From the NCBI GenBank assembly GCA_943787795.1, contig CALSNU010000003.1, positions 416,001 through 480,000 on the forward strand: DNA of 64,000 bases. Direction: 5' to 3'. This DNA comes from an uncultured bacterium. Its GTDB lineage: Bacteria > Planctomycetota > UBA1135 > GCA-002686595. The notes beneath the pieces were generated by a model. That model made no database searches. It was not told the origin of the DNA and saw only the letters and a list, made by a program, of their open reading frames with translations. This document shows positions 1 to 64,000 of the stretch, piece after piece (the first letter of the stretch is position 1; every line of letters begins with the position of its first letter). Position numbers and translations under genes: made by a program.

Positions 1-911
1 TGATCACTCGTCGTCGACTTGACCCTCTCCAGGTGTTCCGTGCGACGGTGGGCCCGATGGTCCTGGTGTCGGTGTATGCGGTGGGCGTCGTGTGGTTCGA
101 GCACGAGACCGACACGCCGCTGGACCTCCCGATCGCCATTCCAGCCATGCTGGGCACCGCGATCTCGATCCTCCTGGGCTTCAAGACGAGCGCGGCCTAC
201 GACCGCTGGTGGGAGGCGCGGAAGATCTGGGGTGGGATCGTGAACGACTCCCGGACCTTCGGGCGGCGGGTGGTGTCCTTCCTGCGGCCTGCGTCGGAGG
301 GGGAGGCAACGGTCGTCCGTGAGCTCGCCGAGGACCTGCTTCATCGCCACATCTTCTGGGTCTACGCCACCTCCAGGTTCCTGCGGAAGGAGCCCGTCCT
401 TGAGTCCGGCCTCGAGCTGCTTCCCGAGGGGGAGGCGGCGGCGCTGGAGGTCTCGAAGCACATCCCGAACGAGCTGTTGGACCGGCAGGCGAGGGACCTG
501 AGGAGCGCGCTGGGCAAGGGCTGGCTGGACACCTATCAGCACGTGTCGCTGGAGGACTCCCTGACCCGCCTGACCGATCACCTGGGGCGCTGTGAGCGGA
601 TCAAGAACACGGGCTTCCCGGCGCACTACGGGTACCTTGCCTCCCGCATCCTCTGGCTCTTCGCGTTGCTCGTGCCCTGGTCCCTCGGCAGGGACCTCAT
701 CTGGTGGACGATTCCGGTGACCATCGCCGTGATCCTGACCTTCTGGATGATCTGGGTCATCGGTGAAGCGCTGGCCGACCCGTTTGAGAACCGGCCGACG
801 GATACACCCATGACGAGCCTCGCTGAGGCGATCGAGCGGGACGTGCGCCAGCAGCTTGGCGAGGCCTACACGTTGCCGGATCACAGCCAGGACGGCGGCG
901 TCCTGATGTAG
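1..911 (+). CDS. Bestrophin/UPF0187-family ion channel (5' end probably 1 nt outside the window)
   Basis: Motifs LGFKTSAAYDRWWEARKIWGGIVNDSR, CERIKNT and LADPFEN. The frame is open to the window edge (ITRRRLDPLQVF) and 'tg' at 1-2 suggests a cut start codon. Confidence 0.85.
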   Translation, partial: ITRRRLDPLQVFRATVGPMVLVSVYAVGVVWFEHETDTPLDLPIAIPAMLGTAISILLGFKTSAAYDRWWEARKIWGGIVNDSRTFGRRVVSFLRPASEGEATVVRELAEDLLHRHIFWVYATSRFLRKEPVLESGLELLPEGEAAALEVSKHIPNELLDRQARDLRSALGKGWLDTYQHVSLEDSLTRLTDHLGRCERIKNTGFPAHYGYLASRILWLFALLVPWSLGRDLIWWTIPVTIAVILTFWMIWVIGEALADPFENRPTDTPMTSLAEAIERDVRQQLGEAYTLPDHSQDGGVLM

Positions 912-917
912 CCGGAG

Positions 918-1757
918 TCAGCGGGCCGCGCCTTCGGGGCGGCGGGCGACGACCGCGTACCCCTGACAGACCGCCTCGTCGTTGGTGACGAGGGAGGCGA
1001 GGTGGAAGCCCACCTGGAGGAGCGCCGTCAGGGGCATCAGCAGGAGGCTCCTGAGCGGGGAGGGGATCACGCTCCCGTCGCTCTGGCGCCGTCGCGCCCC
1101 GATCGAGCGGATGAGCCACTGGGAGAGCATGGCCCCGTTGGCGGTGGCGAAGTTGCCGCGGGGCGCGATGGAGATGACCTCGAGCCCGGCATCCACGACA
1201 AAGCGCTCCAGGCTCGAAGGCGTGAAGCGGAAGTAGTCGCTGGGGAGCTCGTGGAGCGGCTGAATGAAGGGGACGGTGAGCAGCAGCTTGCCGCCCGGCT
1301 CGAGGACCCTCGCCATCTCCTGGACCAGCGCGCGCGGATCGGGGACGTGCTCGAGGACCTCGGTGGAGAGGACCGTCCGCACGCTGCCGGTGCGCACAGG
1401 GAGGTGCGCGCCGTCGCCGAACACCTGAACAAGGGTCTTCACCCGCGGGAGCATCTCCCACATCTCGGGCTGCTTGTCGAGGATCGACGGCGGGTACTCG
1501 AGCCCGACGTACCGGTCCACGTGGGGCTCGAAGAGCGCCCGGTAGGGCCCCTCGGAGACGCCAACATCGAGCAGGGTCCCCGAGGCGTGGGGGACCAAGG
1601 CCTCCACGGAGCGGCGGAGGTGGCGCCAGTCGAGCCAGTAGGGGTTGAGCGGTGTCCGCTTCCGCCACGCGTTCAGCCGCTGGCCGAGGTGTCCGCGGTA
1701 GTGCACGACGCCGACCCGCTTGCCGCGGGGTGAGAAGCTGTCGGGGTCGGAGGTCAC
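918..1757 (-). CDS. Class I SAM-dependent methyltransferase (type 11-like)
   Basis: LLDVGVSEGP motif I, EVLEHVPDP, RVLEPGGKLLLTVPF, HELPSDYFRFT. GTG at 1757 overlaps the dcd stop (GTGA coupling). Confidence 0.8.
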   Translation of the reverse strand: MTSDPDSFSPRGKRVGVVHYRGHLGQRLNAWRKRTPLNPYWLDWRHLRRSVEALVPHASGTLLDVGVSEGPYRALFEPHVDRYVGLEYPPSILDKQPEMWEMLPRVKTLVQVFGDGAHLPVRTGSVRTVLSTEVLEHVPDPRALVQEMARVLEPGGKLLLTVPFIQPLHELPSDYFRFTPSSLERFVVDAGLEVISIAPRGNFATANGAMLSQWLIRSIGARRRQSDGSVIPSPLRSLLLMPLTALLQVGFHLASLVTNDEAVCQGYAVVARRPEGAAR

Positions 1758-2950
1758 TCTGACGGGGGTTTGCGGAAGGCCCGGGCGAGGGTCAGGTCCT
1801 GGCGCTGATAGCTGGCGCCCTGGCGGTCCTGGCCATACAGGTGTTCGGGTCGGGCGGAGGCCCGGAAGAACTTGAGCCGGAAGAAGACCTGTCCGTCCTC
1901 GACGAGGAATGGGACGTCGTGGGCCCGCACCTCGAGCACTGCGGGGGTCCCGTTGCCGCCCGGGCGACCCTCGGCGTCCTCGCGCCACCCGAAGCCGTTG
2001 TCGAAGAAGCCGGCGTAGTTGTTCCGCAGTTCGCCGATGCCGATGTCGACCGGGAGCATCTCCGCCGCGAGGTGCGGAGGCACGCGCAGCCGCTCGCGGC
2101 TGGCGAAGATGTAGAAGCTCTCGGGGGCGAGGATGCAGCGGCCGCCGGGGGCTTGGACCGGCTCCCAGAAGAGGTCGGGGTCGTGGGCGCCCTCCTGGCT
2201 GAACTCGACCACCTCCGTGTGCAGGGACGCGCGCCAGCCGGCGGGGTCACGCGAGAGCAGGCCCAGGTTGAGCTCCAGGCCTCCATCGTCGTCGAAGCGC
2301 GTCTCGTCGGCCCCCAGGGGGCGATCACCGTCAAATACCAGCGGCGTCTCGGCGACCACCTCGCGCAGCTCATCGGTGGTGAGGCCCGGCCTGCCGCGGT
2401 GAACGCGGAGCTGGCAGAGCCTGTCCCCGCGGCGGAGCCTGACGGGGAAGGAGAGGGGGCTGATCTCGAGCCAGATGGGGCCGCGGTAGCCGGGCGGGGC
2501 CTCGTCAAAGCGCGGGTGCCCCGGGCAGAGGACGCGGGTGAAGATGTCACAGCGCCCGGCCGAGCTGCGGGGGTTGAAGCGGACGCCGAGGTCGGGCGGC
2601 AGGTCGAGGCTCTCCTCGAGCTGGACCAGATAGACGAGGCCCCGCTCGAGCACGGCGCCATCCGAGGAGCCCAGGTCGAGGGCGGAGGTGCTGAGGGTCG
2701 CCAGGCGCTCCTCCATGGGGACCACGCCCGGCAGGAAGCCCGCCCGGACCCGGTGCGCCTTGGGCCCGAGGCGAAGGTCCAGGCTCGCGGGCTGGATCTG
2801 GGCCGGGGCGATCTCCCGGGCGCCACGGATGGAGCCGGCGGCCACGAGGTCCCGGAGCTCCCGGTCGACGAGGATGGCCCCGGGCGCCGGAGCAGGGCCG
2901 CCAGCGGAGGTGTCTCCGGCCTCCTGGGCGCTTGCGGTGGAGCTGGTCAT
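1754..2950 (-). CDS. dcd: 2'-deoxycytidine 5'-triphosphate deaminase (long, two-domain type)
   Basis: QIQPASLDLRLG, NPRSSAGRCDIFTR, YAGFFDNGFG, AVLEVRAHDVPF, SYQRQDLTLA. Confidence 0.88.
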   Translation of the reverse strand: MTSSTASAQEAGDTSAGGPAPAPGAILVDRELRDLVAAGSIRGAREIAPAQIQPASLDLRLGPKAHRVRAGFLPGVVPMEERLATLSTSALDLGSSDGAVLERGLVYLVQLEESLDLPPDLGVRFNPRSSAGRCDIFTRVLCPGHPRFDEAPPGYRGPIWLEISPLSFPVRLRRGDRLCQLRVHRGRPGLTTDELREVVAETPLVFDGDRPLGADETRFDDDGGLELNLGLLSRDPAGWRASLHTEVVEFSQEGAHDPDLFWEPVQAPGGRCILAPESFYIFASRERLRVPPHLAAEMLPVDIGIGELRNNYAGFFDNGFGWREDAEGRPGGNGTPAVLEVRAHDVPFLVEDGQVFFRLKFFRASARPEHLYGQDRQGASYQRQDLTLARAFRKPPSE

Positions 2951-3117
2951 GGGTCAGAGCCTAGCGGAGCGCTGATCCCGGTGGATGCTGGGGAGGCTCG
3001 TCTCTACACTGCTCGGCCAATTCGTCCCCTGGCGGAGCCCCGGTCCCTTGAGGCCTGCTCCCCGCCGACCCCGCCCCAATTGGCCCCGCCGCCACAGGTC
3101 AGGAGCCCATCCCCGGC

Positions 3118-4287
3118 ATGAAGATCCACGAGTATCAGGCCAAGGAGCTGTTAAGAGCAGCCGGCCTCTCCGTCCCCTCCGGACGGGTGTGCGAGACCCC
3201 CGATGAGGCCGCAGCGGCCTACGACGAGCTCGGCAGCGCCGTGGCGGTCGTCAAGGCGCAGATCCACGCGGGCGGCCGCGGGAAGGGCGGCGGCGTCAAG
3301 CTGGTGCGCTCCCGCGAGGAAGCCCATGAGGCCGCCGACGCGATCCTCGGCATGATGCTGAAGACGCCGCAGACCAGCGCCGAGGGACAGCTCGTCCGCA
3401 AGGTCTGGATCGAGGAGGGGTCCGACATCGCGAAGGAGTACTACGTCGGCGTCGTGCTGGACCGCGAGAAGAGCCTCCCGGTGGTGATGGCGTCGAGCGA
3501 GGGCGGCATGGACATCGAGGAGGTCGCAGCGTCGACCCCCGAGAAGATCCTGAAGGCGGCCTACGATCCGGCCGTCGGCCTCTCCGAGGACCAGGCGGCC
3601 GAGCTGTCGCGTGGCATGGGGATCCCCGAAGAGCTCGTCGCCCAGAGCGTCGAGTTCCTGGTCGGGCTCGCCAAGATGTACACCGAGTACGACTGCTCGC
3701 TGGCGGAGATCAACCCGCTGGTCACGACCAACGACGGCGTCGTGCGCGCCCTCGACGCCAAGATCAACTTCGACCCGAACGCCATGTTCCGCCACGACGC
3801 GATCGTGGCCCTGCGGGACCTCCACGAGGAGGACCCGAAGGAGATCGAGGCCAGCAAGTACGACCTCAGCTACATCGCCCTCGACGGCAACATTGGCTGC
3901 ATGGTCAACGGTGCCGGGCTCGCCATGGCGACCATGGACGTCATCAAGCTCTACGGCGGCGAGCCGGCGAACTTCCTCGACGTCGGCGGCGGCGCCACCA
4001 CCGAGAACGTCACGGCGGCGTTCCGCATCCTTCTCGGCGACGAGAACGTGCACGGCGTCCTGATCAACATCTTCGGCGGGATCATGAAGTGCGACGTGAT
4101 CGCGGAGGGCGTGATCGCCGCCGTGAAGCAGATCGAGCTCAACGTGCCGCTGGTCGTCCGCCTCGAGGGGACGAACGTGGAGAAGGGCCGCGAGATGCTC
4201 GCTGGCTCTGGCCTCCCCATCATCCCCGCAACCGACCTGGACGACGCCGCGCAGAAGATCTGCGAGGCCGTCGCCGCGAGCGCCTGA
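3118..4287 (+). CDS. sucC: Succinyl-CoA ligase [ADP-forming] beta subunit
   Basis: [61 protein letters not shown]. Confidence 0.98.
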
Positions 4288-4304
4288 GGGCCAAGGAGCA
4301 AGTT

Positions 4305-5192
4305 ATGAGCATCTTCGTCAACAGCGATACCAAGGTCATCTGTCAGGGCTTCACCGGCAAGACAGGCACCTTCCACAGTCAGCAGGCCGTGGAGTACGGC
4401 ACCAACATGGTCGGCGGCGTGAACCCCCGGAAGGCGGGCACCACGCACCTGGACCTCCCGGTCTTCGGCACCGTCGCCGAGGCCAAGGAGGAGACCGGGG
4501 CCAACGCCACCGTGCTCTACGTCCCGCCGCCCTTCTGCGGCGACGCGATCCTCGAGGCCATCGAGGCGGAAATGGAGCTGATCGTGACCATCACCGAGGG
4601 CGTCCCTGTCCTCGACATGGTCCGCGTGCGCGAGGCCCTCAAGGGGTCCAAGTCGCGCCTGGTCGGCCCCAACTGCCCCGGCGTCATCACGCCCGGTGAG
4701 TGCAAGATTGGCATCATGCCGGGCTACATTCACAAGCCGGGCCGCGTCGGCGTCATTTCGCGCTCCGGCACGCTGACCTACGAGGCCGTCTGGCAGCTCA
4801 CCTCCCGCGGAATCGGGCAGTCCAGCTGCATCGGCATCGGCGGCGATCCGGTGAACGGCACCAACTTCATCGACGTCATCGACGCCTTCAATCAGGACGA
4901 GGGGACCGACGCCATCATCATGATCGGCGAAATCGGCGGCTCGGCCGAGGAAGAGGCAGCTGACTTCATCAAGGCCAACGTCAAGAAGCCCATGGTCGGC
5001 TTCATCGCCGGCAACACGGCGCCTCCGGGCAAACGGATGGGCCACGCCGGCGCCATCATCGCCGGTGGCAAGGGCACCGCGAAGGAGAAGGTCGAGGCCC
5101 TCGAGGCCGCGGGCGTGATGATGAGCCCGAGCCCCGCGCGGCTCGGGGAGATGATGGAGGGGCGGCTCCGCGAGGCGGGTCTGCTCGGCTGA
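4305..5192 (+). CDS. sucD: Succinyl-CoA ligase alpha subunit
   Basis: ATG 4305 after [42 protein letters not shown] (phospho-His). Confidence 0.98.
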
Positions 5193-5193
5193 G

Positions 5194-5547
5194 ATGTCTG
5201 AAGAGGGCCGCACCGAGGCCTCCCCGGAAGGGGAGGCCCAGAGCTACCGGGAGCGCTACGCCGAGGTCGACGTCGACCGCGGCGTGGCGGTCGGGGCGGC
5301 GATCGGGGTCGGGATGTTCGTGGTCATCCAGGGGACGATCATCCTGGCGCTCCAGACCGGGCTGATCAGCGGCGACGTCCCGCCGCTGGCGCCCCTCGCG
5401 CTCGCGGGAGTGACCCAGCTCGTCTACGTCTTTCCGACAGCCCTGTTCTTCATCAACCGGCGCTGCCCTCTGATGACCAAGGGCTACCTCGCCGTGGCGG
5501 GAGCCGTGGTCCTTTGGTCGCTGCTGATGCTCCTGGTGGTCGGCTGA
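5194..5547 (+). CDS. Small membrane protein (about 3 TM), unknown function
   Basis: Starts 1 nt after the sucD stop; three hydrophobic segments. Confidence 0.7.
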   Translation: MSEEGRTEASPEGEAQSYRERYAEVDVDRGVAVGAAIGVGMFVVIQGTIILALQTGLISGDVPPLAPLALAGVTQLVYVFPTALFFINRRCPLMTKGYLAVAGAVVLWSLLMLLVVG

Positions 5548-5603
5548 CCGTTCGTCGACGGGGCGCTGGCTCCGTTGATCGGGACTGACCCCATCGACGT
5601 CGA

Positions 5604-6329
5604 TCAGTCGAGCACGCCGAGAGCCTCGAGCTGCGCTTCGGCCTGGGGGGCCCAGCCTCGGTTGGCGATGGGGCTGGCCGGGGAGGGGTGCAGCACCGTC
5701 CCGATGGGGACCTCGCAGTCGGGGAGGGCGAGGGTGGCCCGCCCCTGGGCGAACTTTCCGATGCCGATGATCTGCTCGGGCTGGAGGGCGTCGACCACAG
5801 CCGCCAGCGAAGCGTCACAGATCCGGTAGAGCGCGTCGCGTTCGTCGGCCAGGAGCTTGTCCGGGGTCCGGTTCTTGCCGCCCTCTTCCATGAAGACCAG
5901 GGGGCAGTAATTCCACACAAACAGCCGGTCGAAGAAGGCGTCTGGGCCGTCGAAGCGATCGGCGGCCCAGCCCCAGAAGCGCCTGCCGGAGACCTCGCTG
6001 CGGGGGCAGTCGAACCCCTGGATCGGGCGCTTGGGATGCAGGACCGGCGGCTGATCCACGGGGGCCTTGATGCCCAGCCAGTCTCGAACGGCGGCGACCT
6101 CGCCGAAGGGGACCCCGGTCTGAGCCATGCCGTAGGGCCCCGGGTTCATGCCGAGCATGATCGCTCTCGGCTTCGAGCGGGCGAAGCGCTTGAGGTACTG
6201 CTCCACGGGCGCCCACGCGTACTCGAGAGGGTTGTAGACGTGGGTGGTGGGGGGCTCGAAGCGGAGCGCACCGACGGCCTCCGAGAGGTCGCGGGTGATC
6301 CGCAGGAGCTTCCTTGAGGCGGCGGTCAT
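5604..6329 (-). CDS. SMUG1-type (family 3) uracil-DNA glycosylase
   Basis: VYNPLEYA, GMNPGPYGMAQTGVPFG, SEVSGRRFW, NYCPLVF, HPSPASP. Start taken at ATG 6329 (alternative 6341). Confidence 0.93.
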   Translation of the reverse strand: MTAASRKLLRITRDLSEAVGALRFEPPTTHVYNPLEYAWAPVEQYLKRFARSKPRAIMLGMNPGPYGMAQTGVPFGEVAAVRDWLGIKAPVDQPPVLHPKRPIQGFDCPRSEVSGRRFWGWAADRFDGPDAFFDRLFVWNYCPLVFMEEGGKNRTPDKLLADERDALYRICDASLAAVVDALQPEQIIGIGKFAQGRATLALPDCEVPIGTVLHPSPASPIANRGWAPQAEAQLEALGVLD

Positions 6330-6347
6330 GTCACCCCCCACGATGCG

Positions 6348-6560
6348 CTATCCGACCTGGCTGTTCCAGCAGCGAACGTGGCCGTCCTCGGGGTCCAGCT
6401 CCACGTGGATCTCATTGGGCCGGCAGCACACCGGGCAGTCCTCGACGTAGTCCTGGCGATGCCCCATGGTTGGATCGATGGGGATCACCACCTCCTCGCC
6501 GCAGGCCCAGCACGCGTAGCTGGCCTCGCCGTCGCTGTCGAAGGCGCCATCCTGTTCCAT
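6348..6560 (-). CDS. CPXCG-motif cysteine-rich (zinc-ribbon) small protein
   Basis: CWACGE...QDYVEDCPVCCRPNEI. Start uncertain; in-frame GTGs lie upstream. Confidence 0.85.
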   Translation of the reverse strand: MEQDGAFDSDGEASYACWACGEEVVIPIDPTMGHRQDYVEDCPVCCRPNEIHVELDPEDGHVRCWNSQVG

Positions 6561-6779
6561 CAACTCGTCCACGGCGTCGTCCTCTGGTTCGATCACTTCG
6601 TCCACGACGGGCTGTTCGCCGAGGGGAGGCGATGGGATCAGGTGGAAAGGCTTTCCGTGTTCTCGTTCAGGGACGGCCGCGTGCGGCCGCCACGGCGCCC
6701 CGGGGGCGAATCGACCCAGAAAGTTTCGCTGGCCGTTTCTTCCGGTGGATTTTGCGACAGCGCTACCGATAACCCAGTC

Positions 6780-7715
6780 ATGCAGATTCCCAGTCAGCGC
6801 CAACAGCAGCCGGTCGCTCCGGCCCAGGTTCGGCCCGCCGCGACGCCCGCGGCGACCAAGCAGCAGGCCGTTCCGGACAGCGCCGCAGGCGCGGAGCGAC
6901 CCTCCAGCCCGGAGGGTGAGAAGCTCGCCTCCAACCTCGCCCGTCTCGACGGGCTCACCGAGTCGCTCATGGAGCGCCTCCGGTCCGCCTCCGGGGACAT
7001 GGATCGGGGTGAGTTTCCGGCCTTCCGTGAGGCTGCGGGGCAGCTGGAGTCGGGCCTGGCTCGACTCCGGGCTGGCCTCTCGGACGGCACGATCGAGCCC
7101 GCTGACGTCCAGCGGGGCGTCGGCAACCTCTTCCAGAGCGTGAGCGCGGTCCTCAAGGAGGGCCGTACGCCGTCGTCTGAGGCTCCTGAGGGCACTGCCG
7201 CTGACGCCGTCCGCGCGGAGCCTGCCAGCAGCCCGTCCGGGGAGGGAGTCGAGGCCACACAGGTGCGCGCCCAGATCGCCGCCGGGCCCCAGGGGGCGCA
7301 GCCCTCCAAGGGCGCGCCGGATGCCTCCAGCGCCCCGGAGGTGGGCGCCCCGGAGGTGGGCGACGTGGTCCGGGACCGCTTTGCCGGGTTCGCCGAGAGC
7401 GTCCAGGCGCGCCTGGCTTCCGCCGAGTTCCCCGATCAGAAGCGTGACGCCGTGGCGTCGGGCGTGGCCGAGGCCTTCGCCAGCGCCACCGCTCGCCTCG
7501 ATGCCGCCCTCTTTGACCCGCAGACCGGCGATCCGATCGATCGCGGCACCTTCCAGGACCTCTTTGCGGCGTCCTTCTCGGCCCTCCAGGAGCAGCTCTC
7601 CTTCCTGTTCGAGTCTGGAGAGTCCGACGCGGGCTCCCGCGGCGTCGTCTACGGCTCGGACCGCATGGCCGAGGGCCTCGCCCCCCGGGGCAAGGGCCTC
7701 GACGTGGCCGGCTGA
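6780..7715 (+). CDS. Hypothetical helical protein
   Basis: ATG 6780, GC3-biased frame, C-terminus VVYG...RGKGLDVAG, followed by a perfect hairpin. Confidence 0.65.
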   Translation: MQIPSQRQQQPVAPAQVRPAATPAATKQQAVPDSAAGAERPSSPEGEKLASNLARLDGLTESLMERLRSASGDMDRGEFPAFREAAGQLESGLARLRAGLSDGTIEPADVQRGVGNLFQSVSAVLKEGRTPSSEAPEGTAADAVRAEPASSPSGEGVEATQVRAQIAAGPQGAQPSKGAPDASSAPEVGAPEVGDVVRDRFAGFAESVQARLASAEFPDQKRDAVASGVAEAFASATARLDAALFDPQTGDPIDRGTFQDLFAASFSALQEQLSFLFESGESDAGSRGVVYGSDRMAEGLAPRGKGLDVAG

Positions 7716-7741
7716 TTCGGCTCTCGAATTCAACCTCCAGG

Positions 7742-7771
7742 GGCGGGGGGCGCACTTTGGCGCCCCCCGCC
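7742..7771 (+). terminator. Terminator-like hairpin
   Basis: Perfect 12-bp stem GGCGGGGGGCGC / ACTTTG loop / GCGCCCCCCGCC, 26 nt after stop 7715; weak U tail (TCTTCATT). Confidence 0.6.
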
Positions 7772-7833
7772 TCTTCATTGGGGGCCCGATTCTCCTACAC
7801 TTGTGCGGACGAGTCCTCCACGGAACCGGACCT

Positions 7834-8067
7834 ATGCACATCGACGACACGCGAACCGAGCCCCTCCTCGCCTTCCTCGGACCGACCGAGCTCTGGATCG
7901 TCCTCGGTGCCCTTGTCTTCCTCTTTGGTGCGAAGAAGCTCCCCGAGATGGCGCGCGCCATGGGGTCGAGCGTCACGCAGTTCAAGAAGGGCCTGGACAC
8001 CCCCGAGGAGGAGCCGGCCAAGCAGATCGACGGCGCCCCTGGCTCCGACGGCGACACGAAGTCCTGA
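7834..8067 (+). CDS. tatA: Twin-arginine translocase subunit TatA/E
   Basis: FLGPTELWIVLGALVFLFGAKKLPEMARAMGSSVTQFKKGL. Confidence 0.95.
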   Translation: MHIDDTRTEPLLAFLGPTELWIVLGALVFLFGAKKLPEMARAMGSSVTQFKKGLDTPEEEPAKQIDGAPGSDGDTKS

Positions 8068-8073
8068 CTCAGC

Positions 8074-8883
8074 ATGTCGGTTCCGACCGACCCCGGCGCT
8101 GAGCGCAAGGCGACCCGCGCCCCGGCCCTGGCCGATGGGACCCCTGGCGAGGGCCGCGCCGTCGTTCAGCCGGCCGCGGGCGGTGGTGCTGGCGCTGGTG
8201 CTGGCGCTGGTGCTGGCGCTGGTGCCAGGGCGGGCGAGTACCTGGGCGTGGTCTTCGCCGGCGGGGAGAGCCGACGGATGGGGCAGGACAAGGCGCTCCT
8301 CCCCTGGCCGATCGGGTCCGCGGACTCAGGAGAGTCCGCATCGCTCATGGAGCGAGCGGCGCGCATGCTCGAGGGGCTCTGCCGGAGGGTTGAGGTCGCG
8401 CGGGGACCCAGGGGCGGCGCGCCAGACCCCGGACGTCCGGTGATCCACGACGTCGCTGAGGGCGCCGGACCGCTGGCGGGGCTGCTGGCCGCGCTCGAGC
8501 GAGCGCGTGAGCTGGGGGCAGCGGGTGTCGTTGCCCTGGCCTGCGACATGCCCCTGGTCGAGCGCGGCGAGATCGAGCCGCTGTTCGATGCCATGAGCGC
8601 CGGCGGAGGCACGGCCTGCGAGGCGGCCATGTGGGTGGTGGACGAGCGCGAGCAGCCGCTCTGTGCCGTCTACGGCATCGGGTGCCTTCCCGCGGCCCGG
8701 GCAGCCTTCAAGGCGGGAAAGCGGCGCCTCGTCGCGATCTTCGATCCGGCTGCGACAGGGGGCCACGCAGCCGTCTTGAAACGACTCTATCCCGACGAAA
8801 AGACATCGGTCCGACTGGTGAACCTGAACACGATGACCGACTACGATCGTGTGATGAGAGACCTTCGACCGGGCGGGCATTGA
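8074..8883 (+). CDS. mobA: Molybdenum cofactor guanylyltransferase
   Basis: GVVFAGGESRRMGQDKALL, GPLAGL, LACDMPLV, QPLCAVY, NLNT; N-terminal (GA)n low-complexity tract. Confidence 0.88.
   Translation: MSVPTDPGAERKATRAPALADGTPGEGRAVVQPAAGGGAGAGAGAGAGAGARAGEYLGVVFAGGESRRMGQDKALLPWPIGSADSGESASLMERAARMLEGLCRRVEVARGPRGGAPDPGRPVIHDVAEGAGPLAGLLAALERARELGAAGVVALACDMPLVERGEIEPLFDAMSAGGGTACEAAMWVVDEREQPLCAVYGIGCLPAARAAFKAGKRRLVAIFDPAATGGHAAVLKRLYPDEKTSVRLVNLNTMTDYDRVMRDLRPGGH
8185..8226 (+). repeat. In-frame 12-bp tandem repeat GGTGCTGGCGCT x3.5 (Gly-Ala tract in mobA)
   Basis: Read directly from the sequence. Confidence 0.85.
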
Positions 8884-8945
8884 GCCTCCGCGGGCGATCG
8901 CTGCTCAGCCCGGGAGGGCTGCTGCGAGAGCTCTCAATCTTCCCC

Positions 8946-9953
8946 ATGAGTCCCAAGGACGCCCAACTCCAGGCCCTGGTGGCCCCGATCGCCAACGACC
9001 TCGCGGCCATGCGAGAGGTGATTTCGGACGCGCTGTCCTCGGACGTCCCCGCCGTGTCGGACATGACGGCTCACATCGGGCGCTTCCGCGGCAAGCAGCT
9101 GCGGGGGGGGCTGGTCCTGCTCTGCGCCCACGGTCGGGCGTCCGAGACGCCGGAGCGTGGGGATCTGGCGGTCGTCTCGGCGATCGTCGAGCTGATCCAC
9201 CTGGCGACCCTCGTGCACGATGACGTACTCGACGGCGCCGACAAGCGCCGGCGCGTCGCGAGCGTGAACCGCCGCTGGGACAACCAGGTGGCGGTGCTCC
9301 TCGGAGACTTCCTCTACTCGCGGGCCTTCCACCTCTCGACGACCCTGCCCACCTCCCTCGTGAGCCAGCTCCTCTCGCAGATCACCCAGGAGATCTGCTC
9401 CGGTGAGATCGAGCAGGCCGCAGGCCGCTACGACTTCGAGATGCCCGTGGAGGACTACGAGCGGATCGCCACGGCGAAGACCGGCGCCCTTTACGGAGCG
9501 GCCTGCGAGCTGGGGATGCGCTATCCGGGCGGGTCCGAGTTCGACGGCGCCGAGATGCGCGCCTTCGGCCGGGAGCTCGGCCTGGCCTTCCAGATCGTGG
9601 ACGACCTGATCGACCTGGAGGGCGACGAGGAGGTCGCTGGGAAGAGCACGGGCACGGACGTCGAGGATGGGAAGGTCACGCTCGCGGTGCTCCACACCTA
9701 CCGGGCCGCGGACCCGAGCACCCGCGCTGCGATTCGCGACGCGTACACCCTGCCGGGACTCGAGGACGAGCCAGGGGGGCGGCTCCGCCGTCTGCTCGAG
9801 GTCTGTGACCTCGGGCCTGGAATGACAGAGGCCCGGGAGCGGGCCAGGGAGCTGGTGGACCGGGCGCGAGCTCGGCTGAGCCGCCTCCCCGAGAGCTCCT
9901 CCCGTGAGGCGTTGCACGCCCTCACCGAGTTTGTTCTCGAGCGTCGCTGGTGA
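8946..9953 (+). CDS. Polyprenyl diphosphate synthase (IspB/HepT-like)
   Basis: GKQLR, LVHDDVLD (FARM), AVLLGDFL, KTGALY, FQIVDDLID (SARM), GKVTL. Confidence 0.93.
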   Translation: MSPKDAQLQALVAPIANDLAAMREVISDALSSDVPAVSDMTAHIGRFRGKQLRGGLVLLCAHGRASETPERGDLAVVSAIVELIHLATLVHDDVLDGADKRRRVASVNRRWDNQVAVLLGDFLYSRAFHLSTTLPTSLVSQLLSQITQEICSGEIEQAAGRYDFEMPVEDYERIATAKTGALYGAACELGMRYPGGSEFDGAEMRAFGRELGLAFQIVDDLIDLEGDEEVAGKSTGTDVEDGKVTLAVLHTYRAADPSTRAAIRDAYTLPGLEDEPGGRLRRLLEVCDLGPGMTEARERARELVDRARARLSRLPESSSREALHALTEFVLERRW

Positions 9954-9981
9954 GCGGGCGGCGATCGACCAGAATAAGGTC

Positions 9982-11169
9982 ATGAGCAGCACCGCCCACC
10001 GATTCCTCTTCCGCCCTGGCTTCGCCGCGTGTCTCGCCCTCACGGCCGTGTTCGCCGTCAGCGGGTGTGGTCCCGGCGCGGCCGCCGAGATCGACGGGCG
10101 CCGCACGTCCGAGCGCCCCTCGCTACCGGTTCGGCCCGGCGCCACGGTCTCCCAGCGGCTGCCGCTGCGGGAGCGGCCCCCCGCCAATAGTGGCCGCCGC
10201 GCACCGGACCCCGCCCAGGGCAGCGCACCCAGCGGAGCGGAGCTGGCAGCCATGTTCGACTACGAGGTCCCGGCTGGCTGGGAGGAGTTGCCGCCGACTC
10301 AGTTCCGGATCATCAACCTGCTGGTTCCTGCGGAGCCTCAGCCCGCTCAGGTCTCGCTGACGATGCTGATGGGCGATGGGGGCGGCGTCAGGGCCAACAT
10401 CGATCGGTGGCGCCGGCAGGTGGGGCTCGCCCCGATGAGCCAGGACGAGTTCCTGGCACTCAAGGAGCGCACCATGTTCAACCAGCCGGCGACCTACGTG
10501 GAGCTGGAGGGGAGCTACGAGGGGATGGATGGCACTCGCATCGCCGAGGCGGGCCTCTTCGGCGCGGTCTTTGCGCGGGGACAATCCGCGCTGTTCGTCA
10601 AGATGACGGGACCCTCAGAGCTGCTGGGGGCCCAGCGGTCCGCGTTCCTCGGCTTCCTCGATAGCCTGGCGCTCGCCGATCCGTCCGGCGCAGGCGCAGG
10701 CGCAGGGTCTGCACCGGGCGGTGGCGCGGGGGCTCGCGCTGGCGCGCCCGAATCCTCCCTCGCCTGGGCGGCGCCCTACGGTTGGACCGAGGAGGCCGCG
10801 ACCAGCTCCTTCCGTGAGGTCACGTTCCGCAAGGGCGCGGTGGAGATGTACATCTCCGTGGCGCGGGGCGGCGTGCTGGCCAACATCAACCGCTGGGCCG
10901 GGCAGCTAGGCCTCGATCCCCTGGACCAGGCCGGTCTGGAGGCCCTCGAGACGACCTCGATGATGGGGCTCACCGCGACGGTCTTCGAGGGCGTCGGCGC
11001 GCTGCAGGGCATGCGCGACCCCGCGCCCAAGCCGGACCAGCGAATGCTCGCCGCGATCGCGGAGAGCGGCGGCGTCATCGTGACCCTCAAGGCGACTGGG
11101 CCTAGCGGGGATGTGGCGGCGATCCGAGACGACTTCCTCAGCCTCGCAGGCTCGATCAGCGCGCGCTGA
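9982..11169 (+). CDS. Putative lipoprotein with two tandem copies of an uncharacterised domain
   Basis: Lipobox-like AVSGC; duplicated PxGW..E....FR...ANI(D/N)RW..Q(V/L)GL.P motif; directly upstream of resB/ccsA. Confidence 0.75.
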   Translation: MSSTAHRFLFRPGFAACLALTAVFAVSGCGPGAAAEIDGRRTSERPSLPVRPGATVSQRLPLRERPPANSGRRAPDPAQGSAPSGAELAAMFDYEVPAGWEELPPTQFRIINLLVPAEPQPAQVSLTMLMGDGGGVRANIDRWRRQVGLAPMSQDEFLALKERTMFNQPATYVELEGSYEGMDGTRIAEAGLFGAVFARGQSALFVKMTGPSELLGAQRSAFLGFLDSLALADPSGAGAGAGSAPGGGAGARAGAPESSLAWAAPYGWTEEAATSSFREVTFRKGAVEMYISVARGGVLANINRWAGQLGLDPLDQAGLEALETTSMMGLTATVFEGVGALQGMRDPAPKPDQRMLAAIAESGGVIVTLKATGPSGDVAAIRDDFLSLAGSISAR

Positions 11170-11182
11170 ACCACGTGACTCC

Positions 11183-12400
11183 ATGGCAAAGAAACCCACG
11201 ACTCTGATCGGCAAGATCGTCGCTCCGCTCGGGTCCTTCTGGCTCGCGGTGGCGCTCCTGGTGAACCTGTTTCTCCTGACCTGGCTCGGCACCCTCGAGC
11301 AGGTCGAGAAGGGCATCCATCAGGTTCAGGAGGAGTACTTCGAGTCCTGGATCGTCTTCGCCAAGGCGGGGAAGCTGAGCCTGCTGCTGCCGGGCGGCTA
11401 CATCACCATGGGTCTCTTCACCCTCAACCTCCTCGTGGGAGGGATGGTGCGCATCCGCAAGTCCCGGCGGACAGTGGGGGTCATTATTGCCCACGTGGGC
11501 ATCGCGCTCATGATGCTCGGCGGGCTGGTCGAACACGCCACCAGCATCTACGGCCGGATCGCCCTCAAGGAGGGCGAGCAGGGCGCGAACTTCGAAGAGT
11601 ACTCCGGCTGGGAGCTCGTTCTCTGGGATGCCTCCCAGACGCGGGATGTCCAGGAGTTCACAATCTCAGAGGACAAGCTTGAGGGCCTCGATGGGGGCAC
11701 CCAGCGCGTCCTTGAGAGCGGAGATCTGCCCTTTCGGCTCGTGGCGACGCGCTACATGCGTAACTCGCTCCCGACCTCCATCTCGAGGATCCAGCCCGGC
11801 GACGAGATGGACGCGCCGGACTATGACGGCTTCTTCCTCGCCGAGCAGCGCCGCAGCAAGGAGGCCGAGGCCGATGTCCCCGGACTCTACCTCCGCGCCG
11901 AGACGTTGAACGGGCGGACCGTGGCCGAGTCCTTCATCTTCGGGCGGGACAAGCACCCGCTGACCTTTGAGGCAGGGGGCAAGGACTGGGCGGTCGCCCT
12001 CCGGCACCGGCGCCACTCCATGCCCTTCAGCCTACGCCTCGAGAAGTTCACCAAGGACGACCACCCGGGCATCGCCATGGCGCGTGCCTACTCGAGCTCC
12101 GTGATTCAAATCGACGAGGATGGCACCGAGGTCCCGGTGCTGATCGAGATGAACAAGCCGCTCCGTTCCGACGGGCTGATCATTTACCAGGCGAGCTACG
12201 GGCCTCCTGAGGGCGTCCCCGGTGAGCCGTACACCGTCCTGGCCGTCTCCCGCAACCCGAGCGACCGCATCCCGTGGATCTCGGTGGCGGTGATCGCCCT
12301 CGGTCTGATCTGGACCTTCCTCGACCGTCTCTTCCTCTTCCTGGGCAAGGAGCGCCGACGTTCCGCTCAGGCGGCCTCCGCCCAAGGTGACCCGCGATGA
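11183..12400 (+). CDS. ResB/Ccs1-like cytochrome c biogenesis protein
   Basis: LTWLGTLEQ, IIAHVGIALMMLGG (haem His), MPFSLRLEKF, YSSSV, IEMNKPLR, YQASY. Confidence 0.85.
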   Translation: MAKKPTTLIGKIVAPLGSFWLAVALLVNLFLLTWLGTLEQVEKGIHQVQEEYFESWIVFAKAGKLSLLLPGGYITMGLFTLNLLVGGMVRIRKSRRTVGVIIAHVGIALMMLGGLVEHATSIYGRIALKEGEQGANFEEYSGWELVLWDASQTRDVQEFTISEDKLEGLDGGTQRVLESGDLPFRLVATRYMRNSLPTSISRIQPGDEMDAPDYDGFFLAEQRRSKEAEADVPGLYLRAETLNGRTVAESFIFGRDKHPLTFEAGGKDWAVALRHRRHSMPFSLRLEKFTKDDHPGIAMARAYSSSVIQIDEDGTEVPVLIEMNKPLRSDGLIIYQASYGPPEGVPGEPYTVLAVSRNPSDRIPWISVAVIALGLIWTFLDRLFLFLGKERRRSAQAASAQGDPR

Positions 12401-14490
12401 CTTCCAAAGACAGCACTCTAAAGGGTCCTCCTGGCGCTCCGCGATGGGCCGCCGCGCGCTCGGCACTCCTGGCGACGCTGCTCCTCCTGATCGTAGGGCT
12501 GGCTGGCGCGGCCCCGGCGACGGCGCAGCGCAAGGTCGAGCGCGCCGACGTGGACGTGACGAGGACGCAGCCCTGGCCTGAGGCGGTGGTGGAGGCCTTC
12601 GGGCAGCTGCCGGTTCAGGACCGCGGCCGTGTGAAGCCGCTCTCGACGGTCGCGGGCTTCCGGATGCTGAACACCAACGGCAAGCGGAGCTTTGAGATCC
12701 CGGAGGGGTCAGGCCTCCCCACGGCGCCGGAGAAGCTTTCGCCGACGACGTGGTACCTCGACGCCATGTTCTTCCCCGAGCAGGCGCGCACCTACGAGGT
12801 CTTCCTCGTGGACGACAACGCGGTGCTGGAGGCCATGGGGCTGCGCTTCGAGGGACGTAAGCGGCGGGACCGCTACTCCTACAACCAGCTGTCGGCCGGG
12901 CGCGGGAAGATGGAGGAGCTCGCCAGGGTGGCCTTCGCCAAGGAGGGCGCGGAGCGGACGCGGGTCGAGACCCAGCTCATTGCGCTGCGGGAGAATCTCA
13001 TCCAGTACGAGGTGCTGGAGCTCACCTTCAGCGGGCTGGCTGCGCGGCTCGGTCCGGAGGCGCCCGCCGAGCTGATCGAGATTTACCCCGAGACCGCGGG
13101 CGGCGCGAGCATCGGGACCCAGGTGGTCCTCGATCGCTGGTCCGAGGCCCTTGATTGGCGGCAAGCCGCCGAGGGAGCTGCGGAGGGTGACGAGCGGGAC
13201 CGGGCCATCGCCCCGCTGTACAACAGCATCCTCCTCCTCATTGAGACGGCGGACTACAGCCTGGCGCTGTTCCCCTCCGAGGATGGCGAGGTGGAGAAGT
13301 GGCAGACCGCGGGCGAGCTGCTCGAGCGGAGGATGGATCCCGCGCAGCTGGACCCCACCGCCGAGGAGCTCGCGCTCTTCTCTGCCTATGCCGAGCTAGC
13401 TGGCGTCGAGAGCGACGTCAGCGTGATTGGCCCGGCGGTCCTGGCGGCCTTCGAGGCGGGCAAGGACGCCGCTGCGGGTCGGGGCGAGTTCGAGAAGATC
13501 CCGATGGAGGTCAGCTACTACAAGCGGGACTACTTCACGAAAGCGCTGGTCTTCTTCCTGCTGGGATTCCTGACCGTCGCCCTCTCCTGGCTTCGACCTG
13601 GTGGCGTTCTTCTGCCGCGTCTGACCTGGTTCTTCGTCGCCGGTGGCCTCGCCTCGGCGTCGGTCGGGGTCACCGTTCGCTGCCTGCTCCTTGAGCGGCC
13701 TCCGGTGGCCACGCTCTACGAGACGATCCTCTTCATCACCTCGATCGCGGTCCTCGTGTGCCTCGTCGCCGAGCGGCTCACCAAGGAGCGCGTCGCGCTG
13801 GCGCTCGGCGCGAGCCTGGGGGCCGCCGGGATGTTCCTGGCCATGCGCTATGAGGCCGTCGAGGCGGCCAGTCAGGGCGACACCATGGGGGGGCTGATCG
13901 CCGTCCTCAACACGAACTTCTGGCTCGCCACCCACGTCACGACCGTGACCATGGGCTACTCGGCGGGCCTGCTCGCCGCGGCGCTCGGCCATGTCTGGCT
14001 CGTCCTTCGGCTGGGCCGGGCGCTCAAGAACCGCGGACCTGAGCTCAGCCGTGAGCAATCCGACTGGTTCCGCCGCTTCGGTCGCATGACCTACGGGGTC
14101 CTGTGCTTCGGGCTCCTGTTCTCGGTGGTCGGGACCATCCTCGGCGGCGTCTGGGCCAACGACTCCTGGGGCCGCTTCTGGGGCTGGGACCCCAAGGAGA
14201 ACGGCGCCCTGATGATCGTCCTCTATGAGCTGGTCATCCTCCACGCGCGCATGGGGGGCTACATCAAGGATTTCGGCGTCGCCGTGCTGGCCGTGGTCGG
14301 CGGTTCGATCGTGGCCTTCTCATGGTTCCACGTGAACCAGCTCGGCGTCGGGCTTCACTCCTACGGCTTCACCGAGGGGGTCCTTGGCACCCTGTGGACC
14401 TATTACTACCTGGTCGCCGCCTTCGTCGCGGTCTCCCTGGGTGGGTGGTACCTCCTGGTTCGTCCCCGGCGTAACCTCGGGGCTGCATGA
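12397..14490 (+). CDS. ccsA: Cytochrome c biogenesis protein CcsA (system II) with large N-terminal soluble domain
   Basis: GRVKPL, PPVATLYET, WLATHVTTVTMGY, GGVWANDSWGRFWGWDPKENGAL (WWD motif), GLHSYGF. ATGA overlap with the resB-like gene. Confidence 0.93.
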   Translation: MTSKDSTLKGPPGAPRWAAARSALLATLLLLIVGLAGAAPATAQRKVERADVDVTRTQPWPEAVVEAFGQLPVQDRGRVKPLSTVAGFRMLNTNGKRSFEIPEGSGLPTAPEKLSPTTWYLDAMFFPEQARTYEVFLVDDNAVLEAMGLRFEGRKRRDRYSYNQLSAGRGKMEELARVAFAKEGAERTRVETQLIALRENLIQYEVLELTFSGLAARLGPEAPAELIEIYPETAGGASIGTQVVLDRWSEALDWRQAAEGAAEGDERDRAIAPLYNSILLLIETADYSLALFPSEDGEVEKWQTAGELLERRMDPAQLDPTAEELALFSAYAELAGVESDVSVIGPAVLAAFEAGKDAAAGRGEFEKIPMEVSYYKRDYFTKALVFFLLGFLTVALSWLRPGGVLLPRLTWFFVAGGLASASVGVTVRCLLLERPPVATLYETILFITSIAVLVCLVAERLTKERVALALGASLGAAGMFLAMRYEAVEAASQGDTMGGLIAVLNTNFWLATHVTTVTMGYSAGLLAAALGHVWLVLRLGRALKNRGPELSREQSDWFRRFGRMTYGVLCFGLLFSVVGTILGGVWANDSWGRFWGWDPKENGALMIVLYELVILHARMGGYIKDFGVAVLAVVGGSIVAFSWFHVNQLGVGLHSYGFTEGVLGTLWTYYYLVAAFVAVSLGGWYLLVRPRRNLGAA

Positions 14491-15380
14491 GCCAAGACTC
14501 CAACGCCTCGTCCGCCACAAGCGGCGCCCAGATCCTCGACGGTAAGGCCACCGCGGCGGCGGTCCGCGCGGACGTGGCCGCGGGGGTGGACGCCCTCGTC
14601 GCCGGCGGCGGCCGCCAGCCCGGCCTGACCGTGGTGTTGGTGGGAGAGGATCCCCCGAGCCAGGTCTACGTCCGCTCCAAGGACCGGGCAGCCACCGAGG
14701 CGGGCTTCCGTGTCGAGACCGTGCGCATGGCGGCCGACAGCCAGCAGGCGGACGTCGAGGCGACGGTTCGCCGGCTTAACGGAGACGACGGAGTGGACGG
14801 GATCCTGGTGCAGCTGCCGCTGCCCAAGGGGCTCGACGCAGACGCGGTGACCGAGCTGATCGATCCGGCCAAGGATGTGGACGGGCTGACCAAGGACAAC
14901 ATCGCCCGGCTCGTGCTGGGGCAGGACGGCCTCGTTCCTTGCACCCCGGCGGGCTGCATCGAGATCTGTGACCGTCACGGCATCTCGCTCTCGGGCAAGG
15001 ACGTGGTCGTGATCGGCCGCTCGCACCTCGTGGGCAAGCCCTTCGCTCAGCTTGCGCTGGCGAGGAACGCGACGGTGACCATCTGCCATAGCCGCACGCG
15101 AGACCTGGAGGCTCACTGCCGGGCCGCTGACGTGGTCGTGGCGGCCGTGGGGGTGACCGAGCTCGTGAAGGGCTCGTGGCTCAAGGAGGGGGCCGTGGTC
15201 CTCGACGTGGGCATCAACCGCGGCGACGACGGCAAGCTCCGCGGGGACGTGGAGTTCGAGACCGCCAGGCAGCGTGCTTCGGCCATCACGCCCGTCCCTG
15301 GCGGCGTCGGACCCATGACGATCGCCATGCTCCTCGCGAACACGCTGGAGACCTCGCGGCGCCGTCAGGGCCGCGCCTGA
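14487..15380 (+). CDS. folD: Methylenetetrahydrofolate dehydrogenase/cyclohydrolase
   Basis: ILDGK, YVRSK, GILVQLPLP, KDVDG, PCTPAG, GRSHLVGKP, TPVPGGVGPMTIAML. Confidence 0.97.
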   Translation: MSQDSNASSATSGAQILDGKATAAAVRADVAAGVDALVAGGGRQPGLTVVLVGEDPPSQVYVRSKDRAATEAGFRVETVRMAADSQQADVEATVRRLNGDDGVDGILVQLPLPKGLDADAVTELIDPAKDVDGLTKDNIARLVLGQDGLVPCTPAGCIEICDRHGISLSGKDVVVIGRSHLVGKPFAQLALARNATVTICHSRTRDLEAHCRAADVVVAAVGVTELVKGSWLKEGAVVLDVGINRGDDGKLRGDVEFETARQRASAITPVPGGVGPMTIAMLLANTLETSRRRQGRA

Positions 15381-15407
15381 GCCCGGCTCTCGCCGTCTGA
15401 TCCAGGG

Positions 15408-16256
15408 ATGACGAACTACGACGACGGGTACGGCCAGCCACGGCCGCAGGTGTCTCTCCCGCCGCTCACCCCCTGGGTGCGGCGGCTCATGATCGCGAAC
15501 GTGACGGTGTTCGTGTTCCTCGCGGTGGTGGGGCTCGGTTCGCTGGACCTGCAGAACTCCTTCCTGGACTTCTTCGGGCTCGACCCCGACATGTGGCAGG
15601 CGTACATCCCCGCGGTGTGGCAGCTGGGCACCTACGCCTTCCTGCATGACATGGGGGGGCTCGGGCACCTGCTGTTCAACATGCTGGTGCTCTACTTCTT
15701 CGGCACCATGCTGGAGGGGATCATCGGCGGCCGGCGCTTCATCACGCACTACATGGGCGCGGCGGTGGCTGGCGCCACGCTGCACCTTGTCGTCGAGCTG
15801 GCGAAGGGGCAGGCCACTTACCTGCCCGCCATTGGCGCCTCTGGCGCCGTCATGGGCGTGGTGGTCGCAACAGCCACGCTCAGGCCCCACACGCAGGTCC
15901 TGTTCATCTTCATTCCGGTGAAGCTGTGGGTCATGGCGGCGCTCTACGTGGCGTCCGACCTCTACCCGCTGATCCTCCAGCTCTCAGGGGCGGGCTCTTC
16001 CGGAAATGTCGCCCACCTGATCCACCTCGGCGGCGCCCTCTACGGGTTCCTTGGTGCGCGCTACGGGTGGATCATGAAGGACCCAGTCGCGGGGCTGGAG
16101 CGCAAGCGAGCCGTGGCGGCGGCGGAGCGGAGCCTGGGCGACCGGCAGCGCCTGGACGCCCTGCTCGAGAAGATCAACCGTGAGGGCATTGGCTCCCTCA
16201 GCCGCGCCGAGAGGGCTTTCCTCAAGAAGGCCTCCGAGCGCGGTCGGCCCAGCTAG
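15408..16256 (+). CDS. Rhomboid-family intramembrane serine protease
   Basis: WQLGTYAFLH, HLLFNML, IGASGAV (catalytic Ser), AHLIHLGG (catalytic His), C-terminal LDALLEKINREGIGSLS. Confidence 0.93.
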   Translation: MTNYDDGYGQPRPQVSLPPLTPWVRRLMIANVTVFVFLAVVGLGSLDLQNSFLDFFGLDPDMWQAYIPAVWQLGTYAFLHDMGGLGHLLFNMLVLYFFGTMLEGIIGGRRFITHYMGAAVAGATLHLVVELAKGQATYLPAIGASGAVMGVVVATATLRPHTQVLFIFIPVKLWVMAALYVASDLYPLILQLSGAGSSGNVAHLIHLGGALYGFLGARYGWIMKDPVAGLERKRAVAAAERSLGDRQRLDALLEKINREGIGSLSRAERAFLKKASERGRPS

Positions 16257-16462
16257 CTCCCCGTGTCTCCTGGGGCCCGGGAGGGATGCGGCCCCTGGGG
16301 ATCTCGGGCTCGCTGCGACGGCTCAGGACCCCATGGCCCCGGGCCACGGCGTCGATGCACCCGGATCCGTCGTTGGAGTGGTCCTCGAGGTGCAACGCGC
16401 CGAGCGTGCGCCGCTACCATAAGCGGGCCCGACGGCCCTCTCCTGAGCCCTTTGATCACGCC

Positions 16463-18478
16463 ATGGCACGCCTCCCCATCCTCGCGCTCTTCGCCCTTCT
16501 CTGCAGCTTCCTGTTCGCGGCCCCTGCGGTCGCGCAGGACAAGAACACCCAGTTCCGTCTCGAGTTTGACAAGGCCGCCAAGATCGGCTCCAAGTCGAAG
16601 ATGGACAGCCTGATGAGGGACGGGATGGACGAGGGTGTGTTCTGCATCCTCAACACCGCGATGCTCATCTCCAACTCGCCCAACGACGTGCTCTATGAGC
16701 GCTTCGAGGCGTTGAGCGGTTCGTGGACTCGATGCTTCGAGAGCAACTTCCCGTCGAAGATGGAGCGCTTCTGGGCGAAGCTCGATGCCAACCAGAAGCG
16801 CAACCGATACACCCAGAAGCAGAAGTTCGACAAGGTCAATCGCGAGCAGGCGGAGGCTAACGCGGCGAAGGACAAGAAGGCGCTCCTGCGCATCGCCGAT
16901 GAGTACGAGTCCCTCGTCAAGGGGTTCGAGGAGCTCGGCGACCGGTGGATGGTGGGGCAGTGCTACATCGGGCTGGCGACGGCGCTCGAGGAGACGTACC
17001 ACGGCAAGAAGGCCGACCTCCGCCGCGTGGCCGCCGGCTACGCACGCTTCATCGCGATCCGAGAGGACCTTGGCGTGAAGGACCGCACCTTCAAGCAGAG
17101 CGCTCCCCGCCTGAAGTCACTGGAGGCGCTCGGGTTCGGGGGCGGAGGCGAGAGCGGAGGCTCCGGCGGCTCTGGCGGCGGCGCTGCAGCGGCTCCGGCG
17201 GGACCCAAGTCCACGGGCGCAGCGGTGACCGCCAAGCTGGCCTTCGAGGCCTTCAAGGCCGTGAAGGACACGCAGCGTCCCAACTACTATCTGGATGAGC
17301 ACCGCCAGATCTGGCCGACGGTCGTGCTGCAGGGTAAGGGCTCCACGGGCAAGTTTGTCCGGGTCGCCGATAGCCCGACCATGACCCGCGCGGCCTCCAG
17401 CAAGGTCACGATCGAGGGGGGCGGTGTCGACGACACGTGGCCCCTTCGCGGCAAGCTCGAGCCCGTGACGTTCGAGCTGGGCACGGGGCCCTCCAAGCGC
17501 CGCTGGGCCGTGCTCTGCGACATGGGGCGAGAGGTGGACTACTACCAGGGCATCACCATGAACCTGGGGATGACCGACACCTCCCTGAGCCTCTACTTCT
17601 TGCCGGGCGGGGCGATGGAGGGTGAGGTCGCCGGTGAGAAGGTCGAGATCGTCGACGACAACTTCGACGGGATCTACGGCTCGCTCCCGCAGAGCTGGGA
17701 GCACTTCGGCATCGTCAAGGGCGCGTTCCAGCCGGAGTTCGACTCGATCCGCGTTGGCGGAGCCAAGAAGGCGCAGCCCTTCTCGGAGTACGTCAACCTC
17801 GGGGGCGCAGGGTGGCACAAGCTCGAGGCGCTCAACGGCGGCGTCGAGCTCAAGGCGCAACCCTTCGAGTTCAAGACGGGCACGGTGCAGCTGAAGTCCA
17901 AGGGGCTGAAGCCCGACTATTACGTGCTCAAGGGGGTCGGCAAGGACCTGGAGAACACCTACATCGACGTCTCCGGCGGCAAGAAGGTCGAGGTCCCGAT
18001 CGGCCGCTGGGAGCTCTGCTTCGGGCTGGTTCGCAAGGGCAAGAAGATGCAGATGATGAAGGCCGTCATCCTTCCGACGGAGAACATGGGCGTCTACGAC
18101 GTGCTCGAGGGCAAGAACGTCGTGGTGGCGACGGGCTCCCCCTTCACCTTCGACTACGAGTACGAGGCCTCCAGCAGCGGGGTGACCGTGGACGGCACCT
18201 CGGTTCGGGTGATCGGTGTCGGTGGGGAGTCCTACGAGCGCATCTACGGCGCCGTTCCGGTGCCCGAGGCGGCGGTTCGAAAGCAGGGCGGGAAGCGCGC
18301 TGCGGTGACCGAGAAGCTGAAGCCTGCCCTCGATCAGGACGGCGTGCAGAAGCACGGTTGGGCGGCCCTTTGGAAGCCGCTCACCAAGGAGATCCCCGCC
18401 AGGGTCGGGGACGCAGAAGTGCAGCTGTCGGAGAAGAAGAATCGGCTCTTCGGCAAGATCACATCCGACTGGCAGTGA
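16463..18478 (+). CDS. Large secreted hypothetical protein
   Basis: Signal peptide MARLPILALFALLCSFLFAAPAVAQ; helical N-part, Gly/Ser linker, beta-rich C-part with DDNFDG (possible Ca-binding). Confidence 0.8.
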   Translation: MARLPILALFALLCSFLFAAPAVAQDKNTQFRLEFDKAAKIGSKSKMDSLMRDGMDEGVFCILNTAMLISNSPNDVLYERFEALSGSWTRCFESNFPSKMERFWAKLDANQKRNRYTQKQKFDKVNREQAEANAAKDKKALLRIADEYESLVKGFEELGDRWMVGQCYIGLATALEETYHGKKADLRRVAAGYARFIAIREDLGVKDRTFKQSAPRLKSLEALGFGGGGESGGSGGSGGGAAAAPAGPKSTGAAVTAKLAFEAFKAVKDTQRPNYYLDEHRQIWPTVVLQGKGSTGKFVRVADSPTMTRAASSKVTIEGGGVDDTWPLRGKLEPVTFELGTGPSKRRWAVLCDMGREVDYYQGITMNLGMTDTSLSLYFLPGGAMEGEVAGEKVEIVDDNFDGIYGSLPQSWEHFGIVKGAFQPEFDSIRVGGAKKAQPFSEYVNLGGAGWHKLEALNGGVELKAQPFEFKTGTVQLKSKGLKPDYYVLKGVGKDLENTYIDVSGGKKVEVPIGRWELCFGLVRKGKKMQMMKAVILPTENMGVYDVLEGKNVVVATGSPFTFDYEYEASSSGVTVDGTSVRVIGVGGESYERIYGAVPVPEAAVRKQGGKRAAVTEKLKPALDQDGVQKHGWAALWKPLTKEIPARVGDAEVQLSEKKNRLFGKITSDWQ

Positions 18479-18572
18479 TGATGTGTCGGCGTGCGCCCGA
18501 TCCGGCGGCACCCTGTCACCCCCTCCCTCACCCTGACCCCATGCGACCCGCCCCTGGTGGCGGGCTCCCGAC

Positions 18573-19853
18573 GTGCTGGACCTGAAATTCATCGTCAACA
18601 ACCCCGACGTCGTGAAGGCGGGGGCCGCCAAGAAGCACATCCCGTGCGACGTGGACGAGATCCTGCGGCTCGACGCCGAGCGCAGGGAGCTGGTAGGGCA
18701 GGTCGACGAGGCGCGCTCGCGGTCCAAGGCCGCGGGCAAGACCATCGCGAGCGCGACGCCGGAGGAGCGTCCGGCGCTGGTGGAGGCTCAGGCCCACGGG
18801 AAGGCCGCGCTGAAGGCCATGGAGGCGCGCCAGAAGGAGGTCGTCGAGGCCCTCGACGCCCTGCTCCTGCTCGTGCCGAACGTCCCCGCTGAGGCGGTGC
18901 CGGAGGGCGGAACAGACGAGGACAACGTGGAGATCAAGCGCTGGGGGGAGCCCAAGACGTTCGGCTTCACGCCGCGCTCCCACAGCGAGCTAGGAGAGGC
19001 GCACAACTGGATCGACTCCGTGCGTGGCGCCCGCCTCTCCGGAAGCCGGAACTACGTTCTGCTGGGGGACATGTCGCTCCTCGAGCACGCCGTCATGCGC
19101 TTCGCGTTCGACTCCATGGTGGCCCGCGGCTTCACGCCTCTCTCGGTCCCCACCCTGGTGCGGAGCGAGACCATGGTGGGGACGGGGTACTTTCCGGGCG
19201 GGGAGGATCAGGCCTATCGCTGCGATGAGCGGGATGACCTCTGCCTGGTGGGCACGGCGGAGGTTCCGGTGACGGCGCTCTACCAGGACGAGATCCTGGA
19301 CGGGGCTGACCTGCCGCTGAAGTTCGTCGCCCAGTCGAGCTGCTATCGCCGCGAGGCGGGGACCTACGGCAAGGACACCAAGGGGCTCTATCGCGTGCAT
19401 CAGTTTCAGAAGGTGGAGCAGGTGGTCATCGACGCCGCCAGCGGGGAGGGGAGCCTCGCGCACCACGAGGCGATCCTCGGCAACTCCGAGGCGGTCCTCC
19501 AGGCGCTGGATCTGCCGTATCGGGTCGTCAACGTCTGCGGCGGCGATCTGGGGCAGCCCCAGATCCAGAAGTTCGACATCGAGACCTGGATGCCGTCCAG
19601 GGAGAGCTACGGGGAGACCCACAGCGCGTCGCGCTTCCATGACTTCCAGGCCCGCCGGCTCGGGCTCCGATACCGGGACGCGGAGGGCAAGGTGCGCCAT
19701 TGCCACACGCTCAACAACACCGTCGCGGCCTCGACCCGGATGCTCATCGCGCTGGTGGAGAACCACCAGAACGAGGACGGAACCGTGACGATTCCGGAGC
19801 CGCTGCGAGCCTACCTCGGCGGCCGCGAGGTGCTCGGGGCACCGCTGGGCTGA
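18573..19853 (+). CDS. serS: Serine--tRNA ligase
   Basis: MLDLKFI, GTAEVP, YRREAG, GLYRVHQFQKVEQ, ETHSAS, HTLNNT, ENHQNEDG. Confidence 0.98.
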   Translation: MLDLKFIVNNPDVVKAGAAKKHIPCDVDEILRLDAERRELVGQVDEARSRSKAAGKTIASATPEERPALVEAQAHGKAALKAMEARQKEVVEALDALLLLVPNVPAEAVPEGGTDEDNVEIKRWGEPKTFGFTPRSHSELGEAHNWIDSVRGARLSGSRNYVLLGDMSLLEHAVMRFAFDSMVARGFTPLSVPTLVRSETMVGTGYFPGGEDQAYRCDERDDLCLVGTAEVPVTALYQDEILDGADLPLKFVAQSSCYRREAGTYGKDTKGLYRVHQFQKVEQVVIDAASGEGSLAHHEAILGNSEAVLQALDLPYRVVNVCGGDLGQPQIQKFDIETWMPSRESYGETHSASRFHDFQARRLGLRYRDAEGKVRHCHTLNNTVAASTRMLIALVENHQNEDGTVTIPEPLRAYLGGREVLGAPLG

Positions 19854-19928
19854 CCGTGCAGTGCGGCGTCGGTGGACGCCGCTCTTCGGCGGGGCGCCCG
19901 GCGGCGCGGCAGAGCCGTGTAAGGCCCT

Positions 19929-20026
19929 GACTCCGTGGGCCCGATTCAATGGGCCGGGCTCAGTGGATCTGACTCAGTGGATCTGACTCAGTGGATCGGG
20001 CTCAGTGGATCTGGCTCAGCGGCGCT
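19929..20026. repeat. Degenerate 14-bp tandem repeat (core G[A/G]CTCAGTGGATCT), about 7 copies
   Basis: gactccgtgggccc/gattcaatgggccg/ggctcagtggatct/gactcagtggatct/gactcagtggatcg/ggctcagtggatct/ggctcagcggcgct, in the convergent serS-gspJ spacer. Confidence 0.85.
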
Positions 20027-20320
20027 GGCCCCCGGGCCCTGGCTCTTCCGACGGCCCCAGTCGGGTCTCGAGGTGGCCTCGGCGCGACGCTGAGGGCTGC
20101 TTCGTGGCCCCTCCTCCCTGAGCCGGACTTGCGGCACTTGAGGTGCTGACCGTACTTGCAGCGCCATGGCTCAGGCACCCACTGAGCGCCCTCTGCACCT
20201 CGGGACCCCACTGCAATGGGCGACTGGAGACTGAGGAGACGGAAGAGCCGGAAGCGGGATGACGTTCACGACCACCCTCTCGGAGCCATACGGCTGCGTT
20301 GGGCTGCCGCGGTGTCGGCG

Positions 20321-21274
20321 CTAGTCCTTCGTGTCCACGGGCGCCACGCTGCCGCGGCCGCCGGTCTCGCCCCTGCCCGCGCCCTTCGTGTCTCCCTGCC
20401 CCCGCCCCTGTCCGCCGGTCAAAGACATACCGCTCCCGGGGACGACCTCCTCCTCCCCGCCGCCGGCCTCCGGGTCGGTCGCCGTCCCACCGGGAGCGAG
20501 GGGGAGCCCCAGGCGGGGAATCTCGCCCTCTGCGACCCGGAGGGGCTCGGGGAAGCGGATCACTCGGGTGTAGGTCATGGTGCGACGGTCCCGACCGCTG
20601 AAGTCCATGGACTCACGGTTGATCCGCGGCTTGAGCTCGACGGTCAGCGACAGTCGGATCCAGGCGGGCAGCCCTACCAGCTCCTCGTCACCTGACCGCT
20701 CTCCCCATGCGTCGTAGGGCTCGGCGTCGGGCCCGTCCTCGGCGAAGACCTCGATGTTGAAGCCCTTCACCTGATCCGAGAGGAAGATATAGGAGCCGCC
20801 CTCGAAGGGCTGCTCGTCGACGCCAAAGTCCTCGCGGCGGTAGATCTCGAGGAACTCGTCGTTCTCGACGTTCGGACGCAGCATGAAGCCGACCTCATTG
20901 ACGTCCGCGCGCAGGCTCTGGGACTCGTCGCTGAGGCCGACGACCAGGCTGTCGGTGGTGGTGACGAAGTCGATTCGATCAGCGTCCTGTCCGTTCACGG
21001 TCCGATCGGTAACCTCAAGCCAGGTGTTCCTGGGGCGGCTCGTCGTGAAGAGGCCGCGGATGTCCCGGATCATCAGCTCCAGCACCGCAGGCCCAGCCAG
21101 CTGCATCTCCTGGTAGTTGTGGATGGTGTCCCGGGTTCGGCGCGCGGCCTGCATGAGCTTGGAGATGCTGAGGAACATCATGCTCATGATGACGATCACC
21201 AGCAGCACCTCCATCAAGGTGAAGCCGCGGGAGCGAGTCGCGGCCCGCTGGAACTGGCGAGTGGCTTGCATCAT
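20321..21274 (-). CDS. Type II secretion minor pseudopilin (GspJ-like)
   Basis: Prepilin motif RG|FTLMEVLLVIVI; last gene of the gsp cluster. Confidence 0.8.
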   Translation of the reverse strand: MMQATRQFQRAATRSRGFTLMEVLLVIVIMSMMFLSISKLMQAARRTRDTIHNYQEMQLAGPAVLELMIRDIRGLFTTSRPRNTWLEVTDRTVNGQDADRIDFVTTTDSLVVGLSDESQSLRADVNEVGFMLRPNVENDEFLEIYRREDFGVDEQPFEGGSYIFLSDQVKGFNIEVFAEDGPDAEPYDAWGERSGDEELVGLPAWIRLSLTVELKPRINRESMDFSGRDRRTMTYTRVIRFPEPLRVAEGEIPRLGLPLAPGGTATDPEAGGGEEEVVPGSGMSLTGGQGRGQGDTKGAGRGETGGRGSVAPVDTKD

Positions 21275-21894
21275 CGTTGGCTCCCGGTCTCGGTACTTCC
21301 CTGTTGCCCTGGCGCTCCGCCTGCTCCGCCTTGGCCCTGGGCGGCTTCCTCTTCGGCGAGGAGGTCCTCCTCCGAGGGGCCGTAGACCTGCTCCCAGCGG
21401 ATCCAGCGCTCCAGCACCAATTCCTGAGGGTAGTCCGAGAACTTGGGGTAGCTGATGCGCAGCTTGATCTTCTCGAAGGGCTCGGTGTTCTCCTCGTCCT
21501 CCTCGAGGTCATCGTCCTGGGAGTCCTCCCAGTCACGGCGCGCCTCGTAGTTGTCGAAGGGGCGCTCGGTGCCGTCCTCGGAGGCCTCGGCCAGGGCGTC
21601 CTCCCCGAGGGCGACTTCCCAATAGAAGTCCGGCTCGTCCTGCTCGGCGAAGCTGCCGGTCAAGCCCGTCTCGATCTCCTCCTGCCAGAGACCCGCCGAG
21701 ATGAGCCCGAGCATCTCTGTTCCGAGCTCGTAGGCCGTCTTGCGCGCGCGGTTGTGGGCCGCGCTGAACTTGGCGCCCTCCAGTCCCTGGAGCATGACTG
21801 TGAGCACAATGGCGACGATCGCGATCGTCACCGCCGCCTCGGCCAGGGTGAAGCCAGCCTGCGTGAGTCTCGGGCGAGTGCGGAGGGGTCTCAC
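21271..21894 (-). CDS. Type II secretion minor pseudopilin (GspI-like)
   Basis: AG|FTLAEAAVTIAIVAIVL; overlaps both neighbours by 4 nt. Confidence 0.78.
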   Translation of the reverse strand: MRPLRTRPRLTQAGFTLAEAAVTIAIVAIVLTVMLQGLEGAKFSAAHNRARKTAYELGTEMLGLISAGLWQEEIETGLTGSFAEQDEPDFYWEVALGEDALAEASEDGTERPFDNYEARRDWEDSQDDDLEEDEENTEPFEKIKLRISYPKFSDYPQELVLERWIRWEQVYGPSEEDLLAEEEAAQGQGGAGGAPGQQGSTETGSQR

Positions 21895-22475
21895 CTGAAG
21901 TCTCCGTCCTCGGGTGCGCTGCGGATAAACACGTCCCGGTGAAACTTGAAGGTGCCCGTCAGGGCCATGACTTCGATCGTGAAGTAGTTCTCGTAAGCGG
22001 GCTGCTTGAGCACCACCTGGTGGTCGGAGGCCGCACCGCGGGGATCAAAGCGAGCGAACACCGGGCCTGCGTCGTAGGTCTCGCCTGCCACGCCGACGAC
22101 CTCGAACTCCACTCCGTCCGGCAGGCTCTGCCAGCTCCCATAGGAGCGCTGCGAGTCCTCGCTCTCGCCCTCCTTGAAGCGTCCGCCACCGAGGACGAAC
22201 GGGGTCACCCGGCGGTAGCGCTCTCCGTCGAGGTCGTACTCCACGAAGAACTCCAGCGAGCGGCTGATGGCCTGGCTGCGGGTCTCGCGCAGCATGGCGG
22301 TCAGGGATCGCACGGCCGTGTTGAGTCGCTCCTTGGGGACGAAGGCCTCGTAGCTGAGGGAGACGATGTAGGTGCCCATCCCGATCACCGCGGCCACGAC
22401 CATGAGCTCGATGAGGGAGAAACCCCGTCGGCGGTCGTCGCGCCCGGAGGCGTGGGAATAGGCGGCCCGGCGCAC
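21891..22475 (-). CDS. Type II secretion minor pseudopilin (GspH/FimT-like)
   Basis: RG|FSLIELMVVAAVIG, TRSQAIS, ARFDPRG. Confidence 0.8.
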   Translation of the reverse strand: MRRAAYSHASGRDDRRRGFSLIELMVVAAVIGMGTYIVSLSYEAFVPKERLNTAVRSLTAMLRETRSQAISRSLEFFVEYDLDGERYRRVTPFVLGGGRFKEGESEDSQRSYGSWQSLPDGVEFEVVGVAGETYDAGPVFARFDPRGAASDHQVVLKQPAYENYFTIEVMALTGTFKFHRDVFIRSAPEDGDFR

Positions 22476-22478
22476 GGA

Positions 22479-22919
22479 TCAGACCTCGCCGTTGCGGATC
22501 ATCTGGTTATTGAAGTCCATGTTGTCACCCTCGCCGCCCGGGGACCCGTCGGCGCCATAGGTCCAGATCAGGTAGCCCGACCCGCCGGTGCCGTCCGGCT
22601 CGAAGATGTACTCGTTGCCCCAGGGATCTTTCGGGACGACCGTCTGCTTGAGATAGCTGGCGCCGAACTCGTCCTTCTCAACGAGGATCTCGAGGCTCTC
22701 GGGGAGGCGGGCCGCGTTGTCCATCTGGAAGGACTCAACGGCTTGGTCAATGGCCGAGATGTCTGACTTGGCCTTCGTTGCGGTCGCCTTGCCCAGCTTG
22801 GAGACGACGTTGGGGACAACGACCGTCATGAGGAGGCCGATGATGACGATGACGACCATCAGTTCGGCGAGCGAGAAGCCCGCGTTTCGTGCGGCGCTGG
22901 GGCGGCGTTGGATCTTCAT
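22479..22919 (-). CDS. gspG: Type II secretion major pseudopilin
   Basis: AG|FSLAELMVVIVIIGLL, PKDPWGNEY, TYGADGSPGGEG. Confidence 0.93.
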   Translation of the reverse strand: MKIQRRPSAARNAGFSLAELMVVIVIIGLLMTVVVPNVVSKLGKATATKAKSDISAIDQAVESFQMDNAARLPESLEILVEKDEFGASYLKQTVVPKDPWGNEYIFEPDGTGGSGYLIWTYGADGSPGGEGDNMDFNNQMIRNGEV

Positions 22920-22970
22920 GGTTCGGATTGAGGTGGGGGCACCGTTGGGGTGCGGTGAAGGCCGGTCGAG

Positions 22971-24236
22971 TCAGACCTGGCCGATGTCGAGAATGGGCTG
23001 GACGATGGCAAACACGATGTAGCCCACGACGCCGGCGAGGAGGACGATCATGATCGGCTCCAGGAGGCTCGTGAACCGCTCCGCGGCGACCTCGATCTCC
23101 TCGTCGTACGCCGTCGCGATGCGGTCGAGCATCTGCTCGAGCTCGCCGGATTGCTCGCCAACGACGACCATGTAGCCCACGGTGGAGGGGAAGGCGCCGC
23201 TCTGGCGCAGCGGCGTCGCGATATCGGTGCCCTCGACCACGCGTTCCCGGATATGCCCGGTGGCGTCCGCGACGACACGGTTCCCCACGACGCTCTGGGT
23301 GATCTCGAGGGACTGAATCACGGGGACGCCGCTCTGGAGGAGGGTGGAGAGCGTGCGCGTGAACCGAGAGACCGCGGCCCGACGCATCAGGTCGCCGACG
23401 ACGGGAATGCGCAGGAGGGTGCGGTCGATCGCGAGCCTGCCGTCCTCGCCCTTCGAGTAGGTGCGCTCGAACATGAACGAGATCAGTCCGATGACGAGGA
23501 AGACCGCCCACCACCAGCTCTTCAGGAACTCACTCGCGCCCACCAGGATCCTGGTCGAGGGGGGGAGCTCCTTGTTCTGCTCGATGAGCATGCGGGTGAT
23601 CTCCGGCACGACCTTGGCCATGAGGATCGTGACCACGATCATGCCGATGCCGATCATCATCATCGGATAGGTCAGCGCGCCCACGATCTTGCGTCGCAGG
23701 GCGCGTTGGCTCTGCATGTAGTCGGCGAGCCGTGTCAGCACCGTGTCAAGGTTGCCCGCAGCCTGACCGGCGCGGACCATGTTGATGTACAGCGGGGTGA
23801 ACCAGCCCGGGTGCTTGGAGAGGGCATCCGCGAGGTTCGCACCCTGCTGGATGTCCTCCCGCAGCTCACGGCAGAGGGTCTCGACCTTCTTCTGCTCCGC
23901 CTGCTCCACGAGCGCAGAGAGCGACTCATTGAGGGCGATGCCAGACCCGAGGAGGGTCGCCAGCTGACGGGTCATCCCAGCCACGATGTCGATCTCTCGC
24001 GATCCGGGCCCCTGGCTCGAGGAGCGCGATTCGAGGAGCTTGGAGAGCCTGCTGGGCTTGCTCCCGTCCTTCGACTTGGAGCGGACCTTCTTGCCGCCGC
24101 GAGTGGCCGCGATGGAAGACACAATGAGGCTGTCCTTGCGCAGCTTCGTCCGTGCGTCGCGCTCCGTGTCAGCGTCGATGACGCCAGACTTGGTCGCGCC
24201 ACCGGTGGTGAAGGCCTTGTACTCGTAGATCGGCAT
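22971..24236 (-). CDS. gspF: Type II secretion inner-membrane platform protein
   Basis: MPIYEYKA, TRQLATLLGSGI, YINMVRAG, ALTYP, GEQSGELEQML, LLEPIMIV. Confidence 0.93.
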   Translation of the reverse strand: MPIYEYKAFTTGGATKSGVIDADTERDARTKLRKDSLIVSSIAATRGGKKVRSKSKDGSKPSRLSKLLESRSSSQGPGSREIDIVAGMTRQLATLLGSGIALNESLSALVEQAEQKKVETLCRELREDIQQGANLADALSKHPGWFTPLYINMVRAGQAAGNLDTVLTRLADYMQSQRALRRKIVGALTYPMMMIGIGMIVVTILMAKVVPEITRMLIEQNKELPPSTRILVGASEFLKSWWWAVFLVIGLISFMFERTYSKGEDGRLAIDRTLLRIPVVGDLMRRAAVSRFTRTLSTLLQSGVPVIQSLEITQSVVGNRVVADATGHIRERVVEGTDIATPLRQSGAFPSTVGYMVVVGEQSGELEQMLDRIATAYDEEIEVAAERFTSLLEPIMIVLLAGVVGYIVFAIVQPILDIGQV

Positions 24237-24259
24237 AGGTGGTGGCTCGCGCGCTCGGC

Positions 24260-25960
24260 TCAGACGTCGAGCTGGGTGACGCGCAGGACCTCGTCCGGCG
24301 TGGTCACGCCCTGGATGATCTTCTTGCGACCGTCGGCTCGGAGGGTCTGGAACCCCTCGGCGATCTGCTCTCGTTTGATGTCCGAGGCGCCTGCGCCCTC
24401 CATGACCATCGTCCGGATGCGCTCCGTGACGGGCAGGAATTCGTAGATGGCGGTCCGCCCGGCGTACCCGGAGTGGAAGCACTCATCGCAGCCGGGGCCG
24501 TACGCGATCTGCCCGTTGAGTTGGTCGGCGGTCATGTCCACCTTCCGAAGCTTGGCCGCCCACTCATCGTCGATGGGCTCCACCACCTTGCAGTGGGGGC
24601 AGATGGTCCGCACCAGTCGCTGGGCGATGATGAGGACGATCGAGGAGGCCACCAGATACGACTCGACGCCCTGATCCACCATCCGGGTGATGGTGCTCGC
24701 GGAGTCGTTCGTGTGGACCGTTGAGAAGACGAGGTGGCCCGTGAGCGCCGCCCGGATGGCGACCTCAGCGGTCTCGAGGTCTCGGATCTCGCCGACCATC
24801 ATCACGTCGGGGTCCTGGCGCAGGAAGGAGCGCAGGCCCGACGCGAACGTCAGCCCCTTCTTCTGGTTGACCTGGACCTGGCTGATGCCGCCAATGGCGT
24901 ACTCGACAGGGTCCTCGATGGTGAGGATGTTCTTCTTGGTCGTGTCGATCTCCGCCATCGCGGCGTAGAGCGTGGTCGTCTTGCCCGACCCCGTCGGACC
25001 CGTCACGAGGACGATCCCGTGGTTGTAGTCCAGGTAGTCCCGGATCATCTCGAGGTTCTTGTCCTCGAGCCCGATCTCGTTGAGCCGGTACAGCTTGGCG
25101 GTCTTGTCCAGCAGTCGCATGACGATCCGCTCGCCTGTGCTGGTCGGGACCGAGCTGATCCGGACGTCGACCTCGCCGTCGCCGATTCGGAGCGACGCGC
25201 GGCCGTCCTGGGGCAGGCGGCGCTCCGCGATGTCCATCTTTCCCATGACCTTGACGCGGCTAATGATCGCGTCCTGGACGCGCTTGGGGATCGCGTCCAT
25301 GTCATAGAGGATGCCGTCGATCCGGAAGCGGACCTGCATGCGATCCGGGTACGGCTGGAAGTGAACGTCTGACGACCGCAGCTTGAGGGCCTGGAACAGA
25401 ATGGTGTTCACAAGCTTGATGATCGGCGCCTTGTTCGAGACGTCGAGGACATCCTCGGAGTCGTCGATCTCTGCGGCGAGCGAGCCGATGTCACCGTCCT
25501 CGGAGACCGCGTCCAGCGCCTCGTCCACTCCGTCGGCCTTGTGCCGATAGGCGCGCGCGATCAGCGCGGTGATCTCCTGGCGAGGCGCGAGGACCGCGTC
25601 AACCTCGGTGCCGATCATGGCCGCGAGGTCATCCATCGGGTGGGGATCCAGGGGGGAGCAGGTCGCCACCTTGAGGACCCCGTCGCCAGCCTCGAGGGCG
25701 ATCAGGTTGTAGTTCCGTGCGAAGTGCACGGGCACCCCGTCGACGAAGTCGCCGGGCACCTTCGTGCCGTCGAGGCTCTTGCGGAACTCGTAGCCGAGGT
25801 GCTTCGCGTAGATCTGGAGGAGGGTGCCCTCCTCCATGAAGTCCTTCGCGAGGATCACCCGATCGATGGAGTCGCCCGAGACCGCAGAGACCCCGCGGCA
25901 TTCCTCGAGTTGGTCCCGGGTGAGTCCGGCGTCCAGGAGCAGTTCTCCGATGCTGACCAT
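24260..25960 (-). CDS. gspE: Type II secretion ATPase
   Basis: SDVHFQP, MDIAERRLPQDGR, Walker A GPTGSGKTT, TIEDPVEY, LRQDPDVMMVGEIRD, TGHLVFSTVHTN, CPHC...CDEC zinc motif. Confidence 0.96.
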   Translation of the reverse strand: MVSIGELLLDAGLTRDQLEECRGVSAVSGDSIDRVILAKDFMEEGTLLQIYAKHLGYEFRKSLDGTKVPGDFVDGVPVHFARNYNLIALEAGDGVLKVATCSPLDPHPMDDLAAMIGTEVDAVLAPRQEITALIARAYRHKADGVDEALDAVSEDGDIGSLAAEIDDSEDVLDVSNKAPIIKLVNTILFQALKLRSSDVHFQPYPDRMQVRFRIDGILYDMDAIPKRVQDAIISRVKVMGKMDIAERRLPQDGRASLRIGDGEVDVRISSVPTSTGERIVMRLLDKTAKLYRLNEIGLEDKNLEMIRDYLDYNHGIVLVTGPTGSGKTTTLYAAMAEIDTTKKNILTIEDPVEYAIGGISQVQVNQKKGLTFASGLRSFLRQDPDVMMVGEIRDLETAEVAIRAALTGHLVFSTVHTNDSASTITRMVDQGVESYLVASSIVLIIAQRLVRTICPHCKVVEPIDDEWAAKLRKVDMTADQLNGQIAYGPGCDECFHSGYAGRTAIYEFLPVTERIRTMVMEGAGASDIKREQIAEGFQTLRADGRKKIIQGVTTPDEVLRVTQLDV

Positions 25961-25983
25961 GGGATGGTGGTGCGCTTACGCGC

Positions 25984-28338
25984 TCAGTCCTCCGGGGACT
26001 CGTCGTCGAGCATGCGTGCGGCCTCGAGGGGGGACAGTCCCACCTGATCGCCGGCGGTCTCGCCGCGCTGCGGGGGCGTGTAGAGGGGGAGGTCGAAGCC
26101 CTCCAGCCCGACGGATGATCCCGCGGCCTCGCTCGACATGCCGAACGTGGGGTCGATCTTGCGCAGGCGCTCGATACCGATCTCCCTCGCCGCCTCCAGC
26201 TTCTTCTCGTAGGAGATCTCCGCCAGGTCGGCGAACTCGGTGTCCTTGAGAATGTGTGGGGTGACGAAGAAGTAGAGGACCGTGCGGTCGCGGGTGCCGG
26301 TCTCCCGCGAGAAGAGTCGACCGAGGATCGGGATGTCTCCGATCCAGGGGACCTGGGTCCGCGTCGTGCTCTCGTTGTCCACGACGATCCCGCCGATGAC
26401 CATGGTTGAACCGTCGGGGACGTTGATCTGGGTCTCGATCGTCCGCGTGACCCGCGGCGGGGGGATGGGCCCCTGGACCGCGCCGATGAAGGTGGAGACC
26501 TCGAGGTAGACGTCCAGGCGGAGGTAGCGCGAGGCGCTGATGGAGGGGGAGATTGTCATGGTGATGCCCGCCTCCTCGTAGCCGTTGAAGTTCTCCTGCG
26601 TCTGTCCGCCAACGCCGCCGCCCGTGGCGGTAATCGTGGTGGTGGGCTGCTCATCCAGGGTGGAGACCGTGGCGGAGGAGTTGTTGTTGACGAGCACGCT
26701 CGGGACGTTGAGGACGTCCGAGTTGCGCTTCTCCTCGACCAGGGCGACGAGCATCGGAATGGAGAACTCATCTCCGTCGATGATGCCCGCGGTGACCCCT
26801 TGCCCGACCGTCGGCACACGCAGGTCGGGGACCCCGTCGCCGTCGGAGTCTTGGATGGTGGAGAGGCCGAAGCCGGTGACTCCGAAGCCGCCGCTCTCTC
26901 CAACCCCGGGGACGTCGGCGAAGCCAAGCTCGACGCCGATGTCGAGGAAGTCTCGACCGGTGAGCTCGATCAGCGCGGTCTCGATGAGGACCTGGTCCTG
27001 GCGTCGGTCGAGGCGCTCGATCAGGGACTGCAGCTCCTCGTAGCGGGTCCGGTTTGCGGCGATCAGCAGCGAGTTGGTCTCGGCGTCAGCGACCACCACG
27101 TATTCCCTGGCGTTGTTCGACGCCCTGGGGGCTCCTCCGCGCTGGTTCCCGGCGGCCGCGCCCTGCTCGAGTTGGACGGCGTCCTGAAGGAACTCGTCGA
27201 GAGTCTCGGCGAGGTCCTCGGCGCTGACGTTCTCGAGCGCGTAGATGTGGTAGTTCCGCTCGCGCTCCACCACGTCCACATCGAGGCGCGCCACGAGCTC
27301 CTTGATGCGCGGCATCTCATCCGGCATGGCCATGACGAGCAGGGAGTTCGTCCGGCTCTCGGTGAGGATCTTGGCCTCGCCTTGGTTGCGGTTCAGGGCC
27401 CCCTGGGGCCCCTGGGCCTGCGGTCCCGACGAGCGGTTCTGGTTCGCCGCTTCGAGCAGCTCCTCGACCGTCGCGGCGATGTCCTCCGCCGACGCGTACT
27501 CGAGCTTGATGACATCAAACTCGGGCGGGATCACGTCGGTCTGCGAGGCGTCGTCGATGATCTTCAGCATGTTCGCCAGCGCCACCACGTTGCTGCCGAA
27601 CCCGACCAGGACCATGGACTGGGAGTTGCCCGCCGGCAGCATCTGCTGCGTGTTGGGGTCGGTGATCATCGACCGCATCGAGTTGGAGACCTGCCGCACG
27701 TCCGTGTTGGGCAGGCTCACGACGGTGGTGATCAGGGTGGCGGGCTGATCCTCGTACTCGGGGAGCCGCTCGGGCTCCACGTAGAGCGCACCAGCACGCA
27801 GGTTGTTGCGCGCCGCGGTCGCCAGCGAGTCGATCTTGATGACGGAGATGTCGTCCTCGCCGATCTCCGTGCAGACGAAGTCGGAGATGATCATCATCAC
27901 CTGGAAGAAGGAGTAGAACCGCTCCTTCTTGATGGTCTTGGCACCCAGCAGGTTGACCTGCTGGTTCTTCAGCAGCTGCTCGGTCTCCGTGCCCCAGGTG
28001 AAGTTCAGTCCGGTGACCTGCTCGCAGGCCTGGACGAACTGGTAGAGCGTCATGCTCTCGTCCTCGTCGCTCTGGGCGAAGTTCAGCACATATGTGCCGC
28101 CCTTCTCCTGGATGACGTAGAGCTCCTCGTCCTCACCCTGGGCCAGCGCGGCGCTGCTCGCGCCGAGGGAGAGGGCCAGAACGCAAGCTGCCCGGCAGGC
28201 TGCCCCCAGGAAGCGCCGGGCCCTGGAGGGCCTGCTCTCTGTCTGGAGAAGGCGACCGAGATGGCGGCGGCTTCGGGCCATATCTGCCGAAATCCGAAGA
28301 TCCTGGGCGTTGGCGTCGCGTCGGGGAGCGTGGTTCAT
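25984..28338 (-). CDS. gspD: Type II secretion outer-membrane secretin
   Basis: N-domain repeats (IKLEYASAEDIA, RTNSLLV, ETNSLLI), QVLIETALIE, VPWIGDIPILGRLFS, FFVTPHIL. Start uncertain (28338 or 28281). Confidence 0.9.
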   Translation of the reverse strand: MNHAPRRDANAQDLRISADMARSRRHLGRLLQTESRPSRARRFLGAACRAACVLALSLGASSAALAQGEDEELYVIQEKGGTYVLNFAQSDEDESMTLYQFVQACEQVTGLNFTWGTETEQLLKNQQVNLLGAKTIKKERFYSFFQVMMIISDFVCTEIGEDDISVIKIDSLATAARNNLRAGALYVEPERLPEYEDQPATLITTVVSLPNTDVRQVSNSMRSMITDPNTQQMLPAGNSQSMVLVGFGSNVVALANMLKIIDDASQTDVIPPEFDVIKLEYASAEDIAATVEELLEAANQNRSSGPQAQGPQGALNRNQGEAKILTESRTNSLLVMAMPDEMPRIKELVARLDVDVVERERNYHIYALENVSAEDLAETLDEFLQDAVQLEQGAAAGNQRGGAPRASNNAREYVVVADAETNSLLIAANRTRYEELQSLIERLDRRQDQVLIETALIELTGRDFLDIGVELGFADVPGVGESGGFGVTGFGLSTIQDSDGDGVPDLRVPTVGQGVTAGIIDGDEFSIPMLVALVEEKRNSDVLNVPSVLVNNNSSATVSTLDEQPTTTITATGGGVGGQTQENFNGYEEAGITMTISPSISASRYLRLDVYLEVSTFIGAVQGPIPPPRVTRTIETQINVPDGSTMVIGGIVVDNESTTRTQVPWIGDIPILGRLFSRETGTRDRTVLYFFVTPHILKDTEFADLAEISYEKKLEAAREIGIERLRKIDPTFGMSSEAAGSSVGLEGFDLPLYTPPQRGETAGDQVGLSPLEAARMLDDESPED

Positions 28339-28716
28339 CTGGCGGAACTCGTCTCGGGAGTCGAGGTTCGGACGGTTAGGAGTGGGGGCACCCGGCACAG
28401 CGCAAACACCCTGGTGGGTCGCGTAACGCTCTGCTTGCCGGTGGCTTATGTCTGTGGTAGGGCTCGGGGGAGGGCCGCCTATGGGTGCCCATTCAGCGTC
28501 CTCGTGGCCGAGGCCCAGGCGCGGTCCACAGGAGACGAAGCGCCTGCGCCTATCTTCCCGTCTAGGGGCCGCTGTTTCGACACGCAGGCGGGTTCGATTC
28601 ACGATTCTTGCACGATGGATGCGTAGGGCGAAGCCTGTAGCGCGTGGCGTTTCGGGGGCTTGTCTTGATTGCGCAGGTTCGTTGCCCGGCGGACCTCGCG
28701 CTGTCAGGCTCTCGAT

Positions 28717-29064
28717 ATGCCAGAGCGAGATTCCCATCCGGCCGAATCACCCGCGCCCTCGGTCGACGCCTCCGGCGGTCCGGATGGCTCCTCCGCAGCC
28801 TTGCCGGCTGGGGAGTTCTCGGCTCCGGTCGGCGCCTCAACTGAACCGGGCCGATCGGAGCGAGGGCGGGCCGGCGGCCTCTGGCTGATCGCGGTGGCGC
28901 TCGCCGCGTCCGTGGCGGCGGACGCCGCAGGCGCGGGCGGGGACCCCGATGCGCGCGGCTGGGCCCGGCCTGGAGCGTTCGCTGGCCTCGGCGCAGTGGC
29001 CGCTGCGGGGACGCTCCTCATCGCCATGCTCCTCGGTCGACTGCGGGAGGGGCGCCGTGGTTGA
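28717..29064 (+). CDS. Small membrane protein, weakly MrpC/NuoK-like
   Basis: Two hydrophobic segments; overlaps the start of the next membrane gene. The family resemblance is weak. Confidence 0.4.
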   Translation: MPERDSHPAESPAPSVDASGGPDGSSAALPAGEFSAPVGASTEPGRSERGRAGGLWLIAVALAASVAADAAGAGGDPDARGWARPGAFAGLGAVAAAGTLLIAMLLGRLREGRRG

Positions 29065-30529
29065 TCTGCTGGCGTTCTTACCCCGATGGCCCCCGGGGGC
29101 TGCGCTCATCGGGCTCGGCATCGTGTGCGCCGTGGCGCGCGGACGATGGGTCGGCGTGCTGGGTCTGGCCGGTGTCGCGCTCGAGTTTGCGAGGCTCGAG
29201 GTGGAGGGTCTCGCCCTAACAGGCGCCATCTCCGTCCTCGTGGTCGTTGGCCTCGCCGCCCTCGCCTCCTCCCGTGACTACGCGGAGTCAGAGAGCGCCT
29301 TGAGCCCGGGCCTCTCGCTTGTCCTCGCCGGTCTGCTCCTGATGGTCGTTCAGGTGGAGCACCTCGGCTGGGTGGCGGTGCTGCTCTTCATGGCCGGGCT
29401 CGTGGAGCGCGCGCTGGTTCCAGGGGGCGACGCGGCCGGCCGGGACCCTGCGACGGGCGAGCCCACAGCACGGGTGCACGCCTGGCGAGGCGCGGTGCTG
29501 ATTTCTCTTGCCAGCGCGAGCTTGATCGGCCTCGGCGCGCAGGGGCGGATGCAGCAGGGGGGCGACATGCTGGTCGAGTGGATCGGGACGCCCTTCTCAG
29601 GCGACGCTCCGAGCACCCTCATTTTCCTGGGGCTCGTGACGCCGTTGGCGCTACCGCCCAACTGGGGCGGGGCGGGCCAGGCGATCGCCGCCGGACCCGC
29701 GCGCCGCGACGCAGGGAGCTTCGTGAACGCGGGCTTGCTGCGCGGCCTCGTCCTCCTCGTCCTCCTGGGCCGGACCTTCTCGGGATCCGACGCCTTGCTC
29801 GACGTGGGGCTCGTGGTGGTCCTCCTCGCGCCGGTCCTCGCGCTGACCGGCAGGCGGCTCACCGCGCGCTACCTGGCGCTGTCGATCTACGGGGTCCTGG
29901 GCCTCCTCATCGGGGTCGCGTCGATCGCGTCGAGCTCCGCCCAGGGGGCCCTATCCCTGTCGGTCTTCGGCCTGGCCCTCGCAGGGGCCGGTGCATGCCT
30001 CGCGCTGGTGCTGACCACCCATGCCAGGGGTCGTGAGCCAGGGCTCGGCGAGCGAGGCCTCGGGCACGTCTTCCCGAGTGCGTTCGGGTTCGCGCTGCTC
30101 TGCATGCTCGCGCTCATGGCCCTGCCGGGGACGCTGCTCTTCGAGGGGCGCTCCAGCGGCCTTGAGGCCATGTCCGCGGATGGTGCCGCGGTGGAGGCGC
30201 TGGTGTTCGCGCTGATGGCGGGGCCACTCGCCGTCTTCGTGGCGCTGCCGTTCCTGCGTCAGGCGTTCTTCAGCCCTGGTGTGGATGGGGGGCACATCGA
30301 GGGGCGCCGCGCCACGGCGCCGCTCGCCATGACCGTCGCGCTCGCGATCGCCGCGGGAGCGCTGATCGGCCTGGGTCTGGTCCCCTCCGCGCTCTCGCCG
30401 CTCCTGTCCACAGGGAGCGCCGAGCTGTCGGGCCGGCTGCTGACCGGGCCCCAGCAGCTCCAGATCCTGTTGGGTGCAGCCTTGCTGGCCCGGATCGTGA
30501 GGCGCGAAAGGTCCACCAGTCCGGCGTAG
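29057..30529 (+). CDS. Highly diverged proton-conducting membrane transporter subunit (MrpD/NuoN-like)
   Basis: About 14 hydrophobic helices; remnants such as ARYLALSIYG, GLGHVFPSAFGFALLCMLALMALPGTLLFEGR and LIGLGLVP align by eye with the MrpD/NuoN C-half. Confidence 0.55.
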   Translation: MVDLLAFLPRWPPGAALIGLGIVCAVARGRWVGVLGLAGVALEFARLEVEGLALTGAISVLVVVGLAALASSRDYAESESALSPGLSLVLAGLLLMVVQVEHLGWVAVLLFMAGLVERALVPGGDAAGRDPATGEPTARVHAWRGAVLISLASASLIGLGAQGRMQQGGDMLVEWIGTPFSGDAPSTLIFLGLVTPLALPPNWGGAGQAIAAGPARRDAGSFVNAGLLRGLVLLVLLGRTFSGSDALLDVGLVVVLLAPVLALTGRRLTARYLALSIYGVLGLLIGVASIASSSAQGALSLSVFGLALAGAGACLALVLTTHARGREPGLGERGLGHVFPSAFGFALLCMLALMALPGTLLFEGRSSGLEAMSADGAAVEALVFALMAGPLAVFVALPFLRQAFFSPGVDGGHIEGRRATAPLAMTVALAIAAGALIGLGLVPSALSPLLSTGSAELSGRLLTGPQQLQILLGAALLARIVRRERSTSPA

Positions 30530-30548
30530 GGCCGTTATCCTCCGGCGC

Positions 30549-31016
30549 ATGGGACCGAGCGAACTCTTCAACGCCGACGATCTCGTCCTGGGTTTCGACC
30601 CGGCCGACAAGTGGGAGGCGATTCACTCGCTCGTGGATCACCTCGTCGGGCGGGGGCGGCTGGCTCCCGATGCGGCGGAGCCCGTGCGTGAGGCGGTGCT
30701 CGCGCGGGAGCGCTCGATGTCCACGGGGATGGAGCTCGGCGTCGCGATCCCGCACGCGGCGGTGGACGACCTGCCTGAGATCGTCGGAGCCATGGGCGTC
30801 GTGCAGCGTGAGGGGGGCCTGGACTTCGAGTCCATCGACGGCCAGCCCACGAGGGTCGTGGTGCTGCTTGTGATCCCCAAGGCTCAAAAGCTCCTCCACA
30901 TTCGAACCCTCGCCGATATCGCCAGGGTGCTGGCCAAGGAGTCCGTGCGCGAGCGCCTCCTCGGCACGGCTGATGTTGAGGAAGCGCGGGCCGCGCTCAT
31001 CGCGGGCACCACCTGA
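30549..31016 (+). CDS. PTS EIIA type-2 (PtsN/fructose-type) domain protein
   Basis: ARERSMSTGMELGVAIPHA (phospho-His), DFESIDGQP, HIRTLADIAR. Confidence 0.92.
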   Translation: MGPSELFNADDLVLGFDPADKWEAIHSLVDHLVGRGRLAPDAAEPVREAVLARERSMSTGMELGVAIPHAAVDDLPEIVGAMGVVQREGGLDFESIDGQPTRVVVLLVIPKAQKLLHIRTLADIARVLAKESVRERLLGTADVEEARAALIAGTT

Positions 31017-31236
31017 GCGTGGGGCGCCCGGCCGCCGTGGCCGGGCATCGAGCAGGTGCTGCCTGGCTTCAGGCGCGTCGCGCCTGGTACCTGGCACGCA
31101 GCACCGGGCACCTGGTACGCGGCACCGGGCCGCTGGCCCTCGGCCGGCCGTTCGAGCCTGCGCGGGTCGAGGGCCGGCAGGGTCCCGTTCAGCCAGGCCC
31201 TCGGATCCTCGCTGGCGAGACTCGGTGCAGGAGTCT

Positions 31237-31300
31237 GGCGAATCCAACCCCAGGCGAATCCAACCCCAGGCGAATCCAACCCCAGGCGAACCCAAGCCCA
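31237..31300. repeat. 16-bp tandem repeat GGCGAATCCAACCCCA x3 plus one degenerate copy
   Basis: Exact copies at 31237, 31253 and 31269; variant at 31285. The same spacer holds a 19-bp duplication CAACAGTTCCGCCGTCGTC (31366-31403). Confidence 0.9.
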
Positions 31301-31477
31301 GGCGAGCGTCGAACCCCGGTGGGCGTCATGCCCGTTCGGCACAGCTCAACCGTTCAGCCGTCGCTCAACAGTTCCGCCGTCGTCCAACAGTTCCGCCGTC
31401 GTCTATCGGGTCGTCCGTCGACCCTTCGGTCGGCCGTCGCCCCTCCGTTCGGCAGTCGCCGCTTCGGTCGCGCGCCG

Positions 31478-32584
31478 TCAGTCGGACGTGGGACCGACCC
31501 AGTCACCGAGGCGCGCATTCACCATGGCCGAGATGGCATCCGCGGTCTGGCGATAGGTCTCCAGGGGGCCGCCGTAGGGGTCCGGCACGTCTCCGCCCTC
31601 CGGATCCAGGAGCTCAACGTTCGCGGCCGCGTTCCCTGGCAGCATCGAGAGCAGCGCGTCGCGGTGCGAGGCGGTCATGCAGTACACGCGGTCCTGATCC
31701 GCCACGAGTTCCGCCAGGGCCGGGGCCGAGCGGTGGTCTCCGAGGGCAATGCCGCGCTCGGCAAGGGTCGCGATGGCGTGGGGCGACGCGGGTGCGCCCG
31801 GGCCGGCATAGACCCCCGCGGAGCTGATACGGAAGCCGGACTCAGCCTCGTCGCCAGCTTGGAGTGCCTTCCGCAGGGCGGCGCGCGCCAGGGCCTCGGC
31901 CATGGGGCTGCGGCAGGTGTTGCCCGTGCAGACGAAAAGCAGCCTCTGGCCAGCTGTGCGCTTGATCTCTTCCATGGTGACGATGCCCTCTCTGAGCAGT
32001 TCTATCCCACCGGGCCCGAGGCGCGCCACCGTGGAGGCCTCACCAATCGCGCAGGGGCCCCCGTCGAGGATGGCCGCCAGCTCGTCGTCTTGGAACGTGG
32101 CTGCGACCTCCGCGGCGGTGGTGGCGGGCTCCTCGCCCGCTCGGTTGGCGCTCGTCATGACCACGGGGAAGGGTGCGGCGCCAAGAACCGCACGGGTGGC
32201 GTCGTGGGCCGGCGCGCGGACCCCTGTCCACCCATCGCTGGAGATCAACTCGAGCCCGGGCGCCGTTGAGCGCAGGACGAGGGTGAGGGGCCCGGGCCAG
32301 TATCGAGCGGTCGTCCGCTCCACCATGGCCGCGAGGGCCACGCTGCCCGAGAGGTCCCCTGGGCCACCGACGTGCCAGGTATAGGGCCGAGTCTCGACGG
32401 AGCCCTTGATGGCTGCGAGGCTCGCCAAGGCCCCGGGCCGGTCCGCGCGGGCGGCGAGCCCGTACACCGTCTCGGTCGGCATCGAAATCACGGACTCTGA
32501 CTCCAGAGCCCGGACCAGGCGCTGGATCACGTCTGCGGCCGGGCGCTGGCCCGCAGGGACGGGGAGGTGCTGCGACTCGCTCAA
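31478..32584 (-). CDS. tsaC: Fusion of L-threonylcarbamoyladenylate synthase (TsaC/Sua5-YrdC) and a low-molecular-weight (YwlE-like) phosphatase
   Basis: N-part: MPTETVYGL, YWPGPLTLVL, TSANRAG, ILDGG, ASTV, LLREG. C-part: FVCTGNTCRSPMAE, SSAGV, DVPDPYGG. Confidence 0.9.
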   Translation of the reverse strand: MSESQHLPVPAGQRPAADVIQRLVRALESESVISMPTETVYGLAARADRPGALASLAAIKGSVETRPYTWHVGGPGDLSGSVALAAMVERTTARYWPGPLTLVLRSTAPGLELISSDGWTGVRAPAHDATRAVLGAAPFPVVMTSANRAGEEPATTAAEVAATFQDDELAAILDGGPCAIGEASTVARLGPGGIELLREGIVTMEEIKRTAGQRLLFVCTGNTCRSPMAEALARAALRKALQAGDEAESGFRISSAGVYAGPGAPASPHAIATLAERGIALGDHRSAPALAELVADQDRVYCMTASHRDALLSMLPGNAAANVELLDPEGGDVPDPYGGPLETYRQTADAISAMVNARLGDWVGPTSD

Positions 32585-32673
32585 AGGAAGGGCACGGGGA
32601 CGCCGTGTCCGGTTAGTCTGCCGCCGGGCCGCCGCGCTTCGCGACGTTTTTGGTCGATCCGCCGGCCCCAGAC

Positions 32674-33507
32674 ATGGAAGAGGAGATCGATTGGGATAGC
32701 CGGCCTCCCTCGGGGCCCGAGGGAGAGGTCAGCGGGCGTCGGCGGATGCTCGCGCGCCTGGCGGGTGGGCTCGCCCATGAGATCAAGAACCCCCTGTCGA
32801 CCATGGCGATCAACCTGACCCTCCTGGAGGAGGAGTTCCAGCCCGCGCCTGGGGGAGACGGCGGTCAGTCGCCCGCGGAGAAGCGCTCGCTCAAGCGGGT
32901 CAAGACCCTCCAGCGCGAGGTGACGCGCCTCGAGGGCATCCTCGAGGACTTCCTGCGCTTCGTGCGTGGTGGCGACATCAACCGGGCGCCCTCGGACCTG
33001 GTGTCCCTGGTCCGCGACGCCCTTGAGTTCGCCGAGCCGGAGCTCGAGGCCGAGGGGGTCCGGCTGCACGCCTTGCTGCCCGGCTCCCTCCCGCTGGTGA
33101 TGCTCGATGAGGGCACCTTCCGGCAGGCCCTACTCAACCTGATCGTGAACGCTCGCCAGGCCATGCCGGGGGGCGGGGAGCTCATCGTGGAGCTGCGCCG
33201 TGAGGGGCCGCGAGCGGAGCTGACGATCACCGACTCGGGGGTCGGGATGTCTCCCGATCAGCTCGAGCGGTGCTTCGACCTCTACTATTCGACCAAGCGC
33301 AACGGCACCGGGCTCGGGCTCGCCACGGTGAAGCGGATCATCGAGATGCACGACGGTGAGATCGGGGTCATGAGCGAGGAGGGGCGCGGGACGCGCTTCG
33401 TGCTCTGGCTTCCGCTCCTGCAGGAGATCAGGCCCACGCGGACCGAACCTCAACCATCAGAACCGGCGGGCCAGGATACGGCCGGCTCAGGAGGCAGCGA
33501 TGACTGA
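32674..33507 (+). CDS. Cytoplasmic sensor histidine kinase (HisKA + HATPase, no TM or sensor domain)
   Basis: LAHEIKNPL H-box, NLIVNARQAM N-box, DSGVGM, GTGLGL, GRGTRF. Start 32674 (ATG) or 32650. Confidence 0.92.
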   Translation: MEEEIDWDSRPPSGPEGEVSGRRRMLARLAGGLAHEIKNPLSTMAINLTLLEEEFQPAPGGDGGQSPAEKRSLKRVKTLQREVTRLEGILEDFLRFVRGGDINRAPSDLVSLVRDALEFAEPELEAEGVRLHALLPGSLPLVMLDEGTFRQALLNLIVNARQAMPGGGELIVELRREGPRAELTITDSGVGMSPDQLERCFDLYYSTKRNGTGLGLATVKRIIEMHDGEIGVMSEEGRGTRFVLWLPLLQEIRPTRTEPQPSEPAGQDTAGSGGSDD

Positions 33508-34909
33508 CGAGAGCGCGGGCAAGATCCTCATCATTGACGACGACGAGGGGCACGGCGAGGCCCTCGGGGACGGGCTCGAGATCGACGGATACGAGTGCGT
33601 CATCGTTGGCTCGGGAGGCGCGGGTGTAGCGGCGCTGGAGGAGGGTGCCTACGACGCGGTCTTGACGGACCTCGTGATGCACGATCGCTCCGGGCTCGAG
33701 GTCCTCCAGGAGGCGAAGCGCCTGACCCCCGACACGCCGGTGCTCCTGATCACCGGCCACGCGACGGTGGAGACCGCCGTGGACGCCATGCGCGAGGGCG
33801 CTGAGGACTACCTGAGCAAGCCCGTCAAGCTGGCGGAGCTCCGGGCGAAGCTCTCAAGGGCGATCGAGAAGGGGCGGCTGCGCCGCGACAACGAGTCGCT
33901 CCGCTCCGAGAACGTCGAGCTGCGCCGGCAGTTCGACAAGAGCTTCGGCTTCGATGGGCTGCGCGGGCACTCCAAGGAGATGACGCGCGTCTTTGAGATC
34001 CTCGCCCGTGTGGCTCCCACCAACGCGACCGTGCTCGTGCTCGGCGAGAGCGGGACCGGGAAGGAGCTCATCGCCCGGGCGATCCACACCAACAGCGACC
34101 GGCGCGATCAGAACTTCGTGGCGGTCAACTGCGCGGCGCTGACCGATGGGCTCATCGAGTCCGAGCTCTTCGGCCATGTGAAGGGAGCCTTCACGGGGGC
34201 GGTGAGCGACAAGGAGGGGCGAGTCGCCTACGCCGACGGCGGGACCCTCTTCCTGGATGAGATCGGCGACATGCCCCTGGCGACGCAGGCCAAGCTCCTG
34301 CGGGTGCTCGAGGCGAGGGAAGTCGTGCAGGTGGGCGGCAACGACCCCCGATCCGTGGACATCCGCCTGGTGGCGGCCACCAATCGAAACCTGCGGGAGA
34401 TGGTCCAGGACGGCGAGTTCCGCGAGGACCTCTTCCATCGGCTCCAGGTGGTCGAGCTCATGCTCCCGCCGCTCCGCGAGCGCACCGGAGACGTGCCGCT
34501 CCTGATCGACCACTTCATCGAGGAGTTCCGGGATCTGCACGGCCGCCAGGTGGACGGGATCTCACCCGAGGCGCGCGCGCTGCTGGCGCGGTACCGGTGG
34601 CCCGGGAACGTCCGTGAGCTCCGCAATGCGGTGGAGAACATGGTGCTCCTCGCCGGCGGGGTCATGCTCTCGGTCGACGACGTCCCCGAGTCGATACGGG
34701 CGGCCACCGGCGTCAGCGGAGGGGACACCGGCACGGCGGCCGGTGTGGGCGGCTACGACCTGGCCGGCCGGTCCCTGGATGAAGTGGAGCGCGCGTTGAT
34801 CCGGGCGAACCTCGAGCTCATGGACGGCAACCGCAAGAAGGCGGCCGAGGTCATGGGGATCGGCGAGCGGACGCTCTATCGCAAGATCAAGGAGTACGGG
34901 CTCTCCTAG
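33500..34909 (+). CDS. Sigma-54-dependent NtrC-family response regulator
   Basis: Receiver (IIDDD, TDLVM, KP), GESGTGKE, ESELFGHVKGAFTGA, LFLDEIG, WPGNVRELRN, Fis-type HTH (GNRKKAAEVMGIGERTLYRK). Confidence 0.96.
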   Translation: MTDESAGKILIIDDDEGHGEALGDGLEIDGYECVIVGSGGAGVAALEEGAYDAVLTDLVMHDRSGLEVLQEAKRLTPDTPVLLITGHATVETAVDAMREGAEDYLSKPVKLAELRAKLSRAIEKGRLRRDNESLRSENVELRRQFDKSFGFDGLRGHSKEMTRVFEILARVAPTNATVLVLGESGTGKELIARAIHTNSDRRDQNFVAVNCAALTDGLIESELFGHVKGAFTGAVSDKEGRVAYADGGTLFLDEIGDMPLATQAKLLRVLEAREVVQVGGNDPRSVDIRLVAATNRNLREMVQDGEFREDLFHRLQVVELMLPPLRERTGDVPLLIDHFIEEFRDLHGRQVDGISPEARALLARYRWPGNVRELRNAVENMVLLAGGVMLSVDDVPESIRAATGVSGGDTGTAAGVGGYDLAGRSLDEVERALIRANLELMDGNRKKAAEVMGIGERTLYRKIKEYGLS

Positions 34910-35436
34910 GCTTTCCCGCGCTGATCGAGGTTCACGCCGCGGGAGCGAAAGATCTTCCAGGAGCCTCGCTCCAGGCGCAGGTCGAGCTCCGCCTCGAAGT
35001 TCCAGTAGGGCTCGGCGGGTTGTCCGAGCGCGCCCTTCCTCAGCAGAACCTTGACGCGGACCGTGCAGGTCTCCTCAGCGCGATCGCGGTCGACGCTGCT
35101 GCTATTGACGCTGCCGCTATCAAAGCTGCCGCCGTCCCCGCTGGGGAGGAATTCAATCCAGGTGGCCGCATCAATCTCGGGGACCAGGTCCCCGCCCCCG
35201 TCGCGGAGGGCCGAGCGGAGGTCACGCCGCTCCGTCCCGGTGTCCTCGTCCATGTAGGACCGCGACACGAAGCGCCTGACGCGCTCCTGATCGTCCTCCT
35301 GAATCGCCTCAACCAGGGCGCTCAGCTGCCTCCGAACCTGGACCTCACGGTCACCGAGCCCGGCCAGGATCCGGGAGCCCCCGAAGACCAGGAGGAGCAG
35401 GCCGCAAAGGGACCATGCGAGGGTCGAGAATCTCAT
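34906..35436 (-). CDS. Hypothetical exported or membrane-anchored protein (possibly NTF2-like)
   Basis: ATG 35436, N-terminal hydrophobic helix, C-terminal LRLERGSWKI. Confidence 0.55.
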   Translation of the reverse strand: MRFSTLAWSLCGLLLLVFGGSRILAGLGDREVQVRRQLSALVEAIQEDDQERVRRFVSRSYMDEDTGTERRDLRSALRDGGGDLVPEIDAATWIEFLPSGDGGSFDSGSVNSSSVDRDRAEETCTVRVKVLLRKGALGQPAEPYWNFEAELDLRLERGSWKIFRSRGVNLDQRGKA

Positions 35437-35763
35437 GACGATCAGGGGCGTAGCGGGGCGAGGCGGGGGACGGGGCGTTGAGAGCGGAGGCGAATCGGCG
35501 CTCCGAGCAGGGTAGACTTCCGACGCGTCGAGCGATCCCGTCGGGTGTCTCAATTCGGCGGCCGCGCTCCCGGAGGAGCTCCGAAGACGGATGATCCGCA
35601 CGTACCCACAAACCGGTCCCTGGCGCCTGCCCGTCGGTCGCGATGGGGGCCAAGCGCTCGCGCCGCGGGCGACAGGCAAGGGGGAGAGCGCGGGCGCCCG
35701 GCTGGCCTCATCGCGGTGCCGGCATGCCCTCAGGTCCGCGTCGGTATCGGGAGGGGCTGAGCC

Positions 35764-36558
35764 GTGTTGAACAAGGTCCAAAGGCTCTTCGACAAGGTCA
35801 GGCGCCGCTTCGCCCCCGAAGTGCCGACCCGCTCCCTCAGCGAGTGGGAGGCCCGCCACGAGGAGACGGTCCGGACGTCGGTGGAGGCGGTGCTGCCGTA
35901 CCTTCCTGAGGAGGGCATGTTCCTCGATATTGGCGCGAACATCGGGATCTTCACGCGCCTGCTTCGTGAGGCCCGCCCCTCAGCCACGGGAATCCTCTTC
36001 GAGCCGGTGGCGCGCTACGCCGAGATCTGCCGGGAGCGGTTCTCCGGTGACGACGGGATCGAGGTGGTCCACGCGGCGATGGGGGACGAGGACGCGGTCC
36101 GGACGATCTACAAGGCCGCGCATAACTACGGCGCCAACTCGCTGATGACCGAGATCATGTTCGATCGGCGCCCGAACTCGGCGGTACGTCCCGACACCGT
36201 GATCGAGGAGGAAGAGATCCAGCTCGTGCACGGTTCTCGGTGGCTCCTCGGGCGGGGGATCGAGCACGTGGACATGATCAAGACCGACACGGAGGGCTAC
36301 GACTACGCGGTCCTTGACGGCCTGAGGGAGTGGCTCGTGAAGACCGGTTGCCGCCCGGTGCTGCACGTGGAGCTCCTGGCCGAGGACTATCACCCGCTCG
36401 CAGACCGGCAGCGCCAGGCGCTGGACGCCTATGTCCCCCTTGGCTATCAGGCGGTGGACCTCGAGCGGGACCTCTCCGGGACGGTCGGGGACGTGTTGCT
36501 GATTCCGGGTGAGCGGTCGTCGGAGATGGCGCCGCAGGGAAGCGCGCCGCAGTCATGA
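35764..36558 (+). CDS. FkbM-family methyltransferase
   Basis: FLDIGANIG, LFEP, MIKTDTEGYDYAVLDG. Confidence 0.9.
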   Translation: MLNKVQRLFDKVRRRFAPEVPTRSLSEWEARHEETVRTSVEAVLPYLPEEGMFLDIGANIGIFTRLLREARPSATGILFEPVARYAEICRERFSGDDGIEVVHAAMGDEDAVRTIYKAAHNYGANSLMTEIMFDRRPNSAVRPDTVIEEEEIQLVHGSRWLLGRGIEHVDMIKTDTEGYDYAVLDGLREWLVKTGCRPVLHVELLAEDYHPLADRQRQALDAYVPLGYQAVDLERDLSGTVGDVLLIPGERSSEMAPQGSAPQS

Positions 36559-37913
36559 GCCCCGGCGGCCCCTCCTGGGCGCGTCGGGCGCTGGGCAGCC
36601 GGTTCTTCCGGGAGTCCAGCACGTTGCAGGTTGGGGCCCTGCTGGTGGCCGTGAGCAACTTCATCGGGGCGGTGGTGATGACCCACGTCCTCGGTGCGTA
36701 CGAGCTCTCCATCTTCTATCTCGGCGTGAGCTGCTACTCGCTGCTCTGGGCGCTCCTGAACCTCGGTCTCGCCAACGTCGTGACGAAGCGGATCGCGGCC
36801 GCGATCCGGAGCGGCTCCGAGGACATGATCCTCGGCTGGATGGGGGTGTTCCTCCGCCTGTCGGTGCTGCTGGCCCTTGGCGCCTTGGCCGTGGGCTTGC
36901 TCGTATTTCCGGCCGGAGCCCGGTTCGCCTTCGATGGGGATGGGGATCGCATCGCGCGGCTCGCCAGCGCCCTCGTGCTGATCCCGCTCCTCGACGTGCT
37001 CCGAATTGTCTGCTGCGCAGCCCTGCAGGGAGAGCGCCGGATGGCCGCCCTCGCGCGGGTGGATATGGGCCATGAGCTGTGCCGGCTGGTGCTCGTGGTC
37101 TCGGGGGCGCTGGCCTTCGGGGACGCCTGGGGCGCGGTGCTGGGGCTGCTCGCCTCCTCGGTCTGCGGCAGCCTGCTGGCGCTGGACGCCTACGTTCGTG
37201 AGAGAAGGCGAGCGGGCTCCCTCCTCCCGCCGCTCCTGGGCGCCGCGCGCTCCACGGTCGTCCCCGCCCGGGACGCGCTCCGCGAGGGGGTCCAGGTCGG
37301 GCTCGTTCGCAACGTCGACTCGCTCGGGGTGCAGACCCTGCCGACGCTCATCCTCGGGAGCCTCGGCGATCCCGGCTGGGTCGCCTACCTGCGGATCGCG
37401 CAACGCATGGTCTCGGTGGCCCGGGTGGTCATGCAGGGGATCAATCGAACCGCGCTGCCTGCGCTCTCGCAGCTCGCCGGCGTGAGGGACGTCGCCGGGC
37501 TCCGGAGCACCTATTGGCGAGCGAGCCTGCTCTCCGGCGTGACCATCTCGCTCGGTCTGCTGCTTGTTCTCCCGGCGCTGCCGTTCCTGCTCCCCCGGCT
37601 CTTCCCAGCGGACTTCGTCGAGCCCCTGTGGACCATGGTGCTCATCCTGACCCCGGGTCTCTGCATCGTCAGCTTCTCCGTGGCCAATGACGTCTTCTAT
37701 CTGGTCACAGACCAGATGGGCGTGGCGATCAAGCTCTCGCTCCTCGGGCTCGTGGTCAACACGGCTCAGGTTGCGTTCTTCGCCTGGTGGATGCCGACCA
37801 TCGGGGTGGCTATCGGCCTCACCGTGACCTGCCTCTGGAGCCTCGTTCACGTTGCCTACGCCTGGCTCTGGTTCAGGCGCCACCCCGAGCTGCAGCCCAG
37901 CATCGCCCGATGA
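36555..37913 (+). CDS. Oligosaccharide flippase (Wzx/MOP family)
   Basis: About 12 TM helices, LNLGL, ALPALSQ; coupled to neighbours by ATGA overlaps. Confidence 0.8.
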   Translation: MSPGGPSWARRALGSRFFRESSTLQVGALLVAVSNFIGAVVMTHVLGAYELSIFYLGVSCYSLLWALLNLGLANVVTKRIAAAIRSGSEDMILGWMGVFLRLSVLLALGALAVGLLVFPAGARFAFDGDGDRIARLASALVLIPLLDVLRIVCCAALQGERRMAALARVDMGHELCRLVLVVSGALAFGDAWGAVLGLLASSVCGSLLALDAYVRERRRAGSLLPPLLGAARSTVVPARDALREGVQVGLVRNVDSLGVQTLPTLILGSLGDPGWVAYLRIAQRMVSVARVVMQGINRTALPALSQLAGVRDVAGLRSTYWRASLLSGVTISLGLLLVLPALPFLLPRLFPADFVEPLWTMVLILTPGLCIVSFSVANDVFYLVTDQMGVAIKLSLLGLVVNTAQVAFFAWWMPTIGVAIGLTVTCLWSLVHVAYAWLWFRRHPELQPSIAR

Positions 37914-38623
37914 CCGACCCCTTCGGAGCCGCTGAGGCCGTCCTCTTTGATCTGGACGGGACGCTCTATCGCCTCGCGCCCATGCGCCGGCGGATGCTCT
38001 TCGAGCTTCTGCGCTGGGGGATGATTCATCCCGTCGCCTTCCCCCGATTGATGCGATGCCTGCGCGAGTTTCGCTCCGCGCGCGAGGGTTTGCGGGACTT
38101 CGCTGGAGACGCTGAGGCCCTCGCCGATGTCCAGTTCGAGGTCCCCGCGAAGCGCCTGGGGGTCCCGGCGGAGGAGCTCCGTGAAATGGTCGAGGAGTGG
38201 ATGTTTCGCCGGCCCTTACCGTTCCTGGGGGGAGCCGCCTGGCCGGGCCTCCGAGGGGTGCTCCTTGAGCTGAAGGGGGCTGGAATGCGCCTGGGGGTCT
38301 TCTCGGACTACGCTCCGGAGCGGAAGCTGGAGGCGCTTGGAGTCCGTGATCTGTTCGACGTGGCCCTGGCGGCCACCGACCCGGAGGTGAATCGCTTCAA
38401 GCCGGACCCCCGCGGGTTCGTCGTCGGGGCGGCGAGGTTGGGAGTGGCGCCCACCAAGACCGTCTATGTCGGGGATCGGGCCGACGTGGACGGGGTCGGT
38501 GCGGAGGCCGCTGGGATGGCGAGCGTGATCCTCGCGGGCGCCGACGGCGTTGGCCCACGCTCGATCACGATCCGTGAACTGGGCCAAGTGGTGGCTCTCC
38601 TCACGGGGTCCTCCAAGGGGTGA
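37910..38623 (+). CDS. HAD-superfamily hydrolase
   Basis: LFDLDGTLY motif I, VFSD, FKPDPRGF, YVGDRADVD. Confidence 0.9.
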   Translation: MTDPFGAAEAVLFDLDGTLYRLAPMRRRMLFELLRWGMIHPVAFPRLMRCLREFRSAREGLRDFAGDAEALADVQFEVPAKRLGVPAEELREMVEEWMFRRPLPFLGGAAWPGLRGVLLELKGAGMRLGVFSDYAPERKLEALGVRDLFDVALAATDPEVNRFKPDPRGFVVGAARLGVAPTKTVYVGDRADVDGVGAEAAGMASVILAGADGVGPRSITIRELGQVVALLTGSSKG

Positions 38624-38902
38624 GTTCGGGAGCAACGGAGGGTTAGTTCCGGGGCAGGTCAGGGGCGGCCCACCATCTGGGGCGCCAGCAAGGCGTAGTG
38701 GCGCCCTGCGGCGGCGGTGGCTGGGTCGCAGCCTGAGGGAGGGCAAAAAGGCCGGGTCGAGGACCCCCGCTGCGGTGAGCCCTGACGGATGGGTTGTTCA
38801 GCGCGGGCGTAACTCGCGCTCGTCCCTGAAGTAGAACTGCTGCCACCGTCGCGGCGAGGCGAGCACTCGCGGAGCGGGGCTGTGGTAGAACGGGTAGATC
38901 GC

Positions 38903-39451
38903 ATGAGTGGCTTCAAGAAACTGGGCTCGAAGGGCAACGTGGTGCACCGCGTGGTGCTTCCTGGCCCGACGAGAAGAGCAGGCGCCCGAGGTACCGGACG
39001 CAGCGGGGCGAGCCTGCGACGTCCAACCGCGGAATCGGAGGGCCGTTCCCCCTCGCTGCCGGCGGCGTGGGGACGCGGCAGGCCGGCCCCGCCGGTCAAT
39101 ACGCCGGTTGATGCGCCGGCCCCGGCGGCCGACTCGGCCGCCGCCCCGCGCTCGCCCTCTGAAGCTCGCCAAGGGCAGCGGGAAACCGAACTCCTTCAGC
39201 GGCGGATCGACAAGCTCTCGAAGTTGTTGACCGAACAAGAGGAGGAGATCCGGAGTCTCTCAGGTGCCCGTGGCCCCCGGCGGAGTCCCGAGTTCGATGA
39301 AGGGGCGGATGAAGAAGCGACGCCGGTCTACGACCTCGTGAAGCCGGGCGCGCCTGAGAGCCCGCGAGGCGAGAAGCGGCGCGCCTTCATGTCGAAGTTG
39401 TTCCAGGCCAACCTGGATCTTCGAGAAAGCGTCAACAAGTCGAGAGCCTGA
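38903..39451 (+). CDS. Hypothetical protein with coiled coil and C-terminal FQANLDL module, upstream of the actin gene
   Basis: ATG 38903; basic Pro/Ala-rich N-part; C-terminal part homologous to the C-terminus of 46923-47957. Confidence 0.75.
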   Translation: MSGFKKLGSKGNVVHRVVLPGPTRRAGARGTGRSGASLRRPTAESEGRSPSLPAAWGRGRPAPPVNTPVDAPAPAADSAAAPRSPSEARQGQRETELLQRRIDKLSKLLTEQEEEIRSLSGARGPRRSPEFDEGADEEATPVYDLVKPGAPESPRGEKRRAFMSKLFQANLDLRESVNKSRA

Positions 39452-39590
39452 GCCGATCAGGGCTGGGCAGGCGGCCCCCGCCGACGTTCTCGCTGCGGCC
39501 CTTTTCCGCGAGGCCTTCACACGCCATGCTAAGGCATCGCGCAGGCAGGCCGGTTCTTCGCGCGACGGTAGGGGGCACCACCCAAACAAC

Positions 39591-40659
39591 ATGACGAACA
39601 TTCAGACGGACGCTGCGGACGGGCCGGGCCAGGACCAGGGTGTCCTCTACGTGGGCATCGATCTCGGGACATCCCGCACCTCCGTGACCGCGAGCAACGG
39701 GGTGCGCGAGACCATCGAGTCCTTCGTGGGCTACCCCAAGGACCCGGTGGCCATGAAGCTCCTTAAGAAGGACGTCCTCTTCGGCTCGGAGGCGCGGGGA
39801 GAAGCGCCTCTCGCTCAACCTCCATCGCCCGCTCGAGCACGGCGTCCTCAAGTTCAACGCCGACGGCAGCGAGAACCAGGAGTCGCGGCGGGCGGCCATG
39901 GACCTCGTGAAGGAGATCGTGCGCCTCGCCAAGCCCCGGAAGGACGAGCTGGTGTACGCCGTGATCGGCGTGCCCGCGCAGGCGCAGATCAACAACAAGG
40001 ACGCCATCCTCCAGGCGGCGCGGGAGTCCGTTGACTCCGTGATGCTCTGCTCTGAGCCGTTCTCCGTGGCCTATGGCCTGGACATGCTGGAGGACGTCCT
40101 CGTGATCGACATCGGCGCGGGGACCGTGGACCTCTGCCGGATGCACGGCACCATGCCGGAGGAGTCCGACCAGATCACGATGAACACCGCGGGCGACTTT
40201 GTGGACGAGGAGCTAGGTAAGGAGATCGGGGCCGCCTATCCCCAGGCTCAGTTCACGAAGCAGATGGTCAAGGCCATCAAGGAGCGCCACAGCACGGTCG
40301 ACGCCAACACGGAGAAGATCACCACCGAGCTCCCCGTGGAGGGCAAGCCCACCGCGTTCGATATCACAGAGCAGGTCCGCACCGCGTGCCAGCGCATCGT
40401 GCCGCCCATCGTCGAGGGGCTTGGCAAGCTCATCAGCACGTTCGACCCGGAGTTCCAGGAGCGCCTCAAGAAGCGCGTCCTGCTGGCGGGCGGCGGTAGC
40501 CAGATCCGAGGCCTGGATCGCGCGATCACCGAGGAGATGCAGCGCACCCTCGGCGGCGGCAACGTGATTCGGATCGAAGAGCCCATGTACGGCGGCGCCA
40601 ACGGAGCGCTGAAGATCGCGCACGACATGCCCGAGGAGTACTGGGAGCAGCTGAAGTGA
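39591..40659 (+). CDS. mamK: MamK-like bacterial actin (355 aa after correcting a +1 frameshift at about 39796-39799)
   Basis: Phosphate-1 GIDLGTSRT, VGYPKD, HRPLEHGVL, connect-1 SEPFSVAYG, phosphate-2 IDIGAGTVD, adenosine LAGGGSQIRG, C-terminal GALKIAHDMPEEYWEQL. The ORF track splits it into 39591..40034 and 39898..40659. Confidence 0.85.
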
Positions 40660-41864
40660 GCGACCCCGGAACCCGGGAGCAGCAGGCGGCCGGCGACCCT
40701 CCCGAGGGGCGCCGGCCGTCGCTTCTTCCTCGGTCCATCGCCTCTTGGCTCGTGGCGCTGACGCCTTGGTCCGCGACACTCCTGCTGACGGCCGTCGCGC
40801 GCTCGGCTCCCGAGACCGTCGAGAGCCTCTATTCCCGCGGCCTCTATCCCGGCGTCGCGCAGGCCGTGGCGCAGGCTGCGCACGGCTGGGCAGCGCTCAC
40901 GGGGTCGGAGCTGAGGGGCGGCCCGTTCCTGTCCCTGTCCGAGGCCGGGCTGCTCGCCATGGCCGTGGTCGGGTGCTGGGCCCTGCGGCGTGGGTGGCGC
41001 CAGGGGGGCGCCGGCGCGGTGGCCCGACAGGTGCTCGCGGCGAGCGGCGGCGGCGCCCTTGTGTTCCTGTTGCTGTGGGGACTCAACTACTCGCGCCTCC
41101 CCCTCGCGGTGTCGCTCGAGCTCGAGGCCTCGGGGGTCACGGCCGCGGAGCTGGATCGGGTCGCTGCGGATCTTGAGGCGCAGCTCGCGGTGGACCTTGA
41201 GGGCCTCGACCGCGTCGAGCGCGCGACCGAACCCGCGGCGGCCCTGCGCGCGGCGCGTGACGCGTGGCGCCAGGCCAGCGAGCGGGAGCCATCCCTCGGC
41301 GTCGGCACCGGCGTCCTCGCCGGCGTACTCGCCGGCGTGCTCGTACGGCCCGCGCTGTCAGGCGCCATCGTGAGCGGCGGCATCAGCGGGATCTTCAGTC
41401 CATTCACCCAGGAGGCGCATGTGGCCGGGCATCTCCCAGAGCCTGACTTGCTCTTCACGGCGTGCCACGAGCTTGCCCACGCCCAAGGATGGGCGCGGGA
41501 GGATGAGGCCAACTACCTCGCCTGGCGGGTCGGCAGCCGCGCGGCGGATCACAGCTTGCGGGCGGCGGCGCGGCTGCTGGCGCTGGCGCATGTGCTGGGC
41601 GCCCTGGGGCGCGCGGACCGGGCCGTGCTGGTGGACCGCCTCGAGGGGCTCGACCCGAGGATCCAGGAGGCCCTGGAGGAGCGTGCGCGATTCTGGGACC
41701 GGGAGCGCTCGCCCGCGGCGAGCCGGGCGGCGTCGGCGGTCAACGATGCCTACCTGCGCAGCCAGGGCCAGGACGGCGTGGCGTCCTACGGGCGAATGGT
41801 GGACCTGCTGGTGGCAGAGTGGCGCGCGGCGGGTGGGACGCTTCCTGTGGGAGATCCGCGCTGA
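40656..41864 (+). CDS. DUF3810-like zincin membrane protein
   Basis: VESLYSRGLYP, WGLNYSR, GIFSPFTQEA, HELAH (HExxH), EDEANY, SYGRMVDLL. GTGA overlap with the actin stop. Confidence 0.85.
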   Translation: MSDPGTREQQAAGDPPEGRRPSLLPRSIASWLVALTPWSATLLLTAVARSAPETVESLYSRGLYPGVAQAVAQAAHGWAALTGSELRGGPFLSLSEAGLLAMAVVGCWALRRGWRQGGAGAVARQVLAASGGGALVFLLLWGLNYSRLPLAVSLELEASGVTAAELDRVAADLEAQLAVDLEGLDRVERATEPAAALRAARDAWRQASEREPSLGVGTGVLAGVLAGVLVRPALSGAIVSGGISGIFSPFTQEAHVAGHLPEPDLLFTACHELAHAQGWAREDEANYLAWRVGSRAADHSLRAAARLLALAHVLGALGRADRAVLVDRLEGLDPRIQEALEERARFWDRERSPAASRAASAVNDAYLRSQGQDGVASYGRMVDLLVAEWRAAGGTLPVGDPR

Positions 41865-41894
41865 GGTCGCGGTTGGAGCGTATATCCTGGCTCC

Positions 41895-44800
41895 ATGCCG
41901 AGCCCTCTCCTCGCCGTCCTTCTTGCCGCGTCCGCCACGGCCGCTCCCGCGCTCTCCAAGCCGACCGCCTGCGCTCCGAATCAGGAGGTTTCCGACGAGG
42001 CGCGCCAGGTCCTGTCGCGCATGCAGATCCCCGAGGGGTTCCGGGTCGAGATCTTCGCCAGCGAGCCGATGCTCGCCAATCCGGTGGCGTTCTGCTTCGA
42101 CGTCTTCGGTCGCGTCTACGTGGCGGAGACCTTTCGTCACCACAAGGGCGTCACGGACATTCGGAGCCACATGGGCTGGCTCGAGGACGACCTCGCCATC
42201 AAGACGGTGGAGGACCGGGTCGCGATGTTTCGCAAGCACGAGGGGGAGGACGGGCTGCGGGATGGGTACTCGGTGGAGACCGAGCGGATCACCCGGCTGG
42301 TGGACACGGATGGAGATGGGGTGGCCGACGAGGCCACGGCCTTCGCCGCGGACTTTGCAGACCCTGCCGCAGGGATTGGAGCGGGGCTCCTCGCGCGGCG
42401 GCGGCTGGACGGTGGGACGGAGCTCTGGTTCACCTGCATCCCTGATCTCTGGCGCCTGTTCGACGAGGACGGCGACGGCGTCGCCGAGCGCATGGACCAG
42501 CACAGCACGGGGTACGGCTTGCGTGTCGCGCTCCTCGGCCATGACCTGCACGGACTGGTGATCGGCCCGGACGGCCGGCTGTACTTTTCCATCGGAGACC
42601 GCGGGTTCAATGTGACGACGGACGAGGGCGAGCGGCTCGTCAGGTTCGGGACCGGCGCGGTCTTCCGCTGCGAGCTGGATGGCTCCGGGCTGGAGCTCTT
42701 CTGTGACGGGCTACGGAACCCCCAGGAGCTGGTCTTCGACACGAGCGGGAATCTCTTCACCCTCGACAACAACTCGGACGGCGGCGACAAGGCGCGCTGG
42801 ACCTACCTGCTCAGGGACAGCGACACCGGCTGGCGCCAGGCCTACCAATGGGTGCAGCGGCCGACCGCGCGGGGCCCCTGGAACCAGGAGCGCCTCTGGT
42901 ATCCCTACTTCGAGGGGCAGGCGCTCTACATCCTCCCGCCCATCGCGAACTTCACCAGCGGCCCGTCGGGCATCACGACGTACCCCGGAACCGGCTGGGG
43001 GGAACCGTTGGCACGACACGTTCTTTGTGTGCGACTTCCGCGGGAACCCGGGCTACAGCGGTATCTACTCGTTCCGAAATGCCGCCGAGGGCGCGGGTTT
43101 CCAGTCCGAGGAGGTGGAGAAGTTTGTCTGGGACGTGCTCCCGACCGATGTGGACTTCGGCGTCGACGGCAACCTGTACTTCTCCGACTGGGTGAGCGGC
43201 TGGAACCAGACGGGCAAGGGCCGCATGTTCCGGGTCGTCCCCGAGGTCCGCGACGAGGCCGAGTCCGGCCTCGTCTCGGAGGTCGCCGCCCTCCTGCAAG
43301 GCGGGCTCGATGGGCTCGACGACGCCGCGCTCCTCGCGCTGTTCGAACACCGGGATCGGCGAGTCCGCCAGGAGGCGCAGCTCTTGATGGCGAGCCGCAT
43401 CCTCTCCGCGGGTGACGACGCCGTGGCCGAGGGCAGCCTCACCCGCCTCCTCGAGGTGGTGACAGACCAGGAGGCCCAGGCCCTTCAGCGGGTCCATGCC
43501 CTCTGGTGTGCGGGGCACGTCGGCCGGCTCATGGGGGCGGGCAGCGTCTCAGCCATGCTGCGCTCCGCGTCGCTGGACCAGGCGCTGCTCGCAGCCCTGG
43601 GCGACCCTGACGCCGAGGTGGTGGCGCAGGCCCTGCGCGTGGCCGCAGAGCGCGAAGCGGTGGACTTCCCCAGGGAGGCCCTGGAGCTGTTGAGGGGCCA
43701 CCCTGAGCCCCGGGTCCGGCTGCTGGCCGCCGAGGCCCTGGGGCGGCCGGGGCTGCCCGAGGACCTGGAGGCTGCCGCCTTCGACGAGCTGGTGGACCTC
43801 CTGGAGTCCGAGGGGCCGGGCGACCCCTGGCTACGCACGGCAGCCATCTGTGCCCTGGATCGCATGGGGCCCTCGGCGCCGGTGTCGGCGCTCGCCGATC
43901 ACCCCGCCGACTTCGTCCGTCAGTGCGCCGTCGTGGTGCTCCGGCGGCGCGGCGATCGTCGGATCGCCAGGTTCCTCGCCGATCCCGCGCCCGCCGTACG
44001 GGCGGAGGCCGCCCGTGGAATCCACGACGCGCGGGTGTCGGCGGCCATGGGGGCGTTGTCCGCTGCGCTCCCCAGCCTCGCGGAAGGTGGCGATACCACC
44101 ACGATCCGGCGTTCTCTCCATGCGTGCCGTGAGGTGGCGACCTACGCCAGCGCCTCGCGCCTGCTCGAGTTCGCTTTGGATGAGCGCGCCGATCGGACCC
44201 TTCGGGCCGAGGCTCTCCGGGTGCTGGCGTCGTGGACCCGTCCGCTCACGCGTGACGGGGTGGTCATGGACCACCGCCCGATCCCCGCAGCCGCGGTGGG
44301 CGACCTCCGCCTGGCGGCGACGGACGTGGACGGCGGCGAGGCGCTGGGCAAGCTGACCCGCAGCCCCTCGCTGGCGGACGCCGCGGTGGGGACGGCCCTG
44401 CTCGAGTTGATCGAGAGCCTGGACGACCCAGCGCTCGACGCTGCGGTCCACCTGGCGGCCGTGGCCGGCCAGGCCGACGCGAATGCTGAGGTCCGCCGAC
44501 GTGCGTACCGGATGCTCTTGCGTCGGGCCCCGGAGGCCTCGGTCACTGCGGACCTCACGGCCCGTTCGGCGGTGCAGGCGGGTAGCCCACTCCGCGCGGC
44601 GGCGCTGCTCGAGGTGCACGGCGCCGCCGCGATCTCGATCGTGGCCGAGGAGGCGCGTGACGGGACCGCCGAGCGCAGGGCAGATGCCCTCCGGGTCCTC
44701 GCGGGCTTCCGGGACGACGCCGCCAGCGCGGCGTTCCTCGATGAGGGCGCGCGGCTCAAGGGCGATGACAGCACGCTGCTCGTGGAGTGGTTGCGGTACG

Positions 44801-45333
44801 CCGGTGGAGCCGAGGACGACGCCGTCAAGAGCGCGGCGGCGGCGATGGAGGCGGAGTGGGAGGCGTCCGAGGACCCCCTCGCCCGCTGGCGCATGTGCCT
44901 GGAGGGCGGTGACGCCGAGCGAGGCCGGCGGATCTTCTCGTCCAAGGCCGAGACGAGCTGCATGAAGTGCCATGTGGTGGGCGACGAGGGGGGCTCCGAG
45001 GCCGGTCCGGCCATGGACGACGTGGGCAAGCGGCTCAGCGCCGAGCAGCTCCTCCGTTCGATCGTCGAGCCCAACGCCGAGATCGCTGCGGGCTATGAGA
45101 GCTGGCTGATCATGACCGACGACGGTGAGACGTTCTCCGGGAGGATCCTCGAGGAGGACGCCGAGGTCCTGCTCCTCGAGACGGCCCAGAAGGAGCAGCT
45201 GGAGTTCGAGATCGTCGAGATCAAGGCTCGCCGCCGGGATGTGTCAGCCATGCCCTCGAACGTGGCCTCTCACCTCTCAAGGTCCGAGATGCGCGACCTG
45301 ATCGCGTTCCTCTCCTCTCTCCGCGGCCAGTGA
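41895..45333 (+). CDS. PVC-type haem-binding CxxCH protein: beta-propeller, HEAT-like repeats and cytochrome c (+1 frameshift at about 42997-43008)
   Basis: PEGFRVEIFASEPMLANPV, DTDGDGVAD, GPDGRLYFSIGD, GLRNPQEL, HEAT-like repeats, GDAERGRRIF...CMKCH...GPAM, SAMP. Split as 41895..43415 and 42679..45333 in the ORF track. Confidence 0.88.
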
Positions 45334-45396
45334 GCCCACTGCGCCCCGCCGCGGCGGCGGGCGCGGGCCCGCAGGCTCACCACTCAGTCGAAAGCG

Positions 45397-46455
45397 ATGG
45401 ACACCATCATCATCCGGGCAGACGCGAGCACCGCCCAGGGCACGGGCCACGTCATGCGTTGCCTGGCTCTCACGCTCGCCCTCGAGGAGCACGGTGTGGC
45501 GGTCATCTTGGCGGTCGCAGAGTGCCCCGAGGCCCTAGTGAAGAGGGTTGAGGCGAGCGGCGCCCAGGTGGAGCGCCTCGCGGTCGAGGTGGGGTCCCGC
45601 GAGGACGCGGCGGCCACGCAGGCCCTCGCCCGCCAGTCGGGTGCGGGATGGGTGGTGCTCGACGGCTACAGGTTCGACCTCGCGTTCCAGCGGGCGCTGC
45701 ACGGCGGCGGCTTCAAGCTCGGGTTGGTGGACGACTTCGCCCACCTTGAGGGGTACGAGGTCGACCTGGTCCTCAATCAGAACAGCCACGCGCGAGCGGA
45801 GGACTACCCTGGGGTTCCGGCGCTCCTCCTGGGCCCGAGCCACGCGCTGCTGCGCGCTGAGTTTGTTCAGGCTCTTCACGCTCTTCATGGGCGCGCGGCC
45901 AGATCCCATGAAGGGCCCGTCCAGAGGCTGCTCGTGACCATGGGGGGCTCCGATCCTGGGAACGCGACCACGTGTATTCTGGAGGCGCTGGGAGCCCTTG
46001 GGGACGGGCAGCTTGAGACTCAGGTCCTCGTCGGCGCGGCGAACCCCCATCGAGCTGCCGTGGACGCGATGGCCTCGGGGATCCCGGGGTGCCGAGTGCT
46101 CGATCCGGTGAAGGACATGGTGCCCCTGCTGGAGTGGGCGGATCTCGCGGTTTGTGCAGGGGGCAGTACCCTGTGGGAGATGGCGGCCTTCGGCGTGCCC
46201 GTCGCCTGTGTCATCCTCGCCGAGAACCAGCAGCCGATCGTCGCCGATCTCGAGCAGCGAGGGGTGGTTGTCGACCTCGGCTGGGACCGGGAGCTGGACG
46301 CCGAGCGCTGCGCGAAAGAGCTGGGGTCCCTGCTGGCGGACGGCGCACGCCGGCAGCGAATGAGCGAGCTCGGGCGCAGGCTGGTGGACGGCGCGGGGGC
46401 AGCGCGGGTCGTGGCGGCCCTCGTGGAGGTCACCGGTCAACCTGCCCGGCGCTGA
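45397..46455 (+). CDS. pseG: PseG/SpsG-family UDP-sugar hydrolase/glycosyltransferase
   Basis: IRADAS..GTGHVMRCLAL, VVLDGY, LVDD, LLVTMGGSDP, AGGSTLWE, AENQ, VDGAGAARV. Confidence 0.85.
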   Translation: MDTIIIRADASTAQGTGHVMRCLALTLALEEHGVAVILAVAECPEALVKRVEASGAQVERLAVEVGSREDAAATQALARQSGAGWVVLDGYRFDLAFQRALHGGGFKLGLVDDFAHLEGYEVDLVLNQNSHARAEDYPGVPALLLGPSHALLRAEFVQALHALHGRAARSHEGPVQRLLVTMGGSDPGNATTCILEALGALGDGQLETQVLVGAANPHRAAVDAMASGIPGCRVLDPVKDMVPLLEWADLAVCAGGSTLWEMAAFGVPVACVILAENQQPIVADLEQRGVVVDLGWDRELDAERCAKELGSLLADGARRQRMSELGRRLVDGAGAARVVAALVEVTGQPARR

Positions 46456-46576
46456 CGCTGTACTGCGGCTCGTCCTCTGTTCTACCGCACCGTGGGCGAC
46501 CTCTGAGCGCCCCTTCCGCGAGAGTGGATCCCTGACGTGCGCCCTTCAGCGGCGGGAGCGTGTCGTGCCCTGGGGG

Positions 46577-46672
46577 CTGGGTGCCTGGGGCCTCGGGGGC
46601 CTGGGGGCCCGGGTGCCTGGGGGACTGGGTGCCTGGGGGACTGGGTGCCTGACGGACTGGGTTGCTGGGCCC
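46577..46672 (+). repeat. G-rich degenerate 16-bp tandem repeat (core CTGGGTGCCTGGGGGA), about 6 copies
   Basis: 16-nt period starting at 46577, 46593, 46609, 46625, 46641 and 46657. Confidence 0.75.
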
Positions 46673-46922
46673 CCAGGAGACCGGGCTTGCTGGGCCCGCG
46701 GAAGACGGGGAGACGGGGCTTGGGGGCTGCGGTGAGGCGTGCCGGTGGGCTGAGGGGCTCGGAGGTCGTCTTGCGGGGCGCCAGGCGCCGTTCGGGGTAG
46801 AGCGATGTTGCCCGGGTCTCTCGCTTGGGGACTGGGCCGAGGAGGGATCCAAGGGGTGCTCAAGGGCTCGTGGCGGTGCGGTCGACGTTTCCCTTGTCGC
46901 CCTACGCGGGCGCACTATCCCC

Positions 46923-47957
46923 ATGGCCAACCCCGGAACGCTGAGCTTCAATCCGAGCGGCACGCCGCTGTTCACGGACGACGAGGTTCGTTCGCTGATG
47001 CAGATCGAATTTGATCGAGCGCAGCGCTATCGCTATCCGGTGGCCTGCCTGCTGATCGAGATCGACCGGCTCCGGGATATCCAGACCATGCACGGCTTCG
47101 ATGCGCGGCTGACGATCCTCCAGGCGCTGGTCGAGCTGCTGCAGGGCGAGACCCGAGCGGGGGACCTGCTGGGCACCGTGGTCGATGATCGCCTGATGGT
47201 GCTCATCCCGCACACCATGCCCGCCGCCGCACGAGCGATCAGTGAGCGGGTGCTGAGCGGCGCGCGCCAGATGGAGTTCGTCATCGGCGGCAAGTCGATC
47301 CGCGTGACCGCGTCCATTGGCGTAGCGCACAACCAGGACGATGCGGCGAACTCGGTCGCCACCCTGGAGCGCGTGGCCGAGGAGGGCCTCGCCGTCGCCG
47401 TCGGGAATGGCGGGGGTCAGGTCGCCCAGACCGAGCTCTACGAGCTGTACGAGAAGGAGCCGGCGCCAGAGGCCCCCGCCGTAGGTGACGTGGAGGAGCT
47501 GCTCGCCAGGGCCGAGAGCATGGGGTACCGGCAGCGCCTTGAAGGGCTCGTGGCCGGCGGTGCCCCGCTGGAGTCGGCGGCCCAGGAGGTCGCCAACGAG
47601 GTCGTCCAGCGCGCTGTTCAGCAGGAGCGCGAGCGCTGGAGCCGGGATCTCGAGATGGCGAATGCGCGGATCGAGGCCATGTCGACGACGCTCAAGCAGG
47701 GGGGCGATCGTGCAGGTGTGGACCGGGACCTCCAGCAGCTCAATCGGCGCATCGAGAAGCTCACGCGCTCCCTCGAGACCACCGAGGCCGAGATCGCGCG
47801 ACTGCGCGCGGCGGGCTCCACGGACGAGGGGGTGGCCTCGGTCTATCGCGAGGTCCAGGGGCTCGACAGCGACGAGAACCGCGCGGACCTCAAGCGCGAC
47901 CTGATGGGTGCGATCTTCCAGGCCAACCTGGACCTGCAGTCGCGTCGCAGCGCCTGA
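46923..47957 (+). CDS. Degenerate GGDEF-domain protein (RxxD I-site retained) with C-terminal coiled coil and FQANLDL module
   Basis: EFDRAQRYRYPVACLLIEIDRL, HGF, RAGDLLGTVVDDRLMVLIPHT (GGDEF replaced by VDDRL), VTASIGVA. Confidence 0.85.
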   Translation: MANPGTLSFNPSGTPLFTDDEVRSLMQIEFDRAQRYRYPVACLLIEIDRLRDIQTMHGFDARLTILQALVELLQGETRAGDLLGTVVDDRLMVLIPHTMPAAARAISERVLSGARQMEFVIGGKSIRVTASIGVAHNQDDAANSVATLERVAEEGLAVAVGNGGGQVAQTELYELYEKEPAPEAPAVGDVEELLARAESMGYRQRLEGLVAGGAPLESAAQEVANEVVQRAVQQERERWSRDLEMANARIEAMSTTLKQGGDRAGVDRDLQQLNRRIEKLTRSLETTEAEIARLRAAGSTDEGVASVYREVQGLDSDENRADLKRDLMGAIFQANLDLQSRRSA

Positions 47958-47970
47958 GGCTAGTGCAAGC

Positions 47971-48011
47971 AGAGCGCCCGCGCCGCCCTCTTGGGGCGAC
48001 GCGGGCGCTCT
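47971..48011. terminator. Hairpin between convergent genes (likely bidirectional terminator)
   Basis: AGAGCGCCCGCG (47971-47982) pairs with CGCGGGCGCTCT (48000-48011), with inner CGCCC/GGGCG pairing. Confidence 0.65.
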
Positions 48012-48047
48012 CGTTTATGGCCGGATTCGAGCCCGGTCAGGTGCGGA

Positions 48048-49634
48048 TCACGGGCAGAAGAGCACGGACATCGCGTTGCTGAAGTTGAACGTCGGCGCCC
48101 CGGCGACGTTGTCGCGGAAGAAGCACTGGAAGTTCAGCGTCATGCCCGGGAGGATCGCCCCGGGGCCCGACGACTGGTTCGGGTCCGTGAAGTCCACGGC
48201 CCGCGCCACGCTGCCGAGGATGCCCGCCTGGACCGCGGGGTAGAGTCGCACCGCGGGCATCTGGGCGGTGCCCATCACGCAGAGGTTGCCGAGCCCGCTC
48301 GGAGCCTGCGTCTGAACCGGCCCGTAGAAGAAGAGCCCGACGGTGAAGGACGGGAGGCCGGAGGCGGCGATGACGAAGTTGTTGTCCGTGATGCTCGCGG
48401 AGCCGGTGGCGGCGATCTGTGCCGGCGCGCCGGAGCTGCCCGCGTTGGAGGAGCAGTAGGTCGTGAAGCCGCAGGCGGGCGGCTCTTCGGTGATCTTCCA
48501 GATGCGGCCGCCGCTCTGGGTGACGATGTAGACCTCGCCGTCGTGGTCCTCACCGAAGGAGCTGATCGAGCTGATCGAGCCGGAGGTCGGGCGCAGCTCG
48601 ACGGTGCGGTCCGTGAAGTTCTGAACCGAGCTCCCGTCGTACTCGATGCTCCAGATCCTGTTCGAGCAGTAGTCCGCGTAGAAGTACGTGCCCTGGAGGC
48701 TCGGGATCGCGCTGCCGCGGTAGATCATCCCGCCGGTCACGCTGCAGCCCTGGCCGTGGTTGTATTCGAAGATCGGATCGAGGAGCGCGGAGTTGGTGCA
48801 GCTGCAGCCGGACAGGCCCGTGCAGCGGGTCCCTTCCTTGCAGCGCCAGCCGAGGTTTTGGCCAGCCTGGCCAGCCGGGATGAAGTCGATCTCCTCCCGT
48901 TGGTTCTGGCCGACGTCGGCGATCCACATGTCACCGGTGGCGCGGTCGAAGGTGAAGCGCCAGGGGTTACGCAGGCCGAGGTGGTAGATCTCGTTGCGGA
49001 CCGAGCTGTTGCCGAGGAAGGGGTTGTCCGCGGGGATGAACGGCGACGCGATGTCCACGTCATAGCGAAGCATCTTGCCCAGCAGCTGCTGACCGTTCTG
49101 GGCGCGGCCATTCGGGTCGTTGCCGGAGCCGCCGTCGCCCAGACCGAAGTAGAGCTTCCCGTCGGGGCCGAACTTGATGCAGCCGCCGTTGTGGTTGGAG
49201 AAGTCCTGGTTGACCTGCGAGATGAACTGAACGCGGGTCGGGTCGGCGACGTTCGGGTCGGAGGACACCGCATACTCGGCGACCCGTGAGTTGCCGGAGT
49301 TGTTGGTGTAGCTGACGAAGAAGCGCCCGTTCGTCATGTAGTCCGGGTGGAACGCGAGGCCGAGGAGGCCGCGCTCGCCGCCGGAGGCGACCTCGGGGTT
49401 GATGTTGAGGAACGGGGTGGTGATCAGCGTCCCGTTCTCGATGACGCGCACGCGGCCTGCCTGCTCGATGACGAAGATCCTTGAAGGGTCCCCGGGAGCG
49501 AACGTGAGGTCGGTCGGGTTCTGGAGGCCCGAGACGAAGAGCTCGGTGGTCAGCGGGGCCTGCGCGGAGGCGGGCGCTGTGATCAGCAGGCCGAGGCCGG
49601 CGAGTGCAGAGGCGAGGAGTGTGCGAAGCATCAT
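48048..49634 (-). CDS. Secreted PQQ-dependent sugar dehydrogenase (GSDH beta-propeller) with conserved C-terminal domain
   Basis: Signal peptide; GERGLLGLAFHPDY, NHNGG, FGPDGKLYFGLGDGG, GLRNPWRF, ADVGQ, SVTGG, SFGED; about 140-aa C-terminal extension. Confidence 0.9.
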   Translation of the reverse strand: MMLRTLLASALAGLGLLITAPASAQAPLTTELFVSGLQNPTDLTFAPGDPSRIFVIEQAGRVRVIENGTLITTPFLNINPEVASGGERGLLGLAFHPDYMTNGRFFVSYTNNSGNSRVAEYAVSSDPNVADPTRVQFISQVNQDFSNHNGGCIKFGPDGKLYFGLGDGGSGNDPNGRAQNGQQLLGKMLRYDVDIASPFIPADNPFLGNSSVRNEIYHLGLRNPWRFTFDRATGDMWIADVGQNQREEIDFIPAGQAGQNLGWRCKEGTRCTGLSGCSCTNSALLDPIFEYNHGQGCSVTGGMIYRGSAIPSLQGTYFYADYCSNRIWSIEYDGSSVQNFTDRTVELRPTSGSISSISSFGEDHDGEVYIVTQSGGRIWKITEEPPACGFTTYCSSNAGSSGAPAQIAATGSASITDNNFVIAASGLPSFTVGLFFYGPVQTQAPSGLGNLCVMGTAQMPAVRLYPAVQAGILGSVARAVDFTDPNQSSGPGAILPGMTLNFQCFFRDNVAGAPTFNFSNAMSVLFCP

Positions 49635-49905
49635 GGGCGTCCGTGGGACGTGGAGCGGAAAGCGAGGGCCGGGAGGGCTCTCGGACTCATGGGGCCAGGA
49701 GAAGGGGCCTTGGGCCCGGTCTAAGACCTGAGCTTCAAGGGAGGGAATGCGGGTGTCAAGCGCGACGATGTGCCGTCCTCAGGGAACTCCCACGATTGGT
49801 GGAGGCGATCGTACCCCTGGAGGTTCCCACTCTTGAGTCTATCCCGGTCTGCCCTGGCGGCTACATTCCCTGAACCTCGCGCTCCGGCGAGCCCATATCT
49901 GCGAC

Positions 49906-51390
49906 ATGACGCTCCGTATGCCCCGCTGGCTGCCTCCTCTCGCCCTGCTTGGCCTCGCGGCCTCCTGCGGGGAGGGAGGTGCGTCCAGGCCCCGGAACGT
50001 GCTCCTGATCACCATGGATACGACCCGGGCGGACCACCTGGGCGCGTACGGTCAGGTCCGATTCGAGACACCTGCCCTGGACGCGTTGGCTTCCGAGGGG
50101 GTGGTCTTCGAGCAGTGCAGCTCCGCAGCCGCGACGACGCTGAGCTCCCACGCGTCCCTCATGACGGGCGCCTATCCGCTGCGACATGGTGTCGTTCGCA
50201 ACGGGTTCAGCGTGCATCCCTCCAACAGGACGCTGGCGGAGGCCCTCAGTGACGCCGGGTTCCGGTGCGCCGCGTTCGTCGCGTCCTCTGCGCTGGTCTC
50301 GGCCACCGGGATGAACCAGGGCTTCGGCGTCTACGACGAGCGCCTCGACCTCCCCGCCTCACCGGGCGGAAACGACCAGGCGCAGCGCCGCGCGGGCTCC
50401 GTCACCGACGCGGTGCTCGCGCACGTGGACGAGCAAGAGGCTGCCGGAGCAGAAGGAGGCCTCTTCCTCTTTGCCCACTACTTCGACCCCCACGCTCCCT
50501 ACGGGGCCCCGGGTTCGGGGGACGTGGGCGGCTTCGGGGACATCGAGTCCGCCGTTGGCGCGCAGCAGCAGCGCGTGCTCGGAGAGGGACCCGGCCAGCA
50601 GGCGGTGATCGGCGGCGGGCTGCCCGCAGCCCTCGCCGGGCCGACGGGCGCCGTCCCGAGCCCTGCGGACGAGCGCCTGGCTGCCCTCTATGGCGCGGAG
50701 GTCGAGTACATGGACGGGGAGATCGGGCGGCTATTGGCCGGGCTGGCGTCCCGGGGCGTGCTCGAGGAGACCCTGGTGGTGATCACCGCGGATCACGGCG
50801 AGACGTTCTGGGAGCAGGGCAACTTCTGGAATCACGGGCTCTGGGTCGGAGAGACGGACGTGCACGTGCCGCTCATCGTCCGCGGCCCCGGCGCGGCCCG
50901 CGGCGCCCGGGTCTCCACGCCGGTCTCAGGGGTCGACGTGGCGCCGACGATCCTGGATGCGGTCGGGCTGGCGCCGGGGCCGGGCGATGACCCGGGCCGC
51001 GGCCGGAGCCTCCTCCCTGCCCTGAGCGGCGCGGAGATGCCTCGGCGAGCCGTGTTCTCCGAGGCGACTCAGCCCGGACCCCGCCTCGAGGGGGCCGAGG
51101 GTCTCCCCTGGGCCGGGGCCGCCAAGCCCCAGGCGGTCCGCCTCGGTCCGTGGAAACTGGTCAAGGCGCCTTACCTCGGCGTGCGTCAGCTCTTCGACCT
51201 CGCCAGTGATCCGGGAGAGCGCCGGGACCTCCTCGCGGACCCTGTGTTGACGCCCACGTCGCGGGACGCGCTCGAGGACCTGGAGCGTGCCCACGCGGTC
51301 TGGGTCGGCGCCGCCGCGCCGCGGCCCTCTGCCTACGACCCGGACCAGGCTGAGGCGCTCCGCAGCCTCGGGTACGGCGGCGATCGGTGA
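49906..51390 (+). CDS. Sulfatase-like lipoprotein (alkaline phosphatase superfamily)
   Basis: Lipobox LAASC; NVLLITMDTTRADHL, TTLSSHASLMTG, HYFDPHAPY, TADHGE, HVPLI, LFDLASDPGE, LRSLGY. Confidence 0.88.
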   Translation: MTLRMPRWLPPLALLGLAASCGEGGASRPRNVLLITMDTTRADHLGAYGQVRFETPALDALASEGVVFEQCSSAAATTLSSHASLMTGAYPLRHGVVRNGFSVHPSNRTLAEALSDAGFRCAAFVASSALVSATGMNQGFGVYDERLDLPASPGGNDQAQRRAGSVTDAVLAHVDEQEAAGAEGGLFLFAHYFDPHAPYGAPGSGDVGGFGDIESAVGAQQQRVLGEGPGQQAVIGGGLPAALAGPTGAVPSPADERLAALYGAEVEYMDGEIGRLLAGLASRGVLEETLVVITADHGETFWEQGNFWNHGLWVGETDVHVPLIVRGPGAARGARVSTPVSGVDVAPTILDAVGLAPGPGDDPGRGRSLLPALSGAEMPRRAVFSEATQPGPRLEGAEGLPWAGAAKPQAVRLGPWKLVKAPYLGVRQLFDLASDPGERRDLLADPVLTPTSRDALEDLERAHAVWVGAAAPRPSAYDPDQAEALRSLGYGGDR

Positions 51391-51723
51391 ACCTCCGTCG
51401 CGGCGCCTGCTCGCGCGGCTCTCAGCGCAGTGACCTTCAGTCCGCGTGACGGGCACCCGGGCGACTCACGATGCCAGACCGAGTGGCCCGCGGGAAGGCG
51501 CCAAACGGTCAGGCGACGACCCTGCCGGCCAGCTCCAGGGCTTGTCACCGAGTTCAAGAGGGCCTGCTTCACTCGCTGCGTTGGTCCGAAGCGCAGCGCT
51601 CAATGGGGGAGCCACGCCCACCCGGGCTCCGCCGTCCAGGCCATCGCAATCGGCGAGCATCCCGGGGGCCTCCGCCATCGGCGGTCATTCCCCCCCCCGC
51701 GGTCGTCAGCCGCGCGGGATGGG

Positions 51724-52713
51724 TCACTCGAAGCTGCCGTGGTGGCGATAGAAGAAGCGGTGGAGGACCTTGCCGTCACGGACGAGCTCGCCGTCCACGA
51801 AGTAGAGGGGGAGCCGCTGATCGCCAGCCTCGGTGCGCTCCGCGTTCATGGCGAGCCGGATGCGGTCACCCGCCTCCACGGAGAAGGGACGGACCGGGAA
51901 GAACGACTGACGCCAGTGGGTGGGCGGGACCATGGGGGAGCAGGACAGCTCCACGTCCGGGGTCAGGTCCACCTCGAACCAGCCGCCGAAGCCGTGCACG
52001 GTGCCGGCGCGCTCGACCAGGAGGGTCGCGGCGGTGGTGAAGAAGAAGTCATCTGCGCAGGCATGGTCGAGGTCGATGTCCAGCACGTCGGCGGGGGTGC
52101 CGAGGAGCGACGCCGGCTTGAGATCGCAGGCCGCGGTGATGAGGCTCTGCACCTCAGCCTCGATCAGGCGGGAGTAGTCGAGGCCGTAGACCGGGCGCTC
52201 CCACAGGCCGAGCCCGAGGTCCTGGTGCACGTGGCTGTCGTCCACGGGCGCGACGCAGAGCCGGAGGGTCCGCGGCAGCATGTGGCCGCCAGGCTTCATG
52301 TAGCGGTCGCGGGCGTCGATCACCGACTCGAACATCAGCTCAGCCAGGCCAAAGAAGCCCATCCACTCGGAGATGATGAGGTCGTAGTCCCCCTCGAGGT
52401 CCAGGTCCTCCATCCGTCCGCGGTGGAAGGTGATGCGGTCCCCGAGGCCGTTGTCGGCGGCCACGTCTCGGGCCACGTCGATGATGGCCGACGAGTCCAC
52501 CGCGTCCACGTGGGCGGCCCCAGCGCGGGCCGCGAACATCGACAGGATGCCAGTGCCGGTCCCCACGTCGAGCACGCGCTTGCCCTTCGCCACGGACTCG
52601 ATCGCCCGGCGATAGCTGTCCGTGCGGGCGTGATCCTGGATCATGAGCCGGTGGACGCCGGGGTCCGCGTAGCTCGCGAAGTAATCGTGGTCGCTCGAAT
52701 AGCCTTCAGACAT
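51724..52713 (-). CDS. Eukaryotic-type (PRMT1-like, type I) protein arginine N-methyltransferase
   Basis: YFASY, HRLMIQDHARTDSY, VLDVGTGTGILSMFAARAGA, double-E loop IISEWMGFFGLAE, RDRYMKPGG, VYGLDYS, VHGFGGWF, PPTHWRQ. ATG 52713 (329 aa); alternative GTG 52743. Confidence 0.9.
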   Translation of the reverse strand: MSEGYSSDHDYFASYADPGVHRLMIQDHARTDSYRRAIESVAKGKRVLDVGTGTGILSMFAARAGAAHVDAVDSSAIIDVARDVAADNGLGDRITFHRGRMEDLDLEGDYDLIISEWMGFFGLAELMFESVIDARDRYMKPGGHMLPRTLRLCVAPVDDSHVHQDLGLGLWERPVYGLDYSRLIEAEVQSLITAACDLKPASLLGTPADVLDIDLDHACADDFFFTTAATLLVERAGTVHGFGGWFEVDLTPDVELSCSPMVPPTHWRQSFFPVRPFSVEAGDRIRLAMNAERTEAGDQRLPLYFVDGELVRDGKVLHRFFYRHHGSFE

Positions 52714-52877
52714 GGGCGGGAGGGTGCCAGAGGGTCGGGTCACGGGGTTCAGAATTCGGCGGTTGGCAAGAAAAGAGCATTGGGGGCAAGGAGCGCCGCT
52801 CGATGGCTGAGGGCAGGGAGCGCGGGTTGAGCAGGTGATGGTTGAGATCGGACCTCGCGGGTTCCTATCGTCGTGCC

Positions 52878-54692
52878 ATGGCGAGCGAGACGACCCAGGC
52901 CGGTCCGGCCGCGCGCGCTGCCGCGGCAGGCGCGCTCGACCCCGGCGCCCTCTTCACGCTGGAGGAGGCGGCGGGTCGGGTGCGCGTTCCCATCGAGGAT
53001 CTCGAGGCCCGCTGCGACCGCGGCGAGCTGCTCTTCGAGACGCGCCGACGGGGCCGCCAGGAGGTGCGCTGCGTCCGAGGTCTTGATCTTGCGGAGGCCT
53101 TCCCCGGCGCCCCCGACCCAGCCCGTTCGTTGGGCAAGGGCCGCTCATCCGGCGGCGCCAGCGTGCCCGATCGACCCAGCCTGGGCGGGGGCGCGGCGGA
53201 CGGGTCGAATCCGCGCGAGCCCTCAGCGGCTTCCCCATCGGCCTCCCCGGTGACTTCCCCGGGGTCCCCTAAAGAGCCCTCTTCAGGTTCTTCTCTAGGG
53301 TCCTCTTCAGCGGGGACTGAGGCGAAGGACAGGGGCGGGGTGGCTGCGGATCCTGGGCGGGTTCAGTCCACTGCCGCTCAGGCCGCTGCGACTCAGGCCG
53401 CTGCGACTCAGGCCGCTGCGACTCAGGCCGCTGCGACTCAGGCCACTGCGACTCAGGCCACTGCGACTCAGGCCACTGCGACTCAGGCCGCTGCGACTCA
53501 GGCCGCTGCGACTCAGGCCACTGCGACTCAGGCCACTGCGACGTTCCCGGCGAGCGGACCTCGAGGCAGCGGACCTCGAGACAGCGGACCTCGAGACAGC
53601 GGAAACAGCGTCGCGGAGGCGGTTCGAGGCTCGGGGGCGAGCCGAGACGCGCTGATCGGGCTGTGCCAGGATCTGGAGACACGCCTGGACCTTGCCGAGC
53701 GAGAGCGTCAGGCGAGCACCGCCTCGTTGCTCATGGCCCAGCGGCACGTCCTCGACCTCGAGCTGCGAGGTCGCTCAGGGTCCTGGGTTCGAGCGGGTGG
53801 CGCCGCGCTGGGGCTCATGTCGGTCTCGGCGCTTGTCGTCATGGCGATGCTCCCCGGCTGGTTGGACGACCGAGCGGCCGGGCGCGAGGCGCTTCAGGGC
53901 GCCCAGCTCACGGCCGAGATCGGTCGGCTGGAAGCCTCCATGGGGTCGCTGGCCGCGGCCTCGGACGAGGAGCGAGCGGCGCTCTCTGCGCAGCTCGAGG
54001 CCCGTACTGCGCAGCTTGCGACCCGTACGGAATCGCTGGTCGCGGAGCGGCGTCTCGCGCTGCAAGCCATGGCGGACGCGGCGGCGGAGCGTGAGCGTGC
54101 GGAGGAGGTCCGGCTCGCGAACATCGAGCAGCTGAACCAGCTCGAGGAGCGGCTCGTGGCCTCCGACCGGCAGGCGGTCCGCCGCAGCGCTGAGCTCGGG
54201 GTCATCGTGGAGTCGAGCGCGCGTGATCGTGCGCGGTTCGACGAGCGCCTCGCCGCAGCGGAACGGTCTGCGGGGGCTGCGCGAGACGCCCTGAGCGAGG
54301 CCAGAGCTCGCTCCGCTGAGGAGCGGCGCCGCTACGAGGATCAGCTCGCCGCCGCGGAGGCGGAGCGTGCCGCCCAGCACGCCGCGCGCGCGGCAGAAGC
54401 CCAGGCGCTCCGGGCCGAGATCCGTGGATTGATGGCCGAGCTTGAGCTGGGTCAGACCCGAGCCGTCGCGGCGTTGGAGGCCGCGGAGGCAAGGCTCCTG
54501 ATCCAGATGGAGGACCGCACCACCTCTGATGGCGGGGTCTTCACGGAGGTCAGCGCCCCTGGCGCGGTCGCAGCGTCCGCCGCGGGGATGCCCCTCCCTG
54601 AGGGTTCAGTTCCCGTCGAGGTATGGGACCTCCCGGAGGCGCCGGCCGGGTCCTGGTGGACCCGGGCCCTTCGCTCGATGGTCGGCCGCTGA
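52878..54692 (+). CDS. MerR/Xis-like HTH protein with repeat linker, TM helix and long coiled coil
   Basis: FTLEEAAGRVRV..DLEARCDRGEL HTH; (A[A/T]ATQ)n linker; hydrophobic segment AALGLMSVSALVVMAMLPGWL; Ala/Glu/Arg heptad-rich region; terminal SWWTRALRSMVGR. Confidence 0.75.
   Translation: MASETTQAGPAARAAAAGALDPGALFTLEEAAGRVRVPIEDLEARCDRGELLFETRRRGRQEVRCVRGLDLAEAFPGAPDPARSLGKGRSSGGASVPDRPSLGGGAADGSNPREPSAASPSASPVTSPGSPKEPSSGSSLGSSSAGTEAKDRGGVAADPGRVQSTAAQAAATQAAATQAAATQAAATQATATQATATQATATQAAATQAAATQATATQATATFPASGPRGSGPRDSGPRDSGNSVAEAVRGSGASRDALIGLCQDLETRLDLAERERQASTASLLMAQRHVLDLELRGRSGSWVRAGGAALGLMSVSALVVMAMLPGWLDDRAAGREALQGAQLTAEIGRLEASMGSLAAASDEERAALSAQLEARTAQLATRTESLVAERRLALQAMADAAAERERAEEVRLANIEQLNQLEERLVASDRQAVRRSAELGVIVESSARDRARFDERLAAAERSAGAARDALSEARARSAEERRRYEDQLAAAEAERAAQHAARAAEAQALRAEIRGLMAELELGQTRAVAALEAAEARLLIQMEDRTTSDGGVFTEVSAPGAVAASAAGMPLPEGSVPVEVWDLPEAPAGSWWTRALRSMVGR
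53382..53597 (+). repeat. In-frame 15-bp VNTRs: GCC[G/A]CTGCGACTCAG x10 plus partial, then AGCGGACCTCGAG[G/A]C x3
   Basis: Encode AAATQ/ATATQ (53382-53546) and SGPR[G/D] (53553-53597). Confidence 0.95.
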
Positions 54693-54744
54693 GGGGTGAT
54701 CCGCTCACGGGGTCACCCACAGGTGGCCCGGTGCCGCACGGCGC

Positions 54745-54839
54745 GCCTGTAGTTTCCCTCGAGGCCTGTGGTTCCCGGTAGGGCCTGTGGTCTTCCGGGT
54801 AGTCGGTGGTCTCCCGTGGGGCCGGTGGGCTCTGGTAGG
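54745..54839. repeat. Degenerate 19-bp tandem repeat (GCCTGTGGT...), 5 copies
   Basis: gcctgtagtttccctcgag/gcctgtggttcccggtagg/gcctgtggtcttccgggta/gtcggtggtctcccgtggg/gccggtgggctctggtagg, in a convergent spacer. Confidence 0.65.
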
Positions 54840-54895
54840 ACTGAGGCTCGGGCCGCTGGGGTCGACGGATGGCCTCAGCGGGTGCTCCAATGCCG

Positions 54896-55936
54896 TCAGG
54901 GGAGGAAGGTCACAGAGACGGCGTCGGTGGTGTTCGAGGTCGCAGCGCCCCCGCTCGCGTCCCGGAACCAGTACTGGAAGTTCCATGACTCACCAGCGTT
55001 GATCGACGCCGCGGACGGCAGCCCGGAGAAGGGGATGGGGAAGTTCACCTGGCCGGTGAAGCCCGAGCTCTGGATGAAGTTCGAGAGGCGGAAGATCCCA
55101 CCGCTGAGGCAGAGGTTGCCCTGCCCGCCTCCGAGCCCGGTGGAGAACCCCTGGGTCTCGGAGAAGATGAAGTACCCGAGCGACAGGGTCGGGAGGTTCG
55201 ATGCGTCGAGGGTGAGGGAGTTGGCGAATAGGCTCTGGGAGCCGGAGGCCTGGATGATCCCGGCGGCTCCACTGGAGTTGGCGACCGACGAGCAGTAGCT
55301 CGTCGGCGCAGGCGCGGTGTAGTCCGCGACGAGGCTGCCCTGGACGTCAAAGTCCGCGGTGACGCCGGAGCCAGGGTCGGAGAGCTGGAAGTTCAGCTGC
55401 AGGGGGGCGTTCAGGCTGAGCGTGGACCCGTTGGCCGAGATCGTTCCATTCAGGGGCTGAGGCGTGCTCATGGTCCCGGTCAAGTCGCCCACCGAAGGCG
55501 ACCCGCCAAGGGGCGTGATGGTCGACGTCCCGCTGACGGTGGTTGAGAAGAGATTCACCACGAAGCTCCCGCCGTTCACGCTCCCCGCGTTGGACTGCAG
55601 CTCAAGGCGGAGGTTGCTGATGACGATGGTCGCGAGCGCTGGCAAGAACGGGACGGGGTTCGGGATCTCGGCCACGAGGTCCGGCGTGACGAGCACGCTC
55701 TCTCCGGGAACGAATTGGATGGTCTGGATCGGGAGGCCGCCGGTGGTGGCGATGATGTTGCAGGCGCCGACCAGGGTGAAGTTCGGCGGGTTACCGACGA
55801 TGGGTCCCAGGGACGTGGAGCCAGAGAAGGTGAACTGCGAGGCTGCTTGGTCGACCGTGAACGTGGCCGGGCTCTGGGCTGTAGCCGTCGAGGCGAGCAG
55901 CGTGGAGAGCGCGCTGATGAGGAGGAGGTGTCGCAT
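54896..55936 (-). CDS. Secreted beta-rich protein with the same C-terminal domain as 48048-49634
   Basis: Signal peptide MRHLLLISALSTLLASTATAQ; C-terminal SYCSSVANSSG...GNLCLSG...WNFQYWFRD...SNTTDAVSVTFLP. Confidence 0.82.
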   Translation of the reverse strand: MRHLLLISALSTLLASTATAQSPATFTVDQAASQFTFSGSTSLGPIVGNPPNFTLVGACNIIATTGGLPIQTIQFVPGESVLVTPDLVAEIPNPVPFLPALATIVISNLRLELQSNAGSVNGGSFVVNLFSTTVSGTSTITPLGGSPSVGDLTGTMSTPQPLNGTISANGSTLSLNAPLQLNFQLSDPGSGVTADFDVQGSLVADYTAPAPTSYCSSVANSSGAAGIIQASGSQSLFANSLTLDASNLPTLSLGYFIFSETQGFSTGLGGGQGNLCLSGGIFRLSNFIQSSGFTGQVNFPIPFSGLPSAASINAGESWNFQYWFRDASGGAATSNTTDAVSVTFLP

Positions 55937-56064
55937 GGATCCGCTTCGAGAGTGCAGGGGGAGATCCTTCAATCCTGCCTCGCTGCTGGGGTTCGTGCCA
56001 TCTCCAGCGGATCCGGCATGCCCTAAGCTGGCGGTGGGAAGCCCCACCGTGTACACAACGATCC

Positions 56065-57720
56065 ATGGCTCAGGAAGAGACAGGCGACCTTGAGGGCGCG
56101 GCAAGCCGCCCCCAGCGCCGCTCCACGTCCCCGGAGGCGGCGTGGGATCCCGAGCAGTGGTGGTCCTTCGGCGAGGCCGCAGATCGGGCAGGCGTGACCC
56201 ATCGGACACTGCAGGGGTGGGCGGAGCGAGGGGAGGTGATGGTCCGGACGGCGTGGCGAGAGGGCACCGAGTTCCGGCTCGTGCGGGCGGGTGACGTCGC
56301 GCGCCTCGCGCCGGAGGCGGCTGGCCTTGTGGGGGAGTCTGCGCCGCTGGAGCAACGGGCCCTCTTCACCGGGCCGAGGCGGTCCGCCCTCGGGGCGGGC
56401 GCGCCGCCATCGCCGCTCAGCCCTGCGGGCGCGCAGCCGGCTCGCTACGACGACGATCGCGATGCCTTCAGGCGCACGGCCGAGCTCGAGATCGTGCGCC
56501 TCAGGGAGGAGCTGAGCTCGCTCCGCCGCCGAGGAGACGCTGGCTCAAGCCGCGCCGCGGCTTCACCGGCGCCCATGGACCTCTGGTCGATCGAGGAGCC
56601 CCGTCGCGCTGGCCTTCAAGGCGGGAGGCCCTGGGGTCCCCGGCGACTGGCCGTCTTCCTGGCCGGGCTGACGCTGGGGCTGAGCGTTGGCGTGGCCTGG
56701 GAGCGTGGTTCGCTCGCGGACCGCGAGCCTCTCGACGCCGCCCAGGGAGAGCCGGCCGGGACACCTGTCTCTCTCGCCGGGCTCACCGGACGGGACGGGC
56801 TCGCGGGACCGGACGGGCTCGCGGGACCGGACGGGCTCGCGGGACCGGACGGGCTCACGGGACCGGACGGGCTGGCGGGCTCCGGTGGTTCGGCTGGCGC
56901 CGCTGAGGCAGCTGGGCCGGCAGGTCCATCCAGCGCATCTGCGCTTGGAGACCCGACGCCTGGAGACCCGACGCTTGGAGACCCGACGCCTGGAGACCCG
57001 ACGCCTGGAGACTCGGTGGCTGGCACGGCCGAACCGGCGGTCGCCGGGCCGATCCGTGCTGCAAGCGTGGCCGCGATCACGGCCCCCAAGCTCGAGAAGG
57101 TCGCCCCTGGGCCAGAGGTCGCCCTTCCCCTCGGGCTGGGCGCGTGGCTCGAAGGGGGGCGCGGCGTGTCCTTCAGCTCACTGGACGGAGCTTCAACGTG
57201 TGCCTTCGGCAGCGGAGACCTCGCGACGCCCGCTTCGCGCTTCGTCCTCGGTAGCTGCTGGGGTGAACTCGCCCCGGGGGGAGCGACGGTCCTCGCGACC
57301 GACCGGGTGGAGGGGGTGGCGTGCTGCAAGCACCACGCGGCGGTCCAGCGCTTGAAGGGCGTCGCTTCGACGCCGCGGGCGCTCGAGGTCGCCATGAAGG
57401 AGGCCGAGCAGGCCGTCAGGGACGGGCTCCTGCCGCCCATGCTCGAGCTCCGGGCCGATCGTTCGGGGCTGCTCCTCGCGCGCGCGCTCACTGGAGGGTG
57501 GCGCGCCTCCGGCTTCGACGGTCCCGTGGCGGAACGCACCCACGTCTGGCGCCTTGCGGACGGACCCGAGGGGACGCCGGATGGCGTTGGGGCGCGGCTT
57601 GAACTCCACAGCTGGGTCGAGCGTGGCCTTGACGGCGCGTATGTACCGTTCCGCCTCGTGCTCGAGCTGGGCGGCAGCACGTCGGGGGATCGGGCCCTTG
57701 AGTTTCAGTGGCTCGAGTGA
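56065..57720 (+). CDS. MerR/Xis-like HTH protein with coiled coil, TM helix, collagen-like repeat and Cys-containing C-terminal region
   Basis: WSFGEAADRAGVTHRTLQGWAERGEV HTH; TM LAVFLAGLTLGLSVGVAW; about 14 Gly-X-Y triplets; GDPT[P/L] x4. Confidence 0.72.
   Translation: MAQEETGDLEGAASRPQRRSTSPEAAWDPEQWWSFGEAADRAGVTHRTLQGWAERGEVMVRTAWREGTEFRLVRAGDVARLAPEAAGLVGESAPLEQRALFTGPRRSALGAGAPPSPLSPAGAQPARYDDDRDAFRRTAELEIVRLREELSSLRRRGDAGSSRAAASPAPMDLWSIEEPRRAGLQGGRPWGPRRLAVFLAGLTLGLSVGVAWERGSLADREPLDAAQGEPAGTPVSLAGLTGRDGLAGPDGLAGPDGLAGPDGLTGPDGLAGSGGSAGAAEAAGPAGPSSASALGDPTPGDPTLGDPTPGDPTPGDSVAGTAEPAVAGPIRAASVAAITAPKLEKVAPGPEVALPLGLGAWLEGGRGVSFSSLDGASTCAFGSGDLATPASRFVLGSCWGELAPGGATVLATDRVEGVACCKHHAAVQRLKGVASTPRALEVAMKEAEQAVRDGLLPPMLELRADRSGLLLARALTGGWRASGFDGPVAERTHVWRLADGPEGTPDGVGARLELHSWVERGLDGAYVPFRLVLELGGSTSGDRALEFQWLE
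56794..57015 (+). repeat. In-frame VNTRs: 18-bp GACGGGCTC[G/A]CGGGACCG x4 plus partial, and 15-bp GGAGACCCGACGC[C/T]T x4
   Basis: 56794-56880 encodes (DGLAGP)n; 56947-57015 encodes (GDPTP/L)n. Confidence 0.92.
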
Positions 57721-57721
57721 G

Positions 57722-58336
57722 GTGACGCCGCGAGCGTGGACTGACCGTCGCCGGTCTCTTGCGGGCTGGCTGATGGTCTCCCTCGGGGTCTTCCTTGCCT
57801 GGGGCGGAGAGCGGCGGAGCGCGGTGGATGGCGCGGGCCTGACGGCCGGGCCGGGCCTCGTCGTCGGGGTCGAGACCGACGCCGACCAGGAGCAGCGCTC
57901 GGCGCCGCTCTCGCTCCCGATCGACCGGCCTGACCGCGCGGGCCGGGCCGCGCGGTCCCTGGCCGCGGCGCTGTGCACCCTCGGTCTGCTGTTGGCGCTC
58001 CAGGCTCGACGCACCGGGCCCCACGGGCAGGCTGTGGTGCCGCGAGGGACACCGGGAGGGGAGCCGCTTGGCGACTCGCAGGTCGCCCAGCCCGGTGGGG
58101 TTGCCGATGGGGTGGCCGGTGGCGTTGCCGGTGGCGTTGCGGGAGGCGTGGCCGGGGGCATGAGAGCTGGCCTGGCTGGCGGAGTACGCCGCGGAGCTCG
58201 GTGGCTCTGGGCGGCGCCGGGGGCGATCGGAATCTTCTGGCTGATCCGCCCGGTGGCCGCTCCGGGCGACGGCCTGGCGCTCTCCGGCCTGCTGCTCCTG
58301 CTGAGCCTGTGCCTGCTCGCGGCCTGGCGCGACTGA
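57722..58336 (+). CDS. Hypothetical membrane protein (about 4 TM)
   Basis: GTG 1 nt after the previous stop; hydrophobic segments; GGVA repeats. Confidence 0.5.
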   Translation: MTPRAWTDRRRSLAGWLMVSLGVFLAWGGERRSAVDGAGLTAGPGLVVGVETDADQEQRSAPLSLPIDRPDRAGRAARSLAAALCTLGLLLALQARRTGPHGQAVVPRGTPGGEPLGDSQVAQPGGVADGVAGGVAGGVAGGVAGGMRAGLAGGVRRGARWLWAAPGAIGIFWLIRPVAAPGDGLALSGLLLLLSLCLLAAWRD

Positions 58337-58345
58337 CAGAGCCCC

Positions 58346-58381
58346 GGCAGTGGCTCCGGCAGTGGCTTCGGCAGTGGCTCC
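58346..58381. repeat. 12-bp tandem repeat GGCAGTGGCT[C/T]C x3
   Basis: Read directly in the convergent spacer after 58336. Confidence 0.75.
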
Positions 58382-58424
58382 AGGATGGCCCCGGACCCCC
58401 GTCCGGCGAGCGATCCGAACCCGG

Positions 58425-59300
58425 CTAGTCGGGACTGCGCTGTCCGGACCCGCGGGTGCCCAGGATCAGGGCGGCTGCGAGGAGAGCGAACGAGGTCGCC
58501 AGGGGCCAGGGCTCGGCCGGCTCGGAGAACGGCGGAGCCAGGGCCACCGTGACGGCCAGCGGCACCTTGAGGTTGTTCATCACCGCGAGCGACCCGACGC
58601 CCACCTGGGTGGCCCCTCGGTTCCAGAGGAAGAAGGCCAGGCCAGAAGGGATGAGGCCCAGGTAGGTGATGACCCCGACCTCGCGCGCGGTGAGCTGGAG
58701 ATCGGAGGCCGAGACCGTGCCGATCGCGATGGGGGCGGCGAACAGGAAGCCGCCGAGGAACATCCAGCCGAACCTGCCGGGAGTCGCCGTGGAGGGGGAC
58801 TCGAGCTTTCTATACAGGACAAGGCCTGCGGCCCATGCGAGGTTGGCGCCCTGCACGAGGCCGACGCCCTTCCAGTAGCTGGCGCCGCCGAGATCGTCCC
58901 CCAGGAATTCCCTGCGCAGCACGAAGGCGGCCGCCACGGCTAGCGCCGCTGCTCCCCAGACTCTCGCTGGAGGGTGACGGGTCACGTACCCCTCGAAGAA
59001 CACCACGTAGAGAGGGGTCGTGATCGTCAGGAGCGCGACCTCGTGGCCCTCGAGAAACCCGTAGGCCTTGTGGACCAGGAAGTACATCAGGCCGTACTGG
59101 AGCGCGCCGATGGCCACGAGTTGCGCCGCCCGGAGCTTCCCAGGCTTGCGCACGGCCCGCCTGGAGAAGGTCAGCGGCGCGAAGGCGATGAACGCGAGGC
59201 CCAGGCGCGCGGCAGTCAGCAGATTCGGGTCGATGTCGTTCGCGCCGATGAGCGCGAACGACAGGGACCAGAGCAGCGATGCGAAGAAGAGGAGGGCCAA
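58425..59300 (-). CDS. EamA/DMT-family transporter
   Basis: LLWSLSFALIG, GALQYGLMY, LLTITTPLYV, YLGLIPSGLAFFLWNRGA, LAVMNNLKVP; about 10 TM helices. Confidence 0.9.
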   Translation of the reverse strand: MALLFFASLLWSLSFALIGANDIDPNLLTAARLGLAFIAFAPLTFSRRAVRKPGKLRAAQLVAIGALQYGLMYFLVHKAYGFLEGHEVALLTITTPLYVVFFEGYVTRHPPARVWGAAALAVAAAFVLRREFLGDDLGGASYWKGVGLVQGANLAWAAGLVLYRKLESPSTATPGRFGWMFLGGFLFAAPIAIGTVSASDLQLTAREVGVITYLGLIPSGLAFFLWNRGATQVGVGSLAVMNNLKVPLAVTVALAPPFSEPAEPWPLATSFALLAAALILGTRGSGQRSPD

Positions 59301-59356
59301 GGCCAGGGGGCTCGTGACCGGTGCCGGCCCGCAGGCTCGCGGGCGGGCGGCCGCGG

Positions 59357-60670
59357 TCAGTCGATCTTGTAGACCCCAGGCGTCGGGATCGGGTACAGCC
59401 CGTCGCTCCCCGGGAGGGAGCGCGGGACCGTATCCCAGGTGAGCTCCTCGACGTCGGGTCGCAGGAGCCGCGTGGAGTTCAGCGCCTCGTCCCAGGTGAT
59501 GGCCTGGCCCGTGTAGGTGGCCATGCGACCGAGGATCGCCGTCATGGTCGCCTCGGCGCCGCGGATGGCTTCGTTGTGCTCACGTCCGGTGCGGATGGCC
59601 TCGAAGAGCACGTCGTGCTCGCGCTGGTAGGCGTCGCTGTCCTTGCCCTCGAAGCGCCACTTGTCGCCGCCGTAGGTCTCGATGCGCCCGGCGCCCACGT
59701 TGCAGGTGCCGCCTGAGCCGTGAACGTGCTCGCTGACGCTGTTCCAGACCTGCTTCTGGTGACGGCATTGGCTGTGCATGCGCGTGCCGTCCTCATAGAT
59801 GTACTCCACGGCGTGGTGGTCGAAGATCTCGCCGTGCTTGGCGCCCTTGCGCACCTGGCGGCCGCCCATGCCGACGGCCTTCACGGGTGTCTGTCCCATG
59901 ACCCAATTGCCGACGTCGAGGTTATGGATGTGCTGCTCGACGATGTGGTCGCCGCAGAGCCAGTTGAAGTAGTACCAGTTGCGCATCTGGTACTGCATCT
60001 CGTTCCACTGGGCCTTGCGGGGCTTCACCCAGACGCCGCCGCTGTTCCAGTAGACGCGCAGGGCCACCGGCTTGCCGATGGCGCCGTCCTCGATGGCGCG
60101 GATCGTGTCCTGGTACTTGAAGCTGTGGTGCCGCTGGAGCCCCACGCCGACGCAGAGCTTCTTCTCCTTGGCGACGGCCGCCGCCTCCATGACCATCCGG
60201 ATCCCCGGGCCGTCCACGGCGACAGGCTTCTCCATGAAGATGTGCTTGCCCTTGGAGACCGCGTAGTCGAAGTGCTCCGGGCGGAACCCGGGAGGGGTGG
60301 TCAGGATGACCACGTCCACGTCCTCGTCGATGGCCTTCTTGAAGGCGTCGAACCCGACGAACTTACGCTCGTTCGGCACATCGACCGCGTCGGGGTGGGC
60401 AGCGGAAATGTTGGAGAGGGACTCCTCGAGCCGATCAGGGAAGGCGTCCGCCATGGCCACGAGCCGGTTGTTCCCCGTGTTGAGCGCCTGGCGGCAAGCG
60501 CCGGTGCCGCGGCCTCCGCAACCGATGAGGGCGACCCTCAGCTCGGCGTCTCCGGCGGCGGATTCCTGCGCCGAGGCGAGGGACGGAGCCGCCGAAAGGG
60601 AGGCGGCCGCGAGGGTGCCAGCGCCCTGAAGGAAGGTGCGACGGTCGAGGGGGGTGATCGGTTCACTCAT
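59357..60670 (-). CDS. Tat-exported Gfo/Idh/MocA-family oxidoreductase
   Basis: DRRTFLQ Tat motif; ALIGCGGRGTGA, TPPGFRP, FMEKPVA, EQHIHNLD. Confidence 0.93.
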   Translation of the reverse strand: MSEPITPLDRRTFLQGAGTLAAASLSAAPSLASAQESAAGDAELRVALIGCGGRGTGACRQALNTGNNRLVAMADAFPDRLEESLSNISAAHPDAVDVPNERKFVGFDAFKKAIDEDVDVVILTTPPGFRPEHFDYAVSKGKHIFMEKPVAVDGPGIRMVMEAAAVAKEKKLCVGVGLQRHHSFKYQDTIRAIEDGAIGKPVALRVYWNSGGVWVKPRKAQWNEMQYQMRNWYYFNWLCGDHIVEQHIHNLDVGNWVMGQTPVKAVGMGGRQVRKGAKHGEIFDHHAVEYIYEDGTRMHSQCRHQKQVWNSVSEHVHGSGGTCNVGAGRIETYGGDKWRFEGKDSDAYQREHDVLFEAIRTGREHNEAIRGAEATMTAILGRMATYTGQAITWDEALNSTRLLRPDVEELTWDTVPRSLPGSDGLYPIPTPGVYKID

Positions 60671-60722
60671 GGGATCGAGGCGGGAAGTGGGTGGCGGGGT
60701 GCAGCGACGGCGCGACCGTCTC

Positions 60723-61895
60723 TCAGCGTTCAGCGCGTCGCTGGCGGTCGTAGATCTTGGTGATGGAGTTGAGATCAGAGTCGTGGAACTTGGCCCACTC
60801 CTCGGGGGGCGGCGGGTTGAGGGGACGGACCACGCGGAAGCCTAGCCAGGGCGCGTCGGTGTGATACCAGATGCTCTTGGGGAGCTGGGGGTCCTGGACC
60901 TTCCAGTCATCGTTGGACCCACGCCGGGATGCGCTCCTCAGGCGCTCAGGGTCATCGTCCCAGTGGCCTCCCCTGGCGACCCTGGGGTACAGCGCCTTCG
61001 GCCAACGGATCGGGTCGACGACCGGACCCTCCTTGGCCTGGAGGGCGAGGTCGGCGTAGCCGTCCTTCGAAAAGGCGTCGAGGCACCACTCGGCCACGTT
61101 GCCGTGCATGTCGTAGAGGCCCCAGGGGTTGGGCTTGCGCGTGCCGAGCTTCATGTACTGGCCGTCGCAGTTGTCGAACCACCAGCCGTGGTCGTCCAGC
61201 TCGCCTTCGGGGAAGGAGAAGGCGCCGGTGGTGCCGGCGCGGCAGGCGTACTCCCACTCCGCCTCGGTGGGGAGGCGGTAGAAGCGACCGGTCTTCATGG
61301 TCAGCCACTTGGTGTACTGCTTGGCCGCGAACTGGGTCATCGAGATCGCCGGGTAGCCGTCCACGCCCATGTCAAAGTCCATAGGGACGTAGGGCGGCGT
61401 GGGGCGGCTGACCGCGTCGGACCAGGGGTCCTGCTCGGCGCGGCTGCTCCCCTCGGTCGCGGTGCGGGCGCGCATGTCCAGGGAGTCCATGTACTGGCTG
61501 TACTCCTTCCAGGCGACCTCGTTTGTGCCCATCCAGAAGGGGGAGACGCGCACCTTCACCTGGGGTCCCTCAAAGTCGCTCCTCCCCTCCTCAGCGGCGG
61601 GGCTGCCCATGAGGAACTCGCCGCCGGGGATCGGCGTGAGCTTGAAGGTGACGGCGGTGCCCGTGATGGCCTCCGAGTAGGCCTTCATGCCGGCCTCGTC
61701 CGCGGCGTCGGCGCCTTCGACCTTGGTGGCCGGCGGCGGGCCAGGGGGGGGAGCCGGGTAGACCTCCTGGTCTCCATCTTGGGCGTCGGCCGGGACGCAG
61801 AGGAGCGCGCCGATGACGGCGGCGCCGAGAGGCGCGGCGAGGCTGGTGGGTCGAACTCGGGAGAGCGCGCGTCGAATCGTCATGTGGGGCGTCAT
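60723..61895 (-). CDS. Secreted formylglycine-generating-enzyme-fold (SUMF1/FGE-sulfatase) protein
   Basis: IPGGEFLMGS, YRLPTEAEWEYACRAG, PNPWGLYDMHGNVAEWC, RGGHW, GFRVVR; lacks the catalytic Cys pair. Confidence 0.9.
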   Translation of the reverse strand: MTPHMTIRRALSRVRPTSLAAPLGAAVIGALLCVPADAQDGDQEVYPAPPPGPPPATKVEGADAADEAGMKAYSEAITGTAVTFKLTPIPGGEFLMGSPAAEEGRSDFEGPQVKVRVSPFWMGTNEVAWKEYSQYMDSLDMRARTATEGSSRAEQDPWSDAVSRPTPPYVPMDFDMGVDGYPAISMTQFAAKQYTKWLTMKTGRFYRLPTEAEWEYACRAGTTGAFSFPEGELDDHGWWFDNCDGQYMKLGTRKPNPWGLYDMHGNVAEWCLDAFSKDGYADLALQAKEGPVVDPIRWPKALYPRVARGGHWDDDPERLRSASRRGSNDDWKVQDPQLPKSIWYHTDAPWLGFRVVRPLNPPPPEEWAKFHDSDLNSITKIYDRQRRAER

Positions 61896-61927
61896 GGGGT
61901 GGTGGGGACCGCCGTAGTCTGGGGGAG

Positions 61928-63121
61928 ATGGTCCATCGACGCCACGGGTCTTCTTCGAGCGCTGCCAGTTGGCTGGGTTGGATCGCCGCGTTCGTGGCGG
62001 TTCTGGCGGGGTGCATCGGCCCCCACGGTCGATCCGAGGCCACGGCCCCGCGGTCCAGCGGCGCGGAGGCCGCCCCTGCCCTCAGGGTCTATGACCACCT
62101 CGCCATGGGGACGCTCTTCCGGCTGACGCTCTGCGCCTCGGATCCCGACCTCGCCGACCGCGCAGCGGCGGCGGCCTTCCGCCGGGTGGACGGGGTCGAG
62201 CGCGTGGCCACCGACTACAAGGCCACCAGCGAGGCGCGCCGCCTCCCGGCGGCGAGCAGCGGCCAATGGGTAGAGGTCTCCGCTGACCTCGGACGGGTGC
62301 TCGGGGCCTCCAAACTCCTGGTTGAGGCCTCGCAGGGGGCCTTCGACCCCACGGTTGGCGCCCTCACGCGGCACTGGCGTCGGGCGCTTCGCCGGCATCG
62401 CTGGCCCGCCCCATCGGTCTGGGAGGGCGCCTCGCGGTTGGTGGGCTGGGACGAGCAGGTGAGCTACGAGGACGACGGCGTGCGGCGGCGCTGCCGGGTC
62501 CGGGACCCCGAGCTGCGGCTCGACTTCGGGGGAGTGGCCAAGGGAGTCGCCGTGGACGAGGCGCTGGCGGTCGTCGAGGCGCTCGGGATTCACAGGGCTC
62601 TCATGGACGGAGGCGGCGACCTGCGGGCCCTCGATCCGCCCCCCGGCGCCGACGGATGGCGCGTCGAAGTGTTGCCCTTTGGTCAAAACTCGACCACCCG
62701 GCTTCGATTCCTCCTGGCGCGTGCCGCGATCGCAACCTCGGGCGACACCTACCAATCAGGGGCGCTCGAGGGATCACCCCTTGAGGGGCTGGCCGGGGCT
62801 GGCGTGGAGGGGGCTGCGATGCACTACGGGCACGTGATCGACCCTCTCTCCCGGCTCCCGCTGATCTCCCCGCGCGCCTCGGTGATGACCGCCGCGACGG
62901 CGGCAGAGGCGGACGCGCTGGCCACCGCACGGCTCGTGATCGGTCCCATGGAGACCGGTCGCGTCGCCTTGGAGCGGGGTCTGTTCTTCGGAGGTGAGGA
63001 TCAGGAGCCTTGCGTCGGGCGGCACTTCCCGCACGATGGGGCGGTGCCGCTCCCAACGGTCACGCCCAACGCGGCCCCGAGCCGGTCCAACGAGTCCCTC
63101 CTACGACACCGCGACGAATGA
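61928..63121 (+). CDS. apbE: FAD:protein FMN transferase (lipoprotein)
   Basis: Lipobox LAGC; AMGT, GAFDPTVGAL, LDFGGVAKG, GGGDL, IATSGD, HVIDP, ADALATA. Confidence 0.92.
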   Translation: MVHRRHGSSSSAASWLGWIAAFVAVLAGCIGPHGRSEATAPRSSGAEAAPALRVYDHLAMGTLFRLTLCASDPDLADRAAAAAFRRVDGVERVATDYKATSEARRLPAASSGQWVEVSADLGRVLGASKLLVEASQGAFDPTVGALTRHWRRALRRHRWPAPSVWEGASRLVGWDEQVSYEDDGVRRRCRVRDPELRLDFGGVAKGVAVDEALAVVEALGIHRALMDGGGDLRALDPPPGADGWRVEVLPFGQNSTTRLRFLLARAAIATSGDTYQSGALEGSPLEGLAGAGVEGAAMHYGHVIDPLSRLPLISPRASVMTAATAAEADALATARLVIGPMETGRVALERGLFFGGEDQEPCVGRHFPHDGAVPLPTVTPNAAPSRSNESLLRHRDE

Positions 63122-64000
63122 GCCACTCTCCCAACGACTCCTCCTTTGACGAACAAAAGGTCGGCGCGAGCCGCCGCCAGGTCCTCCGGGCCGCCGGCGC
63201 GGCCACCGCGCTCGGCGCGACCTCGGCCATCGCAGGCGCCACGGCGCGGCAGGACGACGACCCGCCGACGCTCCGGCTCGGATTGGTGGGTTGTGGAGGT
63301 CGCGGCGGGGGCGCGGTGCGCGATGCTCTCCGTGCCGATCCGAACACAAAGCTCGTGGCCATGGGCGATGCATTCGACGACCGGATCTCCTCCAAGCTCG
63401 CCGAGCTCAACGCAGAGGAGGAGTTCAAGGGACGCATCGACGTGCCGAGCGACCGCGCGTTCGCCGGCTTCGATTGCCACGAGAAGGTCACCGATAACTG
63501 TGACGTGGTGCTGATGGCCTCGACGCCGCACTTTCGCCCCGCGCAGGTGGAGTACGCCGTCAAGGCGGGCAAGCACATGTTCGTCGAGAAGCCCGTGGCC
63601 ACCGACGCGCCCGGGCTGCGCCGCATGTGGGCCGCGTGCGACGAGGCCAAGGAGAAGAACCTCGCCGTGGTCAGCGGGCTCTGCTATCGCTACCAGAACG
63701 CCAAGCGCGCCACGATCGAGAAGATCCGCGAGGGCGCGATCGGCGACATCAAGGCCATCGAGTGCTCCTATGACACCGGCGCCCTCTGGCACCGCGGCGA
63801 GAAGCCGGAGTGGAGCGGCATGGAGACCCAGTTGCGAAACTGGCTCTACTACACCTGGGCTTCGGGGGACCACATCGCTGAGCAGGCGATCCACAACCTC
63901 GACAAGATGATCTGGACCATGGACGACAAGCCGCCCCTGTCGGTCAAGGCCAACGGCGGCCGCATCGTCCGGACCGACCCCAAGTACGGGAACATCTACG
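63118..64000 (+). CDS. Second Tat-exported Gfo/Idh/MocA oxidoreductase (runs off the window; absent from the ORF track)
   Basis: ATG 63118 overlaps the apbE stop; MSHSPND...SRRQVLRAAG, LGLVGCGGRGGGA, STPHFRP, FVEKPVA, EQAIHNLD. Confidence 0.9.
   Translation, partial: MSHSPNDSSFDEQKVGASRRQVLRAAGAATALGATSAIAGATARQDDDPPTLRLGLVGCGGRGGGAVRDALRADPNTKLVAMGDAFDDRISSKLAELNAEEEFKGRIDVPSDRAFAGFDCHEKVTDNCDVVLMASTPHFRPAQVEYAVKAGKHMFVEKPVATDAPGLRRMWAACDEAKEKNLAVVSGLCYRYQNAKRATIEKIREGAIGDIKAIECSYDTGALWHRGEKPEWSGMETQLRNWLYYTWASGDHIAEQAIHNLDKMIWTMDDKPPLSVKANGGRIVRTDPKYGNIY

Follow-up and report, generated by a model that had tools for sequence, protein, structure and literature searches.

A conserved C-terminal module in putative partner proteins of the planctomycete actin saltatorellin

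Saltatorellin, the MamK-like second actin that the planctomycete Saltatorellus ferox Poly30 carries beside MreB, forms filaments in E. coli and in M. gryphiswaldense (bioRxiv 10.1101/817700). It is the proposed driver of shape-shifting in FtsZ-less planctomycetes, and a search of the literature found no regulator for it; the words operon, adaptor, coiled, upstream, GGDEF and c-di-GMP do not occur in the preprint's main text (bioRxiv 10.1101/817700). Partner proteins have been described for other actins. In type II partition the adaptor ParR is encoded adjacent to ParM and its C-terminal peptide binds the polymerisation interface, as a consequence of which ParR binds only one filament end (PMC9178275). 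The archaeal actin crenactin is depolymerised by arcadin-2, which is encoded in the actin gene cluster and binds a hydrophobic groove through a conserved C-terminal helix that lies past a variable linker (PMC5173319). MamK-family actins likewise have dedicated non-enzymatic adaptors, namely MamJ and the proteins of the Mad network (PMC10653835; PMC12748827).

Here we examine a 64,000-nucleotide window of a marine planctomycete genome that encodes an actin of this type. The original prediction was that two otherwise unrelated proteins, one encoded immediately before the actin and the other several genes downstream, end in homologous modules which dock on the actin or self-assemble, with one carrier acting as a MamJ-like adaptor and the other bringing c-di-GMP input to the filament.

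The actin and its neighbouring genes

Positions 38903 to 47957 of the window hold six genes, all on the forward strand as had been noted. The first (38903 to 39451) encodes the 182-residue short partner, with a conserved N-terminal NxVHRx motif, a linker rich in Pro, Ala and Arg, and the C-terminal module; it adjoins the actin gene directly upstream, as its orthologues do in eight loci of close relatives. The actin gene (39591 to 40659; Pfam MreB_Mbl) is followed by that of a DUF3810 protein (40656 to 41864), whose longest open reading frame overlaps the actin stop codon and for which a cytoskeletal role is not evident. There follow the gene for a protein combining DUF7133, HEAT and cytochrome c regions (41895 to 45333), probably a bystander, and that for a GT28-type glycosyltransferase (45397 to 46455), which is present at the same place in two of the nine relatives' loci with the window layout. 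The last gene (46923 to 47957) encodes the 344-residue GGDEF-type partner, made up of an apparently dead GGDEF domain, a helical linker and the module. The three genes that separate the actin from the GGDEF carrier seem to have nothing to do with the cytoskeleton, and their common orientation is therefore weak evidence for one system. A single 9-kb operon was considered and set aside, both for this reason and because the GGDEF gene begins only after a gap of 467 bases. No promoter-like sites were found (0, against 0.2 in shuffled sequences). In one metatranscriptome, contigs that may be of DNA origin cover parts of the first gene, the actin and the GGDEF gene, and also the bystanders.

The frameshifts in the actin and heme/HEAT genes are assembly errors, since the extra bases responsible (at 39796 and 42997) are absent from four of four sequencing runs belonging to three studies; this also rules out the actin being a pseudogene. 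Judged by its sequence, the actin is a saltatorellin, a member of the MamK family that already bears a name. An orthologue of the same genus, intact and 88% identical, scores 419 bits against the NCBIfam MamK model NF040964 (cut-off 400) and 198 bits against the BeeR family (cut-off 530), and the actin matches MamK chains at E 2e-80. Its termini agree with the cloning primers reported for Poly30 (bioRxiv 10.1101/817700): read by hand, the window actin starts MTNIQTD and ends YWEQLK-stop, and the primers give MTDITTD and YWEQLK-stop. Relatives are titled Planctomycetota, and the genome has a single saltatorellin, with a weaker MreB-like match elsewhere.

The shared module and its distribution

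The two modules are present where they had been noted, on the forward strand, each at the C-terminal end of its own reading frame. Copy 1 (39182 to 39427) consists of a helix, a diverged linker with an insertion, and a terminal helix (39374 to 39421); copy 2 (47718 to 47945) ends in the helix (47892 to 47936) that is the predicted actin-binding element. They align by blastp with 29 identities in 82 positions (E 4e-9). A profile built from the two and run genome-wide, as had been proposed, gives three significant frames among 74,168, two of them in the window and the third at C1:810155-811687 of the same genome (E 5e-15); the next-best frame has an E of 0.13. The three carriers, which are previously undescribed, are of short-linker, dead-GGDEF and ancestral type respectively, and two of them are not adjacent to the actin. 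The two window carriers are paralogues of one partner family, and the description of them as otherwise unrelated does not stand.

The module had not been recognised as a named domain, and no Pfam family reaches its cut-off in any of 24 modules scanned. As sources of a name, Pfam (24 modules), NCBIfam (six carrier proteins), PDB sequences and the ESM Atlas were tried and set aside, having returned only generic coiled-coil matches, to which the first half of the module is confined. The best match among PDB sequences (E 0.019) involves the coiled-coil part only, and the best in the ESM Atlas (0.85, with 132 of 256 shared features) is a lead only. Fold searches are uninformative (best Z 4.2 for the module; 7.0 for the whole ancestral protein, on long helices) and provide no evidence for a new fold. 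The last helix persists where the linker decays, and two distant partners, judged by eye, carry it twice.

At 50% identity the family forms at least 916 clusters. Wherever the sources name a taxon, it is Planctomycetes; the genome-by-genome sampling covered Planctomycetota. In a module tree of 47 rows, of which the deep branching is unsettled, the three ancestral-type copies form one branch (97/90) and the short type clusters together with one long-branched GGDEF row. The front ends of the partners differ by lineage, being the ancestral domain, a dead GGDEF domain, a degenerate PilZ barrel (in another family, not in the window) or a short linker.

The distribution of the module follows that of the actin. 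Among 401 Planctomycetota genomes, with actins called at E<=1e-25, 94 have both, none has the module only, 54 have the actin only and 253 have neither, such that all 94 module genomes have the actin (present in 148 in total), although related genomes are not independent of one another. The two are also neighbours: 85 of the 119 module matches in this sample lie directly upstream of a listed actin, and direct adjacency is found in 76 of the 86 module genomes for which actin places are listed, in all 13 loci from the order's other families, and in 79 of 80 GTDB loci, the 80th being cut by a contig end. Where actins are duplicated, each has its own module gene. There is a counter-case in that two genomes of a 41-genome set have modules and no actin match, these being 81-82% complete and in 310-670 contigs; and since 4 of 20 sampled actin loci in one family lack an upstream partner, the actin can occur without one beside it. 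Comparison across genomes thus shows a C-terminal element that is inherited together with the actin and whose gene normally stands immediately ahead of the actin gene.

Predicted docking and the degenerate GGDEF domain

A complex model of module copy 2 with a relative's actin (97% identical over 253 aa) scores 0.73, 0.72 and 0.73, and the best of three controls 0.00. Of 157 solved complexes 116 pass the mark, as do 2 of 215 mismatched pairs; with our own alignments the mark is rough here. The runs share at least 88% of contacts, the partner pLDDT is at least 62, and the expected error is low at the last helix. This amphipathic helix is predicted to make contact through K61, M65, I68, F69 and N72 (of the 81-residue piece) with actin residues 134-136, 144 and 325-338, which we tentatively take, from alignment to MamK and general actin numbering, to form the hydrophobic groove where subdomains IA and IIA meet. 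The tightest predicted contacts are the best-conserved positions of the module (N72 98%, K61 94%, F69 83% and I68 81% of 105). The docking surface is probably the groove used by ParR and arcadin-2, and the model's pass may partly reflect resemblance to the helix-in-groove complexes ParM-ParR and crenactin-arcadin-2 that are already solved. Conservation of the groove was rejected as a test of partner binding because it does not discriminate, with 7-8 of 11 core interface positions kept in partner-less actins and 5-9 of 11 in distant partner-linked ones.

Strict co-occurrence, adjacency and a model that passes its controls together give the docking proposal good computational support, and we consider it likely that the module binds the actin. 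The last helix would then sit in the groove, which would overlap the lengthwise polymer contact, such that a carrier would bind filament ends or monomers, as ParR and arcadin-2 do, and might cap the filament, track its end or sequester monomers. The preceding helix may extend a coiled coil through which the carriers dimerise, what the filament is coupled to would depend on the N-terminal part, and the three carriers would have to compete for, or jointly use, one site on the single saltatorellin.

In the GGDEF carrier the signature motif is replaced by VDDRL (47181 to 47195), and the equivalents of D327, N335 and D344 are E, Q and L; the domain is, on these residues, catalytically dead. Alignment to PleD shows all four I-site residues kept on the forward strand: R32 (47016 to 47018), R78xxD81 (47154 to 47165) and R109 (47247 to 47249), corresponding to PleD R313, R359/D362 and R390. 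None of 69 fused domains has an intact GG(D/E)EF, and among the 63 that cover the I-site positions, 45 keep the R, the D and the R390 equivalent and 59 keep the R313 equivalent. The carrier is tied to the actin more firmly than the original prediction could see, because GGDEF-module proteins are encoded directly upstream of the actin at 12 loci in eight sister genomes. Given the I-site and the dead active site, c-di-GMP input through it is plausible only. The second messenger is probably made in this genome, as three of its six GGDEF domains have an intact motif. We think it somewhat probable that the carrier binds c-di-GMP, and only tentatively suggest that c-di-GMP alters filament dynamics. 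In the family of the window genome a conserved stand-alone dead-GGDEF gene was probably duplicated and fused to the module; in the weakest step of this scheme, c-di-GMP at the intact I-site would cross-link or re-orient the dimer and change how the tails engage the actin.

Actin binding could also be real and c-di-GMP irrelevant, with the dead GGDEF domain serving as a scaffold for dimerisation or localisation (an anchor to a pole or to the membrane, for example) and the I-site as inherited baggage. The I-site is incomplete in 18 of the 63 fused domains, including 5 of the 12 actin-adjacent carriers; it may simply be inherited, as RxxD and the R390 equivalent are also found in the stand-alone paralogue of this genome; and the PilZ-like fusions are degenerate as well, with [DN]xSxxG in 0 of 27 and RxxxR in 1 of 27, in a probable upstream extension. 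Against this, the window carrier keeps its four I-site residues where catalytic and guanine-binding positions vary freely, all nine downstream-type orthologues examined keep the primary site, and folds of c-di-GMP signalling were recruited in two lineages. We regard the scaffold explanation as unlikely.

It is improbable that the module serves mainly in self-assembly, with the carriers building a scaffold or coiled-coil filaments, either homo- or hetero-oligomeric, that touch the actin only indirectly. In favour of this, a model of the ancestral protein consists almost entirely of long helices, only generic coiled-coil matches came from the first half of the module, and coiled-coil proteins of the Mad network of deep-branching magnetotactic bacteria interact with themselves, each other and MamK/Mad28 (PMC12748827). 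Against it, the last helix is the part that the complex model sets against the actin, at low expected error, and linker-rich tails retain this helix by itself or in two copies. A segregation machine, in which the ancestral N-terminal domain would attach to DNA or to an organelle and the tail would keep hold of the ends of a filament that pushes this cargo, is suggested by the two-gene layout, by the ParR peptide at the ParM polymerisation interface (PMC9178275) and by a helix-strand-helix motif that recurs at the N-termini of partners across the phylum (many matches being weak), but is very improbable, as domain searches with the partners matched no DNA-binding family and neither window carrier has the ancestral domain.

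The explanation we favour, and hold to be reasonably likely as a whole, is that the module is the actin-binding end of a dedicated family of saltatorellin partners, with a c-di-GMP step. It is doubtful that the fullest form of this holds, in which planctomycetes use a swappable docking module to connect varied inputs to one cytomotive actin, the polymerisation of saltatorellin is a direct target of a c-di-GMP receptor and two paralogues with other front ends compete for the groove. If it did, a bacterial actin would be under direct second-messenger control, a candidate switch for Saltatorellus-type shape-shifting and amoeba-like movement; should the GGDEF carrier relay c-di-GMP, a bacterial actin would answer directly to a lifestyle signal, and one actin would have several groove-binding modulators, as in eukaryotes. 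The carrier is a testable candidate for signal control of the bacterial cytoskeleton: the family offers a test peptide of about 20 residues, defined residues in both the module and the actin, and a defined ligand, and both strains in culture and a filament assay in heterologous hosts are available.

Comparison with described systems

The ParR gene follows ParM, whereas the planctomycete partner gene precedes the actin; moreover, a DNA-binding domain was not found in the partners, and their front ends are exchanged from one lineage to another. Magnetosome genes are absent from the 9-kb stretch and the partners match no Mam or Mad family; in the genome, which is 85% complete and in which controls were also unmatched, the best MamB match scores 100 bits (cut-off 350) and MamI and the magnetochrome family MCR were not found. 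The predicted MamJ-like role fits less well than an analogy to ParR or arcadin-2, with which the partners share a conserved helix at the C-terminus, preceded by a variable linker, and a gene location next to that of the actin. No homology of the module to either was detected among PDB sequences or folds (best Z 4.2). Crenactin and arcadin-2 differ in being archaeal, a sequence match of arcadin-2 to the module was not found, and the available part of that account describes neither sensory-domain fusions nor a set of paralogues (PMC5173319). The GGDEF carrier resembles PelD-type degenerate receptors in its dead active site and R/RxxD/R I-site (PMC7288161), and differs from them in its output, which would be an actin-binding helix in place of a polysaccharide synthase or a protease adaptor.

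The module pair and its actin

The two segments that the original prediction read as homologous ends of otherwise unrelated proteins were both located in the window, each C-terminal in its open reading frame, and pairwise alignment of the modules (39182..39427 and 47718..47945) gives 29/82 identities (E 4e-9). The most likely starts are ATG 38903 for gene 1 (182 aa) and ATG 46923 for the GGDEF gene (344 aa); between them lie the actin (39591..40659, + strand), a DUF3810 gene, a DUF7133/HEAT/cytochrome c gene (the heme gene, 41895..45333) and a GT28 gene. A profile of the two modules gives three significant frames among 74,168 genome-wide, the third being C1:810155-811687, elsewhere in the genome. 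We also note that 38933-38962 encodes a conserved N-terminal motif of the short partner (NxVHRxxL, then basic residues), and that the GT28-GGDEF gene interval contains short imperfect G-rich repeats (46560-46700), with 16 bases at 46594 absent from one run.

The frameshifts in the actin and heme genes do not stand: 4/4 runs (three studies) lack the additional base at 39796 and the one at 42997, and the population therefore carries intact copies of the two genes. These bases are assembly errors, and the remaining frameshifts of the same assembly are to be doubted. A same-genus actin orthologue exceeds the NCBIfam MamK cut-off (419 vs 400 bits) and misses that for BeeR, another orthologue, 97% identical, aligns with MamK of solved structure at E 2e-80, and both ends of the window gene match the published saltatorellin cloning primers (bioRxiv 10.1101/817700). 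Most record titles of its relatives name Planctomycetota. Searches for magnetosome markers found none in this genome, which is 85% complete and in which control searches gave no signal.

Module and actin are inherited together

Among 41 near genomes, 38 contain the module and 36 the actin; the three without the module likewise lack the actin, and two, both fragmented, have modules and no actin match. Of 16 genomes from the order's other families, 13 have the module, as a single copy each, and it is directly 5′ of the actin in 13/13 fetched loci. The co-occurrence with MamK-like actins, which the original prediction proposed to test, extends across the phylum: 401 genomes, whose kin are not independent, divide into 94 with both, none with the module only, 54 with the actin only and 253 with neither. 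With 14 candidates scored per genome, module copy numbers in this survey are lower bounds. Among the actin matches listed, which leave out 50 and give no actin place for eight module genomes, 85 of 119 module matches immediately precede an actin. The ancestral-type alignment retrieved 80 GTDB loci, and in 79 of them the actin is the next gene.

Twenty actin loci lacking a module match were fetched and re-examined with a refined profile. Eight have a module-like stretch upstream of the actin (two weak, E 0.005 and 0.24), seven more a similar terminal helix as judged by eye (doubled in two), four show no recognisable partner upstream, all from one planctomycete family (L128, L129, L131, L138), and one is truncated. 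The doubled motif in the tails of the distant partners L123:4769-5464 and L125:3584-4492 is reminiscent of tandem WH2 repeats. The module profile matches 916 clusters at 50% identity. At L118:5081-7439 a single actin is preceded directly by a tandem pair of module-bearing partner genes.

Exchange of partner front ends

The ancestral partner begins with a small domain, continues as a long coiled coil and ends in the module; the C1 copy is of this type and is unlinked to actin. In the window's family other front ends have taken the place of the ancestral one. A GGDEF+module gene is directly 5′ of the actin at 12 loci in 8 genomes, and two such pairs are present in three of these genomes and also in a fourth (G044, G391, G291, G024). 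The layout differs in the window's genus and in certain neighbours: there the gene directly before the actin is a short linker-plus-module gene, and the GGDEF+module gene is found 5-8 kb downstream. No such fusion was seen among fetched loci from outside the family; GGDEF is present in 30 of 113 scanned proteins from the best 150 library matches. Another family has a PilZ-like barrel at the partner N-terminus (Pfam PilZ E<=0.01 in 10 of 61 scanned proteins, two of the ten directly 5′ of an actin), and canonical PilZ motifs are absent from these partners. The gene before the partner encodes a BY-kinase/MinD-like ATPase in 12/13 order loci and 79/80 GTDB loci, and in 0/29 loci of the window's family and 0/39 other phylum loci; this genome's closest match, C4:209596-208772 (L164:5770-6507), is unlinked from actin and partner.

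Several further carriers were encountered. In partners that start with a degenerate PilZ-like barrel (L134:3623-5749, L137:3564-5636, P0263-P0321), TRRVxxP motifs are repeated and NPDDxPWE motifs recur in the acidic tail. Some genomes of the window's genus also encode a fourth type of carrier (L016:10046-11257), which joins a diverged module to a GGDEF-like domain that is itself highly degenerate; it is not linked to the actin. In proteins P0120 and P0168, possibly further fusions or chimeric fragments, the module is C-terminal to a partial beta-propeller match and a weak SLOG match.

The GGDEF domain is degenerate, as originally read: its signature is VDDRL, it no longer has the residues for binding metal and guanine, and 0/69 fused domains have GG(D/E)EF. 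The four I-site residues of PleD (R313, R359/D362, R390, as named in PMC7288161) align to R32, R78, D81 and R109 of the carrier. The primary three are retained in 45 of the 63 rows covering these positions (6 partial rows dropped), and in 9/9 downstream-type loci vs only 7/12 actin-adjacent loci. Three of the genome's six GGDEF domains are intact. A module-less stand-alone paralogue of the dead domain (C3:196426-197037, L162; ~190 aa, with RxxD) is encoded here, and the ORF immediately after it specifies an NtrC-type response regulator. In other families, 13 of 16 genomes have similar matches at a place other than the module gene (E<=2.4e-20), one of these genomes being without actin. This stand-alone protein is the likely donor of the fused domain. 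Similar ones are found across the order, and it may itself be a conserved c-di-GMP receptor.

Predicted groove binding and a possible switch

The docking on actin suggested for the module was modelled using intact actin and module copy 2 (predicted as helix, loose linker, helix), with a 105-row alignment each. Scores were 0.73, 0.72 and 0.73 vs 0.00 for the best of three controls, against a mark, rough for this case, that 116/157 solved complexes and 2/215 mismatched pairs reach; contact agreement between runs is at least 88%, and the partner's pLDDT is 62 or higher. Contact is most certain between module residues 61-75, which take in its most conserved positions, and actin 134-136, 144 and 325-337. 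These actin residues lie on either side of the catalytic glutamate motif and make up the C-terminal helices; by actin numbering we take them to be the hydrophobic groove. The model supports binding of the module to the actin; its pass may partly reflect likeness, because groove complexes of such kind have already been solved. Groove conservation does not discriminate, partner-less actins retaining the contact residues about equally well.

We suggest that each carrier would dimerise through its own coiled coil and offer two groove-binding helices that might cap, track or sequester saltatorellin, with the front end setting place and timing. For the GGDEF carrier, through which we infer c-di-GMP control of the actin, the simplest switch would be c-di-GMP cross-linking its two I-sites.

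In the literature on saltatorellin, planctomycete MamK-like actins, and c-di-GMP with bacterial actin, subscription papers being mostly outside reach, we found no description of a saltatorellin partner. A word search of bioRxiv 10.1101/817700, supplements apart, turned up none; in the portions available, PMC11032199 only names saltatorellin and PMC11929497 describes BeeR without a partner. ParR and arcadin-2 use the hydrophobic groove of their actins (PMC9178275, PMC5173319), and saltatorellin with its module carriers would be a further case of an actin with a groove-binding partner.

Follow-up and report, generated by a model that had tools for sequence, protein, structure and literature searches.

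The gene analysed here lies on the minus strand of the window, by which we mean the whole stretch of 64,000 nucleotides that was studied (positions 416001-480000 of a contig of 555,707 bases, in a 4.7-Mb genome of 8 contigs), and it encodes an arginine methyltransferase of the PRMT type. The coordinates of the gene, of its motifs and of the features next to it are collected in Table 1. The minus-strand open reading frame at this place, 51724..52743, begins with a GTG and would give 339 residues. Because the ATG at 52713 is the start in 12 of 12 genes retrieved from the genus, each of them 329 residues long, we take 51724-52713 as the right gene model, in agreement with the initial annotation; the closest database homologues likewise have 329 residues. 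The residue numbers E126 and E135 used below follow the 339-residue numbering from the GTG.

Table 1. The PRMT gene, its motifs and its upstream neighbour, in coordinates of the window
Feature	Position	Strand	Details
PRMT-type arginine methyltransferase gene	51724..52713	minus	329 aa, ATG start, stop codon included
YFASY, N-terminal helix (YFxxY)	52669..52683	minus	from translation; invariant in the 12 genus genes
HRLMIQDHARTDSY motif	between YFASY and motif I, in listed order	minus	from translation
Motif I VLDVGTGTGILS, SAM-binding glycine loop	52540..52575	minus	from translation
Double-E loop SEWMGFFGLAE, E126 and E135	52339..52371	minus	from translation; invariant in the genus
Dimerisation arm, about residues 170-204	52132..52236	minus	model helices 170-176, 179-182, 192-198
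THW loop (T275-H276-W277), within PPTHWRQ	51913..51921	minus	from translation; invariant in the genus
Intergenic region between PRMT gene and divergent neighbour	52714..52841	no strand	128 bp
Divergent neighbour F2	52842..54692	plus	616 aa; often linked to the PRMT gene in the family

On its other side the PRMT gene faces a convergent sulfatase gene (49906-51390). A promoter and terminator scan finds no terminator, and no sigma-70-like site in the intergenic region towards F2; its sole promoter-like match is at 52842-52871 on the plus strand, where F2's own reading frame starts. The F2 protein combines a weak HTH_17-like N-terminus, a low-complexity stretch of ATQ repeats, one hydrophobic segment and a long tail resembling a coiled coil. 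Two of its homologues give sub-threshold HTH_17 matches (E 8.6e-4 and 0.01), a search of NCBIfam with F2 returned nothing useful, and its atlas scores, at most 0.85, serve as leads only.

We compared the neighbourhoods of 8 loci of the PRMT clade. Gene order around the PRMT gene is conserved within the genus only, and the neighbours differ among the 8 loci. What recurs across them is F2, a secreted protein family that we call F1, and, in 4 of the 8, a membrane protein followed by an M18 aminopeptidase. F2 is directly adjacent and divergent in four loci (the window locus, L114, L115 and L154) and lies within about 6 kb of the PRMT gene in two more (L150 and the PRMT contig of G401). Among the other sampled genomes of the family it was found in 3 of 5 that carry the PRMT gene and in 0 of 15 that do not, counts that form a floor because the search is a weak one, and in which the positives belong to one lineage. 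F2, F1 and the pair of membrane protein and M18 aminopeptidase were each considered as an operon partner and set aside, since none of them explains the enzyme.

The PRMT gene is a genuine part of a planctomycete genome. A second genome of the genus encodes a PRMT protein 99% identical to that of the window, with the same gene order on both sides. The window stretch is found in many marine metagenome runs, and two independent marine metagenome contigs, assembled from two runs of other studies, together cover both ends of the gene (X5 record 11 spans 51691-53200, and X8 record 12 spans 51201-52053). The GC content and the GC3 of the gene (0.92) are like those of the adjoining genes. Thus contig context, synteny and bridging contigs bear out the earlier claim that the gene is not eukaryotic contamination, and they show that it is no chimeric join either; the neighbour-like high GC3 on which that claim had leaned is confirmed as well. 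Two metatranscriptome libraries contain contigs that overlap the gene in part; they give a weak hint of expression, weak because DNA may occur in such libraries.

Catalytic motifs, fold and predicted dimer

The initial annotation had read the protein as carrying the hallmarks of type I PRMTs in their proper order, and each motif that it quoted is matched letter for letter in the translation. Besides the motifs of Table 1 these include RDRYMKPGG, WERPVYGLDYS, HGFGGWF and PPTHWRQ, all in the correct order. Within motif I, V57, G61, G63 and G65 are invariant among 109 homologues, and E126, E135, T275, H276 and W277 are invariant in an alignment of 23 bacterial and eukaryotic sequences. In this alignment M34 and M137 are nearly invariant too, and they align with methionines of eukaryotic type I enzymes; they may be the counterparts of the PRMT1 residues that steer asymmetric dimethylation. 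The protein begins with MSEGYSSDHDYF, roughly 10 residues ahead of the first PRMT helix, and its 329-residue translation contains no signal peptide and no N-terminal extension, as had been claimed for the signal peptide. It is acidic, with a calculated pI of 4.92.

Profile and sequence searches lead to the same family. The Pfam domain PRMT_C (PF22528) scores 70.3 bits (E 2.4e-19; cut-off 27), and a class I methyltransferase domain is matched as well (Methyltransf_25, E 3.2e-13). A phmmer search of PDB sequences gives top matches exclusively to PRMT1, PRMT3, PRMT8, PRMT6, PRMT2 and CARM1, with PRMT1/Hmt1 (yeast Hmt1) at E 3.3e-51 over query residues 20-300. The motif set and the profile match are thus far above chance.

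The predicted structure agrees with the motifs. An AlphaFold2 model, built with 109 homologues as input, has a mean pLDDT of 94.8 and a pTM of 0.90, and a Foldseek search with it against the PDB returns, among the matches listed, type I PRMTs exclusively. The best ten, which include PRMT8 (5dst), PRMT1 (6nt2), PRMT3 (1f3l), TbPRMT1, Hmt1 and PRMT6, have TM scores of 0.80-0.86 by query and 0.82-0.92 by target; superposition on PRMT8, PRMT1 and PRMT3 gives 0.85-0.92. Motifs, PRMT_C, PDB matches, model and Foldseek therefore concur on a complete PRMT fold with double-E and THW loops, as the initial annotation had proposed, and in the listed matches the best are type I PRMTs and none is PrmA or a small-molecule methyltransferase.

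In eukaryotic PRMTs a homodimer mediated by the dimerisation arm is required for activity. For the window protein a homodimer of this style is predicted: three runs give a median ipSAE of 0.78, while none of three controls scores above 0.00. This pass may reflect memory of the solved PRMT dimers, since the predicted arm-to-Rossmann interface matches theirs. The same mark was attained by 20 of 30 proteins whose solved structures are pairs, and by 1 of 23 whose solved structures are single chains. Contact agreement between runs is at least 45% and the pLDDT of the partner at least 87. In the predicted interface the arm (174-204) of one copy packs against residues 28-45, 64-73 and 90-98 of the other, that is, against helices of its SAM-binding domain.

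Distribution, retention and ancestry

PRMTs are treated in textbooks as a eukaryotic invention, and the initial annotation had started from the premise that the motif set found here defines eukaryotic PRMTs. The distribution of homologues does not support that premise. In a representative library 13,793 cluster representatives match the protein at E ≤ 0.001 and 1,402 at E ≤ 1e-30. Groups outside Planctomycetota that have full-length homologues include Myxococcota (Nannocystis exedens, Polyangiaceae), Actinomycetes, Nitrospirales and Verrucomicrobiota, with further full-length records from Paracoccaceae, Opitutaceae, Streptomyces mutomycini, Vampirovibrionales and Thermoanaerobaculia; more distant homologues come from Thorarchaeota, and two archaeal matches (L048 and L049) show 26% identity. 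The bacterial branch of the PRMT family to which the window gene belongs is large and has hardly been studied.

Within Planctomycetota the occurrence is patchy. A homologue at E ≤ 1e-20 is present in 47 of 401 sampled genomes (about 12%). The family of the window genome contributes 4 of 12, the three other sampled families of its order 0 of 11. The PF22528 domain is found in 11 of the 12 other species of the genus, and in 0 of 8 genomes from the order's other families and 0 of 14 well-known control genomes. In a second sample of the family 5 of 20 genomes have the gene, and in the remaining 15 it was not found. These five are the genomes nearest to that of the window by identity of ribosomal protein uS3, which indicates that the gene marks one sub-lineage and is vertically inherited there. 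At a scale above the genus, then, the gene is dispensable. Inside the genus it is kept: the 12 genes (that of the window and 11 others) are all intact reading frames of 329 residues with invariant catalytic residues, and their median pairwise dN/dS is 0.154 (66 pairs, range 0.010-0.264). The gene is under purifying selection and is vertically maintained in the genus.

We built two trees. The first, by FastTree, contains 303 PRMT cores, after fragments below 270 aa and eleven partial or near-duplicate rows had been dropped. In it the 79 eukaryote-type rows form a single long-stemmed clade with support 100, and the window protein stands within a separate assemblage of 108 prokaryotic rows. The second, by IQ-TREE under LG+C20 with a quick search, contains 76 rows picked so that each group is represented; it leaves out L047, L048 and L049, whose branches are long. 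Here a branch with SH-aLRT 99 splits the 9 eukaryote-labelled rows (7 labelled from NCBI names, 2 from SH3 or PRMT3 zinc-finger domains) from all 37 prokaryote-labelled rows, and the window protein falls with planctomycete sequences into a clade of 11 rows (96). As sister to the eukaryotic clade FastTree shows a group of Actinomycetes and Myxococcota (support 89), IQ-TREE an open polytomy. Both trees are unrooted, with no PRMT5, 7 or 9 as outgroup, and the deep forks of the second are open.

In both trees the window protein lies outside the eukaryotic clade, and so outside the orthologue group of eukaryotic PRMT1/3/8, and the label "eukaryotic-type" under which the gene had been introduced does not survive. 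The unrooted tree excludes a recent eukaryotic origin, and the protein belongs to a lineage of the PRMT superfamily that is native to prokaryotes. Of the two origins that had been offered, an ancient acquisition or a native bacterial lineage, the native lineage is supported by vertical retention within the genus and by purifying selection, and a eukaryotic origin is disfavoured because the protein is not nested among eukaryotic PRMTs. One might still ask whether a recent transfer from a eukaryote to a bacterium, eukaryotic contamination or an assembly chimera could account for the 37-42% identity to fungal and kinetoplastid PRMT1. Given the separation of eukaryotic from prokaryotic rows, the grouping of the window protein with Planctomycetota, on which FastTree agrees, and the base composition, synteny and bridging contigs described above, we regard this as extremely improbable.

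As a sequence observation the gene is not new, since homologues are numerous and some databases already name PRMT1. JGI labels some homologues "protein arginine N-methyltransferase 1". Moreover, predicted PRMT homologues of bacteria have already been published (PMC3417536, PMC10117894), so that the finding is less new than first assumed and the novelty initially credited to a bacterial PRMT has to be given up. A search of the full-text literature, with subscription journals mostly outside its scope, found no biochemical or experimental study of a bacterial PRMT-fold enzyme.

Proposed activity and candidate substrates

What does the enzyme do? Our preferred reading, which we hold with moderate confidence, is that of a functional, cytoplasmic, homodimeric and SAM-dependent enzyme of PRMT fold that methylates arginines of the cell's own proteins. 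Its catalytic apparatus is, to judge from the motifs, that of eukaryotic type I PRMTs, with YFxxY helix, motif I, double-E loop and THW loop, and the double-E loop would hold the guanidinium group of the substrate. The likely reaction would then be methylation of an omega nitrogen of arginine, giving monomethylarginine and probably asymmetric dimethylarginine. Arginine as the acceptor, the type of product and proteins as substrates are what we infer. The putative substrates would be arginines in the cell's own proteins, as argued by the combination of a protein that has no peptide-recognition extension with a locus that has no biosynthetic neighbourhood. Moreover, the short stand-alone homologues of other phyla sit amid housekeeping genes, which again favours cellular proteins.

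Bacterial PRMT-like enzymes have also been proposed to act elsewhere, namely in tailoring small ribosomal or non-ribosomal peptides to natural products, and the window enzyme might do the same. In PMC3417536 the nearest bacterial PRMT relatives are placed in operons for peptide antibiotics; many homologues are about 400 residues long, with an N-terminal extension of about 90 residues, and one of these extended proteins (L035) is encoded next to a TldD/PmbA-type peptidase gene. The window protein, however, starts some 10 residues before YFxSY and so has no such extension, and the 8 loci of its clade contain no NRPS, PKS or RiPP genes. In addition, the neighbours change from genus to genus while the PRMT gene stays, and even among the extended relatives the N-terminal extension matches no Pfam domain, RRE/PqqD included (14 proteins, E ≤ 0.01). 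We consider peptide tailoring unlikely for this gene.

A second alternative is that the acceptor is free L-arginine or a small guanidino compound, as for SznE/StzE of streptozotocin biosynthesis. Bacterial N-methylation of free arginine exists, as a review states, and sequence and fold cannot by themselves separate a free from a peptidyl arginine as acceptor. Nevertheless, partner enzymes that would use methylarginine are absent nearby, and the enzyme retains what marks PRMTs that act on proteins: a complete beta-barrel, the arm and an acidic surface. An activity on the free amino acid thus seems to us quite unlikely.

A third, already raised in the initial annotation, is that the enzyme is secreted or injected and methylates proteins of a eukaryotic host or prey. 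It could draw on the predicted PRMTs of Legionella pneumophila, which PMC10117894 discusses among host-targeting methyltransferases. Against it stand the absence of a signal peptide or any other N-terminal extension and of secretion genes beside the PRMT gene, the vertical inheritance of the gene in a genus found in seawater metagenomes, and the position of the protein, which is not nested among eukaryotic PRMTs. We found no evidence that would support the effector idea, and we judge it very unlikely.

If, as we prefer to think, the enzyme acts on cellular proteins, which proteins could these be? The window genome encodes a number of RNA-handling proteins with RG/RGG-rich tails: TruD, whose tail is 205 residues long, a DEAD-box helicase, ribosomal protein uS3, an RluB-like pseudouridine synthase, KptA and a Ski2-like helicase. 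The tails of TruD, the DEAD-box helicase, uS3, the RluB-like enzyme and KptA would be the concrete candidate targets. We compared two of these tails between genomes of the family with and without the PRMT gene. An RG-rich TruD tail (at least 14 RG/GR) occurs in 3 of the 5 genomes with the PRMT gene and in 8 of the 15 without it, so that TruD tails show no association with the enzyme and the notion of GAR tails co-evolving with PRMT is rejected for them. For uS3 an RG-rich tail (at least 6 RG/GR) occurs in 6 of 6 PRMT-positive genomes against 2 of 12 PRMT-negative ones, a contrast that is not independent support because the positives form one lineage: uS3 of the five other positives is 79-83% identical to that of the window genome, and uS3 of the remaining genomes 72% at most. 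A pseudouridine synthase that adjoins a Myxococcota homologue of the PRMT gene was also considered as a substrate and discarded, as it has no RGG tail.

One may go further and imagine an endogenous arginine methylation system, in which a stand-alone PRMT dimer would modify the RG/RGG tails of uS3, TruD, the RluB-like enzyme and the DEAD-box helicase, with F2 as its partner or regulator. Such a system would be the prokaryotic equivalent, and perhaps the precursor, of the eukaryotic PRMT1-GAR axis that tunes assemblies of RNA and protein. We offer this picture tentatively, as a possibility that we ourselves find rather doubtful.

The gene is a clean test case: it stands alone, is complete and under purifying selection, and nearly all sampled species of its genus have it. 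It is a tractable candidate for showing that a bacterial PRMT methylates arginines in proteins. If methylation of cellular proteins is what it does, arginine methylation would be a bacterial regulatory modification, and the origin of the eukaryotic PRMT-GAR system would become open to study in a prokaryote.

Comparison with known systems

What PrmA and the window PRMT have in common is the class I SAM-binding Rossmann core. Neither a beta-barrel nor a double-E or THW loop is present in PrmA, and the N-terminal substrate domain of PrmA, which binds L11, is in turn missing from the window protein. The Pfam match of PrmA to the window protein covers profile positions 151-233 of 296 only; in NCBIfam no model passes its cut-off, the PrmA models scoring 32-48 bits against cut-offs of 183-327. 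An identity as PrmA is rejected on these grounds. An 81%-identical homologue, P0005, whose source per NCBI is the strain "Planctomycetes bacterium Poly30", bears the NCBI name "ribosomal protein L11 methyltransferase"; this name is most likely a mis-annotation.

The PRMT-like peptide methylases of bacteria (Aravind et al. 2011, cited in PMC3417536), some of which carry an N-terminal extension, belong to the same superfamily, have the same catalytic motifs and likewise reside in bacteria. Unlike them, the window PRMT has no extension and no NRPS, RiPP or oxygenase neighbours, stands alone and is conserved across its genus; with neither an extension nor, in the 8 loci, biosynthetic neighbours, it falls outside the RRE-fused or biosynthetic PRMT-like enzymes. 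Legionella pneumophila has two predicted PRMTs of unknown function (Cazalet 2004, as cited in the 2022 review PMC10117894). Going by their description there, these are possible host-directed effectors of an intracellular pathogen, and the window PRMT comes from a free-living marine planctomycete. According to the same review (PMC10117894), Rv1988 is so far the only bacterial nucleomodulin for which arginine methyltransferase activity has been shown.

With the eukaryotic type I PRMTs the window protein shares the Rossmann domain, the beta-barrel, the dimerisation arm, the YFxxY helix, motif I, the double-E loop and the THW loop, and it aligns with them over the full length at about 30-34% identity. 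It differs from them in having none of the N-terminal modules, such as SH3 or zinc-finger domains, of the eukaryotic paralogues, in reading HRLM where the eukaryotic sequences have HEEM, and in a C-terminal hairpin with a sequence of its own (GDxRLPLYF...GSFE). Its host, moreover, is unlike eukaryotes in that we know of no histones and no methylarginine readers in it.

Secreted proteins and repeat sequences near the PRMT gene

The window encodes two secreted proteins that have a C-terminal domain in common, about 110 aa long and closing with ...NFQ(C/Y)(F/W)FRD...SV(L/T)F(C/L)P; the two fall into a single cluster, family F1. One of them is a PQQ-type glucose/sorbosone dehydrogenase, and for the other a search of Pfam and NCBIfam returned no match. 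Members of F1 lie near the PRMT gene again in five further loci of the taxonomic family (L114, L115, L116, L152 and L154). The domain shared by the window's two members may belong to a planctomycete type, as yet undescribed, that serves for C-terminal sorting or anchoring.

F2, the divergent neighbour of the PRMT gene, contains a tract of tandem five-residue repeats; its same-genus homologue has 564 aa as against 616 aa in the window, which is 52 aa less. Further downstream, in a stretch of 74% GC, other long ORFs overlap one that matches the collagen triple helix marginally, and the GC3 filter picked no clear gene between window positions 56209 and 57554.

Features of the window, of the same genome's contig C4 (outside the window) and of a locus with an extended PRMT homologue
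Feature	Location	Strand	Remark
F1 member	window 48048-49634	-	secreted
Repeats AAATQ/ATATQ, ~14 units	window about 53370-53600	+	within F2 ORF 52842-54692
F1 member	window 54896-56209	-	secreted
ORF, marginal collagen-triple-helix match	window 56065-57720	+	27.4 bits vs cut-off 27.2
uS3, ribosomal protein	C4:64170-64985 (locus L126)	-	RGG-rich tail at end
TruD, tRNA pseudouridine synthase	C4:336511-338328 (locus L124)	-	glycine/arginine-rich tail
Extended PRMT homologue	L035:5698-6954	+	beside TldD/PmbA-type peptidase and MBOAT acyltransferase

Extended and archaeal relatives

Among the bacterial PRMT homologues, many with a length of about 400 aa (P0063, P0090, P0123, P0124, P0127 and others) are extended at the N-terminus by some 90 conserved residues; this extension had no Pfam match at E <= 0.01 in the 14 proteins searched. 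These extended proteins may be peptide-modifying forms. Distant PRMT-like genes (26% identity) also occur in the metagenome-assembled genomes of a Thorarchaeota (L048) and an uncultured archaeon (L049), one of the two being labelled as of Asgard lineage. Both were left out of the PRMT trees because of their long branches; they are relevant to the origin of eukaryotic PRMTs.

RG-rich tails of RNA-handling proteins

The uS3 protein of the window's genome ends in an RGG-rich tail, GGRYDRGGPRRGSGRRGGRGRGGPRGGGGGGG..., and in the taxonomic family sample this tail is RG-rich in 6/6 PRMT-positive versus 2/12 PRMT-negative genomes, a comparison confounded by descent since the positives form one lineage. 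TruD tails vary greatly in length across the family, from 2 to 416 aa, and are found there in genomes with and without the PRMT gene. In the window's genome the TruD tail spans 205 aa with 39 RG/GR dipeptides, and this glycine/arginine-rich tail is similar to the GAR domains of eukaryotes.
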